Below, piece after piece: positions 1-64,000 of a stretch of DNA of 64,000 bases. The translations under genes and the position numbers were made by a program. Source of the stretch: a bacterium (GTDB lineage Bacteria > J088 > JAWLBW01); assembly GCA_041690355.1 (NCBI GenBank), contig JAWLHK010000002.1, positions 62,001 through 126,000 of the forward strand, read 5' to 3'. Under the pieces are notes generated by a model that saw only the letters and a list, made by a program, of their open reading frames with translations, did not search any database and was not told the DNA's origin. Every line of letters starts with the position of its first letter. The stretch's first letter is position 1.

Positions 1-1
1 C

Positions 2-856
2 TCGTCGTATGCCCTGGCCGACGTCGGCCGGTTCCGCGTCAACGTCTTCCGGCAGCGCGGGTCGCTCGCCGTCATCCTGCGCGTCATCCCGATCAGCATC
101 CCCTCGTTCGCGCAGCTCGGGCTGCCCAAGGTTCTCGAGAAGATCGCGGGGTACAAGCGCGGCCTCATCCTCGTGACCGGCGTGACCGGCAGCGGCAAAT
201 CGTCGACCCTGGCGGCCATCATCGACCACATCAACACCCACCGGCAGGAGCACATTCTGACGCTGGAAGATCCCATTGAGTTCGTGCACGCCGACAAGCG
301 TTCGTCGGTAAGCCAGCGCGAGATCGGCAGCGACAGCCAGGACTTTGCCGGGGCCCTGCGCGGCGCCCTGCGCCAGGACCCCGACGTGATTCTCATCGGC
401 GAAATGCGCGACTTTGAAACCGTCGACATCGCGCTCAAGGCGGCCGAAACCGGTCACCTCGTACTGTCGACGGTGCACACGACCGACGCCGCCCGCACCA
501 TCGGCCGCCTCATCGGCGTGTTTCCCGCGAATCAGCAGGACGGCGCGCGCATCCGCATCGCCGAGAATCTCAAGGCGAGCATCTCACAACGCCTGCTGCC
601 GAAGGCCGAGGGCGCCGGCCGCGTGGTTGCCGCCGAAATCATGGTCAGCAACATGGGGGTCGAGGAGTGCATCAAGGATCCCGATAAGACGTCGCTCATG
701 AAGGACGTCATCGCTCGCGGCAACCTCGACATCGGCTCGCAGACCTTCGACCAGCACCTGACCGAGCTGTACAAGTCGGGTCAGATCACGATGGATTCGG
801 CGAAGTCGGCGGCGACGAACCCGTCGGACTTCGAGCGCGCCCTCGCGTTCGAGTAA
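2..856 (+). CDS. pilT: Type IV pilus retraction ATPase PilT/PilU family (5'-truncated by window)
   Basis: Frame open from base 2 (SSYALADVGRFRVNVFRQRG); Walker A GVTGSGKS, TLEDPIE, ALRQDPDVILIGEMRD, His box AETGHLVLSTVH, C-terminal SQTFDQ. Confidence 0.93.
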   Translation, partial: SSYALADVGRFRVNVFRQRGSLAVILRVIPISIPSFAQLGLPKVLEKIAGYKRGLILVTGVTGSGKSSTLAAIIDHINTHRQEHILTLEDPIEFVHADKRSSVSQREIGSDSQDFAGALRGALRQDPDVILIGEMRDFETVDIALKAAETGHLVLSTVHTTDAARTIGRLIGVFPANQQDGARIRIAENLKASISQRLLPKAEGAGRVVAAEIMVSNMGVEECIKDPDKTSLMKDVIARGNLDIGSQTFDQHLTELYKSGQITMDSAKSAATNPSDFERALAFE

Positions 857-898
857 GCCGCGGTTCCCTCGGCGCGGCTTTTCGGGTACCTTGTCAGC

Positions 899-1129
899 AT
901 GGCGCCCGTGCTTTATCCCGACGGCGATCGGTTCGAGATCGTTCTGCTGCACGAAGACAACGTCGGCCCGACCGTCGCCGTATTTGTTCGGGAGACCGAC
1001 GCCCGGCGGGCGATGGACCTGTGGGCCGGGAGCGAAGACGACTCCGGCGAGAAGGCACTGGCGGGCATGCGCGCGGCCATCCGGGCGGCCGGAATTCCGG
1101 CCGAATTTCCGGATCGGACCGATCCCTGA
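899..1129 (+). CDS. Small hypothetical protein
   Basis: 76-aa ORF with host-like GC3 codon usage, same strand as pilT; no recognisable motif. Confidence 0.45.
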   Translation: MAPVLYPDGDRFEIVLLHEDNVGPTVAVFVRETDARRAMDLWAGSEDDSGEKALAGMRAAIRAAGIPAEFPDRTDP

Positions 1130-1169
1130 CCGGAACAGACACTGAGCGGAATCGGAAAGGAAGTCCTGC

Positions 1170-1364
1170 GTGAAGTCAGCCCCTACGTCGTGCGGATTCG
1201 ACCCCGCGCAGTTCCGCGAGCTGAAAGAGCAGCTCAAGGCCGGCTTGGTGACCGCCGTCTTTCACAAGCCGACGGGCCGCGTGCTCTATCTGGAACCCGC
1301 CGAGCTGGCGGCGCTGCCTGAAGCAGACTACGTCCCGGTGCGTTCCGGCCCGCCGGCACCCTGA
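1170..1364 (+). CDS. Small hypothetical protein
   Basis: GTG start preceded by AAAGGAAG; coding-like codon usage; no recognisable motif. Confidence 0.45.
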   Translation: MKSAPTSCGFDPAQFRELKEQLKAGLVTAVFHKPTGRVLYLEPAELAALPEADYVPVRSGPPAP

Positions 1365-1386
1365 CCTTGCCTCGGCGAGGGCGCGC

Positions 1387-2082
1387 TCAGTCGAGCATGC
1401 CCGCCTTGATGGCCTTCGTGACCGCTTCGGTGCGCGAGTGCACGCCGAGTTTCTTGTAGATGTGCTTGATGTGCACCTGAACCGTTCCGGCGCTGATCTG
1501 CAGGTGGCCGGCAATCTCGTCGTAGGTGTACCCGCCGATGAGCAGGTCGAGCACGTCCCGCTCACGACGCGACAGCTCGACCTCCGGGTCGCGTTCCTTG
1601 TCGGGCCCCAGGCTGTCTTCGGGCTGAAACTCGCGAAGGACGCGCCTGGCCACGGCCGGCGACATGGGCGCGCCTCCGTCGAGCACTTCGTTCATCCAGC
1701 GCACGATGTCTTCGAACGGCGCGTCTTTCAGAATGTAGCCGGAGGCTCCGGCCTTGAGGGCCGCCAGCAGCGTTTCGCGGTCGTCGAACACGGTGAGCAC
1801 CAGCACCTCGGGCGCATTGTCGAGGCGGCGCAGGCGCCGGATGGCATCGGTGCCGTGCATGCCCGGCAGGTCGAGGTCGAGCAGCACGATGTCGCAGGGG
1901 GGCGAAAACGTGCCCACCGCTTCGAGCAGGGCCTCGGCGGTTGCATAATGGCCGGCGATGTCGAAGCCGCGCCTCGAAAGCAGGTATACGAGGCTCTCGC
2001 GCACCGAAAAGTCGTCTTCGACGATGCAGGCGCGAATGGGTCCGGAGCGGGGGGGCATGGGGGGGGAAAGGGTAGCGTCCAT
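1387..2082 (-). CDS. NarL/LuxR-family DNA-binding response regulator
   Basis: Receiver domain (IVEDD, LLDLDLPGMHG, GYILK) plus LuxR HTH (LSRRERDVL...EIAGHLQISAGTVQVHIKHIYKKLGV); start taken at MDATL. Confidence 0.92.
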   Translation of the reverse strand: MDATLSPPMPPRSGPIRACIVEDDFSVRESLVYLLSRRGFDIAGHYATAEALLEAVGTFSPPCDIVLLDLDLPGMHGTDAIRRLRRLDNAPEVLVLTVFDDRETLLAALKAGASGYILKDAPFEDIVRWMNEVLDGGAPMSPAVARRVLREFQPEDSLGPDKERDPEVELSRRERDVLDLLIGGYTYDEIAGHLQISAGTVQVHIKHIYKKLGVHSRTEAVTKAIKAGMLD

Positions 2083-2183
2083 GGCTGCGAGATAGACTAG
2101 CACCGTTGTCGTAATGGGGCAAGGCGAAGGTTGCCGGGGGTAGGGGCCTGTGATATCGTGTCGCTTTCTGAGAGGAGAGTTCC

Positions 2184-3269
2184 ATGGCCCGAAAGACACT
2201 CTGGATCAGCACCTTGCTTCTTGCTGGCGGCTGCGCCACCGCGCCGCAGCCGATTGCCGACGCCCCGGCCGCACCGGCGGCGGCCCCCGGGCTCCCCAGC
2301 GCCCGGTCGGCCACGGTGCACCCCGATTTCAACCGGCAGATCGAAGAGGGGATGGTCGGCGACGTCGTCAAGGGCGACGAGCTTTCGTTGCGCGACGGGT
2401 CGCAGGTGCGCATGATCGGTATCGAAACCCCCATCGCTTCGGTTTCGCAGCGCGCCGGCGAATACTACGGCAAGGGGGCCATCGAACTGACCCGCTCGCT
2501 CGTCGAGTTCAAGAACATCCGCATCGAGTACGACAGGCAGGTGCACGACGCGCGGGGCCGGCTGCTCGGGTACGTATTCACACCCGAGGGAAAGCTGCTG
2601 CAGGAGGAGCTGCTGCGCAACGGACATGCCTTCGCGACGGCTTTTCCGCCGAACGTGAAGTATCGGGAACGCTTTCTGGCCGCCCAGCAGGATGCCATCG
2701 CGAACAAGCGTGGCATGTGGGGGCTGAACCGCGACGATTACCCGAAGATCGTGACGCTCGACCAGTACCTGATCGAAGGTGTGCAGGTGAAGCGGGTCAT
2801 CAACGGAGACTCGATCGAGCTGGACGACGGCACGATCGTACGCTACATCGGCGTCGATGCGCTCGACAGCGAGAACCGCGCCGTTGCCGGGCAGGTCGGC
2901 CACGAGCCCTACATGCTGAACCGGAAGCTGGTCGAGGGCAAGTCGCTGACCATCGAATATGATGTGGAACCCAAGGATCCGCGCGGCCGCGATCTGGCCT
3001 GGGTTTTCGTGGATGGCAAATTGATCAACGCCGAGCTCGTGCGCCAGGGCCACGCCGTCGTCGCCGTATTCCCCCCGAACACGAAGTACCTGGGCGAGCT
3101 CTTCGAAGCCCAGGCCGAAGCCGCCAAGGCGGGATCAGGCATGTGGAAGGTGGAAGCGGCCGAAGCGGTGGCGCAGGATGCGGCCGCGACTCCGGCCGCG
3201 ACTCCGGCTGCAACGCCTGCCGCAACGCCTGCCGCAACGCCGGCCGCAACGCCGGCCGCCGCACAGTAG
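2184..3269 (+). CDS. Lipoprotein with two tandem thermonuclease (SNase) domains and an ATPA-repeat tail
   Basis: RBS GAGGAG; lipobox LAGGC; two SNase-like repeats (GD..VR.IG...D.RGR.L.YV....L..ELxR.GHA). Confidence 0.88.
   Translation: MARKTLWISTLLLAGGCATAPQPIADAPAAPAAAPGLPSARSATVHPDFNRQIEEGMVGDVVKGDELSLRDGSQVRMIGIETPIASVSQRAGEYYGKGAIELTRSLVEFKNIRIEYDRQVHDARGRLLGYVFTPEGKLLQEELLRNGHAFATAFPPNVKYRERFLAAQQDAIANKRGMWGLNRDDYPKIVTLDQYLIEGVQVKRVINGDSIELDDGTIVRYIGVDALDSENRAVAGQVGHEPYMLNRKLVEGKSLTIEYDVEPKDPRGRDLAWVFVDGKLINAELVRQGHAVVAVFPPNTKYLGELFEAQAEAAKAGSGMWKVEAAEAVAQDAAATPAATPAATPAATPAATPAATPAAAQ
3184..3260 (+). repeat. 12-bp coding tandem repeat encoding (ATPA)x6
   Basis: GCGACTCCGGCC / GCAACGCCTGCC / GCAACGCCGGCC units read directly in the sequence. 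Confidence 0.9.
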
Positions 3270-3291
3270 CCGTCGCGGCATGTCTATCAAG

Positions 3292-3317
3292 AAGGCCTCC
3301 TCCGGGAGGCCTTTTTT
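3292..3317 (+). terminator. Rho-independent terminator, probably bidirectional
   Basis: AAGGCCTCC-tccg-GGAGGCCTT hairpin followed by a T run, between convergent genes. Confidence 0.85.
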
Positions 3318-3327
3318 CGTTCCCGGA

Positions 3328-3570
3328 TCACTTGCGCAGATCGGCCAACCGACGCGCGTATTCCTCCTGTTCGATGTCCCCCTGCGCATACCTGCGCTTG
3401 AGGATGTCTTCAGGGGCATCGACCTGTGCGCCGCGTCCCGGTGGCGGATATTTCAGATAGAGATACCGGACCGCAAAGACAAGCACGACGAGAACGGCGA
3501 TCCAGAACAGAGCCATCCCGAGCATCATCGTCCAGTGCCACTCCTGCCATTCGGGGTTCCACCAATGCAT
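3328..3570 (-). CDS. Small membrane protein with a SHOCT domain
   Basis: One TM helix, then PEDILKRRYAQGDIEQEEY (SHOCT pattern). Confidence 0.85.
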   Translation of the reverse strand: MHWWNPEWQEWHWTMMLGMALFWIAVLVVLVFAVRYLYLKYPPPGRGAQVDAPEDILKRRYAQGDIEQEEYARRLADLRK

Positions 3571-3604
3571 GATTGCGTTTCCCTGTGCATGATTGCGTTT
3601 CCCT
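3566..3604. repeat. 20-bp tandem duplication covering the RBS and start codon of the SHOCT gene
   Basis: TGCATGATTGCGTTTCCCT(G) occurs twice. Confidence 0.9.
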
Positions 3605-3719
3605 TCCCTGTCTGAATTGTCGCTGGCGCGGGACCAGTGTGCGAGGGATGCCGGTCGCGAAGCCCCGGCAGGCTCGCTCCGGTGTCGGGGATCGGCGCCC
3701 GCATGGTACGCTGTCAGGC

Positions 3720-5177
3720 ATGCGACCGGCAGCCTTTTCCATGCTGACCCTCATTCTCGGCGCCTGTGCGGCCCCCGCCTGGTGCGAACCGCCGCAGCGC
3801 GGGTGGAGCGCCCTCGTGATCAGCGGCGGCGGCGTACCTTCGTCGAACGCGGTGGCCCATGAGAAGAACGTCCGCTTTGTTGAAGACACGCTGCAGCGGC
3901 GGGGGATTGCCGCCGGCCGGATCCGAAGCCTCGTCGCCAGCGGCACCCGCACGGTACCCGAGGTCGCCTACCGGAAACCCATTGAAGGCGAACGATGGGA
4001 GCTCTATGCGCTCGACCGGCTCTTCGGCGATGGGAACGCCGATCTGGAATACCGTCCGGCCCGGCTCGGAAAAGGGGCCGGCCGCGCCAATCGCGACGGC
4101 GTGCTCACGGGGCTGCGCGCCTCGCTGAAGGGCCTGACCGAAGGCGCATCGCTTCTCGTCTACGTGACCGACCACGGCGGCGGCGGGGAACCCTACGGAG
4201 ACGACAACTACATGGTGCTCTGGCGCAATGAGAAGCTGACGGCGGGCGAGTACCGGCAGGCCGTGAACGATCACCACAAGCGGGGGCGGGTGGTCAGCGT
4301 CATGGCCCAGTGCTTCTCGGGCGCGTTTTCGTCGAGCATGTACGGCCCGGAGACCCGGACGCTCGCCGCGCCTGATCGCTGCGGCTTTTTCGCGACGACC
4401 TCCGACCGGGTCTCGGCCGGGTGCACGCCCGAGCTGAGCGAGGCGGACTATGACGACTACACGACACGCTTCTTCGCCGCGCTTGGCGGACGCCGGCGAA
4501 CGGGAGAACCGGCCGAGGCGGCGGATTACGACGGCGACGGAAGCGTCTCGTACGCGGAAGCGCACGCGTATGCGCTCGGCGCCTCGGAGACCCTGGACGT
4601 TCCCGTACGCACGTCCGAGGTTTTCCTCGAAGAGGCCGGGGTCCCCCAGGTGAAGCAGTGGAAGGCGGCCTTGGCGGCTGCGTCCGCACCGGATCGGGCG
4701 GCCTGGATGCGCATCGCTGCCCGGCTGCGCCTCGCGGAAGAGGGGGATCCGGCGGCGGCCATCGCGAACGGTCTCGCCAAGGTCCGCGCCGATCTGGACG
4801 CCCTCCGCGACCGGCTGGACGGATTTGCCGACCGCGGCGCCGAGTTGGAAGACGGGCTTCGCGCGCGGCTGCTCGAGCGGTGGCCGATGCTGGGCTCGCC
4901 GTTTCACCCGCGGTTTGCCGCGACGATGGAGCGGGAAGGGGAGGCCATCCGCAGTTTCCTGCAGGCCGACGCGGGGTTCCGCGCGTGGGATCGGCTGCTG
5001 CGCGAAGAAGGGGATGCCTGGGCCCGCCGCCATGAGCTCGAGGTCGACGAGGCGTGGTGGCTGCGCGCCTCGCGCCTGCACGCCCACCTGCTGCGCGCGG
5101 CGGCGGTCAAGCCCGATTCGGAAATCGGCCGCGGCCTTACCCGCCTGCAGGCCTGCGAAAACAGCGCGCCAGATTGA
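3720..5177 (+). CDS. Secreted clan CD (caspase/legumain C13-like) cysteine peptidase
   Basis: Signal peptide; LVYVTDHGG and VMAQCFSG His-Cys dyad; EF-hand-like DYDGDGSVSYAE; C-terminal helical/coiled-coil region. Confidence 0.75.
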   Translation: MRPAAFSMLTLILGACAAPAWCEPPQRGWSALVISGGGVPSSNAVAHEKNVRFVEDTLQRRGIAAGRIRSLVASGTRTVPEVAYRKPIEGERWELYALDRLFGDGNADLEYRPARLGKGAGRANRDGVLTGLRASLKGLTEGASLLVYVTDHGGGGEPYGDDNYMVLWRNEKLTAGEYRQAVNDHHKRGRVVSVMAQCFSGAFSSSMYGPETRTLAAPDRCGFFATTSDRVSAGCTPELSEADYDDYTTRFFAALGGRRRTGEPAEAADYDGDGSVSYAEAHAYALGASETLDVPVRTSEVFLEEAGVPQVKQWKAALAAASAPDRAAWMRIAARLRLAEEGDPAAAIANGLAKVRADLDALRDRLDGFADRGAELEDGLRARLLERWPMLGSPFHPRFAATMEREGEAIRSFLQADAGFRAWDRLLREEGDAWARRHELEVDEAWWLRASRLHAHLLRAAAVKPDSEIGRGLTRLQACENSAPD

Positions 5178-5362
5178 CGATTGACGATTGACGATTTGCC
5201 GGAGCGTCCCTGCTGCAGAAGGTACTTGTTTCGTTGGCGCTTGGTGCTCAGCGCTTGGCGCTTGCACACCCGAGTGACGAGTGACGAGTGACGAGTTTTT
5301 CAGTCCTTGTCTTGCCCTTGTCTCCGTCCCCCACTCTCCCACTCCCCCGCTCCCCCACTCCT
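5172..5362. repeat. Cluster of short (7-8 bp) tandem intergenic repeats
   Basis: (GATTGAC)3, (GCTTGGC/GCTTGGT)n, (GAGTGAC)3 and CCCCACTC-type units. Confidence 0.8.
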
Positions 5363-5403
5363 CTGCCGCGAACCCGGGACCACCTGCCCACCGATGGGGT
5401 ATC

Positions 5404-7272
5404 ATGAATACCCTCATGTCCCGCGTTCTTCGCATTCTCCCTGAATGGATCGCCAACCGGATCGCCGCCGGCGAGGTGGTCGAGCGTCCCGCCAGCGCGG
5501 TGAAGGAGATGCTCGAGAACGCCGTCGACGCCGGCGCCACCGAAATTTCACTTCACGTCGATGAGCGCGGCTTCCGCATCGTCGACGACGGCTGCGGCAT
5601 GACCCGCGACGAGTGCCTGCTCGCTCTCGAACGCCATGCCACCAGCAAGATCGCCGACGTCGACGATCTGGATCGCATCGCTACCCTCGGGTTCCGCGGC
5701 GAGGCGCTGCCGAGCATCGCGTCGGTCTCGCGTTTCCGCCTTCAGTCCCGGCCGCGCGACGCGTCCTCCGGAACCGAGGTGGTCGTCGAGGGGGGGCGTC
5801 TGGTGCACGTGCGCGAAATCGGTATTCCTGTCGGCACCGCGGTCGAGGTGCAGGACCTCTTCTTCAACACCCCCGCCCGCCGCAAGTTCATGAAGAGCGC
5901 CGCCACCGAGAACGGCCACATCCGCGAAACGTTCACGCGTGTCGCCCTCGGTTTCCCCGAAATCGGCTTCCGCTACGAAAGCGGCGGGCGCATGGTCTAT
6001 GACGTGCCGGCCGGGCTGGGGCCCCGCGAGCGTGCCGGGAGACTGCTGGGGAACGAATTTGCGCGGCACGCCACCGAGTTCGCGCGCCGCAGCGCCTCGC
6101 TCGATTACGGTATCGCCGGCCTGCTCGGCCACCCGCGCGACAACCGCGCCCGGCAGGATGAGCTGCACTGGTTTGTGAACGGCCGCTACATCCGCGATCG
6201 GTCGTTGAACCACGCCGTCGTGAAGGCCTACCGCGAGTTCATGCCCGACAACCGCTATCCGCGGGCGATCTTTTTTCTCACGATGCCGCCTGGTGAAGTC
6301 GACGTGAACGTGCACCCCACGAAGCAGGAGGTGCGCTTCGCACGGGGGCGGGAACTCTACGGCTTTCTCGCGGGTGCGGTGGCCCAGGCGCTCGAAGAAT
6401 GGCTGCGCGACGATCCGAACCCCGCAGCGCTGGGGCCGAATCCCGCCCTGGGGCGTTCTGCAGACCCGCGTGCCGCGACCCCGGCCAGCTTCGGGGCCGC
6501 GTTCGGACGCACGCCGGGCGCGGCCGCCGCCTTTGCTTCTCCGTCAAGCGGCGAGGGGGGCCGGGCGCCGGCCGCCTATGGCGCCGGTTCCCCGTTTTCT
6601 CCCATGCTCGACACGCAGGCGCAGCTGCGGCGCAAGGAAGCCGTTTTCGAGGTGCGTGAGACGGCTCCGGCCGCCGACGCGGGCTTCTACGGCCGGCTCG
6701 CCTACCTCGGCCAGGCGCTGGGAACCTACCTGGTCTGCCAGTCGGACGAGGGGATCGTGCTCGTCGATCAGCACGCGGCGCACGAGCGGGTGACCTTCAA
6801 CGCCATGCTCGAGGCCTACCGCTCCGGACGTCCCCCCGTGCAGGGGATGCTGGTGCCCCAGGTGCTCGAGCTCCCCCCCGTCGCGCTCGAGGCGATTCAG
6901 GAACACGCCGAGACGCTGCGCGGCATCGGCTTCGAGCTCGCCCCGTTTTCGGGGAACGCCGTGGCCGTTACGGGGGTGCCGGCGGCGCTCGCCGGCCGTG
7001 AGATCCGGCGCGTCGTGCTCGATGTCGCCCAGGAGCTGAACGAGCTGGGGCGGGCCGACGTCGCTTCGCAGGCCGTGGCCGAGCGCATCATCGGCTGCGC
7101 CTGCCAGGGTTCGGTGCGCGCCAACCAGCCCTTGAGCGAACCCGAGGTGCGAGCTCTGCTGCGCCAGCTCGACGAGATTGAACGCGCAGGCAACTGCCCC
7201 CATGGGCGCCCCGTCGTCGTGACCCTGAGCCGGGCCGAAATCGAACGCCGCTTCGGCCGCAGCGGCGGATGA
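5404..7272 (+). CDS. mutL: DNA mismatch repair protein MutL (endonuclease type)
   Basis: IAAGEVVERPASAVKE, GFRGEALPSI, DVNVHPTK, endonuclease motif DQHAAHER, CPHGRP. Confidence 0.97.
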   Translation: MNTLMSRVLRILPEWIANRIAAGEVVERPASAVKEMLENAVDAGATEISLHVDERGFRIVDDGCGMTRDECLLALERHATSKIADVDDLDRIATLGFRGEALPSIASVSRFRLQSRPRDASSGTEVVVEGGRLVHVREIGIPVGTAVEVQDLFFNTPARRKFMKSAATENGHIRETFTRVALGFPEIGFRYESGGRMVYDVPAGLGPRERAGRLLGNEFARHATEFARRSASLDYGIAGLLGHPRDNRARQDELHWFVNGRYIRDRSLNHAVVKAYREFMPDNRYPRAIFFLTMPPGEVDVNVHPTKQEVRFARGRELYGFLAGAVAQALEEWLRDDPNPAALGPNPALGRSADPRAATPASFGAAFGRTPGAAAAFASPSSGEGGRAPAAYGAGSPFSPMLDTQAQLRRKEAVFEVRETAPAADAGFYGRLAYLGQALGTYLVCQSDEGIVLVDQHAAHERVTFNAMLEAYRSGRPPVQGMLVPQVLELPPVALEAIQEHAETLRGIGFELAPFSGNAVAVTGVPAALAGREIRRVVLDVAQELNELGRADVASQAVAERIIGCACQGSVRANQPLSEPEVRALLRQLDEIERAGNCPHGRPVVVTLSRAEIERRFGRSGG

Positions 7273-8198
7273 CGCGGGCCGTCGCCATCGTCGGCCCCAC
7301 GGCGTCGGGGAAGTCGGCGCTCGCCCTCGGGCTGGCCGAGCGGTTTCACGGCGCCATCCTGAACGCCGACAGCATCCAGGTCTACCGGGGTTTCGACATC
7401 GGCTCGGCCAAGCCCGACGGCGATGAGCGGGCCCGCGTCCCCCACGAACTCATCGATATCGTCGACGCCGATCAGGAGTTCACGGCCGCCGCCTGGGCGA
7501 GCATGGCACGGGATTCGCTGACCCGGCAGACCGAGGCGGGACGGCTGCCGTTCGTCGTCGGGGGGACGGGATTCTACTTCCGCGCCCTGTTCGAGGGGCT
7601 CATCGAGGCTCCCGGCAAGAACGAGGCCGTCCGCACGAGGCTCGAGGCGCTGGCGACCGGGGAGCTGACCGCGCGGTTGCAGGCGGTCGACCCCGTGCGG
7701 GCGTCGCAAATCGCACCGAATGACCGGTTTCGCCTCATCCGGGCTCTGGAAATATGGGAAACGTCGGGGCGCACGCCCAGCGAATGGGCGGCGGAACAGG
7801 TAAGGAAGGCGGAGTTCGACGTGCTCTGGATCGGCATCAGCCCCCCTCGGGAAGAACTCTACCGGCGTATCGATCGGCGGGTCGAAGCCATGTGGCGGGC
7901 GGGCTGGGTCGATGAGGTGCGCGCGCTGGTCGAGCGGGGTTACGGGGCCACCCGGGCCATGGACAGCGTCGGCTATCGCGAAGTCCACGCGTTTCTGCAG
8001 GGGAAAATCGCCGAGCCCGAGGCGATCGCCCTCGCGCAGCGGCGCACGCGGCAGTACGCAAAACGCCAGCTGACTTGGTTTCGCGCGAACCGTCATGTAC
8101 ACTGGTTCGATCCCGGCCAGAACGAAACCCGGGACCTCATCATCGCGCTCACGGCGCGGTGGTTGGACGATCATGGCACGCATCATCGCGGGAATTGA
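7269..8198 (+). CDS. miaA: tRNA dimethylallyltransferase
   Basis: GPTASGKS, DSIQVYRGFDIGSAKP, VGGTGFY, TRQYAKRQLTWF; ATGA overlap with mutL. Confidence 0.97.
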   Translation: MTRAVAIVGPTASGKSALALGLAERFHGAILNADSIQVYRGFDIGSAKPDGDERARVPHELIDIVDADQEFTAAAWASMARDSLTRQTEAGRLPFVVGGTGFYFRALFEGLIEAPGKNEAVRTRLEALATGELTARLQAVDPVRASQIAPNDRFRLIRALEIWETSGRTPSEWAAEQVRKAEFDVLWIGISPPREELYRRIDRRVEAMWRAGWVDEVRALVERGYGATRAMDSVGYREVHAFLQGKIAEPEAIALAQRRTRQYAKRQLTWFRANRHVHWFDPGQNETRDLIIALTARWLDDHGTHHRGN

Positions 8199-9672
8199 CA
8201 TCTCCGGAGGCGCCGTTCGCGTCGCGCTCGTCGAGGCATCCGGACGCCAGCTCAAGCTGCTCGGCACCACGCGGGAACCGGTAGGTCCCGACGAGGGGTC
8301 TGAGGCTGCGCTCGCGCGTATTCTGGGCGGCATCGAGACGCCGGTGGACCAGTATGTGGGACTCTTCAGTCTGCACCAGGTCTCTCTGCGCACGGTGAAG
8401 CTCCCCTTCTCCGACCGCAAGAAGATCGACCAGGTGCTCCCGTTCGAGCTCGAGGGGCTGTTTCCCTTCGATCCCGAAGAAGCAGTCTTGAATTATCTGA
8501 TCGTCGCCCCGGGCGAAGAAGAGACCGAGCTGCTCGTGGCCGCCGCCCGCAGCGAACTCGTCGCCGCGCGCCTGCAGGCCTACAAGGACGCAGGGCACGA
8601 ACCCCGCCACCTCTGGCTCGACGGATTTACGCTCGAGTCGGCGTGGCGTGCGGGGGGCGGTGCCTGGCCCGAGGTCGAAGGCGAAGCCCCGACGATGGCC
8701 TTTCTGCATCTCGACATCGACGAATCTCTCGTGCAGGTGGCCCGCGCCGATGGTTATCGCGCCGCCCGCGGCTTTCGTCTCGGCCGCCGTGAGCTCACGC
8801 GCCGTCTGGCTGCTGCCGGCGCGCAGGAGGCGGGCGATGTCGAGGCTGCGCTGGAGCGTGGAGAATCGGTAGCCCTCGAGGCATGGCTGGCGCCGCTGGC
8901 GCGCGAAATTCAGAAGACGTTCGTTTCCTTCGAAAAGACGGCCCGGGTGCGACCCTCCCGTCTCGTCGTTTCAGGCGAGGCCGCGCGCTGGCCCGGCTTT
9001 GCCGACCGGCTCGCCGAGCTGCTCGGGCTTCCGGTCGAAGCGCTGGGGTGGTCGGGAGAAGCCGCGGGCGAGACCGACGGCGTTCCCGGCGACTTCGCGC
9101 CGCTGCTCGGGGCCGTGGCCCAGAGCGTAGCGGGCGGCGGCATCGATCTGCGCACGGGCGAGTTCACCTACACCCGCGCGATTCAGCTCGTGCGCGGCAA
9201 GCTGCTCGTGACGGCGGGCCTGGCCCTCGCGCTGGTGCTTATCGTCGTGCTCGGGAATGTGTTCACCTACCTGTCGAAGGACGCCGAGGCCGAGGCCCTG
9301 CAGAGCGAAATCGTCGCGATCTTCCAGGAATCCTTCCCCAACGAGCCCATTGTCGACCCGGTGCAGCAGATGAACGCCCAGGTGCGGCAGATGCGCCGCG
9401 GCACGCAGGGAGCCGGCGGCATGACCGTCGTCGACATGCTCAAGAACGTGTCGGCGGCCGTGGGTCCGGACATGAAGTTCGAGATTCGCGAACTGCACCG
9501 CGATGCTTCGGGCTACCGCATCAAGGGCGAGACCGACTCCTATGAGAACATCGGCGCCATCGAGCAGAAAATCGAAGCGGTCGAGGGGATCAAGGACGTG
9601 ACCGTCAGCGACTCGAAGACCACGGCACAGGGTGCCATCCTGTTCGAGTTGACCATCGTGGGGGACTCATGA
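8173..9672 (+). CDS. gspL: Type II secretion protein GspL (PilM-like actin fold + TM + periplasmic domain)
   Basis: IAGIDISG N-terminus, LPFSDRKKIDQVLPFELE, IDLRTGEFTY before a TM helix, FP..PIVDPVQQM; followed by M and N homologues. Confidence 0.8.
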   Translation: MARIIAGIDISGGAVRVALVEASGRQLKLLGTTREPVGPDEGSEAALARILGGIETPVDQYVGLFSLHQVSLRTVKLPFSDRKKIDQVLPFELEGLFPFDPEEAVLNYLIVAPGEEETELLVAAARSELVAARLQAYKDAGHEPRHLWLDGFTLESAWRAGGGAWPEVEGEAPTMAFLHLDIDESLVQVARADGYRAARGFRLGRRELTRRLAAAGAQEAGDVEAALERGESVALEAWLAPLAREIQKTFVSFEKTARVRPSRLVVSGEAARWPGFADRLAELLGLPVEALGWSGEAAGETDGVPGDFAPLLGAVAQSVAGGGIDLRTGEFTYTRAIQLVRGKLLVTAGLALALVLIVVLGNVFTYLSKDAEAEALQSEIVAIFQESFPNEPIVDPVQQMNAQVRQMRRGTQGAGGMTVVDMLKNVSAAVGPDMKFEIRELHRDASGYRIKGETDSYENIGAIEQKIEAVEGIKDVTVSDSKTTAQGAILFELTIVGDS

Positions 9673-10157
9673 GTCAGCGCGATCGCCAGATTCTCATGCT
9701 CGGCGGCGTCGTGGCCGGCATCCTTCTCTTCTACCTGCTGCTGCTGCGGCCGCTGGGTAACGCCATCGACGACGCCGAGCAGCGCATCGACGAGCGCCGT
9801 GCCGCGGTCCAGGACATGCGCAGCCTGGCCGGCGAGGCCCGGTCGCTGCGGGCCAGTCTGCCCAAGGACGGCAAGGATCTCAATCTGCTCCCCTACCTGG
9901 AAGGGATTGCGCGCCAGGCCCAGCTGAACACGAACATCGAGTACATGAAGCCCGGCAGCGGTGTCGCCCGCGGCGATCAGCGGCGGCCGTCGGTCGAGCT
10001 CAAGCTCGCCCGCGTGAACCTCAAGCAGCTGACGAACCTGCTCTTCCAGATCGAAGTCCAGGGCCGGTACCCGCTGACCGTCGAAGAGATTCACATCAAG
10101 AAACGCTTCGATGCCCCCGACCTGCTCGACGTCACGCTCGAGGTTTATCAGGGATAG
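9669..10157 (+). CDS. gspM: Type II secretion protein GspM
   Basis: MSQRDR + TM + coiled coil + ferredoxin-like domain (VELKL.RVNLKQLTNLLFQIE); ATGA overlap with gspL. Confidence 0.78.
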   Translation: MSQRDRQILMLGGVVAGILLFYLLLLRPLGNAIDDAEQRIDERRAAVQDMRSLAGEARSLRASLPKDGKDLNLLPYLEGIARQAQLNTNIEYMKPGSGVARGDQRRPSVELKLARVNLKQLTNLLFQIEVQGRYPLTVEEIHIKKRFDAPDLLDVTLEVYQG

Positions 10158-10158
10158 C

Positions 10159-11019
10159 ATGTCGAACCGCCGCCTCTTCATCGAGATCGGGCTCTACGCC
10201 GCGGTGTTCTTCGCCGCCCTGCTGCTGTTCGCCGTGCTGCGGGTTCCTTCGGCGCGCCTCGCCCGGGTCGCCGTGGCCTGGGCCGAGAACGCCGGGTACA
10301 CGCTCGACTACGACGCGGTGAACTCGACGCTGCTCCCCGGTTTCGAGCTCGAGGGGGTGCGGATTTCGCCTCCCGAACCGGGGTCGGGCCCCATGCTCGA
10401 ACTCGACTCGCTGACCGTGCGCACGATGCTGACCCCGCTGTTCCTGGGCCGCGCGGGCGTGCGAGTGAATGCAGACGGGTATGACGGCGACGCAAAAGTG
10501 CTGGTCATGACCCGGGGCGACACGGCGTGGGTGCGCGGCGAGATCGTCGACGTGAATCTGGAGCGCTTCGAGGGGCTGCAGAAGAAACTTCAGGTTCCGC
10601 TCAAGGGAATTGTCGATGCTTCCTGGGACTTCGAGGTCTATCAGGAGATGGTGCGCAACGTCGGTACCGGCGAGATCTCGATCGACGACCTGCGGCTCGA
10701 ACCGGGCAACCTGGCCGGCGCCTTCAAGATTCCCGGCATCGACTTCGGCGACGTCCACGGCGCCGTGCTGCTGGAGAACGGCCGGCTGCTGTTCGACCGT
10801 TTCGCTGGCGACGGGCAGGACGTGAAGATGCAGGTCGAAGGCTCGGTGGCCCTGTCGCAGCCGGTTGCCTACTCGCGCCTCGACCTGACCGTCAAGATGA
10901 CGCTCTCCGAACGCATCGAGCAGGCCCTCGGCTTCGCGCTGCCCATGCTGCGCCTGAACAAGTCGCCGCAGGGCGAATACCTGCGTCAGGTCGGCGGCAC
11001 GCTCGCGGCCCCGCGCTGA
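10159..11019 (+). CDS. gspN: Type II secretion protein GspN (deltaproteobacterial type)
   Basis: N-terminal TM, beta-rich body, C-terminal GTLAAP; position after gspLM. Confidence 0.72.
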   Translation: MSNRRLFIEIGLYAAVFFAALLLFAVLRVPSARLARVAVAWAENAGYTLDYDAVNSTLLPGFELEGVRISPPEPGSGPMLELDSLTVRTMLTPLFLGRAGVRVNADGYDGDAKVLVMTRGDTAWVRGEIVDVNLERFEGLQKKLQVPLKGIVDASWDFEVYQEMVRNVGTGEISIDDLRLEPGNLAGAFKIPGIDFGDVHGAVLLENGRLLFDRFAGDGQDVKMQVEGSVALSQPVAYSRLDLTVKMTLSERIEQALGFALPMLRLNKSPQGEYLRQVGGTLAAPR

Positions 11020-11909
11020 ACCTTCGCATACTCCCGTCTGAAACAGGCCTCATCGAGCTTGAAGGCCGCCGTGCGCAGGTGTTCGCGCACCTCGCGCCGG
11101 TAACGCTGACCATCCACATACTCGTCGAGCACGTCGGCGAACGGAAAAATCATATCGGCGGCCGGCCACGTGTAGGGCCGCCCGTCGCGGTACGCCACGC
11201 AGCCGAGCGCCACGGCCCAGCTCGCCTCGGCCAGGGGGAGGTGGCCGACGGCGCGTTCGAGGGCGATGAATTCGGCCTGGCGGGCGGGGTCGATGAACCG
11301 CATGCGCCGCTGGTAGAGCAACCCGTTGTGGTAGTGGCGCGGGGCGGTGACGACGGCGTCGCAACGCAGCCGGGCGGCAATGAGCAGGATCATCTCGCCG
11401 GCCTCGCCGCCGGCGCGCAGGCCGGGATGCTCCTGGCCGGGGAGCCGGGGCCGGGCTGCGGTGAAACGCTGCCTGGGGTCCTGCAGCAGCAGCCACTCGA
11501 CGACGAGACAGCGAAAACGCCGGTCGCCCAGAACGTCCCGGCGAATCGTGCGCTCTTCGACGTGCGGGGCAAACTCCACGAGCAGCTTTTCGGGCTTCAC
11601 CTCGCCGTCATAGATGCGCAGCAGCTGGCGCATCGGATCGGTGAGTTGCAGCTGCAGCCGCGGCTTGAATCCGCGCCGGCGCAGCAGGGGGAACAAGCCG
11701 AGACGTTCGGCCGCGGTTTCGAGCCCCCGGCGCGAGTAGAAGTTGAGAAAGCGCGTGACCGAGTGCCGTCCGTCCAGATCGGCGATGAGGTCGGCCTCGG
11801 TGAGCGGGGCCAGATCTTCGGGGTCGGGCGCCTGGAGCTCGGATTCGTCGAGCAGGGCATCGAGCAGGCGGTAGCGCAGGGTCAGCCATTGGCGGCCGAG
11901 GTTCGTCAT
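10986..11909 (-). CDS. Hypothetical protein, probable GNAT-like partner of the deacetylase
   Basis: ATGA-coupled to the HDAC gene; EWLLLQDPR..RPRLPGQEHPGL and YHNGLLY..RMRF resemble GNAT motifs A and B. Confidence 0.6.
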   Translation of the reverse strand: MTNLGRQWLTLRYRLLDALLDESELQAPDPEDLAPLTEADLIADLDGRHSVTRFLNFYSRRGLETAAERLGLFPLLRRRGFKPRLQLQLTDPMRQLLRIYDGEVKPEKLLVEFAPHVEERTIRRDVLGDRRFRCLVVEWLLLQDPRQRFTAARPRLPGQEHPGLRAGGEAGEMILLIAARLRCDAVVTAPRHYHNGLLYQRRMRFIDPARQAEFIALERAVGHLPLAEASWAVALGCVAYRDGRPYTWPAADMIFPFADVLDEYVDGQRYRREVREHLRTAAFKLDEACFRREYAKVQRGAASVPPT

Positions 11910-12850
11910 GCGCCCTCCTCGATCACCGCGCGCAGAAACCGCGCCGTGGGCCGCCACGCTTCGGCGCCGTATCCCCCGGCGGGCAGGATGACCAGCGCCG
12001 CACCCTGACCGCGCGCCCATGCGGCTACCATGCGGTCGCGGGCGAGCATGGCGCGGGAAGAGAGCTGCATGTCGCACATGGCGTCACCAATCCAGGGATC
12101 GACGCCGGCGATGTAGAAGACGATCTTCGGCCTGACCTTTCGGGCAAGGGTCTGCAGCTCCACTTCCAGCGCGCCGAGGTAGGCGTCGTCGGCGATATCG
12201 GCGGGCACCGTGCGCGAGATCAGTTCGGCTTTGCCCGTGTCGCGCCACCAGGCCGCCTGCAGCGAGAGGATCCACGTTGCGCGATCGCCGGCCAGACACT
12301 CCTCGTTGCCGTCGCCCTGGTGGTAGTCGAGATCGATGACGGCGACGGGTTCGGTGAGCCCCTCGGCGCGCAGGGCGGCGACGGCCACGGCCGTGTCGTT
12401 CAGCACGCAGAAGCCGGCCGCCTGGTGCGGGGCGGCGTGGTGGAACCCGCCGGCCAGGTTCGCCGCGGGGATTCCCGTGCGCAGCGCTTCGCGCGCGGCC
12501 TGCACGGTGCCCCCCACTGCGAGGCGGATGGCGTCCCAGAGTTCGGTGTCCCAGGGATCGATGCGGTGCATGGCGAAGACTTCGGCCAGGAAGTGGGGCC
12601 GGCGCGCCTCGTCGAGGTAACCGGCCGGGTGTACGCGCAGAAGATCTTCTTCGGGGGCGATCTCCGGTTGCCGCCAGGCGACCAGAGCCGCCCGGGGTGA
12701 ACGCGCAAGGTCCTGCTGGATGCGCATCGGGCGCAGCGGGTCGAACAGGGTCGTGCGGCTCGGCGCGGGCTGGTTGATCGCGTAGGCTTCGTGGAAGAAC
12801 GCGAGGAGGCGCGGGGGGCGCCAGCGGTCGAAGAAGGACATCCGGTTCAT
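11906..12850 (-). CDS. Zn-dependent histone deacetylase-family (AcuC/AphA-like) protein
   Basis: GGFHHA, GFC, DLDYHQGDG, GVD...D and GGY catalytic motifs intact. Confidence 0.92.
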   Translation of the reverse strand: MNRMSFFDRWRPPRLLAFFHEAYAINQPAPSRTTLFDPLRPMRIQQDLARSPRAALVAWRQPEIAPEEDLLRVHPAGYLDEARRPHFLAEVFAMHRIDPWDTELWDAIRLAVGGTVQAAREALRTGIPAANLAGGFHHAAPHQAAGFCVLNDTAVAVAALRAEGLTEPVAVIDLDYHQGDGNEECLAGDRATWILSLQAAWWRDTGKAELISRTVPADIADDAYLGALEVELQTLARKVRPKIVFYIAGVDPWIGDAMCDMQLSSRAMLARDRMVAAWARGQGAALVILPAGGYGAEAWRPTARFLRAVIEEGA

Positions 12851-12953
12851 TATCCCACGCGGGATGCCGCCTGCTCACCCTGCCGGCGCCCCGTCGCTCG
12901 AAATCGGGCGCTGCGTGGGATATCGTAAAGGCTCTGAGCAGCCGGGAGGATTC

Positions 12954-13592
12954 GTGACCAGACGAGCCGATACGGGGCCGGAGGCCGGGCGTCTGGTGCG
13001 TGCCATCCGCCGCTGCCGGGCCTGCGATCTTCCGTCCGAAAGCAAGCCGGTGGCCGTGGAGTTCACCGGGCAGCGCTTCTTTCTGCTCGGGCAGGCGCCG
13101 GGGAAGGAGGAGATCCGCCGGGGCCTCCCCTTCTGCGGACCGGCGGGCCGCAACCTTTTCCGCTGGTTTGCCGAGGCGGGAATGGGCGACGAAGTGACCG
13201 TGCGGTCGCGCCTGTTCTTCTGCGCCGTGGCCCACTGCTGGCCGGGTACGCGCCCCGGAAGCAGCGACGACCGCCCCCCTTCGCCGGCCATGCGCCGGGC
13301 CTGCAGCGCGCACGTCCTGGCCGAACTGGCCCTGGTCGATCCCGACTGGGTCGTGGCCGTGGGCGCGATGGCCGCGACGGCGGTCTTCGGGCGCGCCGTG
13401 GGCCTCGCCGATACCGTGGGCCCCGCGCACCGGGTCGCCTGGGGCGGGCGCGAACGCAGTGTAATCGTGCTCCCGCACCCGTCGGGGCTCAGCCGCTGGC
13501 TGCACGCCGAGGCGCACCGCCGGGCGCATGCCGAGGCGATGCAGGCCCTGGCGCGGGCCTGGGCAGAGACCTGGGGGCTGCCGCCGCGCTGA
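12954..13592 (+). CDS. Uracil-DNA glycosylase superfamily protein (family 4/5-like, Fe-S)
   Basis: CRAC, GQAPG.EE...G.PF.GPAG, HCWPG, LPHPSG; GTG start after GGAGGA. Confidence 0.88.
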   Translation: MTRRADTGPEAGRLVRAIRRCRACDLPSESKPVAVEFTGQRFFLLGQAPGKEEIRRGLPFCGPAGRNLFRWFAEAGMGDEVTVRSRLFFCAVAHCWPGTRPGSSDDRPPSPAMRRACSAHVLAELALVDPDWVVAVGAMAATAVFGRAVGLADTVGPAHRVAWGGRERSVIVLPHPSGLSRWLHAEAHRRAHAEAMQALARAWAETWGLPPR

Positions 13593-13724
13593 ACGGGCGG
13601 CGGAAAAGGCGTTTTTTCGGGTTCCGAGCGCTTGACGGTCGGTTTCTCGCTGTGATAACCTGTTGTTTTGACTGGAAGAATGTCGCTTTTTAGCAAGAAT
13701 ATCCTGCGGCCTCAGACCCGGGTC

Positions 13725-15524
13725 ATGAACATGAATGGCCTCCCGCCCGGCAGGCGCCAGGGGATCGTCCTGAGCGCCCTGTTGCTTACACTCGCTGCCG
13801 GCTGCGCCCACGCGACTGCCGAAGTGCAGCCGCCGCCACGCATCGTCACGCTGCCGCCCATCGTCATCACCGAAGACGAGGGGCCCGACGCCGCAACCGG
13901 CGCCACCCCCGCGCGCTATGCCGATGCGGGCGCCTACTCCGCCTACCTGCGCGGCAAGCTGGCCGAGGGGCGCGGCGACTATGCGAAGGCGGCGGAGTTC
14001 TTCCGGCGGGCGGCGGCGCTCGACCCCGACTCGCCCCATATTTTCGTGCACCTTGCCGAGACGCGCGTGCGCACCGGCGATCTCCCCGGGGCCCGCGAGG
14101 CGGTCGTGGCGGCGATTCGCCTCGATCCCGATCTCATTCCCGCGCACATGATTCTCGCGGGCATCGCCTCGAGCCAGCAGCAGGTCGACGAGGCCGTGCA
14201 GGCCTACCGAAAGGTCATCGAACTCGCGCCCGGCCAGGAAGAGGCCTACGTCTATCTCAGCTCGCTGCAGGCCCAGAACCGCGACATCGACGGGGCCGAA
14301 AAGACGCTGCAGGCGCTGCTCGAGCAGACCCCCGACAGCGCGGTCGCCTTCTATTACCTGGGGCACCTGCACGCAGGTCAGAAGCGGCTCAAGCAGGCGC
14401 GCGAATTCTACCTGAAGGCGCTGGCGCAGCAGCCCCGGTTCCAATCGGCGCTGGCCGAGCTCGCGCTGGTCTACGAGCTCGAAGGGGACGCCGACAAGGC
14501 CGTCGAACGCTATCGGGAACTGCTCACGTACTATCCGCACCGCACCGACATCCGCCGGCGCCTCGGCCAGCTGTACCTGCGCCGCAACGACCTTTCGAAG
14601 GCGCTGTCGGAGCTGCAGACGCTGCAGGCGACCGACGGCAAGAACCTCGACCTGCGCCTGACGCTCGGGCTGATCTACCTCGAGCAGGGCGACTACGATC
14701 GCGCCATGGAGGAGTTCCGCTTCATCCTGGCCGCGAACCCCGACAGCCACAAGATTCACATCTACATCGGGGCCATTGAACTGCGCCGCGGCAACGCCGA
14801 GCGCGCCCGGGCTTCCTTCGAGGCCATTCCGTCCGGCGCCGAGGAGTACGTCGACGCCCAGCTGCAGCTCGCCCTGCTCGATCGCGAGACCGCCGGCGCC
14901 GACAAGGCCCATGCGCGTCTGCAGGCCCTGATCGCGGCCGGCACGGCCAACGCCGACGTCTACGACATGCTCGGGGCCATGCTCCGCGATGCAGAACGCT
15001 TTTCCGAAGCGCAGACCGTACTCGAAAGCGGTCTCGAACGGTTTCCCACCGACGAGGGGCTGCTCTACGGTCTGGGCGTGACGCTCGATCTGGGCGGCGA
15101 CTGGGAGCGCGCGGTCACGCAGATGGAGAAACTCATCGCGCAGAACCCCCGCCATGCCCATGCGCTCAATTACGTGGGCTACACCTTCGCCGAGAAGAAG
15201 GTGCGCCTCGACGAGGCCGAGTCGCTCGTCAAGCGCGCCATCGAAGTGCAGCCCGAAGACGGCTACATTCTCGACAGCCTCGGTTGGGTCTATTATCAGC
15301 AAGGGCGCTACAAGGATGCGTTCGAGACGCTCAACCGGGCGCGCGAGATGGCCCAGGACGATCCGGTCATTCTCGAGCATCTCGGCGACACGGTGCTGCG
15401 CCTGAAGGGGCCGGCCGAGGCGCAGATGTGGTTCCAGCGCGCCCTCGAGCACCAGGACCTGAAGCCGAAAGATCGCACGCGCATCGAAGAGAAGATGCGG
15501 CAGATGACCGACAACAAACCGTGA
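13725..15524 (+). CDS. Tetratricopeptide-repeat lipoprotein
   Basis: Lipobox LAAGC; many TPRs; C-terminal ALNYVGYTFAE...DSLGWVYY...ILEHLGD typical of the TPR gene found upstream of lolB-like genes. Confidence 0.9.
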   Translation: MNMNGLPPGRRQGIVLSALLLTLAAGCAHATAEVQPPPRIVTLPPIVITEDEGPDAATGATPARYADAGAYSAYLRGKLAEGRGDYAKAAEFFRRAAALDPDSPHIFVHLAETRVRTGDLPGAREAVVAAIRLDPDLIPAHMILAGIASSQQQVDEAVQAYRKVIELAPGQEEAYVYLSSLQAQNRDIDGAEKTLQALLEQTPDSAVAFYYLGHLHAGQKRLKQAREFYLKALAQQPRFQSALAELALVYELEGDADKAVERYRELLTYYPHRTDIRRRLGQLYLRRNDLSKALSELQTLQATDGKNLDLRLTLGLIYLEQGDYDRAMEEFRFILAANPDSHKIHIYIGAIELRRGNAERARASFEAIPSGAEEYVDAQLQLALLDRETAGADKAHARLQALIAAGTANADVYDMLGAMLRDAERFSEAQTVLESGLERFPTDEGLLYGLGVTLDLGGDWERAVTQMEKLIAQNPRHAHALNYVGYTFAEKKVRLDEAESLVKRAIEVQPEDGYILDSLGWVYYQQGRYKDAFETLNRAREMAQDDPVILEHLGDTVLRLKGPAEAQMWFQRALEHQDLKPKDRTRIEEKMRQMTDNKP

Positions 15525-15531
15525 TTCGAAC

Positions 15532-16332
15532 TTGAACCGCCACCGCTCCCTTCTGCTCTTCGTGGCGTTGACGGCAACCGCATGCGCGGGCGCTCGCGTG
15601 CGTCCTGCGGCCGGGCTCGCCCGGCCCATCGACGGCCCCGACGCACTGCTCGAGGCGATTCACGCGCGCGAGCCCCGGGCACCCTTTACCGGCCGCGCCG
15701 CGCTGCGTGTGGTCGAGGCGGGGCGCAAACAGAGCGTGACCCTGTCGTTTCTCTTCGCCCCGCCGGCCCGTCTGCGGGGGGACGCGGTTACCGCGTTCGG
15801 CATTCCCGTCGGGACGTTCGTGGTCTCGGGCGACCGGGTCGCAATGTTCGAACACGGCACGAACCGGTTCATCGAAGGAGACGCGGGCGCGCCCGAAGCA
15901 AGATCGGTGCTCCCGATTCCCGTGCGCCCCTCGGAGCTCATGGCCCTGCTGACCGGAATTCCGCCCCTGCGGGGGTTTTCGGCCGAGCCCGGCACCTATT
16001 CGGCCGACGCAGAGTATGGTTATCTGAGTCTGCGCAACGCAGAGGGGCGGCGCATCGGGCTCAAGGTCGGCCTCGAGACGGGGCTCGTGCGCGACATTCT
16101 CTTTCTTCCCGAAGGGGTGCGGCTGCAGTTCGGTGATTACCGGGAGACCGAGGGGGGGGCCGTTCCCGCCCACGTCACCGTTTCGACGCCGGGGGCCGAC
16201 GATGGCCTGACGGCCGAGGCGCGCCTGTCGGACTGGAGTTTCCGGCCCCAGGTCGACGCGTCCAGTTTCATCCTTGATGCGCCCCCCGGCGCCGAACGGT
16301 ACCGGCTGGGGCGCGGCGAAAGCCAGGAGTGA
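15532..16332 (+). CDS. LolA/LolB-fold (DUF4292-like) lipoprotein
   Basis: Lipobox ATAC; P.RLR.D..FG.P motif; C-terminal F.LDAPPGA; follows the TPR gene. Confidence 0.6.
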   Translation: MNRHRSLLLFVALTATACAGARVRPAAGLARPIDGPDALLEAIHAREPRAPFTGRAALRVVEAGRKQSVTLSFLFAPPARLRGDAVTAFGIPVGTFVVSGDRVAMFEHGTNRFIEGDAGAPEARSVLPIPVRPSELMALLTGIPPLRGFSAEPGTYSADAEYGYLSLRNAEGRRIGLKVGLETGLVRDILFLPEGVRLQFGDYRETEGGAVPAHVTVSTPGADDGLTAEARLSDWSFRPQVDASSFILDAPPGAERYRLGRGESQE

Positions 16333-17981
16333 GTATGCAGATCCAGCGATGGTTGGTGGTGGCGGCCGTAGCCGCAGCGGCGGCCGGTTGCACCCGCGGA
16401 TGCGGCGGCGGTGAATCGGGGCTCAATCCCCCCGCCGAAGAGGTGCTCGGCGAACCCGAGAAGGGGGGGCGCATCATCGTGGCCAGCATCGGCGAACCGA
16501 GCGTTCTGCTCCCCCCGCTGGCGAGCGATTCGGCCTCGGCCCAGATCTCGGGGCTCGTCTTCGACACCCTCATCGAGATCGGCAAGGATCTGGAATATGA
16601 GCCCGGGATCGCCGAGCGGTGGGAGGTCAGCGATGACGGCCTCGTGCTCACCTTCTTCCTGCGCAAGGACGTCAAGTTCCACGACGGCACGCCGCTCACG
16701 GCCGATGACGTCGTCTTCACCTACGAGGCGCTCATGGCCGAGACGACGCCGTCGCCGTACAAGGTGGATTTCGAGCCCGTCGAACGCTTCGAGAAGGTCG
16801 ACGATCATACCGTCCGCGTGACCTACCGTTATCCGTTCGCCCCGGCCCTGCTCAGTTACGCGGGCGCCTTCGGCATCATGCCCCGTCACCTGCTGCAGGG
16901 CCAGCCGTTGACCCAGACCGAGCTGCGCTTCAAACCCGTCGGTTCCGGTCCGTACCGGTTTGCATCCTGGGATAAGGGGAACCGGGTCATTCTCACGGCC
17001 AACCCCGATTACTACAAAGGCGAACCGTACATCACCCAGTACATCCTGCGCATCATTCCCGATCAGGCGACGACCTTTCTCGAACTGAAGGCGGGCGGCG
17101 TCGACGAGATGACGCCGACCCCCGTGCAGTATGCCCGCCAGGCCGACAGCGGCGAGTTGAAAGGGCGCGTCAACAAATACGATTACTACGGCTTCGGCTA
17201 CACCTACCTCGGCTTCAACCTCGAGCATCCGGTCTTTGCCGACAAGCGCGTGCGGCGCGCCATCAGCATGGCCATCGATCGCGACGAGCTCGTGCACGGC
17301 GTCCTGCTCGGTCTCGGCACGCCGGCGAGCGGGCCTTATCGTCCCGACGTCTGGTACCACAATGGCAACATCAAGCCCATGAAGCACGACCCCGAGGGGG
17401 CGAAGAAGCTGCTGGCCGAAGCCGGTTTCCGCACCGTGAACGGGCGCCTGGTGAAGCCCGACGGCACGCCCTTCAAGTTCGAGATCATCACCAACCAGGG
17501 AAACGATTCGCGCCGCAAGACCGGCGAGATCATCCAGCGCCGGCTGTCGGAGCTCGGCATCGACGTCACGCTGCGTACGATCGAGTGGAGTTCGTTTCTC
17601 AAGGAGTTCATCGACAAGAAGAACTACCAGGCGGTCATCCTGGGGTGGAACAGCGATATCGATCCCGACCAGTACTCCATCTGGCACTCTTCGCAGACGG
17701 GCGAAGGGGCCTTCAACTTCGTCTCCTTCAGAAACGCAGAGGTCGACCGTCTGCTCGAAGAGGGTCGCCGCGAGTTCGATCAGGAAAAGCGCAAGCAGAT
17801 CTACGATCGCTTCCAGGAGATCCTGGCCGAAGAGCAGCCGTACGCGTTTCTTTATGTTCCCAAATCGCTCGTGCTCATCGACCGCAAGGTGAAGGGGGTC
17901 GAACTCGGCGCGGCCGGGCTGGGATGGAACTTCGAGAAGTGGTGGATTCCGGCGGCGCAGCGCGAAACCACGCAGCAATGA
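16329..17981 (+). CDS. oppA: Peptide ABC transporter substrate-binding lipoprotein (OppA/AppA family 5)
   Basis: Lipobox; LRKDVKFHDGTPLTADDVVFT; PVGSGPYRF; VRRAISMAIDR. Confidence 0.92.
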   Translation: MSMQIQRWLVVAAVAAAAAGCTRGCGGGESGLNPPAEEVLGEPEKGGRIIVASIGEPSVLLPPLASDSASAQISGLVFDTLIEIGKDLEYEPGIAERWEVSDDGLVLTFFLRKDVKFHDGTPLTADDVVFTYEALMAETTPSPYKVDFEPVERFEKVDDHTVRVTYRYPFAPALLSYAGAFGIMPRHLLQGQPLTQTELRFKPVGSGPYRFASWDKGNRVILTANPDYYKGEPYITQYILRIIPDQATTFLELKAGGVDEMTPTPVQYARQADSGELKGRVNKYDYYGFGYTYLGFNLEHPVFADKRVRRAISMAIDRDELVHGVLLGLGTPASGPYRPDVWYHNGNIKPMKHDPEGAKKLLAEAGFRTVNGRLVKPDGTPFKFEIITNQGNDSRRKTGEIIQRRLSELGIDVTLRTIEWSSFLKEFIDKKNYQAVILGWNSDIDPDQYSIWHSSQTGEGAFNFVSFRNAEVDRLLEEGRREFDQEKRKQIYDRFQEILAEEQPYAFLYVPKSLVLIDRKVKGVELGAAGLGWNFEKWWIPAAQRETTQQ

Positions 17982-17996
17982 GGATGCGGGCATAGC

Positions 17997-18971
17997 ATGC
18001 TGGGTTATCTGCTGCGACGGCTGGTCGGCCTCGTCCCCCTGCTGGTGGGCATCAGCCTGATCAGCTTCACCGTCATGCATCTTGCGCCGGGCGAGCCCGC
18101 CATCGTCGAGGGCGAGCTGGGCAAGAAGCAGAGCGCCGAGCTGCGCCAGCAACTGCGCGAGCTGTACGGCCTCGACAAGCCGCTTCACGAGCAGTACGTC
18201 GACTGGGTCGGCCGCATGGTGCGCCTCGATTTCGGGCTCTCGATGACCACGAACCGGCAGCCGGTGCTCGACAAGATTCTCGAGAAGCTGCCGATTACGA
18301 TTCTGATCAATATCTGCACCATCGTCGTCATCCTCCTCGTCAGCGTGCCCCTGGGGGTGGCCTCGGCGACCCGCCACGGCAGAACGTTCGACAAGGTGAC
18401 CACGGTGGCGGTCTTCATCGGTTTCGCCACGCCGGCCTTCTGGTTCGCCCTGCTGCTCATGCTCTTTTTCGGGGTCTGGCTCGGCTGGCTCCCCATCTCG
18501 GGCATCACGAGCCTGAACTTCGAGCAGCTGGGCCCGCTGGCCAAGGTCGGCGACGTGCTGCGCCACCTGGTCATGCCGGTGCTCGCGCTCACCTTCGGCG
18601 CCTTCGCCTACAACAGCCGCATCATCCGCGGGAGCATGCTCGAGGTCATCCGCCAGGATTACATCGTCACTGCGCGCGCCAAGGGGCTGCCCGAGACGAC
18701 CGTCGTCTACAAGCATGCCCTGCGTAATGCGCTGCTCCCGATGGTCACGATTCTGGGTCTCTGGGTGCCCGAGCTCATCGGCGGCAGCGTCATCATCGAG
18801 ACGATCTTCGCCATTCCGGGCATGGGCCGTCTCTTCTTCGAGAGCGTCAGCGCGCGCGACTACACGACGATCATGGGCATTCTCACGATCGGCGCCTTTC
18901 TGACGCTCCTTGGCAACCTGCTGGCCGACCTGCTCTACGGCATCGTCGATCCGCGCATCCGGCACCGGTGA
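17997..18971 (+). CDS. oppB: Peptide ABC transporter permease OppB/DppB
   Basis: YGLDKPL..QY, QDYIVTARAKGL, HALRNA, VDPRI. Confidence 0.94.
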   Translation: MLGYLLRRLVGLVPLLVGISLISFTVMHLAPGEPAIVEGELGKKQSAELRQQLRELYGLDKPLHEQYVDWVGRMVRLDFGLSMTTNRQPVLDKILEKLPITILINICTIVVILLVSVPLGVASATRHGRTFDKVTTVAVFIGFATPAFWFALLLMLFFGVWLGWLPISGITSLNFEQLGPLAKVGDVLRHLVMPVLALTFGAFAYNSRIIRGSMLEVIRQDYIVTARAKGLPETTVVYKHALRNALLPMVTILGLWVPELIGGSVIIETIFAIPGMGRLFFESVSARDYTTIMGILTIGAFLTLLGNLLADLLYGIVDPRIRHR

Positions 18972-18972
18972 G

Positions 18973-18988
18973 TGTGATCTGGGTCACA
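18973..18988. promoter_or_regulatory. CRP/Fnr-family binding site
   Basis: Perfect TGTGA-N6-TCACA (TGTGATCTGGGTCACA) in the AT-richer gap upstream of the MshEN gene. Confidence 0.7.
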
Positions 18989-19021
18989 CCGTAACGTGTG
19001 GAATTGATTAGGGGTTTTGCA

Positions 19022-19051
19022 TTGTCGGCCGGGGTGGTGAGGGTGTACAAT
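19022..19051 (+). promoter_or_regulatory. Putative sigma70 promoter internal to the opp operon
   Basis: TTGTCG-18 bp-TACAAT. Confidence 0.45.
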
Positions 19052-19076
19052 ACAACCACAGGGTGGGAGTGAATTC

Positions 19077-19982
19077 ATGGCAGAGCGAAAGAGACTCGGC
19101 GAACTGCTGCTCGAAGGCGGCCTCATCGACGAATACCAGCTGAAGAGCGCCCTCGCTCACCAGAAACAGTGGGGCGGCCGCCTGGGTTCGAACATGGTGA
19201 AGCTCGGCTTCATCACCGAAGACGAACTCGTCTCGTTTCTGAGCTACACCTTTCGCACGCCGGCGGTCAATCTGCATGCCGTGCGCGTGCCCCCCGCCAT
19301 GGTGGCCCTGATCCCGAAAGACGTCGCCAAGAAGTACGGCGTGATCCCCCTGCTGCAGAGCCCCGACAAGAAGAAACTGGTCATCGCCATGAGCGATCCG
19401 ACCAACCTGGCCGCCATCGACGAGCTGAACTTTCTCGTCGGCGCCCGGGTGCTGCCCGTAATCGCCGCCGACACCAGCATCGAAGAGGCCATGGCCCACT
19501 ATTACGACCAGGCCGTGCAGATGAAATTTCTGCCGAACGCGAAGCTGAGCGTCGAGGCCGATATCCTGGCCCGCCCGCCGGCCGAGCTGCCGCGTCGCGC
19601 CCGTAAAGTCGAGAACCTGGCCACCGGCAAGATCGACATCTCCGGCACGGAGGAGGAGGAGGACGTCGTCACCGGCGCCCCCGATGAACCCGACTTCTCG
19701 AACATGAAGCTGGACGACGATGACGACGACCCGACGCTGAACGAGCTGGTGGTCTTCACGGGCGGGCGCCAGAAAACGATACAGCTCGAAGAGGCCAGGG
19801 CCCAGGCCCAGCCCGCCCCCGCGGCTAAGCCGGCTGCAGATCCCTACATGACGCAGACCGTGCTGCGCGCCGGCCTCGACGGCGGCAAACCGACGGCCGA
19901 CCAGCTCGTCATGGCGCTCATTCGCACCCTGATCGACAAAGGGTTCGTCACCAAAGAAGAAATCCTGGCCCAGCTGAAGTGA
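19077..19982 (+). CDS. Stand-alone MshEN (GSPII_E N-terminal) domain protein, putative c-di-GMP receptor
   Basis: RLGELLLEGGLI...QL..AL..Q...GGRLG..MVKLGFITE double motif, then AMSDPTNL; acidic linker; no ATPase domain. Confidence 0.85.
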   Translation: MAERKRLGELLLEGGLIDEYQLKSALAHQKQWGGRLGSNMVKLGFITEDELVSFLSYTFRTPAVNLHAVRVPPAMVALIPKDVAKKYGVIPLLQSPDKKKLVIAMSDPTNLAAIDELNFLVGARVLPVIAADTSIEEAMAHYYDQAVQMKFLPNAKLSVEADILARPPAELPRRARKVENLATGKIDISGTEEEEDVVTGAPDEPDFSNMKLDDDDDDPTLNELVVFTGGRQKTIQLEEARAQAQPAPAAKPAADPYMTQTVLRAGLDGGKPTADQLVMALIRTLIDKGFVTKEEILAQLK

Positions 19983-20845
19983 CCGGCACTGCGACTCCTA
20001 AATCACCCGGCCGGCTGTTCTGGAACCGTTTCCGACACAACCGGCTGGCGGTCGCCGGCGCGGCCATCGTGTTTCTGCTCTTTCTGACGGCGGTCTTCGC
20101 GCGCCTGATCGCGCCGTTCGACCCCGAAGCCATCGATCTGTACAAGGTTCTCCAGCCCCCCTCGGCCGAGCACTGGCTCGGCACCGACGAGCTCGGGCGC
20201 GACGTGTTCAGCCGTATGGTCTTCGGCGCGCGCATCTCGCTCATGGTCGGCCTGCTCTCGGTGGGCATCGCCGTGTTTATCGGCACCTTCTTCGGCGCGA
20301 TGGCGGGCTATTACGGACGCTGGGCCGACACGGTGATCATGCGCTTCGTCGACATCATGCTCAGTTTTCCGACCATCTTTCTCATCATCGCATCGATTGC
20401 TTTTCTGGAGCCGAACATCCTGACGATCATGGCGGTCATCGGGCTGACGAGCTGGATGGGCATCGCGCGCCTGGTGCGGGCTGAATTTCTGTCGCTGCGC
20501 GAGCGGGAGTTCGTGCTCGCCGCGCGGGCGCAGGGGGCGGGCGATTTCCGCATCATCTTCCGCCACATCCTGCCGAACGCGCTCGTGCCGGTCGTCGTGA
20601 CGGCCACCATTGGCGTGGCCGGCGCGATTCTCACCGAGAGCTCACTCAGCTTTCTCGGCATCGGCGTGCAGCCGCCCACGCCGAGCTGGGGTAACATCCT
20701 CACCTCGGGCAAGGACAACATCGACATCGCCTGGTGGATGAGCGTGTTTCCCGGCCTCGCGATTCTCGTCACCGTGCTCGGCTACAACCTGCTCGGCGAG
20801 GGGCTGCGCGACTCGCTCGATCCGCGCCTGCGGGGGAGGAGCTGA
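19979..20845 (+). CDS. oppC: Peptide ABC transporter permease OppC/DppC
   Basis: HWLGTDELGRDVFSR, FVLAARAQGA, HILPN, ESSLSFLGIG, LGEGLRDSLDP. Confidence 0.94.
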   Translation: MTGTATPKSPGRLFWNRFRHNRLAVAGAAIVFLLFLTAVFARLIAPFDPEAIDLYKVLQPPSAEHWLGTDELGRDVFSRMVFGARISLMVGLLSVGIAVFIGTFFGAMAGYYGRWADTVIMRFVDIMLSFPTIFLIIASIAFLEPNILTIMAVIGLTSWMGIARLVRAEFLSLREREFVLAARAQGAGDFRIIFRHILPNALVPVVVTATIGVAGAILTESSLSFLGIGVQPPTPSWGNILTSGKDNIDIAWWMSVFPGLAILVTVLGYNLLGEGLRDSLDPRLRGRS

Positions 20846-21873
20846 TGGCTGCCCCTCTGCTCTCGGTGCGTAACCTGCGCACCTGGTTCCGCGTGGCGCG
20901 GGGCTGGGTGCATGCCGTCGACGACATTTCCTTCGACATTCCCCCCTCGACCATCGTGGGTCTCGTCGGCGAATCGGGAAGCGGCAAGAGCGTCACCGGA
21001 CTCTCTCTGCTGCGGCTCGTGGCGACCCCGCCGGGCAAGTACGTCGGCGGCTCGATTCTGTGGAAGGGGGAGGACCTGCTCCGGCTCTCGCCCGAGGCCA
21101 TGCGCGCCCATCGTGGCAGCGACATCGCCATGATCTTTCAGGAGCCGATGACGAGCCTGAACCCCGTGTTCCGCATCGGCGAGCAGATCGCCGAAGTGCT
21201 CGAGGTGCACACGACGATGAATCGCGCGCAGCGGCGCGAGCGGGTCATCGAGCTGCTGCGCGAGGTCGGCATTCCGGAGCCCGAAGAGCGGTACGAGCAG
21301 TACCCGAATCAGCTTTCGGGGGGCATGCGCCAGCGCGTCATGATCGCCATGGCTCTCGCCTGCAATCCGAAGCTGCTCGTGGCCGACGAGCCGACGACGG
21401 CGCTCGACGTGACGATCCAGGCGCAGATTCTCGAGCTGATCGGCCGCCTCAAGGACAAGTACCAGATGAGCGTGCTGCTCGTGACGCATGACCTGGGGGT
21501 CGTCGCCGAGCTCTGCAGCGAGGTGCTCGTCATGTATGCCGGGCGCATCGTCGAACGCGGGCCTACGGCCGACGTGATTGCGAATCCGCTGCACCCTTAC
21601 ACGCGCGGGCTGCTGAGCTCGCTGCCGCGCGTCGGCATGGGCCGGGCGCGCCTGGAGACGATCCCGGGCATCGTGCCCGATCTGGTGGCGCCGCCGCCGC
21701 GCTGCCGGTTTCTCGAACGCTGCCCGAACCGCATCGATCGCTGCGCGCAGCAGGATCCCTCGCTCGACGAACTGAGCCCGGGCCGCTTCGCGGCCTGTTT
21801 TCACCCCTGTGCGGGGAGCCGTGCGAGTGCGGCGCGCCCGCCGGAGACCGTGACGCCCGATGAGTCTGCTTGA
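20845..21873 (+). CDS. oppD: Peptide ABC transporter ATP-binding protein OppD/DppD
   Basis: [35 protein letters not shown]-terminal Cys cluster; start at the TGATG overlap. Confidence 0.94.
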
Positions 21874-22825
21874 CGTCCGCAACCTGAGCAAGGTCTACCA
21901 TGTGCAGCGCGGCCTGCTCGGCCGCCATGTCGACGTGCACGCCGTGCGCGACGTCTCGTTCACGGTCGAGCCGGGCGAAACGCTGGGCATCGTAGGCGAG
22001 TCGGGCTGCGGCAAGAGCACGCTCGGGCGCACCCTGCTGCGGCTCATCGAACCCAGCGCGGGGAGCGCGCGGCTCGAGGGGCAGGACCTTTTCGCCCTGC
22101 GCGGCGCCGCCCTGAAGAAGGCCCGGCGCGGCATGCAGATGATCTTTCAGGATCCGTTCGCAAGTCTGAATCCCCGCATGCGGGTCGGCGAAATCGTCGC
22201 CGAGCCGTTGCTCGTGCACGGCATGGCGAGCGGCAGCGAGCGGCGCGAACGGGTTCACGGCCTGCTCGAGAAAGTGGGCCTGCGACCCGAGGCCTACGAC
22301 AAGTATCCGCATGAGTTTTCGGGGGGCCAGCGCCAGCGCATCGGCATCGCCCGGGCCCTGGCCGTGCTGCCGCGCCTGATCGTGGCCGACGAGCCGGTCT
22401 CGGCGCTCGACGTCTCGATTCAGGCCCAGGTGCTCAACCTGCTCATGGATCTGCAGGACGAGTTCGGGCTCTCCTACGTCTTCATCTCGCACGACCTGCG
22501 CGTCGTCGAGCATCTGGCCCATCGCGTCGCCGTCATGTATCTCGGCAGCTTCGTCGAGGTTGCGCCTGTGCAGGACCTGTTCCGCTCGCCCCGGCATCCG
22601 TACACTGAAGCACTGCTCTCTTCGATTCCGCGTATCGACGCGGCGGCGCGCCGGGACCGCATCGTGCTGCGCGGCGACGTGCCGAGCCCCATTCATCCGC
22701 CCCCGGGCTGCCCGTTTCACCCGCGCTGCCCCTACGCGCAGGAGCGCTGCCGCACCGAGGTCCCCTCGCTGCGCGAGCTCGACCCCGGCCGCCAGGTCGC
22801 CTGCCACTTTCCCGTCGGCGAATAA
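21860..22825 (+). CDS. oppF: Peptide ABC transporter ATP-binding protein OppF/DppF
   Basis: [43 protein letters not shown]. Confidence 0.94.
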
Positions 22826-22878
22826 TTCCGTAACGCCCGCGATACAGGCGGGAAACAAGCGGCCGCTATTCTGACTGC

Positions 22879-24066
22879 ATGATCAGCGTGCAGCCGGTTC
22901 CCGCGCCACCACAGGAGGACGCACCCGCAATGCGGGTCGGCGACTTCGTGACCGGCCGCGCACTGCTCGCTCCCGACATCACGGGCGAGCTCGTCGAACG
23001 CTGGTTCCACGAAAACCCCGGCTTCGACACCGTGCCCGTCGTGCACCCCGACGGCACGATCGTCGGCGCCGTGAACCGGCAGCGCTTTCTCTACATGCTC
23101 AGCGGCCGTTTCGGGCACGCGCTCTACGGGCAGCGTCCCATCGCCGAGATCATGGAGCGGGAGTTTCTGCTCGTTCCGGCGGAATGCGACCTGCAATCCG
23201 TCGGCGAGTACCTGTCGACGCGCGCGAACGTCAATTTCTACGACGACGTCATCGTCGATCTGCAGCCGGGCTACGGCATCGCCCCCGCGCGGGCCATCCT
23301 CGAGGCGCTGCACCGGCTTTCGGACCAGATGCGTCGCGACCTGGCCATGTTCCAGAGTGAGAACCGGCGCCTCCAGGTACAGGCCGAAGCCCGCTGGGAG
23401 ATGATCTCTTCGCTTTCGCACGAGCTGCGGACGCCCCTGGCCACGATTGTCGGCTATGCGGAACTTGCGGAGATGGTTCTCGACAGCGATCCCGCGCGCG
23501 CCCGGGCCCATCTGGCGAAGCTTCGTTCGGGGGCCGACGAGCTGTTCGGGCACATTCAGTCGGTGCTCGACATGGCGCGCGCCGCGGCCGGGCGCCTCGA
23601 GCTCGATCTCGAACGCTTCGACTTCCGCAGCGAAATTCAGTCCGCGGTCGAACTGGCGGGCATCCTCACGCGCGAACGGCCGATTCAGATCGGCCACCTG
23701 CAGCCTCCCGATCCGGTCTGGGTCTGGATGGACCGGCGCAAGGTGCGGCAGGTGCTGGTGAATCTCGTCGGCAACGCCGCCAAGTTTACCTCCTCGGGAA
23801 GCATTCGCATAGCGCTCATGCGCGAGGGGAGAGAGGTCGCCGTCTCGGTCGCCGATACGGGGCCGGGCATTCCGGAAGACAAGCTCAAAGGACTGTTTGA
23901 GCGCTTTGAACGAGTCGGCGATCGCAGCATCGAGGGTTCGGGCCTCGGCTTGAGCATCGTCAAGGCGCTTGTCGAGGCGCAGGGCGGACGCGTCTCTGTA
24001 CGCTCGACCGTGGGCCAGGGCTCCGAGTTCTCCGTCTACTACTCCGTAACGGATCAGGCATCATGA
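22879..24066 (+). CDS. Cytoplasmic sensor histidine kinase with an N-terminal CBS pair
   Basis: CBS-like N-terminus (VPVV..DG.IVG.V.R), H box SHELRTPL, N box NLVGNAAKFT, G1 DTGPGI, G2 GSGLGL; no TM segment. Confidence 0.88.
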   Translation: MISVQPVPAPPQEDAPAMRVGDFVTGRALLAPDITGELVERWFHENPGFDTVPVVHPDGTIVGAVNRQRFLYMLSGRFGHALYGQRPIAEIMEREFLLVPAECDLQSVGEYLSTRANVNFYDDVIVDLQPGYGIAPARAILEALHRLSDQMRRDLAMFQSENRRLQVQAEARWEMISSLSHELRTPLATIVGYAELAEMVLDSDPARARAHLAKLRSGADELFGHIQSVLDMARAAAGRLELDLERFDFRSEIQSAVELAGILTRERPIQIGHLQPPDPVWVWMDRRKVRQVLVNLVGNAAKFTSSGSIRIALMREGREVAVSVADTGPGIPEDKLKGLFERFERVGDRSIEGSGLGLSIVKALVEAQGGRVSVRSTVGQGSEFSVYYSVTDQAS

Positions 24067-24443
24067 AAATTCTTTACTGCGACGACGATCACCGGATGCT
24101 CGAGCTGGTCGGCGAGTTCTTCCGCATCGCGGGCCACGAAATCATGGTCACCGACACGGCCTTCGGGCTCACGAAGCAGGTCGCATCGATGCGGCCCGAC
24201 GTACTGCTGCTCGACTACCGCATGCCGGCGCTCTCGGGCGACAACTACATGCGCGTTTTTCAGTCGACCCCGGCGGCCCGGCACACGCGCGTCATCTATT
24301 ATTCCGCCGAGGATACGGTGCGCCTTGGTGAACTCGTGGCTTCGACCGGGGCCGTGGCGTTCATTCCCAAGAGCACGATGGGGCGCGGGCTCGTCGCCGA
24401 GGTTGAACGCATTCTTGCGCAGGGAGAGCCCGCCGCAGTCTGA
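24063..24443 (+). CDS. Single-domain response regulator (receiver)
   Basis: ILYCDDD, LLDYRMP, YYSA, FIPK; ATGA overlap with the kinase. Confidence 0.9.
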   Translation: MKILYCDDDHRMLELVGEFFRIAGHEIMVTDTAFGLTKQVASMRPDVLLLDYRMPALSGDNYMRVFQSTPAARHTRVIYYSAEDTVRLGELVASTGAVAFIPKSTMGRGLVAEVERILAQGEPAAV

Positions 24444-24445
24444 CG

Positions 24446-24748
24446 AACCATCCGTCCCGCACAATTTGAGCCCACGTCTGCGAACATAGGGCGACTCGCA
24501 AATAGGGAGACCGCAGGCGTGGGCTCATTCATTTCCATTCGGTGGCCACGGAACGATCCGTTTCAAACAATTTGAGCCTGCGTCTGCGATCATAGGGCGA
24601 CTCGCAAACAGGGAGACCGCAGGCGTGGGCTCATTCTTTTTCCATCGTTGCCACGGAGCGATCCATCCCGCACAATTTGAGCCCACGTCTGCGAACATAG
24701 GGCGACTCGCAAACAGGGAGACCGCAGACGTGGGCTCATTCATTTCTC
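24446..24748. repeat. Three tandem ~105-bp units, each with a 16-bp inverted repeat (REP/BIME-like hairpin array)
   Basis: ACAATTTGAGCC at 24461, 24567 and 24672; arms TGAGCCCACGTCTGCG ... CGCAG(A/G)CGTGGGCTCA around a conserved 29-nt loop. Confidence 0.92.
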
Positions 24749-24832
24749 CATTCCATCGCGGAGGCTCGCGCAGGGCCGCCCATTGCGCTGTCCCTGGGTC
24801 TGTGGCTTCGGAGGAAGCAGGGGAATGCGCAC

Positions 24833-24870
24833 AAGAAAAAGCCCCCGCCCCTGTACAAGCAGGCGAGGGC
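24833..24870 (-). terminator. Possible terminator of the acid phosphatase gene
   Basis: Imperfect GCCCCCGCC/GGCGAGGGC hairpin with a T run on the minus strand. Confidence 0.45.
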
Positions 24871-24893
24871 CTCCGGGATGAACTTCTGTATTT

Positions 24894-26222
24894 TCAGGCT
24901 CGGGAGATCAGCCTGCGGGCGAGAAGGGGCAGCAGCAGCCAGAGAAGGGCCAGCGGCGAAGCGCCTGCGGTGCTGCAATGCCACAGCGGGCCGTTCAGGA
25001 TGCCGCGCGAGGCCTCGGCTTCAGGGGCGGCGTCGGCGGCGGGCTTCCGCTCGGGGGCGACGTATTCGAAGGTTTCCAGCACGGTGCCTGAAAGCCGCTT
25101 CGCGGTGTAGGTGAGCTTGGGGCCGTCGATTTCGATGACCACGTAGTTCTCAACCGATTCCGAAAGCGCCGTCCAATAGTTGCGGCCGTTGCCGTAGAGC
25201 GGCGCGCCGACGCCGGCAGCCACGACATAGACCGTGCCGTCATCCATGCTCGACTGCACCGAGCCCTTGTTGAGCGGAAAACTGCGTTCGTAGTTGTGAT
25301 CATGGCCGTTGAAGACCATGTTGACGTGATAGCGGTCGAACAGCGGTGCCCAGACGCGCTGCAGGTTCGCTTCGCTGCCATGCTTGTTGGACGAGGAGTA
25401 GAAGGGCTGGTGGTTGACCACGAAGATCCACTGCTCGGTGGCGTTCTTCAATTCGTTCTCCAGCCAGGTATACTGCGGACCATCCAGGCGTGACGGGCGC
25501 AGGGCGAAGATGTAGTTGTCGTTCAGGAAGATGAACTTCGCATTGCCGTAGCTGAACGAGTAGTACTGCTCGGCGTCGTCTTCTTCGGGGATATTCTTCG
25601 GGAGCTCGAAGCGCTCGAAGTAATTGTCGGCAAGGGCGTCATGGTTCCCGTACGTCGGCATGAACGGAACGAGACGCATGGTGTCTTCGCCAGCCTTGAA
25701 CCACGCGTCCCATTCCTGTTCTTTCCCCTGCATGGTGGCATCGCCGCTGAAGACGAAGAATTGCGCGTCTTCCTTGCGCATGGCTTCCATGGCACGCCCG
25801 AAGAGTCGATAGTCGCCCCGCGAGTCGCCGAAGGCGATGAAGCGGAACCTGGGCGCGGCGTCTTCGGGCGCGGTCTGAAAGGTGAGGTCGGGAGATACCG
25901 CCCCTGCGTCGTCGCCGACCCGGTAGTGATAGAGCGTTCCGGGCTGCAGCCCGGTCGCATCGGCTGCCCAGAAGCGGCGCGAGGCGCCCGGGTACTCGAT
26001 CTTCCGGGCAGTGATGCGGTCCGTGTACTTGCCGGCCTCGAGACCGTATTCGAGCACACCCGTCGTCGTGGTCGCGCCTGTCGCCCATTGGACCGTCATC
26101 GTCGTTTTCGTATCCCCCTGCCAGGTGAGGTGGATCTGTTCGGGCCCCAGCGCCGCGGCCTCGCCGGGTGTGACGGCCCCCAGGGCACAGAGGAACATAC
26201 TTGTCATCAGGATTCGAAACAT
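24894..26222 (-). CDS. Purple acid phosphatase-like metallophosphoesterase (FN3-like N domain) with a MYXO-CTERM-like tail
   Basis: Signal peptide; PEQIHLTW; FGDSRG, SGD, GNHD, H.PFY, GHDHNYER; C-terminal Cys + TM + RR. Confidence 0.9.
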   Translation of the reverse strand: MFRILMTSMFLCALGAVTPGEAAALGPEQIHLTWQGDTKTTMTVQWATGATTTTGVLEYGLEAGKYTDRITARKIEYPGASRRFWAADATGLQPGTLYHYRVGDDAGAVSPDLTFQTAPEDAAPRFRFIAFGDSRGDYRLFGRAMEAMRKEDAQFFVFSGDATMQGKEQEWDAWFKAGEDTMRLVPFMPTYGNHDALADNYFERFELPKNIPEEDDAEQYYSFSYGNAKFIFLNDNYIFALRPSRLDGPQYTWLENELKNATEQWIFVVNHQPFYSSSNKHGSEANLQRVWAPLFDRYHVNMVFNGHDHNYERSFPLNKGSVQSSMDDGTVYVVAAGVGAPLYGNGRNYWTALSESVENYVVIEIDGPKLTYTAKRLSGTVLETFEYVAPERKPAADAAPEAEASRGILNGPLWHCSTAGASPLALLWLLLPLLARRLISRA

Positions 26223-26224
26223 GG

Positions 26225-27415
26225 CTACTCCAGACGGACCTGCAGCTGCAGGACGGCGGTATTGTTGTGGTATTCGACCCCTTCGAGCTCGGCGACCTTG
26301 CCGTAGGCGAGCTGCAGTTTCTCGCGGCCGCCGTCGAAGTAGAGGTTGGTGCCGATCCATCCGGCCTCGATCTCCTGTTCCTTGACCGTGGCCCCGGCGG
26401 TGTTCAGGTCATATCGCTCGTACCGGAGAACGAACTCCCACCGGTCGGTAACGGCCGCGAAGATTGGCTGCACGTAGAAGCCGCGCTTGTCGAAGGAGGC
26501 GAATCCGGCGGCAGCCGGCGCCTTGACGCGGGCCAGAAGGTATTCCCCTGAAACGCCCATGCGATCCAGATAAGCGCTGACGTCGCCGCCGACGAGCCGC
26601 GTCTCGGCATTCTGGATATCGCCGTTGTAGTTCAATCCGGCGTTCAAACCGAGAGTCAGGCCCGCCGGACGAAATGCGGTGATTTCCGTTTCGTCGACCG
26701 GCGTTCCGAGCGGCGTCCAGGTCAGACGGCCGACATGAAGAAAGGCGTTGTTGATGTTGCGGCTCAGGTTGCGCCCCTCGCCGTTGAAGACGCCGTACGC
26801 GTAGCCGAGCCGTCCGGCGACACTACCGTGCAGCATGACACCGATGTCCCGGCCGGGTGCGATGGCCGCGATGCCGGCGCGGTCGGGCAGGGCCAGCTCG
26901 CCTGTGTGCGCGATCTCCTGGCGACCGAACGGGGCCTTGAACTGCCCTGCGCGCAGGCCCAGGGCCGCCGACGGCCGGTACTCAACCCAGAAATCCAGCG
27001 GCGTCACTTCGACGGCCGCGTCGAGCTTGATGCGGTAGAACACCGCGTCGGCCAGAGTGCCGCGGGCGCCGATTTCGAGCAGCGTCACCCGGAAACCGGA
27101 TTTGCTGTCGGGGAGGCGCGCATCATCCTCGAGGGCCTCGAAGCGGGCTTTTCCGAGCAGCGTCGGCGTAACCCAGGGCGCGAGGGTCGGCGCGACGAAA
27201 GCCGGTGCGACGGCCTCGGGGGCGCGCGGCAGCTCGCCTGCAGTCGCGGGCGCGAAGACTTCGGGCACCGCCGTCGACGGATCTGGGGCCGTGGCTTCCG
27301 TGACCGGTTCCGCAGCCGCGCCGGTCGGGGCGGTGACCGCCCGGGCATATGCGAGCGGTACTCCGGCGAGAAGCGTGATCAAGATAACGAGAGCGGGAAT
27401 GACAGGGTTTTTCAT
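26225..27415 (-). CDS. Phosphate-selective porin OprO/OprP family
   Basis: Signal peptide; GQFKAPFGRQE, GRDIGVMLHG, GVFNGEG; C-terminal beta strand LQVRLE. Confidence 0.8.
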   Translation of the reverse strand: MKNPVIPALVILITLLAGVPLAYARAVTAPTGAAAEPVTEATAPDPSTAVPEVFAPATAGELPRAPEAVAPAFVAPTLAPWVTPTLLGKARFEALEDDARLPDSKSGFRVTLLEIGARGTLADAVFYRIKLDAAVEVTPLDFWVEYRPSAALGLRAGQFKAPFGRQEIAHTGELALPDRAGIAAIAPGRDIGVMLHGSVAGRLGYAYGVFNGEGRNLSRNINNAFLHVGRLTWTPLGTPVDETEITAFRPAGLTLGLNAGLNYNGDIQNAETRLVGGDVSAYLDRMGVSGEYLLARVKAPAAAGFASFDKRGFYVQPIFAAVTDRWEFVLRYERYDLNTAGATVKEQEIEAGWIGTNLYFDGGREKLQLAYGKVAELEGVEYHNNTAVLQLQVRLE

Positions 27416-27459
27416 ACCCTGCAGGGTGCCCGGCGCCTGTGGCAGGAGCATTTCAGGCC

Positions 27460-27520
27460 GGTTACCGGATGGTTACCGACTTGACCCTCCGGCGTCTGTA
27501 AGGTAACGTGCATGTGACAT
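27460..27520 (-). promoter_or_regulatory. Putative Pho-box-like (OmpR/PhoB family) direct repeats with 11-bp period
   Basis: GGTTACC at 27460 and 27471; GTAAC/GTGAC at 27503 and 27514; upstream of the phosphate porin and phosphatase. Confidence 0.5.
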
Positions 27521-27536
27521 TCGTAAGGCGGTCAAC

Positions 27537-29204
27537 ATGCGTATCTTCACGGCTCTTCTCCTCTCCGTCCTCCTTGCCTGCAGCACCGACCCCGGTCCGC
27601 AGGTTGCGCCCGATGCGGCCCTCCCCGATCTGGACTGCAGAGTCGAGCGTGAGACGACCGAGGGCGCCGTGACGGGCTTCGAGAGCCGCGACGGGCGCTC
27701 CTGCGTCTATCTGGGCGTCCCGTTCGCGCAGCCGCCGGTCGGTGCGCTGCGGTTCGCCCCGCCGCTGCCCCCTGCGAAACGTACGGCCACGCTGCGTGCC
27801 GTCGAGGCCGGCAACGTCTGCCTGCAGCGCACGACGCTCAGCTCGGTGGCCGACGCACCCGATGTCATTCCGGTCTTCGGCGAGGAGGATTGCCTCTATC
27901 TGAACATCTGGCAGCCGGCCGGTGACGGAAAAAAGCCGGTCATGCTCTTCATTCACGGCGGCGCGTTCGTGCTCGGCGCCGGTTCGTGGACGACCTATAA
28001 CGGCGAAGCGCTGGCCCGCCAGGATGTCTTGGTCGTGACCGTCAACTACCGCCTCGGCCCACTCGGCTTTCTGGCGAATCCGGCGCTGCTCGACGAGTCG
28101 CCTGAAGGGGGAACCGGCAACCAGGGGATCCTTGACCAGATCCGCGCCCTCGAGTGGGTGCGCGACAACATTGCGGCTTTCGGAGGCGATCCCGCGAACG
28201 TGACCATCTTCGGCGAGTCGGCGGGGAGCATGAGCGTCTGCACCCTGATGGCGAGCCCGCTGGCCGAGGGCCTCTTTGCCAAGGCCATCCTGGAAAGCGG
28301 CGGCTGCAACGGCGTGGCCCCCCTGACCGTCGGCTATGCCCACGCGGCGAGCTACGCGGTCGACACCGGCTGCAGCGGGGGAACTCCGGCCGACGAACTG
28401 GCGTGCCTGCGCAAGATGGACGCGCACGACATGATCAAGAAGATGGAGTTCGACGTCATCGCCTCGGCCCTCGAACCACATGTCGACGGCGTCGTGCTCA
28501 CCGACGTTCCGCTGAACACGGTGCGCCGCGGCGAGCACAACGTCGTGCCCGTCCTCGGAGGTTCGAACGCCAACGAGGTCCTCCCGGTGTCGCTCGTGAA
28601 TCCCCATTCGTTCCGCCTGAAGACGATGGCCTGGGGCGACTACTACCGCGCGCTGGAGTCGCTCTACGGCGTCACCGATGCGACCGAGCTGCGGGCCCTG
28701 TACGGAAAAGAGGCCGGCTACACGGATCCGTTCGACTCCTGGTATACCCTGGCGTCAGACTTCGTCCTCGGCTGCTCGACCCTGTACGGCGTGCAGGCGG
28801 CGGGGCAGTTTGCCCCGGCGTACCACTACGTCTTCGACTGGCATGCCATGGGCGCCGTGGGCGAGGCGCTGCAGTCGACGCACGCCATCGAGCTGTTCTT
28901 CGTGTTCGGCACCATCGATCACCTCTTCCGCTTCCTGATTCCCGACGAAGAAGTCGATGCGGCCCGCACCCTCGCGCTGCAGACGCAGCAGTTGTGGACC
29001 AGCTTCGCCCGCATGGGAACGCCCACGGCCGACGGGGTGCCCGCCTGGCCGACCGTCGACGAAGGTACGATGATGCTCGGTGTCGACCCGCACGTGAGTC
29101 CGGATGCGAAGCGGGCGGCCTGCGCCTTCTGGGACAGCCGCATGGTGCTGGGCCTCGAGAGCTTCGCGACCGTCCCCAACGCGATCCTCGATCACCTGCC
29201 CTGA
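27537..29204 (+). CDS. Type-B carboxylesterase lipoprotein
   Basis: Lipobox LLAC; YLGVPFAQPPVG.LRF, EDCLYLNIW, HGGAF, FGGDP.NVTIFGESAG, H..EL. Confidence 0.93.
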   Translation: MRIFTALLLSVLLACSTDPGPQVAPDAALPDLDCRVERETTEGAVTGFESRDGRSCVYLGVPFAQPPVGALRFAPPLPPAKRTATLRAVEAGNVCLQRTTLSSVADAPDVIPVFGEEDCLYLNIWQPAGDGKKPVMLFIHGGAFVLGAGSWTTYNGEALARQDVLVVTVNYRLGPLGFLANPALLDESPEGGTGNQGILDQIRALEWVRDNIAAFGGDPANVTIFGESAGSMSVCTLMASPLAEGLFAKAILESGGCNGVAPLTVGYAHAASYAVDTGCSGGTPADELACLRKMDAHDMIKKMEFDVIASALEPHVDGVVLTDVPLNTVRRGEHNVVPVLGGSNANEVLPVSLVNPHSFRLKTMAWGDYYRALESLYGVTDATELRALYGKEAGYTDPFDSWYTLASDFVLGCSTLYGVQAAGQFAPAYHYVFDWHAMGAVGEALQSTHAIELFFVFGTIDHLFRFLIPDEEVDAARTLALQTQQLWTSFARMGTPTADGVPAWPTVDEGTMMLGVDPHVSPDAKRAACAFWDSRMVLGLESFATVPNAILDHLP

Positions 29205-29428
29205 GCCTTCTGGCCGTTTGCTCGATCGTCAACGAATTGAGGACGTACCCTTTCGCGGACACGTTCCGGCGTATCGTAATTCACGCTCGTCCCCTCGCTG
29301 TCGCGCTCCACTCCGCTACGCGCCGTCAGCTCGGGACGAACGGTTCCGGCCCGGCGAATCGTCAATTGTAAATTCGCGTCGCTCGTCACTTGTTTGACTA
29401 ATGGCGTCCGACGCTTGACCATATAGGG

Positions 29429-30973
29429 ATGGCCAAACCCGCAACGCCTTCTCTCGAGCCGCCCCGCAACCCCATCTCTGCGGTCATCGACATCGGCACC
29501 AACTCGGCCCGCATGGAGATCGCCGAGCTGCGCCCCGACGGCTCCATCGTCATCGTCGGCGACGAGAAGGCCTCCATCCGCCTCGGCGACAGCGTATTTC
29601 ACGACGGCGCCATCTCGGGAGACGCATTCGATCGGGCCCTCCAGGCCGTCCTGCGCCTCATCTCGCGGGCCCGCGGCGCCCGGGCCGATCACATTCGCGC
29701 CGTGGCGACCAGCGCCCTGCGCGAAGCCGATAACGGCGCGGAATTCGCGGAACGGGTCGAGAACGAAACCGGCGTTCACATCGAGATCATTCCGGGGACT
29801 GAAGAGGCCCGTCTGATTCACCTCGGCGCCTGCGAAGACTACCCGGGAACCGATCCCGTGCTCGTCTTCGACATCGGCGGGGGCAGCACCGAAATCGCCG
29901 TGGGCCGCGGCGCCGATCTGTGGATGACCAGCCTGCGCATCGGGAGCGCGCGCGTCAGCGAATACTTCCTGCACGCCGATCCGCCGAAGCCCGGCGAGCT
30001 GCGAACCCTCGACCGGTTTCTCGAGAACGCCTTTCTCAAGGCGTGGAAGGATGTGCCCGGCGCGTCCGTGCATCTCGGGACCGCGGGAACCAACGGCGCG
30101 ATCGCCGATGTGCTCAAGCGCGAAGGCAAGGCGTTCACGCTCGATGCGGTGAACGGCCTCTTTGACCGCCTGTCGAGGGCGGATGCGGAGCAACGCCGCG
30201 CGATTCTCGGGCCCAAGGAAGAACATCGCGCCGACATCATTCTCGGCGGGGTCGCCATTGCCCGCGCTTTTCTGCGCGTTTCGGGCGTTCCCGAGATCCG
30301 CTATTCCGGGCGCGGCCTGCGCGACGGCATGCTGGTCGAAGAGGTGCTGCGCGCCCACCTGCGTCCGCGTGAACACGGGGATTCCCGCTCACTGCGCCGC
30401 GCCCGCCTGCTGCAGCTCGGCGACTTCTACCGGTTCGATCGTCCGCATGCGGAACATGTAGCGGCGCTCGCAGGGCGGATCTTCGACCAGCTCGCGCCGC
30501 TGCACGGTCTGGGCGAAGAAGACCGCGATCTTCTCGATGCCGCCGCGCTGCTGCACGACATCGGCCACCACGTCTCCTACGGCAAGCATCACAAGCACAC
30601 GTATTACCTGATCAAGAACTCGGAGCTCGCCGGATTCGACGAGCGCGAGGTGGAACTGGTCGCGAACGTGGCCCGTTACCACAGAAAGGCGCACCCGTCG
30701 GAGCGCCATTCCTCCTACCGCGATCTGGCGAAGCCCGACCGCAAGCGCGTGCAGACACTGGCGGCAATCCTGCGGCTGGCCGATGCCTGCGACCGCCGGC
30801 ACGCGCAGACGGTGAGCGATGTGCGCCTGGCCGTCGCCGACGACCGGGTTGCGCTGCGGCTCGAGGCCGCCGACGACGCCGAGGTCGAGACCTGGCTGAT
30901 TCGCGAGCGCGCGGCCGAGTTGTTCGAATCCGTTTTCCGCCGGGAACTGGTCATCGAAGCGGCGGCCGGCTGA
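29429..30973 (+). CDS. ppx: Exopolyphosphatase / pppGpp phosphohydrolase (Ppx/GppA) with HD domain
   Basis: AVIDIGTNS, VATSALREA, EEARL, DIGGGSTE, RADIILGG, GLRDG, LLHDIG..HHKH..Y. Confidence 0.95.
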   Translation: MAKPATPSLEPPRNPISAVIDIGTNSARMEIAELRPDGSIVIVGDEKASIRLGDSVFHDGAISGDAFDRALQAVLRLISRARGARADHIRAVATSALREADNGAEFAERVENETGVHIEIIPGTEEARLIHLGACEDYPGTDPVLVFDIGGGSTEIAVGRGADLWMTSLRIGSARVSEYFLHADPPKPGELRTLDRFLENAFLKAWKDVPGASVHLGTAGTNGAIADVLKREGKAFTLDAVNGLFDRLSRADAEQRRAILGPKEEHRADIILGGVAIARAFLRVSGVPEIRYSGRGLRDGMLVEEVLRAHLRPREHGDSRSLRRARLLQLGDFYRFDRPHAEHVAALAGRIFDQLAPLHGLGEEDRDLLDAAALLHDIGHHVSYGKHHKHTYYLIKNSELAGFDEREVELVANVARYHRKAHPSERHSSYRDLAKPDRKRVQTLAAILRLADACDRRHAQTVSDVRLAVADDRVALRLEAADDAEVETWLIRERAAELFESVFRRELVIEAAAG

Positions 30974-30998
30974 CCCTTTTTCAATTCTGGACCTTGCC

Positions 30999-31540
30999 AT
31001 GCGTTACCTTGTCGCCGTTCGTCACGCCCAGGCGGTGGAGCCGGATACCGAGGGCTACCGTGACCTGAGCCGGCCGCTCACGGCCAGGGGCCGGCGCCTG
31101 TTCGGCATGGCCGTACGGGGGCTTCGCGACGTGCTGCCCCACGAGGACGTCGCCATTCTTACGAGTCCGCTGGTGCGCGCCTGGCAGACGGCCGAGATCC
31201 TGGGCGAAGCCTGGGACGTGGCTCCGTCGCGGTGCGAGCACCTGGCCCCCGAGGGGGATCTGCGCGGCGTGCTGGCCGAGGCGCGGGCCGCCGGATGCGC
31301 GACCGTGTTCGTCGTGGGCACCGGCCGGATCTCAACGCGTTGATCGCCCGGTGCATCGGGCTGCGAAATCCGGAGCGCATCCGGCTGAAGAAGGGGGGCG
31401 TGGCGCTGGTGGAATTTCCGGAGCGCACGGCGTTCGGAAGCGGCCGCCTCAACGGCCTGCTGGGGGCCGGCCAGCTGGCGCGTATGGACCAACGGCGCGG
31501 GCGGCGGTCTTCGTCCTGGCCCGCGGACGAAGAGGAATGA
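30999..31540 (+). pseudogene. sixA: SixA-like phosphohistidine phosphatase, frameshifted (or a sequencing error)
   Basis: RHAQA...RPLT.RG...TSPLVRAWQTAE in one frame; GHRPDL...LKKGG in another; one base missing at about 31317-31319. Confidence 0.82.
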
Positions 31541-31552
31541 CGTGAGCCAAGG

Positions 31553-32284
31553 CTAGCGGTTGCGGGTCAGCTTCTTCATGCGCGTGCGGTGGCGCAGCCG
31601 GCCGGCAAGCACCTCGCTCACGATGGACCGCACCCGGCGGTGGATGGCCCCCACCGGCTTGGTGCCGTCGAGCACCCTGAAATCGTGCTGCTCGGCCAGG
31701 ACCTGGAACTCCTGCTGCATGCGCGTCTGATACGTGTAGAAGCTGGAGTACATGTCGCCGGACAGGCCGATGTCCATCCCCGACTCCCAGTAGTCGAGAA
31801 ACGGCGTCGCGGCGAAGCGCCGTTCGAGAAGCGTGGTCGGATCGACTCTCAGGTAGAAGACGACGTCGGGACGCGGGGCCGGCGAGAAGACGCCGTCGAC
31901 CCAGGCCGGATCGAGATCGCGCACGCGGCTGCGCGCCATGAGCGTGTAGATGTACCGGTCGGCGAGCACGATGTAGCCGGCCTTGAGGGCCGGGATGATT
32001 TTGTTTTCGACCTGGTCGAAGAGGTCGGTGGCGTAGAAGAGCGCCAGCGTCGCCTTGCCGAGCACGTTGCCCTCCATCGCCTCGTCGAGTTCCTTGGACA
32101 CCAGGTTCGAGCGCTTGAGGCCCATGTCGACCACGGCGTGGCCGGTGTCTTCGAGCCAGTCCTTGAGCAGCTGGATCTGGGTCGAGCGTCCGCTGTTATC
32201 CGGTCCTTCGACGACGACGAGCCGACCGTTGATCTCTTCCGGCGCATTGGGGAGCCGGGTGCCGAAGAATTCGAGCGTCTTCAT
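31553..32284 (-). CDS. Thymidylate-kinase-fold protein B (atypical P-loop)
   Basis: LVVVEGPDNSGRSTQ (K to R), VLADRY, PDVVFYL, YWESGMD. Confidence 0.85.
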   Translation of the reverse strand: MKTLEFFGTRLPNAPEEINGRLVVVEGPDNSGRSTQIQLLKDWLEDTGHAVVDMGLKRSNLVSKELDEAMEGNVLGKATLALFYATDLFDQVENKIIPALKAGYIVLADRYIYTLMARSRVRDLDPAWVDGVFSPAPRPDVVFYLRVDPTTLLERRFAATPFLDYWESGMDIGLSGDMYSSFYTYQTRMQQEFQVLAEQHDFRVLDGTKPVGAIHRRVRSIVSEVLAGRLRHRTRMKKLTRNR

Positions 32285-32976
32285 CCGCGCACCCTGAACT
32301 TCTCGAGGTCGATGGTCTCGGCGACGACCCTGCGCATTTCGGCCTGCTGATCTTCGATGCTCCGTGTCGCGTCGATGACGCGGAAGCCGTGAACCGCCGC
32401 CATCTTTTCGTACTCGTCCATGATCATTCCCTGAAAAATCTCGAAGCTCTTGTAGGGATCGGGGCTCAGATTCATATCCATCCCGGCCTCATGATATTTG
32501 AGCTGCGGGCGCCCCGAGAGAATGCGGTCGAGCGAGACGTGCAGCGGCACGCGGAAGTAGAAGGTGAGTGTCGGCGGCTGGGCAAATCCGTACAGATTGC
32601 GCAGCCATTCGGGGTCGCAGCCCCGGGCCGAGTCGCGCGCGAAGGCCGTATACATGTAACGGTCGGCCAGGACGAGATAGCCGGTGCGCACGAGGGGATG
32701 AATCTGGCGCTCGTAGCGGTCGGCGAAGTCGGTCGCGTGGATGAGCGAGAACGTCGTCGGGGTGAGCAGATGCTCTTTCTTGCCGCGCTTGGTGGCCTTC
32801 TTGACGATGTCCGACGAGTTCCACTCGGTGAAGAACACCCGGTAGTGGTTGATCTCGAGCCACCGCTTCAGAAGATAGATCTGCGTGCTTTTTCCCGAGC
32901 CGTCGATGCCTTCGACGGCAATGAGCGCTCCCGGCTGGCGGGGTCGCGATGTCGAAACCGGAGTCATGGAGTCCAA
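32281..32976 (-). CDS. Thymidylate-kinase-fold protein A
   Basis: LIAVEGIDGSGKSTQ, FTEWN, VLADRY, YHEAGMD; ATGA-coupled to paralogue B. Confidence 0.87.
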   Translation of the reverse strand: MDSMTPVSTSRPRQPGALIAVEGIDGSGKSTQIYLLKRWLEINHYRVFFTEWNSSDIVKKATKRGKKEHLLTPTTFSLIHATDFADRYERQIHPLVRTGYLVLADRYMYTAFARDSARGCDPEWLRNLYGFAQPPTLTFYFRVPLHVSLDRILSGRPQLKYHEAGMDMNLSPDPYKSFEIFQGMIMDEYEKMAAVHGFRVIDATRSIEDQQAEMRRVVAETIDLEKFRVRG

Positions 32977-32990
32977 GGGTAACGCGCAGG

Positions 32991-33008
32991 GATTACCACA
33001 AGGTTACC
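32991..33008 (-). promoter_or_regulatory. 11-bp-period direct repeat matching the motif upstream of the porin
   Basis: GATTACC (32991) and GGTTACC (33002) just upstream of the TMK-like pair. Confidence 0.45.
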
Positions 33009-33071
33009 ATGTCGTGCTTCCGGGGGGGACGGGACGGGCGCCGAAAATATGAAGCGGAATTGAGAAAAAGC

Positions 33072-34472
33072 TCAGTCGTCGCCGGCCAGCCGGTTCAGGC
33101 CGTTGAGGGCGGCCAGCCGGTAGAGCTCCGACAGGGTCGGGTAGTTGAAGACCGTCTCGACGAAGTAGTCGACCGTCCCCTGGAACGCCATGACCGTCTG
33201 GCCGGTGTGAATCAGCTCGCTGGCCCGCTCGCCGAAGATGTGAACGCCGAGCACCTTGCGGGTCTCGCGGTGGAAGATGAGCTTCAGCAGCCCCCAGGTG
33301 TCGCCGTTGATCTGCCCGCGCGCCGTCTCGAAGTAGTGGGCGATGCCGATTTCGTACGGGATACCGGCGGCCATCGCCTCATCTTCGGTCTGGCCCACCA
33401 TGCTGATCTCGGGAATCGTGTAGATGCCGTAGGGGAGCACGTGGCGCAGGCCCGACGGGGCGGGGAGCTCGTCGAAGGCCTTGAGCGCCGCGATGCGCCC
33501 CTGGTCGGTCGACGTCGACGCGAGCGAGGGAAACCCGATGACGTCGCCCACGGCATAGATGTGCGGCTGCTCGGTCTGGTAGTGCTCGTTCACCGTCAGG
33601 TAGCCGCGCGGCGTGACCGAGAGCCCCGCGGCCTCGAGCCCCATGCCTTCGGTGTTGCCGGTGCGCCCCATGGCGAAGAGCAGCTTCTCGGCCGAGATCT
33701 CGCGTCCGTCACTGAGCACGCAGAAGGCGCGGTTGTCGTGGATGCCGATTTCGCCCACGGTCTCTTCGAGGCGCAGAATCGCCCCGCGGCGGCGGAAGTA
33801 GGAGGCGAGCGAGTCGGCGATCTGCCGGTCGGTGAAGCGGACGAGCCGGTCGCGGCTTTCGATGATCGTGACGGCCACCCCGAGCGCGGCGAACATCGAG
33901 GCATATTCGCAGCCGATGACCCCGCCGCCGACGACGATCAGGCTGCGCGGGATGCGGTCGAGCGAGAGGATGGAGTCGCTGTCGAGGATGACCCGTCCGT
34001 CGAAGGGGATGGCCGGCGGGCGCACCGGATGGCTCCCCGTGGCGATCACGATTCGCTCTGCTTCGAGCGTGAGAGGCGGGCCGTCGTGCCGGAGCACGCC
34101 GATGCGGTTCGGCGCCTGAAAAGAGGCGAAGCCGGCGATCGTCTCGACCCCGTTGCGGCGGAACCGGGCGGCGACCTTGGTCGACTCGTTCTGAATGACC
34201 ACCTTCTTGCGGTACATCAGCTCGGTCACGCCGATGTCGCGCTTGAGGTTGACGCTCACGCCGTAGAGCGATCGCTGCTTGAATCCCGCCAGGTACACGG
34301 CGGTCTCGCGTAGCGTCTTCGAGGGTATCGTGCCCGTGTGGATGCAGGCGCCGCCGGGCAGGGGGTCGCGCTCGATCACGGCCACCCGTCTGCCGAGCTT
34401 GGCCGCGGCCAGGGCGGCCTGGACCCCGGCCGGCCCCGAACCGATGACCACCATGTCGTATGTCGTCTGCAT
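33072..34472 (-). CDS. sthA: Soluble pyridine nucleotide transhydrogenase
   Basis: GSGPAG, GGACIHTGTIPSKTLRE (CxxxGT instead of a disulfide), GGGVIGCEYAS, YAVGDVIGFPSL, FNYPTL. Confidence 0.92.
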   Translation of the reverse strand: MQTTYDMVVIGSGPAGVQAALAAAKLGRRVAVIERDPLPGGACIHTGTIPSKTLRETAVYLAGFKQRSLYGVSVNLKRDIGVTELMYRKKVVIQNESTKVAARFRRNGVETIAGFASFQAPNRIGVLRHDGPPLTLEAERIVIATGSHPVRPPAIPFDGRVILDSDSILSLDRIPRSLIVVGGGVIGCEYASMFAALGVAVTIIESRDRLVRFTDRQIADSLASYFRRRGAILRLEETVGEIGIHDNRAFCVLSDGREISAEKLLFAMGRTGNTEGMGLEAAGLSVTPRGYLTVNEHYQTEQPHIYAVGDVIGFPSLASTSTDQGRIAALKAFDELPAPSGLRHVLPYGIYTIPEISMVGQTEDEAMAAGIPYEIGIAHYFETARGQINGDTWGLLKLIFHRETRKVLGVHIFGERASELIHTGQTVMAFQGTVDYFVETVFNYPTLSELYRLAALNGLNRLAGDD

Positions 34473-34491
34473 CCGGCTTGCGCTCCGTGCC

Positions 34492-35295
34492 TCAGGATGC
34501 GGCCGCGACCGCTCGTCCCTGGAAGCCCCAGCGGGTGCGCACGACCCGGTCGAGCGCGCCGAACACGAAGCGGTCGAAGGCGAGCCCGACGGCGACGATG
34601 ACGAGCATGACGGCAAGGAGAAGGGCCGTGTCGCCCGCCGCGCGCCCGCTCGACAGCAGCTGGCCGAGGCTGGCGGTCGAAACGATCAGCTCGGCCCCCA
34701 TCAGGCTGCGCCAGGCGAAGCTCCACCCGAGCTTCAGGCCGGTGGCGATGGCCGGAAAGGCGGCGGGCAGAATGACCTGGCAGTACAGGCGGCAGCCGCG
34801 CGCGCCGAGGACCTCGCCCGCCCGGTAGTAAAGGGGGGGCACGTTGCGCACGGCGTCTTCGGTCGAAACGGTGATCGCCAGAAAGGAGCCCATCACGGTC
34901 ACGAACAGGATGGCCCCCTCGCCGGCGCCGAACCAGAGTAGCGCGAGCGGCAGCCAGCTGATGCTCGGGAGGGCCTGCAGCCCGCTCATGAGCGCGCCGA
35001 GCGTGTTCTTGACCGGACGGCTCGCGGCGAGCACGGTGCCGAGCACGACGCCGGCGCCGATGGACAGGCCGTAGCCGACGACGAGGCGCCGCAGGCTGGC
35101 CAGAAGCGCTTCGGGCAGGCGCCCCGAGCGCAGGCCCTGCGCCAGGGAGTCTGCGACGTCGGTGGGTGAAGCGAACAGGTTGCCCGTATAGCCGCCGAGC
35201 CGGAAGAAGCCGTCCCAGAGAACGAGCACGGCGGCGAGAAACAGGAACCGTTGCACCCAGACCTTCTGCAGCCACGTTGCCATAACCAGTTCCAT
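34492..35295 (-). CDS. ABC transporter permease, TauC/SsuC (nitrate/sulfonate/taurine) type
   Basis: SL.RL..GY, LQALPSISWLPLALLWFG, EAA-like RAGEVLGA, AWRSLMGAE. Confidence 0.88.
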   Translation of the reverse strand: MELVMATWLQKVWVQRFLFLAAVLVLWDGFFRLGGYTGNLFASPTDVADSLAQGLRSGRLPEALLASLRRLVVGYGLSIGAGVVLGTVLAASRPVKNTLGALMSGLQALPSISWLPLALLWFGAGEGAILFVTVMGSFLAITVSTEDAVRNVPPLYYRAGEVLGARGCRLYCQVILPAAFPAIATGLKLGWSFAWRSLMGAELIVSTASLGQLLSSGRAAGDTALLLAVMLVIVAVGLAFDRFVFGALDRVVRTRWGFQGRAVAAAS

Positions 35296-35390
35296 AACCA
35301 GTCAATGTACCATAGTCGTCCCCTCGCGTCGCTTCCGTGGATACCGGCGGCGGGCGGCTGCTGGTACCCTGTAGGCTTGCAGAACCTGTC

Positions 35391-37502
35391 ATGGCTGAAC
35401 TGAGCGCACATCACCGGGCGGAACTTTTCGACCTGCTGGGCGAACCGATGCTCCCCGGGTCCGATGCCGAGCTGCGGGCCGTGCAGGAAAACCGGGTAAC
35501 CCGGCAGGCGCTCGTGCGGGCCCTCATCGAGATCAAAGGCGTGCACGGCGTGCCCGCCGCGGGCGAGTGGGCCGAGGCGCATCTCTTCGATCGCGTTCCG
35601 CTCGACCGGGCGCTCGCGTGGAACTTTCTGCCGCTGGTGGAACTGGACGGATGCGCCTATGGCATCGCTCCCGAGCGCGGCGCTCCGGATGCCGAGGCCC
35701 TCGCCACCGCCGGTCTGCGCCCCATGCCCGTGGGCACGCATCCCGATCTGCCCGCCCTCGTGCGGTCGCTCGACGAGGTGCTGCAGCGCTACCGCGTGGG
35801 GAACCGGAAGTTCGGCGAGTTTCTGGTCGCCGGCGGTTACGTCGACGCCGCCCAGGTCGAGCGGGCCGTCGCCTTCGCGGGTGAACACGGGCTGCGCCTG
35901 GCGGGCGCGCTGGTGCGCCTTCGCTTTCTGTCCGAAGAACTGGCGATCGAGCTGCTCGCGTCGTTTCTCGACCTCCCCTACTACGATGTCGCCCGCATTC
36001 TCGAGCTTGCCGACGCCGAGGTCGTGCGCTGCGTGCCGCGCAGCTTCGCCCGCGCCAACGCGATTCTCGCCCTGCGCCGCGAGGGCGAGGCCGTGCGCGT
36101 GGTCACGAGCCGCCCCGAGAACGTGCAGGTGCTCGACGACGTCGCCAAGGCCGCGCACGCCAGGCACGCCCACCTGGCCGTCGCCGGCGAAGTGGCCCTG
36201 CTGAACCTGCTCGATCTGTTTTACGAGGCTAATCCCGAAGACCGGATGCTCGTCGAGCTCCCCGGCGAGACCCCGGAGGCCGAAGCCCAGCGCGCCGACG
36301 TGCCGCGGCTGGTCGAGTACCTGCTGCTCACGGGGGTGCGGCGGCGGGCGAGCGACATTCACATCGAGTGCTACGACGACCGGGTCGAACTGCGCTACCG
36401 CATCGATGGCGTGCTGCACCCGGCCCCCGACGCGCCGCTCAACCTGCGTAACGTGCGCCCCGTGATCGCCGCCTTCAAGGTGGCGGCCGGCATGGACATC
36501 GCCGAACGCCGCCGCCCGCAGGACGGCGCGATCCGCCGCCGCTACCGCGAGGGGACGGTGGATTTTCGCGTCGCCGCGCAGCCGACCATCCGCGGCGAGA
36601 ATCTGGTGCTGCGCATTCTGAACCAGACGCAGAGCGTGCCCCGGCTTGCCGACCTGGGTTTCCCGTCGGGCACCCTCGATCGCTTCGAGCGCCTCATCCG
36701 CAATCCCCAGGGCCTCATCCTGCTGACCGGGCCCACCGGCTGCGGCAAGACGACCACCCTCTATTCCGTTCTGCAGCAGCTGCGCGGCATGGACGTGAAG
36801 ATCGTCACCGCCGAAGACCCGGTCGAATACGCCATCGACGGCATTCAGCAGAGCCAGGTGCACGACGCCATCGGCAACACCTTCAACCGCTTTCTGCGCG
36901 CCTTTCTGCGCCAGGATCCCGACGTCATCCTGATCGGCGAGATCCGCGATGCCGAGACGGCCGAGATGACGATCCGGGCGGCGCTCACCGGCCACCTGAT
37001 CTTCAGCACGCTGCACGTGAACGAAGCGGTCGGCGTCGTGCGGCGCCTCACCGACCTCGGCCTCGAATCCAACCTGATTTCGCAGACGCTGCTCTGCGTG
37101 GTCAGCCAGCGTCTCGCGCGCCGCAACTGCGCCCGCTGCGCCGCCCCCTACCAGCCCGATGCAGACCTGGTGGGGGAATTCTATCCGGAAGGCCTTCCGG
37201 CCGGCGCCACCTTCCGTAAGGGTACCGGCTGCCCGGCCTGCGACCACACGGGCTACCGCGGCCGGCTCGCGCTCGTTGAGTACTGGGAACCCGACGACGC
37301 CGTGCGCGCCCTGATCGATCGGCGTGCCGAGACCGAAGACCTGCGCGCGCAGGCCCTGGCCTCGGGCATGCACGTCCTCTTCGGCGATGCGCTTGAAAAG
37401 GCCGAAGCGGGGCTCACGACGCTCGAAGAGCTGGCCGCGGTCGTGCCGTTCGAGCAGATCGTCCGCTACCGCCGCGCCGTCCGTTTCCCGACACCGGCAT
37501 AA
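35391..37502 (+). CDS. GspE/PilB-family secretion/pilus assembly ATPase with an MshEN-like domain
   Basis: ASDIHIE, MDIAERRRPQDG, GPTGCGKTT, LRQDPDVILIGEIRD, tetra-Cys CARC/CPAC, GYRGR. Confidence 0.92.
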   Translation: MAELSAHHRAELFDLLGEPMLPGSDAELRAVQENRVTRQALVRALIEIKGVHGVPAAGEWAEAHLFDRVPLDRALAWNFLPLVELDGCAYGIAPERGAPDAEALATAGLRPMPVGTHPDLPALVRSLDEVLQRYRVGNRKFGEFLVAGGYVDAAQVERAVAFAGEHGLRLAGALVRLRFLSEELAIELLASFLDLPYYDVARILELADAEVVRCVPRSFARANAILALRREGEAVRVVTSRPENVQVLDDVAKAAHARHAHLAVAGEVALLNLLDLFYEANPEDRMLVELPGETPEAEAQRADVPRLVEYLLLTGVRRRASDIHIECYDDRVELRYRIDGVLHPAPDAPLNLRNVRPVIAAFKVAAGMDIAERRRPQDGAIRRRYREGTVDFRVAAQPTIRGENLVLRILNQTQSVPRLADLGFPSGTLDRFERLIRNPQGLILLTGPTGCGKTTTLYSVLQQLRGMDVKIVTAEDPVEYAIDGIQQSQVHDAIGNTFNRFLRAFLRQDPDVILIGEIRDAETAEMTIRAALTGHLIFSTLHVNEAVGVVRRLTDLGLESNLISQTLLCVVSQRLARRNCARCAAPYQPDADLVGEFYPEGLPAGATFRKGTGCPACDHTGYRGRLALVEYWEPDDAVRALIDRRAETEDLRAQALASGMHVLFGDALEKAEAGLTTLEELAAVVPFEQIVRYRRAVRFPTPA

Positions 37503-37582
37503 GGCGCATCGGGCATTGCCCGCTGCCCCTGCGACGCGTTAGAATACAGGCGCCCTGTTTTCCCTTTTCCTGTGAGTCGCCT

Positions 37583-38788
37583 ATGACCCGTTCGCAACTC
37601 GCACGCCTGGCGTGTGCCCTGACGCTGTTCGCCGCCTGCGACAACGCCGAAACTCCGGAATCCCGGCTGAAGAGCGGTCCTGACACGCCCACCGAAATCC
37701 GGCTGAGCTGGAACGACGATCCATCGACGACCGCCGCCGTCATCTGGCGCACCGAGAACGAGGTGCAGGCTGCCGGCGTGGAGTACGGAACGTCGTCTGC
37801 CTACGGGAACTTCGTTGCGGCCGAAAACTTCGAAATCAATGGCATTTCGGGTTTTTTCCACGAGGCGAAGCTGACCGGACTTGCCCCGGCCTCGCTCGTT
37901 CATTACCGGGTCGGCAGCAAGAGCGGCGTGAGCGAAGATCGCACCCTGCAGACCGGCCCCGCCCCCAGCGAAGACATGCCGTTCTCGTTCATTCTCATGG
38001 GCGACTCGCGCGCCGAGAGCGACATGTTGGGCATCGGCGCCCGCTATCCGGAGGTGCTTGCTCGCATCGCCGCCGAGAATCCGCTCCCCTCGTTCATTCT
38101 CGACTCGGGCGACTACACGAGCTTCGGCCAGTCTGAAGAGTGGGTGGACTGGCTGGCCGCCGTGCACGCGAGCGGGCTGGCGATCCCGCGGCTGACGACC
38201 TTCGGCAATCACGAGATAATCGAGAAGAACTACTACGGGCTCATGAGCCTGCCGCCGGAGAACGAGGAGAAGTTCTATGCCCTCGATTACGGACCGCTGC
38301 TCATCATCTGCCTGAACACGGGCTTCGGCGGGCTGCCCGCGGGGCAGCAGGCGTTTCTGCAGGAGACCCTGTCGAAGAGCACGGCGAAGTGGAAGCTCGC
38401 CTTCTTTCACATGCCGCCTTACAACGCCGGCAATCACTCCGACAGCGAGACGCGGTATGACGTGCGCGAACAGTGGGTTCCGCTGTTCGAGAAGTACGGC
38501 GTCGATCTGGTCGTCGGCGGTCACGACCACAACTACCAGCGTTTCGGATACCTCAAGGGCGGCAAGAAGGTGGCGGCCGGCGAAGGGCCGTTCTACCTGA
38601 TTTCCGGTGGCGCGGGCGCTCCGCTCTACGGGCCCGACGAGGCGAGCGAAGACCATCCGCTTCTCGATCCCGACGGGTTCCAGAAGCTCGAGCACTACGT
38701 GATGGCGACGCTCGACGGCAATACGCTCACGCTGCAGGCGAAGCGCCTCGACGGCACGGTGTTCGACACCGTCACCCTGACGAAGTAG
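37583..38788 (+). CDS. Purple acid phosphatase-like lipoprotein
   Basis: Lipobox FAAC; FN3-like domain; MGDSR, SGD, GNHE, HMPPY, GHDHNYQR, GGAGAPLY. Confidence 0.9.
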   Translation: MTRSQLARLACALTLFAACDNAETPESRLKSGPDTPTEIRLSWNDDPSTTAAVIWRTENEVQAAGVEYGTSSAYGNFVAAENFEINGISGFFHEAKLTGLAPASLVHYRVGSKSGVSEDRTLQTGPAPSEDMPFSFILMGDSRAESDMLGIGARYPEVLARIAAENPLPSFILDSGDYTSFGQSEEWVDWLAAVHASGLAIPRLTTFGNHEIIEKNYYGLMSLPPENEEKFYALDYGPLLIICLNTGFGGLPAGQQAFLQETLSKSTAKWKLAFFHMPPYNAGNHSDSETRYDVREQWVPLFEKYGVDLVVGGHDHNYQRFGYLKGGKKVAAGEGPFYLISGGAGAPLYGPDEASEDHPLLDPDGFQKLEHYVMATLDGNTLTLQAKRLDGTVFDTVTLTK

Positions 38789-38792
38789 GCGT

Positions 38793-39149
38793 CTACTCGG
38801 CGACGGCCGGCTTCGCGCCGCCGCGACCGCCGTGCTTGAGCGGAATCTGCAGGCGCTCGACGACGCGCCCGCCGACCAGGTGCTCGCGCACGATCTCGCG
38901 TGCGTCGTCGGGCGTGGGCACCCGGTACCAGATGCCTTCGGGGTAGATCACGACCACGGGCCCGTACTTGCAGACGTCCAGGCAGCCTGCCTTGTTGGCG
39001 CGGGAGATCTTCTTGAGCCCGTGGCGCTTGAGCTCTTCCTTGAATACCTCGCGGATTTCCGTGCCGCCCCGGGCGCCGCAGCTCCCGCGCGGATCCGAAG
39101 GGTCGCGTACGTTCTCACAGACGAAGACGTGGTATTGCAGGTCGGCCAT
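38793..39149 (-). CDS. Thioredoxin-like [2Fe-2S] ferredoxin
   Basis: HVFVC.N.R...SC...AGCLDVC.YGP.VVIYPEGIWY...EH. Confidence 0.93.
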   Translation of the reverse strand: MADLQYHVFVCENVRDPSDPRGSCGARGGTEIREVFKEELKRHGLKKISRANKAGCLDVCKYGPVVVIYPEGIWYRVPTPDDAREIVREHLVGGRVVERLQIPLKHGGRGGAKPAVAE

Positions 39150-39346
39150 GGTGCTTATGGTACCAGCTCTCTATCCCTGGTGATTGGGCATTGGCCATCG
39201 GCCATTGGGTATTTCAACGGTGGATGCAACCCCCCCCCGCGGCTGCCCCCCTCCCGGGGATTCCGCCATGTGCGGCACTGTGCTGCAATGGACGTGGAGT
39301 GACCGTGACTGGTCCCGCACATTGTCTACCCTGAGAGGATGAAGCC

Positions 39347-39547
39347 ATGAAGAAGCTGATGATGACGCTGGCCGCCGGGGCGTTTCTGATGACCGCCGCC
39401 TGCGAACGCCAGCAGGGAGCCCAGGAACAGCAGGGCATGGAGCAGCAGGAGCCCATGCAGCAGGAACCGATGCTGCCCGAAGAGCAGCAGGCGCAGCCGT
39501 TGGAGGAGCAGAGCCCCGAACAGCAGGCTGCTCCCGAAGGGCAGTAA
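39347..39547 (+). CDS. Small Gln/Glu-rich lipoprotein
   Basis: RBS GAGAGGA; MKK + hydrophobic stretch + TAAC lipobox; QQE(P) repeats. Confidence 0.75.
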   Translation: MKKLMMTLAAGAFLMTAACERQQGAQEQQGMEQQEPMQQEPMLPEEQQAQPLEEQSPEQQAAPEGQ

Positions 39548-39581
39548 GGCCGCTTCGCAATCTGCGCAGGCTGGGAACTAT

Positions 39582-39641
39582 GGGGCCCGCCCGGTTCTGC
39601 CCCCTTCGTGGGCGGCGGATCGGCATGCGGGCCCCCTTTTT
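39582..39641 (+). terminator. Rho-independent terminator
   Basis: GGGGCCCGC...GCGGGCCCC stem followed by a T run. Confidence 0.6.
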
Positions 39642-39727
39642 ACGCCCACTGCCCGCAAAGCCTGCTAGGATCTAGGGAAGGGGACCGCCCGCTCGACCGG
39701 CGGTCACCCGCAACCCGAGGAGATTGC

Positions 39728-40216
39728 ATGGCCGACGCGGATACCATCGAAGGGCGCACGCTCCCGTCCCTGACCCTTCGCGCAACCGACGGCAGCGAGG
39801 TGCGGATCCCCGACGCCTTTCGGGGCGCCTGGACGGTGATCTACACCTATCCGAAAGACGACACGCCCGGCTGCACGAAAGAGGCCTGCTCCTTCCGCGA
39901 CAACAAGGCCGAGTTCGAGAAGATCGGTGTGCGCATCTACGGCGTGAGCCTCGACGACGTCGCGTCGCACCAGGCCTTCGCCGAGAAGTTCCACCTGAAC
40001 TTCCCGCTCCTTGCGGATACGGATCATCAGCTTTCCGACGCGCTCGGCTCCTACGGCGAGCAGGAGTTCCGCGGCATGAAATACAAGGGGCTCTCGCGCG
40101 ACACGTTCCTCATCGATCCCGAGGGGCGCATCCGGCGCGTGTGGCGCAAGGTCGATCCGGTCACGACCATGGGAGAAGTCTATGAAGAAGCCGTTCGGCA
40201 GCAGAATGCCGGCTGA
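39728..40216 (+). CDS. bcp: Peroxiredoxin BCP/PrxQ
   Basis: YPKDDTPGCTKEACSFRD, GVSLD, LNFPLLAD, R.TFLIDPEG. Confidence 0.93.
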   Translation: MADADTIEGRTLPSLTLRATDGSEVRIPDAFRGAWTVIYTYPKDDTPGCTKEACSFRDNKAEFEKIGVRIYGVSLDDVASHQAFAEKFHLNFPLLADTDHQLSDALGSYGEQEFRGMKYKGLSRDTFLIDPEGRIRRVWRKVDPVTTMGEVYEEAVRQQNAG

Positions 40217-41057
40217 TCTGGGTACTGCGTTTCTTGTGCTTGGCCTCCTTCTGCTCCCCGCGACGGCGGGCGCGCAGGGGATCGCTGAAGGCGCCGCTCC
40301 GGACGCGGCTGCGGATACCGCCCCTGCCGCAGAGGCGCCGGCTCCCGAGGTGCGAATGGGCACGCTGCTCATCCGCGCCGAGATCCCCGAGGCCGAAGTC
40401 TTCGTGAACGGCGAACGGGTCGGGCGGACGCCGGTCGAAGTCACGGTGCCGCTGGGGGAACACCGGATCGAGGTGCGCGGCGACGGCCTGCGCGGCGAGC
40501 GCGTGGTGTCGCTGCGCTCAAGCCGGCGGGAGGTGAGCGTCCCCTTCGGCTCGCTTGCCTACCCGATCGGCATCGGGGTCGACGGCGCCCTCGGCTTCCG
40601 CGGCGATTCGGCCCTGACGCATTACGGGCTGTCGCTTTCCTACCACCTGTTGCAGCAGGAGCTCGGCGTCGTCATCGACCGGTTCTCGATTCAGGGGGAT
40701 CCGAACGACCTTCAGTTCCGCGGCTGGATGGCCCGCTTCGAATACACCTGGGTCCCCTGGCGCAACCGGGCGGGCAACGTGTTCGTCGAGCCGCTCAAGC
40801 CGCGCGCCCGCCTGAACGTGGCCCGCAGCACCGAACTTTCCGTCTCGCTTCCGGGCGGAACCCGGGCCGAGGATACCATCGCGGCGCTCGGCGCGGGGCT
40901 TGCCCTCGGGGCCGAAGTGCGCGGCGACCACTTCGGCATTGAACCGAGCCTCTACTACGACGTCTACTTCCAGCGTTCACTCACCGTCGGTCCCACCCAG
41001 CTGCGCCCGCCGCTGGACAACGGGGGGCTGAACCTGCGCGCGAAGGTGTATTTCTAG
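40206..41057 (+). CDS. PEGA-domain outer membrane protein
   Basis: Signal peptide; AEVFVNGERVGRTP...GEHRIEV (PEGA); beta-barrel-like C-terminus ending in F. Confidence 0.75.
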   Translation: MPADLGTAFLVLGLLLLPATAGAQGIAEGAAPDAAADTAPAAEAPAPEVRMGTLLIRAEIPEAEVFVNGERVGRTPVEVTVPLGEHRIEVRGDGLRGERVVSLRSSRREVSVPFGSLAYPIGIGVDGALGFRGDSALTHYGLSLSYHLLQQELGVVIDRFSIQGDPNDLQFRGWMARFEYTWVPWRNRAGNVFVEPLKPRARLNVARSTELSVSLPGGTRAEDTIAALGAGLALGAEVRGDHFGIEPSLYYDVYFQRSLTVGPTQLRPPLDNGGLNLRAKVYF

Positions 41058-41360
41058 GGCGAAGCGCCCGATTTCCGGCGACCAACAGCGCTGCGCGAAT
41101 GCCTGGTGCCCGATGGTCAACGAAGCAAGAACTATTCGCAGCGTTCCGGCAAATCGGCAATTGCCGACCGTCGTACTTCTTCAATGACGGTCAGCGTTGG
41201 CGGATTTGAGGGCCTGAGTGCATCTCACTACGGCCTGGCCCAGGTGACCCTCGAGTGCAGCCGGGCGGGTCTTGCGCAGCTTCGGTATCAAGCCCAAGGA
41301 CGTGAAGGAGATACGGAGGGCAACCTTACCATCTGGGCGATCGCAAAGATCGGCGCTTGG

Positions 41361-42980
41361 CTAGACGTACTCTTTTCTCAATGGAGTTTCCGGTTCTGAA
41401 ATCGCGTGCAGGCATTCCCGGATCATCTCTGTGGTTCGTTGTTCGGGTCCGTCATGCATGATGACGCGATCGGGCCGCGTCACTACGATCCAGCCCTCTG
41501 GTATTCCGTTTGAAAGGGCGTCGGTAACGTCTTCTGCAAAGGGAACGGAATCGACGACAGCCTGTCCGCGCTTGCCGATCATCAGAAAGCGGCCTCCGCG
41601 ATCCTCCCACTCTTTCTTGAGTTTGCGGTCGAGGCAGGCAGTTGGGTCGACCCCGAATCCGATCACCACGAGAGAATCGCCCAAGAGGTCGTCGCTCAGT
41701 CGGATGCTTCCATCGTGCCGGACAAGCGTCTGGGAAAGCTGTCCGCCACGCACCACCTTGACGGGCGACTTGCCGAGAACGAAACATCCGCGACGGAAAA
41801 GATTCCTGGGCTTGATTTCCAGCTCCTCGATGAGTCTGCGCAGAAATGGAAGCGCGCCCGCCACCCTCACCGCTCCGTGGATGGCCAGGGCCGCGGGCCT
41901 GCTGCGCGGCATGACGATACGCCCCATTACCTTGGCGAGCTCGATCATCTTGTGCGCATGCGGCCGACGTTCTTCGTCGTAACTTGCCAACAACGCCTCA
42001 CCTGCGCGGTTTTGCACGACGAAGGCAAGCTTCCATCCCAGATTGGCGATGTCGCGCAGTCCGGCGACCAAGCCTTGGCCGACAAACGGCGGCGTTATGT
42101 GAGCCGCATCTCCCGCGAGAAAGACACGGCCGAGTTGAAAACTGGCGCAAACCCGGGCGTGAAAACGGTAGACGGCATGCCGCTCGATAGTCAGCTCAGC
42201 GGCGTCGACCCAGCGTGAAAGGAGCGAAGCAAGTTTCTCCGGCCGCTCCATTTCGTCGGGCTTCTCGCCTGGTTGGAGCATGAACTCCCAGCGTTCGCGC
42301 CCCCCAGGTGCGGGCATGTGCGGCGCAGGCCGGGAGGGATCGCAGAGAAACTCCACGTGATCGATGGCTTTCGACTCCCGGCCAATCGCGTCGACGATAA
42401 GCCAGTCCTCGGAATAGGTTTGCCCGTCGAAGTCTTGACCGATCAGGCTCCTTACGGCGGACTTTGCACCGTCGGCGCCGACCAGATACAGTGCCCGAAT
42501 TTCGTGTTGGATGCCGGCCTCGTCCTTCACTACGGCGGTAACTTCGTTTACGGATTGCTTGAGATCAATCAGTTCAAAACCGGTACACGCGGTTACACTT
42601 GGGAGCCGTTCGACTTGCTTGCGTAGCGCGTTTTCGAGTTCGGGCTGGTAAAACGTCACGAGCTTCGGATGGCAATCGATGCTGCCCCCTGTGTTGGCTT
42701 GCCCGAACTGTCCCAGATAGGGGGAATGCATGCGGATGTACGGTATCGCGACGCGTGCGAAGGAATCGTCGGTGAGACCGATCATTTGCAGAGTACGTAA
42801 GGCCTCGTTGTCGAGGGCGATCGCGCGTGGTGCTGTCCAGACCTCCTTCGATCTGTCGATGACGAGAGTCCGTATACCGAAGCGCCCCAACGAGACGGCG
42901 AGGGCGGCTCCGACGGGACCATATCCCACAATCAAAACGTCGGTTTCCGGGGGGAGCGACTGGTTGTTTTCGTTCTTCAT
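41361..42980 (-). CDS. FAD-dependent aromatic monooxygenase (MhpA-like)
   Basis: GYGPVG, PRA, YQPELE, VGADGAKS, LAGDAAHITPPFVGQG, RD..NLGWKL, RPDR. Confidence 0.92.
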   Translation of the reverse strand: MKNENNQSLPPETDVLIVGYGPVGAALAVSLGRFGIRTLVIDRSKEVWTAPRAIALDNEALRTLQMIGLTDDSFARVAIPYIRMHSPYLGQFGQANTGGSIDCHPKLVTFYQPELENALRKQVERLPSVTACTGFELIDLKQSVNEVTAVVKDEAGIQHEIRALYLVGADGAKSAVRSLIGQDFDGQTYSEDWLIVDAIGRESKAIDHVEFLCDPSRPAPHMPAPGGRERWEFMLQPGEKPDEMERPEKLASLLSRWVDAAELTIERHAVYRFHARVCASFQLGRVFLAGDAAHITPPFVGQGLVAGLRDIANLGWKLAFVVQNRAGEALLASYDEERRPHAHKMIELAKVMGRIVMPRSRPAALAIHGAVRVAGALPFLRRLIEELEIKPRNLFRRGCFVLGKSPVKVVRGGQLSQTLVRHDGSIRLSDDLLGDSLVVIGFGVDPTACLDRKLKKEWEDRGGRFLMIGKRGQAVVDSVPFAEDVTDALSNGIPEGWIVVTRPDRVIMHDGPEQRTTEMIRECLHAISEPETPLRKEYV

Positions 42981-43016
42981 TGCGTGCCCATAGGTTAGCG
43001 TGTGAAGGCCATTCAT

Positions 43017-43075
43017 GTTGTACCCAAAAATGAGAAATGAGTCAATATTGACGCCTGCGCCAAAAATGGTATGAT
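43017..43075. promoter_or_regulatory. Back-to-back sigma70 promoters sharing a palindromic -35 (candidate TetR operator)
   Basis: GTCAATATTGAC at 43041-43052; plus strand TTGACG-16-TATGAT; minus strand TTGACT-17-TACAAC. Confidence 0.65.
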
Positions 43076-43126
43076 CCGTGTATGCGAGGCCGTGAAGTAT
43101 TCCAGTCCACTCCGAGGAGGTTGAAC

Positions 43127-44200
43127 ATGCCTGAGCTCGCCACGCCGCAACCGTCGCGCCACCCGATGCCCACCGTACGAGCGCAAAAGCTTGCCTACCT
43201 CTTGTTTGAGCGCCCCGATCTGGACAAGGCCGAACGATTCTTAAGAGACTTTGGTTTGCAAACCGCTCGCAGCAGCCCTGACGTGCTTTACATGCGCGGC
43301 ACTGGCATCGAACCCTTTTGTTATCAGGTAACCAAAGCGGGAAAAGAGCGGTTTGCCGGTCTTGGTCTGGCCGTTGCGAACCGCGATGACCTGGTCAAGC
43401 TCGCCGCTCTCCCTGGTGCATCGCGAGTCATTGCGCTCACCGCCCCCGGCGGCGGTGAATGTGTGCGGCTTACCGACCCTTCAGGCTTCACGGTGGAAGC
43501 CGTTTACGGACAGACCCCTTCCGAACCGCTTCCTCGTCGAAGCACTCTGGCGCTCAACTTCGACGAAAAGCATCCGAGGGTCAACCAAGGCCAGCGACCT
43601 CCCGTCAGTGCGCCGGAGGTGGTGCGCCTCGGCCACATGGTCATTGAGGTGGCCGATTTTCAACGCACGTGCGCCTGGTACACCCGGCACTTCGGATTGA
43701 TCCCCAGCGACGTCCTGGTGCTCTCCGATGGCTCTCCGGCGGTCGTATTCCTGCGACTTGATCTGGGCGACACACCCACCGATCACCACACGCTTGCCAT
43801 CGCGCAAGGGTTCATGCCGGCGTACAGCCATAGTGCCTACGAACTGGTCGATGCCGACGCGGTCGGCATGGGGCAAAGGATCATGCGGGAAGGAGGCTGG
43901 AGCCATGCCTGGGGAATCGGGCGGCATATTCTCGGGAGTCAGATCTTCGACTACTGGAAGGATCCCTGGGGAGCCAAGCACGAACACTATTGCGACGGCG
44001 ACGTGTTCACCGCCGACATTCCTCTGGGGGTACACGCCGTCAGCCGCGAAGGCATGTCGCAGTGGGGAGAAGAGATGCCGCCAGGCTTCACGAAGCCGAA
44101 GATCGATTTCGCGGCCGCAAAAGCCCTCGTCCACAACCTGCGGCATAGTCCCGACCTCTCCATTCGCAAACTTCTTGAACTCGCACGTCTTTACGCATAA
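43127..44200 (+). CDS. VOC-fold extradiol ring-cleavage dioxygenase (2,4,5-trihydroxytoluene oxygenase/DntD-like)
   Basis: Two VOC domains; RLGHMV, DHH, HSAYE, WGIGRHILGSQIFDYWKDPWG..HEHY.DGD; RBS GAGGAGG. Confidence 0.82.
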   Translation: MPELATPQPSRHPMPTVRAQKLAYLLFERPDLDKAERFLRDFGLQTARSSPDVLYMRGTGIEPFCYQVTKAGKERFAGLGLAVANRDDLVKLAALPGASRVIALTAPGGGECVRLTDPSGFTVEAVYGQTPSEPLPRRSTLALNFDEKHPRVNQGQRPPVSAPEVVRLGHMVIEVADFQRTCAWYTRHFGLIPSDVLVLSDGSPAVVFLRLDLGDTPTDHHTLAIAQGFMPAYSHSAYELVDADAVGMGQRIMREGGWSHAWGIGRHILGSQIFDYWKDPWGAKHEHYCDGDVFTADIPLGVHAVSREGMSQWGEEMPPGFTKPKIDFAAAKALVHNLRHSPDLSIRKLLELARLYA

Positions 44201-44209
44201 GGGATACCC

Positions 44210-45169
44210 ATGGCGCTTCATCTTGTTCGTTTTCAATCCGATGACCAGATCAGCTGGGGCCTTCTCGACGGCGGAGAAGTCGTTCCCCTGAACCTTCCGT
44301 GCACGACGACCGGCGCCCTCGTGGAACGGACGTACGTAGAAATCGAGGCGTCAATCGATACGGGAGGTCGGCGCTACGACGCGAGCAGGCTCACATTCTT
44401 GTCACCCATCACCACGCCGACCAAGGTCTTGTGCCAGGGGGCGAACTACCGTCAGCACATGCTCGATTCGGGAGTCGATCCCGACACAAAGAGCTTTAAT
44501 ATGTTCTTCACGAAGTCGGCGGCCTCCATCACTGCGCCCATAGGGAACATCGTCAAACCGCGCCACGTTGCGCTGCTCGATTACGAAATCGAGCTTACAC
44601 TCGTCCTTGCGAAACAGACCCGCGGGCCCGTCCACATCGATGACGGAAACCTGCACGAGTACGTTGCCGGGGTATGCATCGGCAATGACGTTTCGGCCCG
44701 CGACGTCCAGATTCCACAGATGCAATTCCACAAGGGGAAGAGCTACCGCACGTTTTGTCCGCTCGGGCCCGTACTTTGTTTGCTGAAAGCCGACGAAATG
44801 CACTACTTGAACGATCTTCAACTCACGCTTCGCGTCAACGGCGACGTACGCCAGAACGACACGACGGCAAATCTGGTCTTCAAGCCAGCCGAGACCCTCG
44901 CCGAGTACTCGCTGATTCACGATTTCGAGCCGGGCGACGTGCTGATGACGGGAACGCCGTCAGGGTGCGCGTTGGGGCTTCCGTCGCCGGCGCTCGTCAA
45001 GTTGAGTGCGCTCCTTCCCGAAGCGAAAAAGTGGGACATGTTTCTGAAATCGCAAAGCCGGCGACGCCAATACTTGAAAGCAGGAGATCAGATCGAGAGC
45101 ACGATCATCAGCCGTGATCAAAAGATAAACCTCGGCCGACAAGTCCACACGGTCGTCGCAGAGGCCTGA
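44210..45169 (+). CDS. Fumarylacetoacetate hydrolase family protein
   Basis: GANY..H, FFTK, LDYEIEL, NDVSARD, GKS, PLGP, GDVLMTGTPSG. Confidence 0.93.
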   Translation: MALHLVRFQSDDQISWGLLDGGEVVPLNLPCTTTGALVERTYVEIEASIDTGGRRYDASRLTFLSPITTPTKVLCQGANYRQHMLDSGVDPDTKSFNMFFTKSAASITAPIGNIVKPRHVALLDYEIELTLVLAKQTRGPVHIDDGNLHEYVAGVCIGNDVSARDVQIPQMQFHKGKSYRTFCPLGPVLCLLKADEMHYLNDLQLTLRVNGDVRQNDTTANLVFKPAETLAEYSLIHDFEPGDVLMTGTPSGCALGLPSPALVKLSALLPEAKKWDMFLKSQSRRRQYLKAGDQIESTIISRDQKINLGRQVHTVVAEA

Positions 45170-45370
45170 ACAGGTGTTCCGAAGCTCTTTTCCACTCCGC
45201 TGCAATTACCGGTCAACGGGCAGTGCCTTGATTGTCCTGGAGCACGCCCTTTGCGGAAACACCGATTACCGACGCGCGACTTGCAGGTCGCTTTGTGTTT
45301 CTGCGGGCAGAGCCTGCCGGAATTCGTTGAGCAGGTTGACCGTGGGCAAAACGTGGTGGCACTCTTACTT

Positions 45371-46057
45371 ATGGCGACCAAAGTAAGCAAGCTGAAGCCG
45401 CAAGCGCCCGAAATCGCTGCGCGGACGGGCGTTCAACCGACACGGGGCTTCAAGAAGAAAGCGCGAACCCGTCAGCTCCTGATCGAGTCGGCCCTGCGCA
45501 TCTATGCACGCAAAGGAATGGTCGATCTCGCATTGAATGAGTTGGCTGAAGAGGCCGGCGTCTCGAGTGGAACCATTTACAACTACTTCCGCTCACGCGA
45601 GGATGTTCTCGAAGCCGTGGGCCTTTCGCTTGCGATCGAATTATCGCAGCAGGTTTCGAATCTTACGCTAGATGTTACCCGCGGGGCTCAACGGCTATCC
45701 ATCGGTGTGCGAACCTTCGTTAAACAAGCGGTTCGCGACCCCCAATGGGCTCGGGCGGTAATTCAGGTCATCCACTATGCGAACGGTTTCAAGACAGCGC
45801 TGACTGAAAATGTCCGCGCTGACCTGCAGCTCGGCGTTGAGCAAGGCGACTTTCAATATGCGGACGAAAACGTTGCGTTGGCGTTCGTTGTCTCTGCGAC
45901 CGCCGGGGCCATGACCACCATCGTTGACGGCTACACCGCCGATGGACATGATGGCCTCGTCGCTGAAATGGTCCTTCGGGGACTGGGCATGCCGGGCCAG
46001 AAGGCGCGATGCATTGCCCGAGCGCCGTACCCGCGCGGATTACCGGTTCAGAAGTAA
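45371..46057 (+). CDS. TetR/AcrR-family transcriptional regulator
   Basis: TRQLLIESA...ELAEEAGVSSGTIYNYFRSREDV. Confidence 0.92.
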   Translation: MATKVSKLKPQAPEIAARTGVQPTRGFKKKARTRQLLIESALRIYARKGMVDLALNELAEEAGVSSGTIYNYFRSREDVLEAVGLSLAIELSQQVSNLTLDVTRGAQRLSIGVRTFVKQAVRDPQWARAVIQVIHYANGFKTALTENVRADLQLGVEQGDFQYADENVALAFVVSATAGAMTTIVDGYTADGHDGLVAEMVLRGLGMPGQKARCIARAPYPRGLPVQK

Positions 46058-46187
46058 GCCTTCCGCAGGAGATCGGACGCCATATCAGCCTCCACGCGTC
46101 TCTTCAAGGCCCGGTAACCGATGATAGCGGCGCGTTGGCGTGCTCAAGACGTAAGGCTATTGTCACAAGGTCCTTGCCGGCAAATCG

Positions 46188-46547
46188 TCAATCGTCAATT
46201 GTAGATTGTAAATTCGGAAGCCCCACGAGCACCCTCGTCCCCTCGACGCGCACAGGGTACGTCTGCGCCTCGTACCACTCGTTGCTGAGGGCGACGCCGG
46301 TGCGCAACGAAAACGTCCAGTAGTGCAGGGGACAGACGACCACGGGCTGGCCGTCGAGGTCGTAGGCGCCGCCGTCGGAGAGCAGGGCGCCCTGGTGCGG
46401 ACACTGGTCCCGCACCGCGTACACTTCGCCGCGCACGAGGAACAAGGCGATCCGCTCGTCGCCGACTTTGCGGCTCAGGCCGCGGTCCGGCGGCAGGTCC
46501 ACCAGGTCGGCGACGGCGGTCCAGGTCAGAGCGTCTGTTGCTTCCAC
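46188..46547 (-). CDS. Rieske [2Fe-2S] ferredoxin
   Basis: CPHQG...CPLH.W.F.L.TG. Confidence 0.9.
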   Translation of the reverse strand: MEATDALTWTAVADLVDLPPDRGLSRKVGDERIALFLVRGEVYAVRDQCPHQGALLSDGGAYDLDGQPVVVCPLHYWTFSLRTGVALSNEWYEAQTYPVRVEGTRVLVGLPNLQSTIDD

Positions 46548-47161
46548 GTCACGCTCACGCCGTCGCGCAGGGGCAGGATGCTCGTGTGCCCGTCGGGGAG
46601 CTTCAGCAGCGCATCGGTGAACCGGCGGATCCCCTCGGTGGCCGGGCTCTTGTCGCCGGTGATCATCTTGCCGCTCCAGAGCACGTTGTCGGCGATCAGC
46701 AGACCGCCCGGCTTGAGGCGCGGCCAGGCGAGCGCCAGCGCGTCGGCGTAGCGCTCCTTGTCGTGATCGAAGAAGACGAGATCCCAGTCCCCCTCCTGCT
46801 GGCGGAAGACGTCCAGCGCATCGCCGACTTCGAAGATCACGCGGTCGTGAAGCTTGCCGCGCTTGAGGTATTCCCGCGCGTCGCGGCTGCGTTCTTCCGA
46901 CTTGTCGACGTGCACGACGTGTCCGGCCGGGCCCGCGGCGCGAGCGAACCAGTAGGTGGAATAGCCGAAGCCCGAGCCGAATTCAAAGATGCGCCGCGCC
47001 CGCGCCAGCCGGGTGAAGAGATCGAGTGCGCGGCCGACCTGCCGGCCCACGGCGGGGAACTTTTCCCGCTCGGCGCGCTCCTCCATTTCCCGCAGAATCG
47101 GATCGGTTTCGGGGAAGAGATCGTCGAGGTATTCTTCGATGACGGGGTTCAGAATCTCCAT
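46526..47161 (-). CDS. Class I SAM-dependent O-methyltransferase
   Basis: EFGSGFGYST, GDA, DLVFFDHDK..Y, LKPGGLLIADNVLWSG, LPLRDG. Confidence 0.92.
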   Translation of the reverse strand: MEILNPVIEEYLDDLFPETDPILREMEERAEREKFPAVGRQVGRALDLFTRLARARRIFEFGSGFGYSTYWFARAAGPAGHVVHVDKSEERSRDAREYLKRGKLHDRVIFEVGDALDVFRQQEGDWDLVFFDHDKERYADALALAWPRLKPGGLLIADNVLWSGKMITGDKSPATEGIRRFTDALLKLPDGHTSILPLRDGVSVTWKQQTL

Positions 47162-47208
47162 GGGACTATTGTAGCAACCTCGTTATAATGATGCCTTGCT
47201 GAGAGAGT

Positions 47209-47246
47209 CCTCAGTCGGCAGTCCTCAGTCGTAAGTCGTCAGTCCC
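47209..47246. repeat. Short tandem heptamer-like intergenic repeat
   Basis: CAGTCCT/CAGTCGG/CAGTCGT-type units. Confidence 0.6.
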
Positions 47247-47336
47247 GAGACAGGGACGCCGATTTCCGCACCCGGTCCCCGGGCCCACATCTTCTTTGGG
47301 TCCCCCTCATGGGGGACGACAGGGGGTGAAGAACCC

Positions 47337-48704
47337 ATGAGCACCACGTTGAACTGGAACACCATCGGACGCACCGCCGTCGAGCGCTTCAAGGACCTCC
47401 TGCGCATCGACACGACGAACCCGCCGGGCAACGAGATAGCGGCCTGCCGCTACCTCGAAAAGATCCTCGCCGAAAACGGCATCGCCTCTGAGATCATCGA
47501 GCCGAAGCCCAACCGGGGAAATCTGATTGCCCGCCTGAAGGGGGACGGCTCCGAGGGTCCGCTGCTCCTCAACGCGCATCTGGATGTCGTGCTTGCCGAG
47601 CGTGACAAGTGGCAGGAAGATCCGTTCGGCGGCGTCGAAAAGGACGGCTATATCTGGGGGCGCGGCACGATCGACATGAAGCACATGGCGATCTACAACC
47701 TGACCACTGCGCTCCTCCTCAAGCAGCTCGGCGTGCCGCTCAAGCGGGACATCATCCTCGTCTACGTGGCCGACGAAGAGGCCGGCTGCGCCGAGGGGAT
47801 GCAGTACCTGTGCGAGCAGCATCCCGACAAGGTGCGGGCGGAGTATGCGCTGAACGAGGTCGGCGCCTTCACGATTCACGCCGGTCAGCGGCGCCTCTAT
47901 CCGATTCAGGTCGCCGAGAAGGGGTTCGTCTGGCTCAAGATGACCGCCAAAGGGGAACCCGGGCACGGCTCCATGCCGCACAGGCAGAGCGCCGTGGGGC
48001 GTCTCGCGCGCGCCGTGGCCAAACTGGATGAACGCCTGCTCCCTCTGCACGTCTCCGACGTCGTCGCCACGTTCATCAAGGAGCTCGCCGAGGGTATCGG
48101 CATGCCCTCGTCGCTCATCCTCAAGCGGGTGCTGAACCCGCTCGTCTCCGATCTTCTCCTCCAGAAGGTCGTTCCCGACGATCAGGCCCGCGTCCTGCGC
48201 GCCTCGCTGCACAACACGGCCAATCCCACGGGGCTCATCGCCGGCGACAAGGTCAACGTCATTCCCTCCGAAGCGAGCGCGATTCTGGATTGCCGCACCC
48301 TGCCGGGGACGACCCCCGACATGCTGCTCGCGGAACTTCGGGAGCTGGTCGGCGATGCGTTCACGTTCGAGATCATCCGCTCGGGTCCCCCCTCGACGGC
48401 CCCGATCGGCACGCCGCTCTACAACAAGCTTGCCGAGGTGCTCGAACGGCGCGACCCCGGGTCGAAGGCCATCCCCTACCTGACCGTCGGCTTTACCGAT
48501 TCCAAGTGGCTCGAGCCGCTCGGGGTCAAGGCCTACGGGTTCTCGCCGGTCAAGTTGCCGGCCGATCTCCCCTTCGCCGCCATGTTCCACGGCCACAACG
48601 AGCGCATTCCCACCGACGGATTCCTCTGGGGCGCGCGCACCCATTTCGAGGCGGTCTACGAATTCGTGACCGGCAAACCGGCCCCCGATCTGGCCGCCGG
48701 CTGA
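47337..48704 (+). CDS. M20 family metallopeptidase/amidohydrolase (ArgE/DapE-like)
   Basis: IDTTNPPGNE, AHLDVV, GRGTIDMK, ADEE, NE, GHGS, GFTD, HGHNE. Confidence 0.93.
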   Translation: MSTTLNWNTIGRTAVERFKDLLRIDTTNPPGNEIAACRYLEKILAENGIASEIIEPKPNRGNLIARLKGDGSEGPLLLNAHLDVVLAERDKWQEDPFGGVEKDGYIWGRGTIDMKHMAIYNLTTALLLKQLGVPLKRDIILVYVADEEAGCAEGMQYLCEQHPDKVRAEYALNEVGAFTIHAGQRRLYPIQVAEKGFVWLKMTAKGEPGHGSMPHRQSAVGRLARAVAKLDERLLPLHVSDVVATFIKELAEGIGMPSSLILKRVLNPLVSDLLLQKVVPDDQARVLRASLHNTANPTGLIAGDKVNVIPSEASAILDCRTLPGTTPDMLLAELRELVGDAFTFEIIRSGPPSTAPIGTPLYNKLAEVLERRDPGSKAIPYLTVGFTDSKWLEPLGVKAYGFSPVKLPADLPFAAMFHGHNERIPTDGFLWGARTHFEAVYEFVTGKPAPDLAAG

Positions 48705-48824
48705 CGGTACGGCCGCGGCAGTGACAATGCTGTCAGGGCCGGCCCCCTGCCCGAGGGGCGCAAACGACCGGATTGTCAGTCTGAACCGGCGTTTGAGCAG
48801 CCCCGCCCCCTGTAGCGACGGACT

Positions 48825-48840
48825 TGGCACGCATCTTGCC
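48825..48840 (+). promoter_or_regulatory. Sigma54 (-24/-12) promoter
   Basis: TGGCAC-GCATC-TTGC, an exact GG-N10-GC consensus. Confidence 0.7.
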
Positions 48841-48984
48841 AAAGAAGGGCGTGCGCCGGGAGTTCCGGCCGGGGAGGGGAGTAACGCAGTGCGTTATACG
48901 GTGCGTCAACGCGCCGGAGCCCGAGACAGGCTGCAGATCGGCTCTGCAAGCGGACGCGAGCGTTTTTAACCTTTTGGTTGACGC

Positions 48985-49014
48985 TTGACAGAGCGGACGA
49001 ATTTTCTGTAGAGT
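48985..49014 (+). promoter_or_regulatory. Sigma70-type promoter
   Basis: TTGACA-18 bp-TAGAGT in an AT-rich leader. Confidence 0.55.
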
Positions 49015-49156
49015 GTTCTACGTTCTTCGTTCTCAGGATTGTCGCCTCGTAGGGCTTCGACGGCTTGGAACGCGGTTTTAGAATCCGGCAGTTTTGGATG
49101 CCGCTTTGTAAAAGAAGCGGCGCAATCAGTCACCAGTTAAGGGAGAAACCCCGATT

Positions 49157-50896
49157 ATGGAATGGATGCGTAACAGCGTGACGCGCACCGGGCTTGGTGC
49201 GTTCATGGCCCTCAGCCTGACGCTTTCTGCGTGCGGCGACAGCACGACGGACGACGCCACGGGCGAAACGACGGCGACCCGCATTGCGGCCTGTAAGGAC
49301 CTCGTTGGCGACCAGAAGTACAGCGAAGCCCTCAAGAAGGCCAATGCCGCGCTCGAGTCCGATGCCGACAACTCCGACGCGCACTATTGTGCGACCCTTG
49401 CGCACGTCGGCGTCATCGTCAACACGGTTTCGGCCATCATCAGCGCCGCCGCCAACCTGAACCTGGCGCCCGAGTACCGGGCCGCCATCGACGGCAAGCA
49501 GTTCCTGCTTCCGTTCGTCGAAGACATCGAATCCGGAATCGCCGGCATCGACAAACACGCCTATGCCCTCGTCGGCATGGATAACCCGACGTTCCAGATC
49601 GACAGCTTCCCGCTCAGCCTGAACACGGCCGACCTGGTCAAGCTGGTCGGCAAGTTCAGCGACGCCGACATCCAGGTTCAGGGCGAAGCCGAAATCGACC
49701 TGAATGGCGTGTGGGATCTCAGCCAGATTCAAGCGCTCGCCGGCGCCGGCAACGCCATCCAGGGCGTGCTCGACTACCTGTTCGCGCACGACCTGAACCT
49801 CGACGAAATCAATGACCTCGAGCTGAAGACGACCGAAGGCATTGCTGCCGCCCTGCACGCGAACAACCGCCTGCTCAAGCTGGCGACCGACGCCGACTCG
49901 ACGGCCCGCCTGTCGGGTGACGACCGCTACAAGGGCGTTCGCCTCGATGCCCTGTCGGCTCTCTCGTACCTGGTCGGCCGCGCTTCGGCTCTCGAACGCG
50001 TCGCCCCGGCCAGCGAAGGCCTCGTCGCCGCCATCAAGGCGAACGCCGGTAAGACCGACCGCGTGGTCGTGTGGACCGACGCCGACGCCGACGGCATTCC
50101 CGAGAAGATCAAGGTGCCGGCCATCGACGTCGTCAACGAAAACCTGACGATCACCATCGACGGCGTAGTCGAGACGATCCCGAGCGAGTTCGACAACCCG
50201 CTCTCGGCGACCTTCTGGACGTCGCTCATCGACCTTGGCGCTGAGATCCGTGACAACGTCGAAGACAACGGTGCCTCGCAGATCGCCGTCAAGACGCTGG
50301 TCGACGCGGCCATCGCCGAGTTCAACGACAACGCCGACGTGAACGAGTTCATCGTCGACCTGTGGCCGTCGGCGGTGACCTATGCCGCCATGGAATTCCC
50401 CGACCTGGTCTACGTCAGCCCGGGCGAGTTCCTGGCCGAGCCGAAGGGCGTGCGCTCGATGATTCCGTACTACTTCTCGCACACGACCGACGGCACGACC
50501 TATGCCTGGGACATGGCCATCGAGTTCGAAGGGTACCTGAACGGCACCACGATCACGAACGAAAAGATCGGCAAGAAGTTCGAATCGGCTGCCGATGCCG
50601 ACTTCGCCCACTTCGACTACGGCGCGAACGTCGACGGCGTGCTCGAGTACCTGTTCGACGACTTCGATACCGAACCGGCCAAGATCGCGGCTGACACCCT
50701 GCGCCCGACGCTCGAGCTGACCGAGCTCATCTACGTCGCGCTGCAGGATCCGGCCTTCGGCGGCCTGCTCTATACGAAGACCGACGCGCTCGCCGACTAT
50801 CCGCTGACCAAGTCGGCGACCCCGGCGAAGCCCGACAGCGCCGGATTCAACGCCGGCCTGAACGCGCTGCTGCTCTACTACAACCCGGCTCCGTAA
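49157..50896 (+). CDS. Unknown acidic lipoprotein, paralogue A
   Basis: Lipobox LSACG; strong codon bias; clearly homologous to the next gene. Confidence 0.88.
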   Translation: MEWMRNSVTRTGLGAFMALSLTLSACGDSTTDDATGETTATRIAACKDLVGDQKYSEALKKANAALESDADNSDAHYCATLAHVGVIVNTVSAIISAAANLNLAPEYRAAIDGKQFLLPFVEDIESGIAGIDKHAYALVGMDNPTFQIDSFPLSLNTADLVKLVGKFSDADIQVQGEAEIDLNGVWDLSQIQALAGAGNAIQGVLDYLFAHDLNLDEINDLELKTTEGIAAALHANNRLLKLATDADSTARLSGDDRYKGVRLDALSALSYLVGRASALERVAPASEGLVAAIKANAGKTDRVVVWTDADADGIPEKIKVPAIDVVNENLTITIDGVVETIPSEFDNPLSATFWTSLIDLGAEIRDNVEDNGASQIAVKTLVDAAIAEFNDNADVNEFIVDLWPSAVTYAAMEFPDLVYVSPGEFLAEPKGVRSMIPYYFSHTTDGTTYAWDMAIEFEGYLNGTTITNEKIGKKFESAADADFAHFDYGANVDGVLEYLFDDFDTEPAKIAADTLRPTLELTELIYVALQDPAFGGLLYTKTDALADYPLTKSATPAKPDSAGFNAGLNALLLYYNPAP

Positions 50897-50918
50897 GCCG
50901 GATTGGCAACGTACTCCA

Positions 50919-50948
50919 GGCGGCCCCCGAAAGGGGGCCGCTTTTTTT
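50919..50948 (+). terminator. Rho-independent terminator
   Basis: GCGGCCCCC-gaaa-GGGGGCCGC followed by T7. Confidence 0.92.
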
Positions 50949-50973
50949 ATGCCCGGATTTCTTCCGCACGCCT

Positions 50974-50989
50974 CGGCACGCGAATTGCT
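50974..50989 (+). promoter_or_regulatory. Sigma54 (-24/-12) promoter
   Basis: CGGCAC-GCGAA-TTGCT upstream of paralogue B. Confidence 0.65.
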
Positions 50990-51067
50990 AAGAGGAGAAG
51001 ACAGAATGGATCGATAGTCGAACGTCTACCCGCTGCGGCCTGAGGCACGGCGCGCCCGAGGTGAACC

Positions 51068-52819
51068 ATGAAGATCAGGACGATTCGCGCGTTGCTGGTG
51101 TGTGGAACCGTGTTCGCTTTCGGAGGCTGCTTTCCCATCGGCTGCGGCGGGCGGGATGCCGCGGAGCCGGTATCGGAGATCCCTTCTCCCCCGGCGCGCG
51201 TCGAGCAGTGCCTCGAGAACAATGCCCGCGGGCGGTACTGGGAGGCGCTGAAGGATTCCGAAGCCGTGCTGGAGGCGAATCCCGAGAATGCCGGCGCCCA
51301 TTACTGCGCAGCCCTCGCGCACTTCGGCGTCATCGTCGATACGATCTCAGCCATCATCAGCGCCGCGGCCAACCTGAACCATGCGCCGGAATACAGAGCG
51401 TCCATCGACGGCAAGCAGTTTCTCCTCCCCTTTGTCGAAGACATCGAAGCGGGGATTGCGGGCATCGATCGCCATGCCTATGCCCTGATCGGCATGTCAG
51501 ACCATCCGACCCTCTTCGTAGAGAGTTTTCCGCTGCCCCTGAATCTGGGCGACCTGGCGAAGCTTCTCGCGAAAATCGAAAACGTCCCGATCGAAGTGCA
51601 GGGCGAAGCCGAGATCGATCTGGCGGGGGCCTGGGACGTCAGTCACATCCAGCTTCTCGCCGGGCTCGGCAACCTGGTGCAGACGGGCATCGACTATCTG
51701 TTCGCGCATGACCTGAACCTCGACAACCCCGAGGCGTTGTTCTTTGAAACTTCGGCTCAGATTGCGTATGCCCTGCACGCGAACCCACGCTTTGGGAAAC
51801 CGGCCGGTACCCGGGACCACGAATCACGCGAGCGGATGACGGGCGGCGAGTCCTATAAGGGGGTGCGGCTCGGCGCCTTGTCGGCCCTGTCGTATCTGGT
51901 CGGGCGTGAGACCCATCTGGAGCGGGTGGCGCCGGCCAACGACGGGCTGCGCATGGCCATCCGCGTGAATGCGGGCCGGTCTGACGGCATCCTCATCTGG
52001 ACTGACCGGGACCACGACGGCATTCCGGAGCGGATTACCATTCCGGCCCTCGAGCAGCTGAACCGGACCCTGACGGTCACCGTAGAGGGTAAGCCGTATC
52101 CCATTCCGAGCGAGTTCGAGAATCCGTTTTCGGCGGATTTCTGGATGGCCCTCGAAGCCTTCGCAATCGACCTCCGCGAAAACATCGAAACGGGCAGCCC
52201 CGGCTCGGTCGGACTCAAGCGCCTGGCCGACGCCGCGCTCGTGGAACTCGACGAAAACGCGGCGATGCGCACCGCGGCGGCACGCTGCTGGCCGGCGGCG
52301 GTGACGTGGGCCGGCAGGGAATTCCCTGATCTCGTCTACCTGAATCCCCGGGCTTTTCTGGAAGACCCACCGTATCTTCGCAACCTGATCCCCTGGTACT
52401 TCTCGTACACCACGGACGGAACGCAGATCGGCTGGGAACTTGCCCTGGAGATCGAAGGGTTTGCCGGGGGTATGACGGTCACGAACCGGAAAGCGGGTCT
52501 CGAGCTTCGTGCAGAGCCGGGCGCCGACTTCGAGCACTTCGACTACGCGCCGGGGGCCGACGGCATTCCTGCATACGCGTTCGAGGACTTTGAGACCGAG
52601 CCGGCCCCGATTCCGGCAGACACGCTGCGCCCGACGGCCGAGGTGCCGGAGCTGTTCTACCTTGCCCTGCAGGATCCTTCGTTCGGGGGCCTGCTCCGCC
52701 TGAAAACGGCGTCGCTCGAAACGTTTCCCGAGACCGGGGCGCTGACCTCCTCGCCCGTTCCGCTGGAGCCCGACAACGCCGTTTTCAACGCCACCCTCAA
52801 CGCCCTGCGCCTCTACTGA
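51068..52819 (+). CDS. Unknown lipoprotein, paralogue B
   Basis: RBS GAGGTG; signal peptide with FGGC; long near-identical blocks with paralogue A (SAIISAAANLN.APEYRA.IDGKQFLLPFVEDIE). Confidence 0.88.
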   Translation: MKIRTIRALLVCGTVFAFGGCFPIGCGGRDAAEPVSEIPSPPARVEQCLENNARGRYWEALKDSEAVLEANPENAGAHYCAALAHFGVIVDTISAIISAAANLNHAPEYRASIDGKQFLLPFVEDIEAGIAGIDRHAYALIGMSDHPTLFVESFPLPLNLGDLAKLLAKIENVPIEVQGEAEIDLAGAWDVSHIQLLAGLGNLVQTGIDYLFAHDLNLDNPEALFFETSAQIAYALHANPRFGKPAGTRDHESRERMTGGESYKGVRLGALSALSYLVGRETHLERVAPANDGLRMAIRVNAGRSDGILIWTDRDHDGIPERITIPALEQLNRTLTVTVEGKPYPIPSEFENPFSADFWMALEAFAIDLRENIETGSPGSVGLKRLADAALVELDENAAMRTAAARCWPAAVTWAGREFPDLVYLNPRAFLEDPPYLRNLIPWYFSYTTDGTQIGWELALEIEGFAGGMTVTNRKAGLELRAEPGADFEHFDYAPGADGIPAYAFEDFETEPAPIPADTLRPTAEVPELFYLALQDPSFGGLLRLKTASLETFPETGALTSSPVPLEPDNAVFNATLNALRLY

Positions 52820-53011
52820 GCCGTAAATTGCAATGGGCAATTCGACCGCAATGGCTGCTTACGGAGCACCTTTTTGGGTTCCTCGATAGCTCCTTGTCAC
52901 GGCGTTGAGAATAGTCGTGGTTCGGTCGCCTGCATTGCAGATTTCTCTGTAATGGCTCGCCGCAGACAAAGCGTTTGCGTGGGTCGTGCTGGACGAGCCA
53001 TGGAACATCCC

Positions 53012-53041
53012 TTGACGAGTGACTTGCGGATTGAATATACT
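53012..53041 (+). promoter_or_regulatory. Putative sigma70 promoter of the low-GC lipoprotein gene
   Basis: TTGACG-18 bp-TATACT. Confidence 0.5.
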
Positions 53042-53104
53042 TCGCTTTGCTTTACTTCGTGCTCTGGCTGATTAGCGCCTAGCAGGAAATCAAGTGGGAG
53101 ATCT

Positions 53105-54361
53105 ATGAGGCTTATTGGCATTGTTTTTGCCCTTATGTGCATCACGGCATATTCAGCATGCGATAAAGAGCCCCTGGATATCCTGCCAAGTCGACCCGAA
53201 CTCGCCTTAACCGTATATCCCCGTTCGGTCGACTTGTATCCCGGGGAGGTCACGAGATATTCACTTTCGGTATCCGGAGCGTCAGATGCGCAAATCCTGA
53301 ATGCGCATTACGAGCTTGATAGTGATGCCGCCGGAATTGTGACGGGCGACGGTACATATACCGCGGGGGAGGTACCAGGGCTTTACCAGTTGACTGTGAC
53401 TGCCACGGTGCAGCATGGCGGCAGGACTTTCATCAAGAGTGCAACAGCTAGCATTACGATTACTGAAAAACCTTGCCCAGGCACGTTAACGGTCTACTAC
53501 GAGGGGGCTTCAGCAACCGGGCACGAAAACATCGCCTATTACTTCATCGCGGCAGAGTCGGAAGACGGCATCGAGGAAAGTCATTGGTACCTCGCAGGAG
53601 ACGATGCGAGGTGGTTTACCGAAGATGACCTGCTTACGGAACGGTCTCTCACGTCGTGGAGTATCGACGGTAACAACACTGTCCAATGGACCGAAGTATA
53701 TTGGCTCGACACTTTCGATGGCACGTGGTATTCGTACGCATACGAAATTCACGAGGATCCGGAAGGAAGGAGAAGGGACATCTATTACTTCGAGCCTGGA
53801 GAGGACGGCGCTTGGGGAGTGCTGAATCGGAAGGAATATGTGTTTGGTTCCTCTGATCGCCTTGACGAAGTATATGATTGGGCGTATACCGGAAGCTCGC
53901 CGACCCTCGCGAAGCGAACGAGTTTCGACTACGAGTCGGACGTTCGCCGCGTCAGGTATGAATACAACACACCCGGAACCGACGGCACCTGGTTCACTTC
54001 AGATGATGAAATCAGCAGGCTGGCGTCGGAGGAGTATCTGGATTACACCTTTATGATTCCTTCGCAAATCACCACTAATGATTCTCCAGGCATGGATGGC
54101 GTGTGGGGAACAAGCGACGATTCTGTGAAGAGAATTGAGGTTTGGTCCTATGAGGACGCCGGACAGGTGTTGGTGGAGTATGTTGACTATTATGATCGGG
54201 GAAATGACGGTCGCTGGTTGACCGCTGATGACATGGGATTGGCTACGAAATACCAATACTACGAGAATGGCGAACAATCTGGGATCGAGTACTACGATGA
54301 GTTGGGCGCGCTAGTAGGAACGAAGCGCATCTTTTACTGTACCCTCTCCATAGTTGAGTAG
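53105..54361 (+). CDS. Low-GC lipoprotein with an Ig-like domain and GxDGxWxTxDD repeats
   Basis: Lipobox YSAC; DGTYTAG..PG.Y.LTVTAT Ig-like domain; five GxDG(x)W repeats; codon usage unlike the flanks. Confidence 0.8.
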   Translation: MRLIGIVFALMCITAYSACDKEPLDILPSRPELALTVYPRSVDLYPGEVTRYSLSVSGASDAQILNAHYELDSDAAGIVTGDGTYTAGEVPGLYQLTVTATVQHGGRTFIKSATASITITEKPCPGTLTVYYEGASATGHENIAYYFIAAESEDGIEESHWYLAGDDARWFTEDDLLTERSLTSWSIDGNNTVQWTEVYWLDTFDGTWYSYAYEIHEDPEGRRRDIYYFEPGEDGAWGVLNRKEYVFGSSDRLDEVYDWAYTGSSPTLAKRTSFDYESDVRRVRYEYNTPGTDGTWFTSDDEISRLASEEYLDYTFMIPSQITTNDSPGMDGVWGTSDDSVKRIEVWSYEDAGQVLVEYVDYYDRGNDGRWLTADDMGLATKYQYYENGEQSGIEYYDELGALVGTKRIFYCTLSIVE

Positions 54362-54476
54362 CGGGGTCGCTTACGCCTTCCTCCGTAATGCGTTGCGTCA
54401 TTTCGCGAGCCATGACTCTATGGCGGACAAAGCGCAGGCCGACTATAATGTCAACGGCTTAAAACAGAGGTTGATT

Positions 54477-56552
54477 ATGGCCAAGCCCCGCGCTTTCCGT
54501 GCGCTTTTTCTTCTCCCGGCTCTGCTGGCCCTGACCGGCTGCCCGGCCGACGTGCCCGAAGAGACCGTCAATCCGGCGATCAAATCGTGGCAGAAGCACA
54601 TCGAGAACGGGAAAGAAGCGCTCACCAACTTCCAGGGCAAGCGCGCCCGTGACAACTTCGTTCAGGTCATCAACGACCCGTTCTTCCAGGCGCAGCCGAA
54701 GAACCGGCACTACTGCCAGGCGAGCTACGGCATCATGCTGGCCGACGGGCAGATGATGCTCTCGCAGATCAACTTCATCTTCAACCTGCTGCTCTCGGGG
54801 CAGTTCGGCCAGGCCCCCGGCGACCTGCGCATCCCCGCCGAGCTGCGGGCCGCGCTCGCCGCTGCGGGCGCCCCCGAACTTCCGGCGCAGAAGGCCGAAG
54901 TCGGCGAGCAGGACCTCATCGGCTTTCTCGACACCTACTGGACCTACTCCATCGAGCCGCACGCGCGCGAGATGGCTCACTACTCCGAGGCGGTCACGAC
55001 GTTCGCCGTCCCCGACTGCGCGTTCGCCATCGGCGTCGCCGACCCGGGCGCCGACCCGGCCACGCAGGAGAAGGAGGCCAAGTTTGCCTACGTGCTCAAC
55101 CTGGGCGACGACAAGATGCCGGTGCTGCAGGTCAGCTTCCAGGCCCGTTTCGACGGGGCCGAAGCGCGGGCCGTCAGCACGCTGTCGCGCACGCTGCTCG
55201 GCGGCTTCGACTTTCTGCTCGCCCACTCGGCGGCGCTGCGCATCAACGCCGTCAAGATCGGCTACATGCTGGGCATCCTGAATCCCGACTGCATCCAGAC
55301 GAACTTTCTCGACTGCTTCAACGGCGAGATGTCGCCCGAGCCGGTAAACATTCTCGACTGGGCGTTTCTTTTCCAGGACAACCCCAACCTGCTCGCCCGC
55401 AGCGGGCCGCGTTGGGACAAGCGCATCAACATGGTCGACGACGATCTGGCCAAAGGCTTCAAATCCCTGCGCACCTTCTTTGACGCCCTGGTCAGCCGCG
55501 CCGCCTACTATGCCGCGCAGCCGTCGCAGCGACCGCTGGACGAGTTCCTCATCAAATACACCGACCGCGACGCGAACGGCATCGTGAATCTGGGCGACGT
55601 GCTCGGCATCAACATCGGCGGGTTCAAGTGCAGCGTCGAGCTGTTTGTGGCCAAGGGCGGCCTGACGGAGGCGCAGATCAACAAGATGCGCGAGCAGTGC
55701 GCCAGCATCGAAGGGATGATCAACGCCGCCATTCCGCTCATCGACAAGCCGCTCGATCCGACGGAAGAGGTCGTCGAGTCGATCGTGACCTTTGCCGACC
55801 GCATGTATGACAACATGCGCGCCGTCGACAAGCCCGACTGGCCGTACGAGCGGATTCCGATCAATTCGTTCGACCCGGTCATCGAGAACTTTGCCATCCG
55901 CTTCATCGATTCGCCGACCCCGGCCTTTCTCGAGCTCGACCTCGCGGCGTACTTCACGAACCCGCAACCGCTCAACACGTTCATCCCGTACTGGAAGATC
56001 ATGACCACAGGGTTCACGGGAGCCCGGTTTCTCATGGACTCGGATGATTACTTCGTCGACGGGACAAACGCGACGCTGCCTGAGATCTTCTTCGAACCGA
56101 CCGCCCCCGGGTTCTACTTCGGCTCCGATTACCTCATCGGTCTGCGCGAGACTGACGTGCTTACCGAGCGGGCCCTGTTTACCGGTTCGTTCGACGGCGG
56201 CTGGCGCGGCGCAAACATCTCGGGGCTGAGCATTCCCGCAGACTGCACCAATGCCGGCGTGCTGCAGGGCACCCTGAGCCGCTCGGGCACGACCCGGACC
56301 TTCGGGATGCCGGTGTCGGCGTTTCTCCTTCCGGACCCGAGCCTGAACGGACTCGTCTACATCGACCTCGCCCCGCTGGAGAACGTCTACAATCTGGTTT
56401 CTTACGGAGCGACGAACTGCAGCGATCCGATCGGATTCGAGCCGGCGACGAACTACGCCCTGACCAAGGGGATGTGGCAATACGTCGACTTTCTCTGGGA
56501 GCACCTCGACGCGCTCGTCAAGCCGTTCCTGGAGGGGGTCATTTTTCCCTGA
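54477..56552 (+). CDS. Unknown lipoprotein, divergent paralogue C
   Basis: Lipobox LTGC; shares ordered motifs with A and B (HYC, DFLLAH, TDRDANGI, F..P..L...IPYW, DPSLNGL). Confidence 0.85.
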   Translation: MAKPRAFRALFLLPALLALTGCPADVPEETVNPAIKSWQKHIENGKEALTNFQGKRARDNFVQVINDPFFQAQPKNRHYCQASYGIMLADGQMMLSQINFIFNLLLSGQFGQAPGDLRIPAELRAALAAAGAPELPAQKAEVGEQDLIGFLDTYWTYSIEPHAREMAHYSEAVTTFAVPDCAFAIGVADPGADPATQEKEAKFAYVLNLGDDKMPVLQVSFQARFDGAEARAVSTLSRTLLGGFDFLLAHSAALRINAVKIGYMLGILNPDCIQTNFLDCFNGEMSPEPVNILDWAFLFQDNPNLLARSGPRWDKRINMVDDDLAKGFKSLRTFFDALVSRAAYYAAQPSQRPLDEFLIKYTDRDANGIVNLGDVLGINIGGFKCSVELFVAKGGLTEAQINKMREQCASIEGMINAAIPLIDKPLDPTEEVVESIVTFADRMYDNMRAVDKPDWPYERIPINSFDPVIENFAIRFIDSPTPAFLELDLAAYFTNPQPLNTFIPYWKIMTTGFTGARFLMDSDDYFVDGTNATLPEIFFEPTAPGFYFGSDYLIGLRETDVLTERALFTGSFDGGWRGANISGLSIPADCTNAGVLQGTLSRSGTTRTFGMPVSAFLLPDPSLNGLVYIDLAPLENVYNLVSYGATNCSDPIGFEPATNYALTKGMWQYVDFLWEHLDALVKPFLEGVIFP

Positions 56553-56576
56553 CGCTACGGGCGTCCGTGATTTCAG

Positions 56577-56598
56577 CGGGGGCTTCGGCCCCCGTTTT
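56577..56598 (+). terminator. Rho-independent terminator
   Basis: CGGGGG(G)C-ttcg-GCCCCCG followed by TTTT. Confidence 0.75.
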
Positions 56599-56705
56599 CA
56601 TTCAACGGACCTGTTCAGACGGGTCCGGGGGGATTAAGGTAGGGGTTTGAGGCGGGACGCAGTTTGCGCCGCCGGTTTTGTTGCTTCAGCGCTGAAGGTG
56701 TCCCC

Positions 56706-58061
56706 ATGTTCAGTCTCGACATGACGAATCTGCAGCCGTCGCTGGCGGCCTGGCGCGGCGACTGGCACGAACGGCTCGCCCGCGGCCACGAGGGGTTCCT
56801 GCGTTTCCGCCGCGAGCGCCTTTCGACGTTCCACGAGGCCATCGAGCCCGCCGGGCGCGCGCAGGTCGACGAGATTCTCGCGCAGGCCGGCGAGCTGCGG
56901 GCAGCGGGCTTCACGCACTACGTGAACCTCGGCATCGGCGGGTCGAGCCTCGGCGGCGAGGCGCTGCTGCGCGCGCTGCTGCACCCCTGGCAGAACGAGC
57001 TTCCGGTAGACTCGGGGTTTTCGCGCTACTACTTTCCCGACAACGTCGATCCCGAAACGAACGCGGGCCTGCTCGACATTCTTCCGGCCGAGCAGACCCT
57101 GTTTCACGTCGCGAGCAAATCCGGGTCCACCGCCGAGACCGCGGCGCAGCTGCAGATCTGCCTGCACTGGCTCGAAGCGCGCCTCGGCCGCGAGAAGGCC
57201 GCGCGCCATCTCGTCGTTTCGACCGATCCCGAGCAGGGCGACCTGCGGCGGCAGGTGCGCGACCGTGGGTTTCGCGCGGTGTCGATTCCCCCCGGGCTCG
57301 GCGGGCGGTTCAGCGTCTTCGGCTCGGTCGGCCTGCTCCCGCTTGCCCTCTTCGGACGCGACGTCGAGGCTTTTCTCGGGGGCGCGCGTGACGTGGCGGC
57401 GCGCTGCGAGCAACTCGAGAACAACCCGGCCCTCGAGCTCGCGGCCGCGCTGCACGCGCAGCATGTTCTCGGAAAGCGTAATGTGCTCGTTCTGTTTCTC
57501 TACAGTGATGCCCTGAGCTGGGTGGGCGACTGGTTCGGGCAGCTGTGGGCCGAAAGCCTGGGCAAGCGCGGTTGCGGCAGCACTCCGGTGCGGGCCGTCG
57601 GTGCCACCGACCAACACTCGCAGCTGCAGCTTTACATGGAGGGGCCCGACGACAAGACCGTGCTCTTTCTGCGCGCAGCCGGCTACCGTGCCCATGTCGA
57701 CATCCCCCGGAGCGAGCCGCGCTATGGCTCGACCGGCTATCTCATGGGGCACTCGCTGCGCGAACTGCTCGACGTGGAGTCGCTGGCCACCGAAAAGGCG
57801 CTCACCGACAACGGGCGCCCCAACGCGTCGTTGACGCTCGATGCGATCGATGAGCGTTCGCTCGGGGGGCTGCTCTACTTTCTTCAGCTCGTGACCGTAT
57901 ACGCCGGTGCGCTCTACGGGGTGAACCCGTTCGATCAGCCGGGGGTCGAGGCCGGCAAGCGCGCGACGTACGGCTGGTTCGGGCGCGAAGGCTTTGCCGA
58001 ACAGGGCGACGCCCTGCGCGCCTGGGCCGCGCGCGCGAAGTCCGTCGTGCGCCTGGGCTGA
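56706..58061 (+). CDS. pgi: Glucose-6-phosphate isomerase
   Basis: LGIGGSSLG, ASKSGST.ET, GGRFSV, QLWAESLGK, GATDQHSQLQL, NPFDQPGVEAGK. Confidence 0.96.
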   Translation: MFSLDMTNLQPSLAAWRGDWHERLARGHEGFLRFRRERLSTFHEAIEPAGRAQVDEILAQAGELRAAGFTHYVNLGIGGSSLGGEALLRALLHPWQNELPVDSGFSRYYFPDNVDPETNAGLLDILPAEQTLFHVASKSGSTAETAAQLQICLHWLEARLGREKAARHLVVSTDPEQGDLRRQVRDRGFRAVSIPPGLGGRFSVFGSVGLLPLALFGRDVEAFLGGARDVAARCEQLENNPALELAAALHAQHVLGKRNVLVLFLYSDALSWVGDWFGQLWAESLGKRGCGSTPVRAVGATDQHSQLQLYMEGPDDKTVLFLRAAGYRAHVDIPRSEPRYGSTGYLMGHSLRELLDVESLATEKALTDNGRPNASLTLDAIDERSLGGLLYFLQLVTVYAGALYGVNPFDQPGVEAGKRATYGWFGREGFAEQGDALRAWAARAKSVVRLG

Positions 58062-58087
58062 AATCGGCGGCCGGTTCCGGGTATGAT

Positions 58088-61021
58088 GTGACCGGCATGC
58101 GATTTCCCCGTTTCCGCCCGATTCCCGTCCCCATACACCAGTTCGCCAACCAGCTGGTGTTTCTGGCCGTGGGCAAGGTGTTTTACCGGCTTTCGGTCAC
58201 CTGGGTCGAGATCGGGCTCATTCTTCTCGTCTCGCTGCTCATCGAGCATACCCTGATCGCGTTGCGTGAACGGCGCGTGCCCGCGTTTTCGCCGGCGGCC
58301 ATGAGCACGGGCTTCAACCTGGCCTTCATGCTCGGAACGACGGCGTTTCCGATCTACGCAGTCGGCCTGGGGGTGGGCCTGGGGCAGAAGCACCTGGCCA
58401 AGTGGCGCTTCGGTGCGCACTTTCAGAACCCTTCGAACGTGGCCATCGTCGTCGCCCTGCTCGCCTTTCCCGACTATACCTACGTTACCTTTCTCGACTG
58501 GGGCAGGGCGGGGTGGCTGTCGCTGCTGATCCCCGCGCTCGGCATGCTGTTGCTGCAGCGTCTGCGGCTGAACGCGCTCCCCTTCGTCTTTCTGGGGGCG
58601 TGGGCCGTGCTGCAGCTGCTGTTCGTGACGCGCGATCTCGATACGCTTCTGCTGCACGCGAGCTCCATTGCCTTTCTTCTCTTCGCCTTCTTCATGGTGA
58701 CCGACCCGCGCACGCTTCCGGCGACGACCGGATTTCGCGCGGTCTACGCCTCGAGCGTCGCCCTGTTCGCGACCCTGCTTGCCGCAGTGCTCGGGCCGAA
58801 GGACGTGAACCTGTTTCTCGCGCTCTTTCTCGGCGGCCTGTTCGTACCCTTGTGGCGGCGCCTCGAGGCCGGCGTCCCGCGGCTGCGCACCCGGGCGCTG
58901 ACGGCCGCGACGGTCGGGCTCGCAGTGCTCACGATCGCCGCCTACCTCTCGCCGTGGAATCCGACCCGTAACGCACTGCGCTCCCTCGCCGAACTCGACG
59001 CGGGTCTCGGCCAGACGCTCCTGGCGCCGCTCGAAGACATTGCCGACGCCTTTCTGGACGAAGACGTCGAGCCGCACAGGCCGGCCCCGGTCACCGACGC
59101 CGTCCTGCTCTGGTCGGATGCGGATGCGGATGCATATCGGACTTCGTGGGGCTCGGGTTCGGTGGTGCGCCGGCCGCTCGCCCCGTCGGCGGTATCGGGG
59201 CCGGCCGGCGAACTGCGCTTTCTCGAACAGAGCCACCGCCTCCCGGCCTACCCGTCGACCATCACGGTCGCGACCCTGGGCGAAGAGTCACGCATGTTCG
59301 CGTCGCTGGCCGCCGGCGACGTGAATCACGACGGCTGGCTCGACGTCGCGCTCTTCAAACTCGATCAGGGCATGCGGCTCTGGATCAACGATCGGCAGGG
59401 GGGCTTCAGCGACGCCACCGGCTTGCTGTTCGACGGCGCGCCGCCGTTCAGCGTCGAGAGCGGCGTGCTGGCCGACTTGAACAACGACAGCTGGCTCGAT
59501 CTGCTGGTCATCCACTCGCCGTATTTCGGGCGGCATCCGGCGACCATCTGGTTCTTCGACCCGGTTCGCCGCCGCTTCGCGCCTTCGGGCCTGTCGCTTG
59601 CCGAGGCGACCCACTCGTCGGGCGGCATTGCCGTGCACGATCTGAATCAGGATCGCATTCCCGACTTCTATTTTTCCTTCGGGCTCGACTGGTACTCCGA
59701 AAAGGAGTTCGTGCAGTCCTACGATACGCGCCGCGACATGCTGTTCGTGAGCGGTCGCGGCCGGTCGGGTCCGGTGTGGAACGATCGGTTGTCGCGTTAC
59801 TTCGAGCCGGCGGTCGCGGGGCAGTCCTTCGTCGGGATGACGGCGCTCTTTTTCGATTACGATCAGGACGGCTTTGCCGACTTCCTGCTCGGGAACGACT
59901 TCGAGGACCCGAGCATCACCGCGCGCGGAACGCCGGATGGACGGTTCGCGCTGGTTCCGGCCGCGAGCCTCGAGAACAACACCATCAACAGCATGACCTA
60001 CATCCCCGTCGACTTCGACAACGATGGGGAATTCGAGCTGTGGGAGAACGGCATTGCCGAAGACTACACGGCCATTCGCCGCGCGCTCACGAAGGCGCCC
60101 GCCGACTCCGATCGCTCGCTGTTCAACCGCGAGATCGCGTGGCTCGAGCGGCAGAAGGAGTTCACGAAGCTCGACTGCGGGTCCGCGCGCCACCCGGTGG
60201 TGCGCTCCATCTGCTTTGACTGGCTGCACCTGAACGTGGCCAACATCCGGGGCGACCTCGAGCTGTGCAAGCGCATCGTCGCCGTCGGCACCCGCGTCGC
60301 CTGCCGCAACGTCGTGCAGCTTCCCAAGCAACCGGGCCGCGTACCGAGGCCCGACCGTTTCCGCTACGACGTCGAGGTCTTCCCCAAGCAGCTCAAGGAG
60401 AATGTGCTGCTCAAGCGTGACGGCGACGCGTGGAAGAATGTGCTCAAGGGGAACAAGGAGGCGCAGTTCACCGGTTTCACCTGGGCGGGCTATCCCTTCG
60501 ACGTCGATAACGACGGTCTGCAGGATCTCTATGTGACCACGGGCATGCTCATGCGCTCGAGCGACCCGAACCGCCTGCTGCTCAACCGCTCCGGCGACGG
60601 CACGATCGCCTTTACCGATGCCGCCCGGGCCTGGGGAGTCGACGCTTTGGACGAGTCGCGCGGCGCGATTCTCGCCGACTTCGACCGTGACGGCGACGGC
60701 GATCTGTTCCTCAACAACTTTCTCGCCGAGCCCGCGTATTACGAGAACCGCCACGGCGGCCGTTCGCTCGCCGTGGAGCTCCGATCGCGTACCGGCAATT
60801 ACTACGGGCTGGGCGCCACGGTGCGCCTCGTGACCCGAGGCGGCGTGCAGGTGCGCCCGATGATACTGGGCGGAATCTGGAACACCGGCCAGCCGCCCGT
60901 GGTACACTTCGGGCTGGCCGCCGGCGATGACCCCGAGCGGCTCGAAATCCGCTGGCCGTCAGGCGTACGCACGCGGCACGCCGAGGTCGAGGCCGGGTTC
61001 CACTACATCGTCTATGAGTGA
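58088..61021 (+). CDS. Fusion of an NQR2/RnfD-like (UnbU-like) membrane domain and an FG-GAP + ASPIC/UnbV (CRTAC1-like) domain
   Basis: N-terminal multi-TM region with H.QNPSN and FFMVTDPRT; repeated D.N.DG..D FG-GAP motifs; C-terminal N..GLGATVRL...VVHFGL...LEIRWPSG. Confidence 0.85.
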   Translation: MTGMRFPRFRPIPVPIHQFANQLVFLAVGKVFYRLSVTWVEIGLILLVSLLIEHTLIALRERRVPAFSPAAMSTGFNLAFMLGTTAFPIYAVGLGVGLGQKHLAKWRFGAHFQNPSNVAIVVALLAFPDYTYVTFLDWGRAGWLSLLIPALGMLLLQRLRLNALPFVFLGAWAVLQLLFVTRDLDTLLLHASSIAFLLFAFFMVTDPRTLPATTGFRAVYASSVALFATLLAAVLGPKDVNLFLALFLGGLFVPLWRRLEAGVPRLRTRALTAATVGLAVLTIAAYLSPWNPTRNALRSLAELDAGLGQTLLAPLEDIADAFLDEDVEPHRPAPVTDAVLLWSDADADAYRTSWGSGSVVRRPLAPSAVSGPAGELRFLEQSHRLPAYPSTITVATLGEESRMFASLAAGDVNHDGWLDVALFKLDQGMRLWINDRQGGFSDATGLLFDGAPPFSVESGVLADLNNDSWLDLLVIHSPYFGRHPATIWFFDPVRRRFAPSGLSLAEATHSSGGIAVHDLNQDRIPDFYFSFGLDWYSEKEFVQSYDTRRDMLFVSGRGRSGPVWNDRLSRYFEPAVAGQSFVGMTALFFDYDQDGFADFLLGNDFEDPSITARGTPDGRFALVPAASLENNTINSMTYIPVDFDNDGEFELWENGIAEDYTAIRRALTKAPADSDRSLFNREIAWLERQKEFTKLDCGSARHPVVRSICFDWLHLNVANIRGDLELCKRIVAVGTRVACRNVVQLPKQPGRVPRPDRFRYDVEVFPKQLKENVLLKRDGDAWKNVLKGNKEAQFTGFTWAGYPFDVDNDGLQDLYVTTGMLMRSSDPNRLLLNRSGDGTIAFTDAARAWGVDALDESRGAILADFDRDGDGDLFLNNFLAEPAYYENRHGGRSLAVELRSRTGNYYGLGATVRLVTRGGVQVRPMILGGIWNTGQPPVVHFGLAAGDDPERLEIRWPSGVRTRHAEVEAGFHYIVYE

Positions 61022-61036
61022 AGCGGTCTGCCGGAT

Positions 61037-62476
61037 TCAGCCCAGAAAGACGCTGCGGCGCTTCTTGAGCTGCTCGTAGATCTGCTCCTGAATCGTCGCC
61101 CGCACCTCAGACGTGATGCGGTTGATGAGCAGTTCGTCCTGCAGCGCGGCCGGGCCGTAGTGGCTGAGATCAATCGGCTTGCCGAAGTGAATGAACCACT
61201 TCGTGGGCAGGGGAATCAGCCCGAGCGGCCCGAGCAGCGGCAGCGTAGGCGTGATGGGGACGACCGGCGTCTTGAGCGGACGCGCCAGAAAGTCGGCGCG
61301 TGCGATGATCGGGTGAATTTCTTCGGCCCCCACGACGCTGACCGGAATGATCGGGGCGCCGGTGCGCAGGCAGAGCTTCACGAACCCGCCGCGCCCGAAC
61401 CGTTGCAGCTGGTACCGGTAGCGGTACAGCTTCGCGATCCCCTTGACCCCTTCGGGAAAGACCACGACCAGCTCGTCTTTCTCGAGAAGCCGCTGCGCGT
61501 TTTCCTGACAGGCGCGCACCCCGCCGATGCGGGCCATGAGGGCGCCCAGAAACGGCAGGTGGTAAACGAAGTCTTCGACCAGCGGACGCACTTCGCGATG
61601 GGCCGTATGGTGGGCCCGGATCGCGTGCTTGATCATCCCCCCGTCCCAGGGGAGCATGCCGCTGTGGTTGGCCACGAGCAGGGCGCGCCCGGCCGCCGGA
61701 ACGTTCTCGAGGCCCGAGGCGTCGACGCGCCACCAGGTGTTGTACATGAACTCGAACAGCGGCTGCACCAGCTCTTCGAACTTGGGGTCGAGGCCGAAGT
61801 CGTCGACGTTCATGGACCGGCCGAAGAGCTGAAAGTAGCGCCACGCCTGCGTCAGGCGCTTGATGAGCCCGGCCGAAGGCTCGGGCAGATCTGCCTTTTC
61901 GAGCTGCTGGAGCAGGTCGTCGATGCGCCGCAGGTGATCGGGAGAAAAATCGGGAACGGTCGCGGGGGCCGCCTGGCGCAGGCGGTTTTCGAGATCGCGC
62001 TGCATGCGCGCGAACGGCGCCTCGGCCGCCCGCGGTTTCGCGGCCGCACGGCGCGACGTAGCGGTTTGCGCCCGGGGCGCGTCGTCTTCTACGCCGGTCA
62101 CGAACAGGGGAACGGCAGGCGGCGGGGATACGGGGGCCTCGGGGCGCACCGCGCCGGTCGCCGCGCGCACAGCCTTTGCAGCCGGCTTACGTATCGCGGG
62201 CTTGCCGGGCTTTCCGGGCTTGACTGCCTTTCGTGCGGCCCTGGTCGTCTTCTTCGGGGCGGGCGCGGCGGCGGGCTCCGGCTTCGGCGCGGTTCGCGCG
62301 CGGGCGGTCTTGTCGGTGCGGCCTGACGACGTTTTGCGCTCGGTCGCGGCCTTTCGGGCAGCGTCGGCCCCCTGGATCGTGGGGTCGAGACTCAACAGCC
62401 GCATCGACGGGGTCGACGCGGTGCGCGCGAACGGATCATTGCCGAGGGCGGTACGGGCCGCCGACTTTTTCGCCAT
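61037..62476 (-). CDS. PlsC-family (lyso)phospholipid/glycerol acyltransferase with a long K/A/P-rich N-terminal extension
   Basis: DDFGLDP, LLVANHSG.LPWDG (HX5D-type), VFPEG.KG, FGRGGF, PIIPVSVVGAEE. Confidence 0.9.
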   Translation of the reverse strand: MAKKSAARTALGNDPFARTASTPSMRLLSLDPTIQGADAARKAATERKTSSGRTDKTARARTAPKPEPAAAPAPKKTTRAARKAVKPGKPGKPAIRKPAAKAVRAATGAVRPEAPVSPPPAVPLFVTGVEDDAPRAQTATSRRAAAKPRAAEAPFARMQRDLENRLRQAAPATVPDFSPDHLRRIDDLLQQLEKADLPEPSAGLIKRLTQAWRYFQLFGRSMNVDDFGLDPKFEELVQPLFEFMYNTWWRVDASGLENVPAAGRALLVANHSGMLPWDGGMIKHAIRAHHTAHREVRPLVEDFVYHLPFLGALMARIGGVRACQENAQRLLEKDELVVVFPEGVKGIAKLYRYRYQLQRFGRGGFVKLCLRTGAPIIPVSVVGAEEIHPIIARADFLARPLKTPVVPITPTLPLLGPLGLIPLPTKWFIHFGKPIDLSHYGPAALQDELLINRITSEVRATIQEQIYEQLKKRRSVFLG

Positions 62477-62535
62477 GCGTACATGCTAGCAAAGACGGTG
62501 CGTTTTCGCACAGGAATCTGTATGATATCCGCAGC

Positions 62536-64000
62536 ATGTACGCCCTCCCGCTCTCTCTTCACGTCGAGCCCGGTCTGGTCGGCGTGCGCCTGCTGGTCTG
62601 CCGCAAGGAGTGGTCGAACGGCGAGTTCGACGCCCGGCGGTTCGCCCTGCGCAGCGGCGATGTGGAATATGCCGCACTCTCGCTGCGGACGCCGCTCGAA
62701 CCCTGGGTTCCCCTGACGGTCCGGCTTGAATTTCCCGTCCCCCACGTCGGCGGCACGCTGGCGCTCAAGCACAACCGCGGCCTGCTCGCCCGGCCCGAAT
62801 GGTTTCCCCTGCACGCGGCGTCGACCGCGGTCGCCGACGAAGAGACGGCCGTGCGGGCGCTCGAGTCTGAGTGCGAGGCGGCCTGGCTGGCCCGCGCGGC
62901 GGAACTCGATGCCGAGTTCCGCCCCAACGCCTGGCGGCGCGGCGAAGGGCTGCTGAACGACGCGGTGCGCCTGGTCGAGCGCTACCTGCACGCACACGCC
63001 GGTGACGCCCGGGCCGCCGCGCTGCGCGAATGCCTCCGGCTCAAGAAGGGGCTCGTGCGCGCCCTCCGGGCCGGCGACTGGCTGCAGGCCGAACGGCTGA
63101 ACGACGCGATCCTCCGCCTTCAGCCTGACTGGCAGGGCCCGCGGCCCGATGCCGATCAGGCGCTCGATGATGCCGAACGGGCCCTGCGTGCGGGCCTGCT
63201 CGAAGTGGCCGAAGCGCGGCTTCGCGACGCTTACGCCGCCGGGGTGCGCCGGGCCGAGGCGGCCCTGCTGCTCGCCCGGATCCATGCGGCCTGGGGGCGC
63301 GACCGGGGCGCCGCAGCCGACTGGTACCTGCGCTATTTCGAAGAGGGCGGGGTGTGGGAAGGGGTCGCCGACGAGACCGCCTCCGTCATCGATTCCCTCG
63401 GCGACGCAGGCCACGCGGCCCGCGGGCGTCTGCTCACGCTTCTCGGCGAGCGACTCATCGACAGCCCCGGCGAGGCCGAGCTTATCGCGCTCGTGCACGA
63501 ACTGGCCGAGACGCAGTCGGCGGGCGGTTTCGACGTCACCGAAGACTTTCTCCTGCTCTGGGCGGGGTACGAGCGTTCCTTTGAACACCAGATTGCCGTC
63601 GACCGCCGGGTCGATCGGACGATCGTCGGCCGGCTCGAACGATTGCATGCCCGGCTGGGCAACACCGGCGACTGGATCCGCGTCCGCCGCCAGCTCGCCG
63701 ACTTCGAGCCGGCGCGCGAGAGCCATCGCGTCGAGCTTGCGCGGCTGCTGCGCACGGCCGGCCGGGCAGAAGCCGAAACCGCGGCCTGGATGGCCCTGGT
63801 TCTTTCCAGCCCGCTCGAGATCGCCTGGCTCGATGAACTGGCGTCGGCGGCCGCGCGCGCCGATCTCGAACGTCTTGCCCTGCGCGCCGGGGTGTTGGCC
63901 GCATGGCTGCGGGGGGCCGAGGGGCCCGAAGAGCCGCCGCCGTCGCGCTCGGTGCCCGTCCGTCTCGTCGTGCATCCGGAGATCCGGCCACTGCTTCCTG
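62536..64000 (+). CDS. Hypothetical helical/TPR-like protein (3'-truncated; absent from the ORF track)
   Basis: ATG at 62536 opens a frame (MYALPLSLHVEPGLVG...) with host-like codons; no stop seen before the window end. Confidence 0.7.
   Translation, partial: MYALPLSLHVEPGLVGVRLLVCRKEWSNGEFDARRFALRSGDVEYAALSLRTPLEPWVPLTVRLEFPVPHVGGTLALKHNRGLLARPEWFPLHAASTAVADEETAVRALESECEAAWLARAAELDAEFRPNAWRRGEGLLNDAVRLVERYLHAHAGDARAAALRECLRLKKGLVRALRAGDWLQAERLNDAILRLQPDWQGPRPDADQALDDAERALRAGLLEVAEARLRDAYAAGVRRAEAALLLARIHAAWGRDRGAAADWYLRYFEEGGVWEGVADETASVIDSLGDAGHAARGRLLTLLGERLIDSPGEAELIALVHELAETQSAGGFDVTEDFLLLWAGYERSFEHQIAVDRRVDRTIVGRLERLHARLGNTGDWIRVRRQLADFEPARESHRVELARLLRTAGRAEAETAAWMALVLSSPLEIAWLDELASAAARADLERLALRAGVLAAWLRGAEGPEEPPPSRSVPVRLVVHPEIRPLLP

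Follow-up and report, generated by a model that had tools for sequence, protein, structure and literature searches.

The window analysed here, a stretch of 64,000 nucleotides from a bacterial genome, contains two adjacent minus-strand genes for paralogous proteins of the thymidylate kinase (TMK) fold, tail to tail with plus-strand genes for an exopolyphosphatase (ppx) and a SixA-like phosphatase. Gene A (32281–32976) encodes 231 amino acids from a TTG start, with the P-loop GIDGSGKST and a DRY motif; its true start is probably the ATG at 32967, giving a 228-residue form (P0001). Gene B (31553–32284) encodes 243 amino acids; the lysine of its P-loop is replaced by arginine (GPDNSGRST), and DRY is retained. 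The stop codon of A and the start codon of B overlap as ATGA. Both are intact, full-length open reading frames (ORFs) carrying all family-invariant residues. The site of the TREP motif reads FTEWNSS in A and GLKRS in B, and the two proteins share a motif of the type Y(H/W)E(A/S)GMD, as KYHEAGMD in A and DYWESGMD in B. The initial annotation of this DNA had described the ATGA-coupled tandem, the two P-loops, the absence of TREP, the shared motif and the convergence on ppx and sixA, and all of these descriptions hold.

The ppx gene (29429–30973, plus strand) is an intact full-length ORF for a long-form exopolyphosphatase of the Ppx/GppA family (Ppx-GppA, 187.1 bits; Ppx-GppA_III, 113.5; HD, 48.2); against TIGR03706 it scores 225 bits, under the cut-off of that model. 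The sixA-like histidine phosphatase gene (30999–31540, plus strand) has a one-base frameshift at about 31316–31319 as assembled. Its N-terminal ORF (30999–31343) matches His_Phos_1 at 33.2 bits and TIGR00249 at 29 bits, and in a tblastn comparison with 20 SixA orthologues the frame switches in most rows at region positions 367–370, immediately ahead of the conserved GH motif. The break, which does not figure in the initial annotation, may be an artefact of assembly, one base having been miscounted in a run rich in G.

The genome (4.64 Mb, 100% complete) has a canonical tmk gene elsewhere (G000:C20:58079-58621); its product carries TREPGGT and scores 163.8 bits against PF02223 and 173.7 against the NCBIfam dTMP-kinase equivalog TIGR00041 (cut-off 83.25). 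Neither PPK1 nor PPK2 was found in the window, as the initial annotation had also noted, or in the whole genome: the PPK1 C-domain was not found, and the PF03976 (PPK2) profile had no match genome-wide. There is no CHAD gene in the genome. Given the separate canonical tmk and the lack of PPK1 and PPK2, the A–B pair appears to be the only recognisable polyphosphate (polyP) kinase of this genome.

At E ≤ 0.01, the sole Pfam match of either protein is Thymidylate_kin (PF02223), at 68.2 bits for A and 75.3 for B; neither matches PF03976, and assignment to PPK2 was rejected. The initial annotation needs correcting here: the PPK3 family described below branches from the dTMP-kinase family, not from PPK2. 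Assignment as TIGR00041 dTMP kinases failed as well, both proteins scoring just below the cut-off (A 78.8, B 80.0 bits) and lacking TREP, the motif from which the loss of dTMP-binding residues was judged. NCBIfam release 20.0 gave proteins of this kind no match beyond its dTMP-kinase models. Some of their relatives pass the equivalog cut-off, and source records still call the homologues “dTMP kinase”.

A family of polyP kinases matching this description, PPK3, has been reported from Sulfolobus acidocaldarius (Hofmann et al., preprint 2024, JBC 2026; PMC12995831). According to the main text of that paper, SaPPK3 is an alpha2-beta2 heteromer of Saci_2019 (cPPK3), which makes polyP and also phosphorylates ADP from polyP, and Saci_2020 (rPPK3), which has no activity by itself but, supplied 1:1, activates Saci_2019. 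No dTMP kinase activity was seen with either subunit, though it was present in the third paralogue, and the dTMP-binding residues of dTMP kinases are described as not conserved in PPK3. Basic residues of the polyP cleft are conserved in cPPK3 and not in rPPK3, whose inactivity is explained there by loss of the catalytic arginine of a DRX motif. Bacterial members and PPX/SixA/CHAD neighbourhoods already appear in the paper, in the wording “a few bacteria”, so the kinase is not the “unrecognised” one for which it was first taken.

Sequence comparison makes A an orthologue of cPPK3 and B one of rPPK3. A matches PDB 2plr/5h70, the S. tokodaii cPPK3 homologue, at 218 bits (E 1.1e-63), against 45.6 bits for the best canonical TMK; for B the corresponding scores are 126.7 (2plr) and 48.9 bits. 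Identity to the archaeal enzyme-type subunits is about 50% for A and 33–35% for B. In a tree of 71 rows, canonical TMKs are split from the pair clade at support 100/99. The B clade (support 99/96) includes the Sulfolobaceae rPPK3-type rows, which form a long derived branch of 3.16 changes per column, and the A group lies together with the Sulfolobaceae cPPK3 rows on one side of a branch supported at 90/62. The first subunit of one related locus (L088) corresponds to PDB chain 2plr_A itself (464.5 bits, residues 1–212 against 2–213). An AlphaFold2 model of B (pLDDT 92.5) has 2plr_A as its top Foldseek match, with TM 0.90 normalised by target and 36% identity.

The two subunit types differ consistently across 81 aligned pairs, although the Y(H/W)E(A/S)GMD-type motif is conserved in both. 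The P-loop lysine is kept in all 81 A-type sequences, and arginine stands at that position in all 81 of the B-type. K29, R106, TEWNSS, K66, R87, R156 and K160 are invariant or nearly so in the A-type; R87, R156 and K160 are invariant, and the B-type has mostly Q, N or D there. Overall, basic residues of the lid and groove that never vary in the A-type are missing from the B-type, in which the positions aligned with the invariant near-C-terminal Q211 and R215 of A are variable. The TREP site of the B-type follows the pattern G-L-[RK]-R-S. None of the 81 B-type sequences of this kind lacks DRY (D109-R110-Y111 in B), and D29, G32, R33, S59, D109-R110-Y111, R118, R122, R155, E167 and D171 are each found in at least 78 of the 81. 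Replacement of the P-loop lysine in the B-type is mostly by arginine, rarely by cysteine or histidine: among 93 B-type regions (those with the P-loop aligned, from the best 150 representatives at 50% identity), the position is Arg in 82, Cys in six and Lys in one, which argues that lysine is avoided there rather than randomly lost.

An A-type gene is followed directly by a B-type gene in all 80 related loci fetched, so the tandem arrangement is not a matter of chance; natural A–B fusions exist, as do A–B fusions with PPX domain III. The association with polyP genes anticipated by the initial annotation is borne out in 41 of these loci, where at least one of PPX (39 loci), CHAD (27) and SixA (20) adjoins the pair. 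The other 39 have no polyP gene within their flanks. A cytidine deaminase gene occurs in 28 loci, and a polyP neighbour is also present in only one of these. In 50 pair-bearing genomes chosen from the 80, PPK2 is present in 41, PPK1 in 16, and neither in seven; the nearest relative (G301/G005) has a two-domain PPK2. The proposal that the pair fills the slot of a ppk therefore stands for the present genome, with no PPK1 or PPK2, and does not stand in general, and the anti-correlation with ppk1 and ppk2 expected from it fails in this sample.

Homologues of the pair gave at least 570 matches among species genomes, with members labelled Verrucomicrobiota, Acidobacteriota, Bacteroidota, Thermodesulfobacteriota (Geobacter) and others among the matches listed, and the B subunit by itself has 162 representatives at 50% identity (E ≤ 1e-30). 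The spread of PPK3 among bacteria seems broader than the published wording, in the main text at least, implies.

A complex of A with B is predicted, as the initial annotation had proposed. For a 1:1 complex the ipSAE was 0.66 (runs 0.62, 0.67 and 0.66), against 0.00 for the best of three controls; of 80 solved complexes 58 attain the mark applied, and of 110 mismatched pairs two. Contacts agreed between runs by at least 94%, and the pLDDT of the partner was at least 87. The predicted interface comprises residues 56–89 and 118–130 of A and 60–94 and 124–135 of B. It presumably resembles the contact between helices in known TMK homodimer structures, and the prediction may for that reason owe its pass to likeness to solved structures.

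The analysis shows the orthology of A and B, their gene context, the genome content and the motif states; by analogy with the archaeal enzyme, it is quite probable that the two genes jointly specify a bacterial polyphosphate kinase of family 3. A would be the catalytic subunit, transferring terminal phosphates reversibly between polyP and ADP/ATP by means of the P-loop lysine, the DRY arginine and a basic lid, with polyP occupying the place that dTMP takes in true thymidylate kinases. If it behaves as SaPPK3 does, it would favour formation of ATP from polyP and ADP unless ATP/ADP is high. B would be a paralogous, probably non-catalytic partner, its P-loop lysine changed to arginine and its basic lid and groove residues lost, which would bind A and activate or organise it. 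The convergent ppx would hydrolyse polyP to Pi, and the locus would therefore be a module for making, using and breaking polyP. Activity, direction and the role of B are in this scheme carried over from the archaeal enzyme. A heteromer in which a catalytic TMK-fold subunit is joined by a regulatory one, moving phosphate between polyP and nucleotides, is what had been suggested for this locus from the start, and the published biochemistry of the orthologous Saci_2019 and Saci_2020 lends it support (PMC12995831, main text). In one respect the analogy does not carry over: the DRX arginine whose loss is the paper's explanation of inactivity is kept in B, so that the Lys-to-Arg change in the P-loop is the only sign of the putative inactivity of B.

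A further suggestion, tentative and rather doubtful as it stands, is that the PPK3 partner in its common form, found in bacteria and Nitrososphaera, would be a conserved subunit for binding a phosphate chain or a nucleotide rather than a dead scaffold as in Sulfolobus, and that the heteromer would be the only enzyme for net polyP synthesis where, as here, PPK1 and PPK2 are absent. The P-loop lysine of the partner would have been systematically replaced, with the DRY arginine and other phosphate-binding residues kept, and B would hold or feed polyP, or sense energy charge, for the catalytic subunit. For the enzyme itself it is unlikely that both subunits work in this sense, the arginine P-loop, the DRY arginine and R58, R118, R122 and R155 of B binding polyP (for processivity or hand-over) or sensing a nucleotide, which would make the bacterial enzyme mechanistically different from SaPPK3. 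The conservation of B-type active-site positions, each in at least 78 of 81 sequences, fits such a role, as do the predominance of arginine in the 93 aligned P-loops and the placement of the Sulfolobaceae type, lacking the DRX arginine, as a long derived branch inside the B clade. However, a change from lysine to arginine in a P-loop usually abolishes phosphoryl transfer, the A-type lid and groove residues are missing from the B-type, and the counterparts of Q211 and R215 vary.

A role for the pair as true, ATP-using nucleotide-monophosphate kinases, for extra dTMP or of broader range, with the ppx linkage incidental, is very improbable. The names of their relatives in public records point that way, as do the thymidylate-kinase family being the only match of both proteins, the cPPK3 orthologues that pass the NCBIfam cut-off, and the loci without a polyP neighbour, including nearly all of those with cytidine deaminase; the S. 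tokodaii structures are titled dTMP kinase, and the preprint of 2024 mentions an older report in which that homologue figures as an unusual thymidylate kinase. Against this stand the canonical tmk, the replacement of TREP in both subunits, the 100/99 separation from canonical TMKs, and the absence of dTMP kinase activity from the assayed orthologues Saci_2019 and Saci_2020 in the main text of PMC12995831.

It is scarcely credible that the locus is a decaying remnant of a polyP metabolism being dismantled, with a non-functional pair: the sixA frame is broken, CHAD, PPK1 and PPK2 are absent from the genome, and a family-level relative (locus L005) has no sixA between B and ppx (gap 109 bp), but A, B and ppx are intact at full length, the family-invariant residues of A and B and their ATGA coupling are preserved, and the sixA break may lie in the assembly.

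Phosphate storage, tolerance of stress and the buffering of energy are governed by polyP kinases, and the lack of PPK1 and PPK2 from a genome has been taken to mean that polyP cannot be made. Here, in a complete bacterial genome from a sparsely sampled phylum, PPK3 is the only candidate polyP kinase. Because PPK3 proteins are named dTMP kinase, and some pass the cut-off for it, surveys of polyP metabolism or of tmk copy number that rely on annotation carry a systematic error. The different state of the active site in the bacterial partner may bear on how the PPK3 family is regulated. Compared with the main text of Hofmann et al. (PMC12995831), the combination of DRY and a P-loop arginine in B, the breadth across bacterial phyla, the coexistence with PPK2 and the sixA frameshift are new.

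The locus resembles that of SaPPK3, as far as the published account describes it, in its neighbouring paralogues of TMK fold, the catalytic one leading and the partner following, beside ppx and sixA, and in a genome that lacks PPK1 and PPK2 and encodes a canonical dTMP kinase at another site. The two sub-clades of the Sulfolobaceae-type pairs are also those of A and B, and the A-type motifs TEWNSS, GKK and DRY are common to both. It differs in its bacterial host, presumably a mesophile unlike that of SaPPK3; in the arrangement of ppx and sixA, convergent here and upstream in one operon there; in the lack of a CHAD gene in the genome; and in the partner, since all eight Sulfolobaceae-type partners read D-G-Y with a P-loop K (four) or R (four), and B has DRY with a P-loop arginine.

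The closest solved structure to A and B is STK_15430 of Sulfurisphaera tokodaii (PDB 2plr, 4nzy, 4rzx, 5h70), about 49% identical to A. It was solved alone, under the title dTMP kinase; there is no solved structure of it in a heteromer with its partner, and the A–B interface is therefore a matter of prediction. Canonical Tmk (TIGR00041/PF02223) shares with A and B the fold, the P-loop, the DRY/DRF motif and the lid, and differs in TREP and presumably other dTMP-binding positions, replaced in A and B, and in forming a separate clade (100/99). Two-domain class II PPK2, as in Pseudomonas aeruginosa (PA3455), belongs to another family, has its modules fused where A and B are separate genes, and, as described in PMC12995831, acts on AMP/GMP instead of ADP; in the same description it too combines an active P-loop module with an inactive paralogue serving oligomerisation, and it too phosphorylates nucleotides at the expense of polyP.

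Two adjacent genes of thymidylate-kinase (TMK) fold on the minus strand, A (32281-32976; 231 aa from a TTG start, or 228 aa from an ATG at 32967, as in its protein-collection entry) and B (31553-32284; 243 aa), are joined by an ATGA overlap of the A stop with the B start. They converge on two plus-strand genes: ppx (29429-30973), encoding a 514-aa protein of the Ppx/GppA family (Ppx-GppA 187 bits, Ppx-GppA_III 113.5, HD 48), and a sixA-like histidine phosphatase gene (30999-31540; His_Phos_1 33 bits, TIGR00249 29 bits). The P-loops are GIDGSGKST in A and GPDNSGRST in B, and a DRY motif and a Y-[HW]-E-[AS]-G-M-D motif are common to both. Thymidylate_kin is the sole Pfam match of either protein (68 and 75 bits, respectively), and both fall below the 83.25-bit cut-off of the NCBIfam dTMP-kinase equivalog (A 78.8, B 80.0). 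Coordinates, motifs, and Pfam and NCBIfam scores thus bear out the tandem TMK-fold pair facing ppx-sixA that the initial annotation described, with one addition: the sixA-like gene is frameshifted. Its frame breaks by one base at ~31316-31319, in a G-rich run directly before the conserved GH motif, with the N-terminal half in ORF 30999-31343 and the C-terminal half in the frame of ORF 31232-31540; tblastn alignments of 20 SixA orthologues switch frame at this point in most rows. The break may reflect genuine pseudogenisation or an error of assembly. At the locus of a family-level relative (L005), sixA is absent from the B-ppx interval, which is a gap of 109 bp.

The sthA gene (soluble pyridine nucleotide transhydrogenase; 33072-34616, minus strand; NF003585, 621 bits) precedes A on the same strand at a distance of 95 bp, and the order sthA-A-B with a convergent ppx recurs in L005 and in none of the other 79 related loci fetched. 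Just upstream of the locus are two phosphate-scavenging genes, for a secreted purple-acid-phosphatase-type metallophosphoesterase (24894-26360, minus strand) and a phosphate-selective porin O/P homologue (26225-27451, minus strand), a phosphate context beside the polyphosphate (polyP) module. Across 29000-35500, no promoter-like site was detected and terminator-like sites numbered 3 (3.5 expected from shuffles), a scan result that is uninformative on operon structure.

In Sulfolobus acidocaldarius, a TMK-fold pair of the same architecture has been characterised as a family-3 polyphosphate kinase, here SaPPK3 (PMC12995831, JBC 2026; preprint 10.1101/2024.08.28.610084). According to the main text, Saci_2019 (cPPK3) makes polyP from ATP, and ATP from polyP and ADP ~50-fold faster; Saci_2020 (rPPK3) is inactive alone and activates cPPK3 at 1:1, in an alpha2-beta2 complex; and neither has dTMP kinase activity, which a third paralogue does have (PMC12995831). 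The PPK3 clade is described there as mainly bacterial dTMPK paralogues with PPX, SixA and CHAD neighbours and a canonical dTMPK elsewhere, and STK_15430 is named as the S. tokodaii cPPK3 homologue (PMC12995831).

The PDB chains of STK_15430 match A at 218 bits (E 1.1e-63) and B at 126.7 bits, and canonical thymidylate kinases reach at most 45.6 and 48.9 bits, respectively. Eight Sulfolobaceae-type loci, drawn from 251 sampled genomes of the phylum to which a Nitrososphaera locus belongs, all have the gene order ppx, A-type, B-type, with sixA upstream in six; the A-type ORF of locus L088 is PDB chain 2plr_A (464.5 bits). A maximum-likelihood tree was built from 71 rows, of which 33 are A-type, 32 are B-type and 6 are canonical TMKs that these genomes also encode; two wrong-frame ORFs (L004, L110) and one very long branch (L108) were left out. 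It splits the canonical TMKs from the pair clade with support of 100/99; within the B-type clade (99/96), the rPPK3-type rows of Sulfolobaceae sit at the end of a long branch (3.16), and a branch supported at 90/62 sets the A-type rows, together with the cPPK3 rows of Sulfolobaceae, to one side. Modelled with AlphaFold2 (pLDDT 92.5), B is structurally nearest to 2plr (TM 0.90, target-normalised), with ordinary TMKs next. At the sequence level, these scores and tree splits identify A as a cPPK3 orthologue and B as an rPPK3 orthologue. Membership of A and B in PPK2 was rejected, Thymidylate_kin being their sole Pfam match and the genome having no PPK2. The initial annotation had taken the family to be unrecognised, which it is not, PPK3 having been described in PMC12995831 and its preprint; in proposing a polyP kinase pair from sequence alone, it came correctly to the same conclusion as that 2024-2026 study. 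Searches on the family's terms returned that paper and its preprint alone in this sense, and no assay of a bacterial PPK3 member was found in print.

What A catalyses, in which direction, and what B does are read across from SaPPK3; the orthology, context and motif states come from the present analysis. By this analogy, A would transfer phosphoryl groups reversibly between polyP and ADP/ATP, B would bind to A and activate it, and PPX would degrade polyP to Pi. A 1:1 A-B complex is predicted with an ipSAE of 0.66 (runs 0.62, 0.67, 0.66; best of three controls 0.00), passing a mark that 58 of 80 solved complexes attain, as do 2 of 110 mismatched pairs; contact agreement between runs is at least 94%, and partner pLDDT at least 87. 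The predicted interface (A 56-89 and 118-130; B 60-94 and 124-135) is presumably similar to the helix interface in TMK homodimers of solved structure, a likeness that may account for the pass. Natural fusions argue for A-B association independently of the complex prediction. One collection protein (P0121, 460 aa) is an A-B fusion; four others (621-696 aa) combine an A-type domain with a degenerate B-type one and a Ppx-GppA domain III/HD; and of two more, one joins NUDIX to a TMK-like domain and the other has such a domain joined to an APH-type kinase (A-B-Ppx, NUDIX and APH-type fusions collectively P0139, P0155, P0159, P0238, P0264 and P0205).

The window's genome (4.64 Mb in 42 contigs, 100% complete) contains a second, shorter Ppx-GppA gene and no PPK1, PPK2 or CHAD. 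A separate canonical tmk, for which the initial annotation had suggested looking, is on another contig (PF02223 163.8 bits, TIGR00041 173.7 bits, TREPGGT present); with this gene present and PPK1 and PPK2 absent, the genome therefore holds nothing that the annotation had itself listed as contradicting its reading. Polyphosphate kinases were also surveyed in 50 of 80 pair-bearing genomes, a non-random set hand-picked for longer loci and diversity: PPK2 is found in 41, PPK1 in 16, and neither in 7. By gene content, the window's genome belongs to the minority with PPK3 alone. The suggestion that the pair fills the ppk slot is upheld in this genome but not in general, and PPK3 as a general replacement for PPK1 and PPK2 was rejected for PPK2 on the same 41 of 50. 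The expected anti-correlation with ppk1/ppk2 likewise fails for PPK2, leaving a weaker PPK1 pattern: PPK1 is absent from 28 of 33 genomes in which ppx adjoins the pair and present in 11 of 17 in which it does not, many of these being close kin and so non-independent. This pattern fits the idea, in the main text of PMC12995831, of in-situ PPK1 replacement. Among the relatives compared, the sole member of the same family (G301; its A is 83% identical) encodes a two-domain PPK2 and no PPK1. In Geobacter argillaceus (locus L051), a two-domain PPK2 (C24:8887-10326) lies ~9 kb from the pair (C24:19549-20848). The lineage is thinly sampled: of 30 relatives compared, a single one shares its family and three share its phylum, and no A-type match at E <= 1e-30 was found in the three same-phylum genomes.

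A is highly conserved, its homologues numbering at least 8000 candidates at E <= 1e-10. The best 120 of the 8000 are 63-84% identical (apart from the window's own, at 100%), and all the named ones are called dTMP kinase; in the species-genome collection, at least 570 relatives are among the 600 matches listed. In NCBIfam release 20.0, PPK3-type proteins match dTMP-kinase models exclusively, and the cPPK3 orthologues of L088 (107 bits), L087 (105.8) and L050 (85.3) exceed the equivalog cut-off and are therefore automatically named dTMP kinase, a naming that persists across the PPK3 family. The 80 loci carry bacterial labels including Verrucomicrobiota (among them Chthoniobacter flavus), Acidobacteriota, Bacteroidota, Geobacter argillaceus, Sumerlaeota, KSB1 and Zixibacteria, as well as Nitrososphaera, Thermoplasmatota and Halobacteriales. 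A record labelled as an Akkermansia muciniphila MAG (L075, genome G003) is listed at 4.1 Mb, which we take to be larger than expected for this species; the label or bin may be unreliable.

A B-type gene directly follows the A-type gene in 80 of 80 loci. Flanking ORFs were clustered and representatives scanned against Pfam: PPX is a neighbour in 39 loci, CHAD in 27 and SixA in 20. The linkage to polyP genes that had been proposed holds for the 41 loci with at least one of these and not for the other 39, mostly Chthoniobacter-type. Further neighbours are OmpR-type response regulators (17 loci; L041 and 16 others), ABC ATPases (13), histidine kinases (12) and ROK-family sugar kinases (10; L013 and nine others), the family to which polyP glucokinases belong. 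The 28 loci with a cytidine deaminase neighbour are almost all Chthoniobacter-type, and just one has a polyP neighbour; in this group (L006, L008, L016, L023, L029, L031, L036, L042, L048, L050, L058 and others) the deaminase gene is divergent and upstream, and most genomes tested have PPK1 and PPK2. The pair's role there may differ. The points that stand out are how broadly PPK3 occurs in bacteria, how often it coexists with PPK2, the fusions, the dTMP kinase naming, and the distinct state of the bacterial partner subunit.

In an alignment of the pairs from the window and 80 loci (81 sequences of each type), with motifs counted by column, every A-type sequence has the P-loop Lys and DRY, and TEWNSS, K66, H80, R87, R114, R118, R151, R156 and K160 are invariant or nearly so. 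All 81 B-type sequences have Arg at the P-loop position and keep DRY, with mostly Q, N or D where A has R87, R156 and K160. A profile-free search with B of 1.84 billion 50%-identity representatives yielded 162 proteins at E <= 1e-30; among B-type regions of the best 150, the P-loop residue is Arg in 82, Cys in 6 (P0160, P0167, P0168, P0169, P0179, P0200), His, Val, Thr and Ser in 1 each, and Lys in 1 (the NUDIX fusion), the position being unresolved in 19 regions that are fragments. The DRY motif of B would suit a ligand-binding, mechanistically active subunit, the replaced P-loop Lys and the Q, N and D residues would not, and we consider such a role unlikely. That the pair are real NMP kinases, as their Thymidylate_kin matches could suggest, is less probable again, given the separate canonical tmk and the subthreshold equivalog scores; and decay of the locus, at which the sixA frame break might hint, is the least credible. 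The reading preferred here is of A as catalytic and B as its putative activating partner.

In SaPPK3, the inactivity of rPPK3 is ascribed to a lost DRX arginine (PMC12995831). The P-loop Lys-to-Arg substitution goes without mention in the main text of that paper, and supplementary Figs S15-S19 and Data S1 may treat it. The eight Sulfolobaceae-type partners read D-G-Y, with P-loop K in four and R in four, whereas B and all 80 other B-type sequences keep DRY and so do not share the arginine loss. Judged by these motifs, the state of the partner subunit in bacteria is distinct from that of the characterised enzyme.
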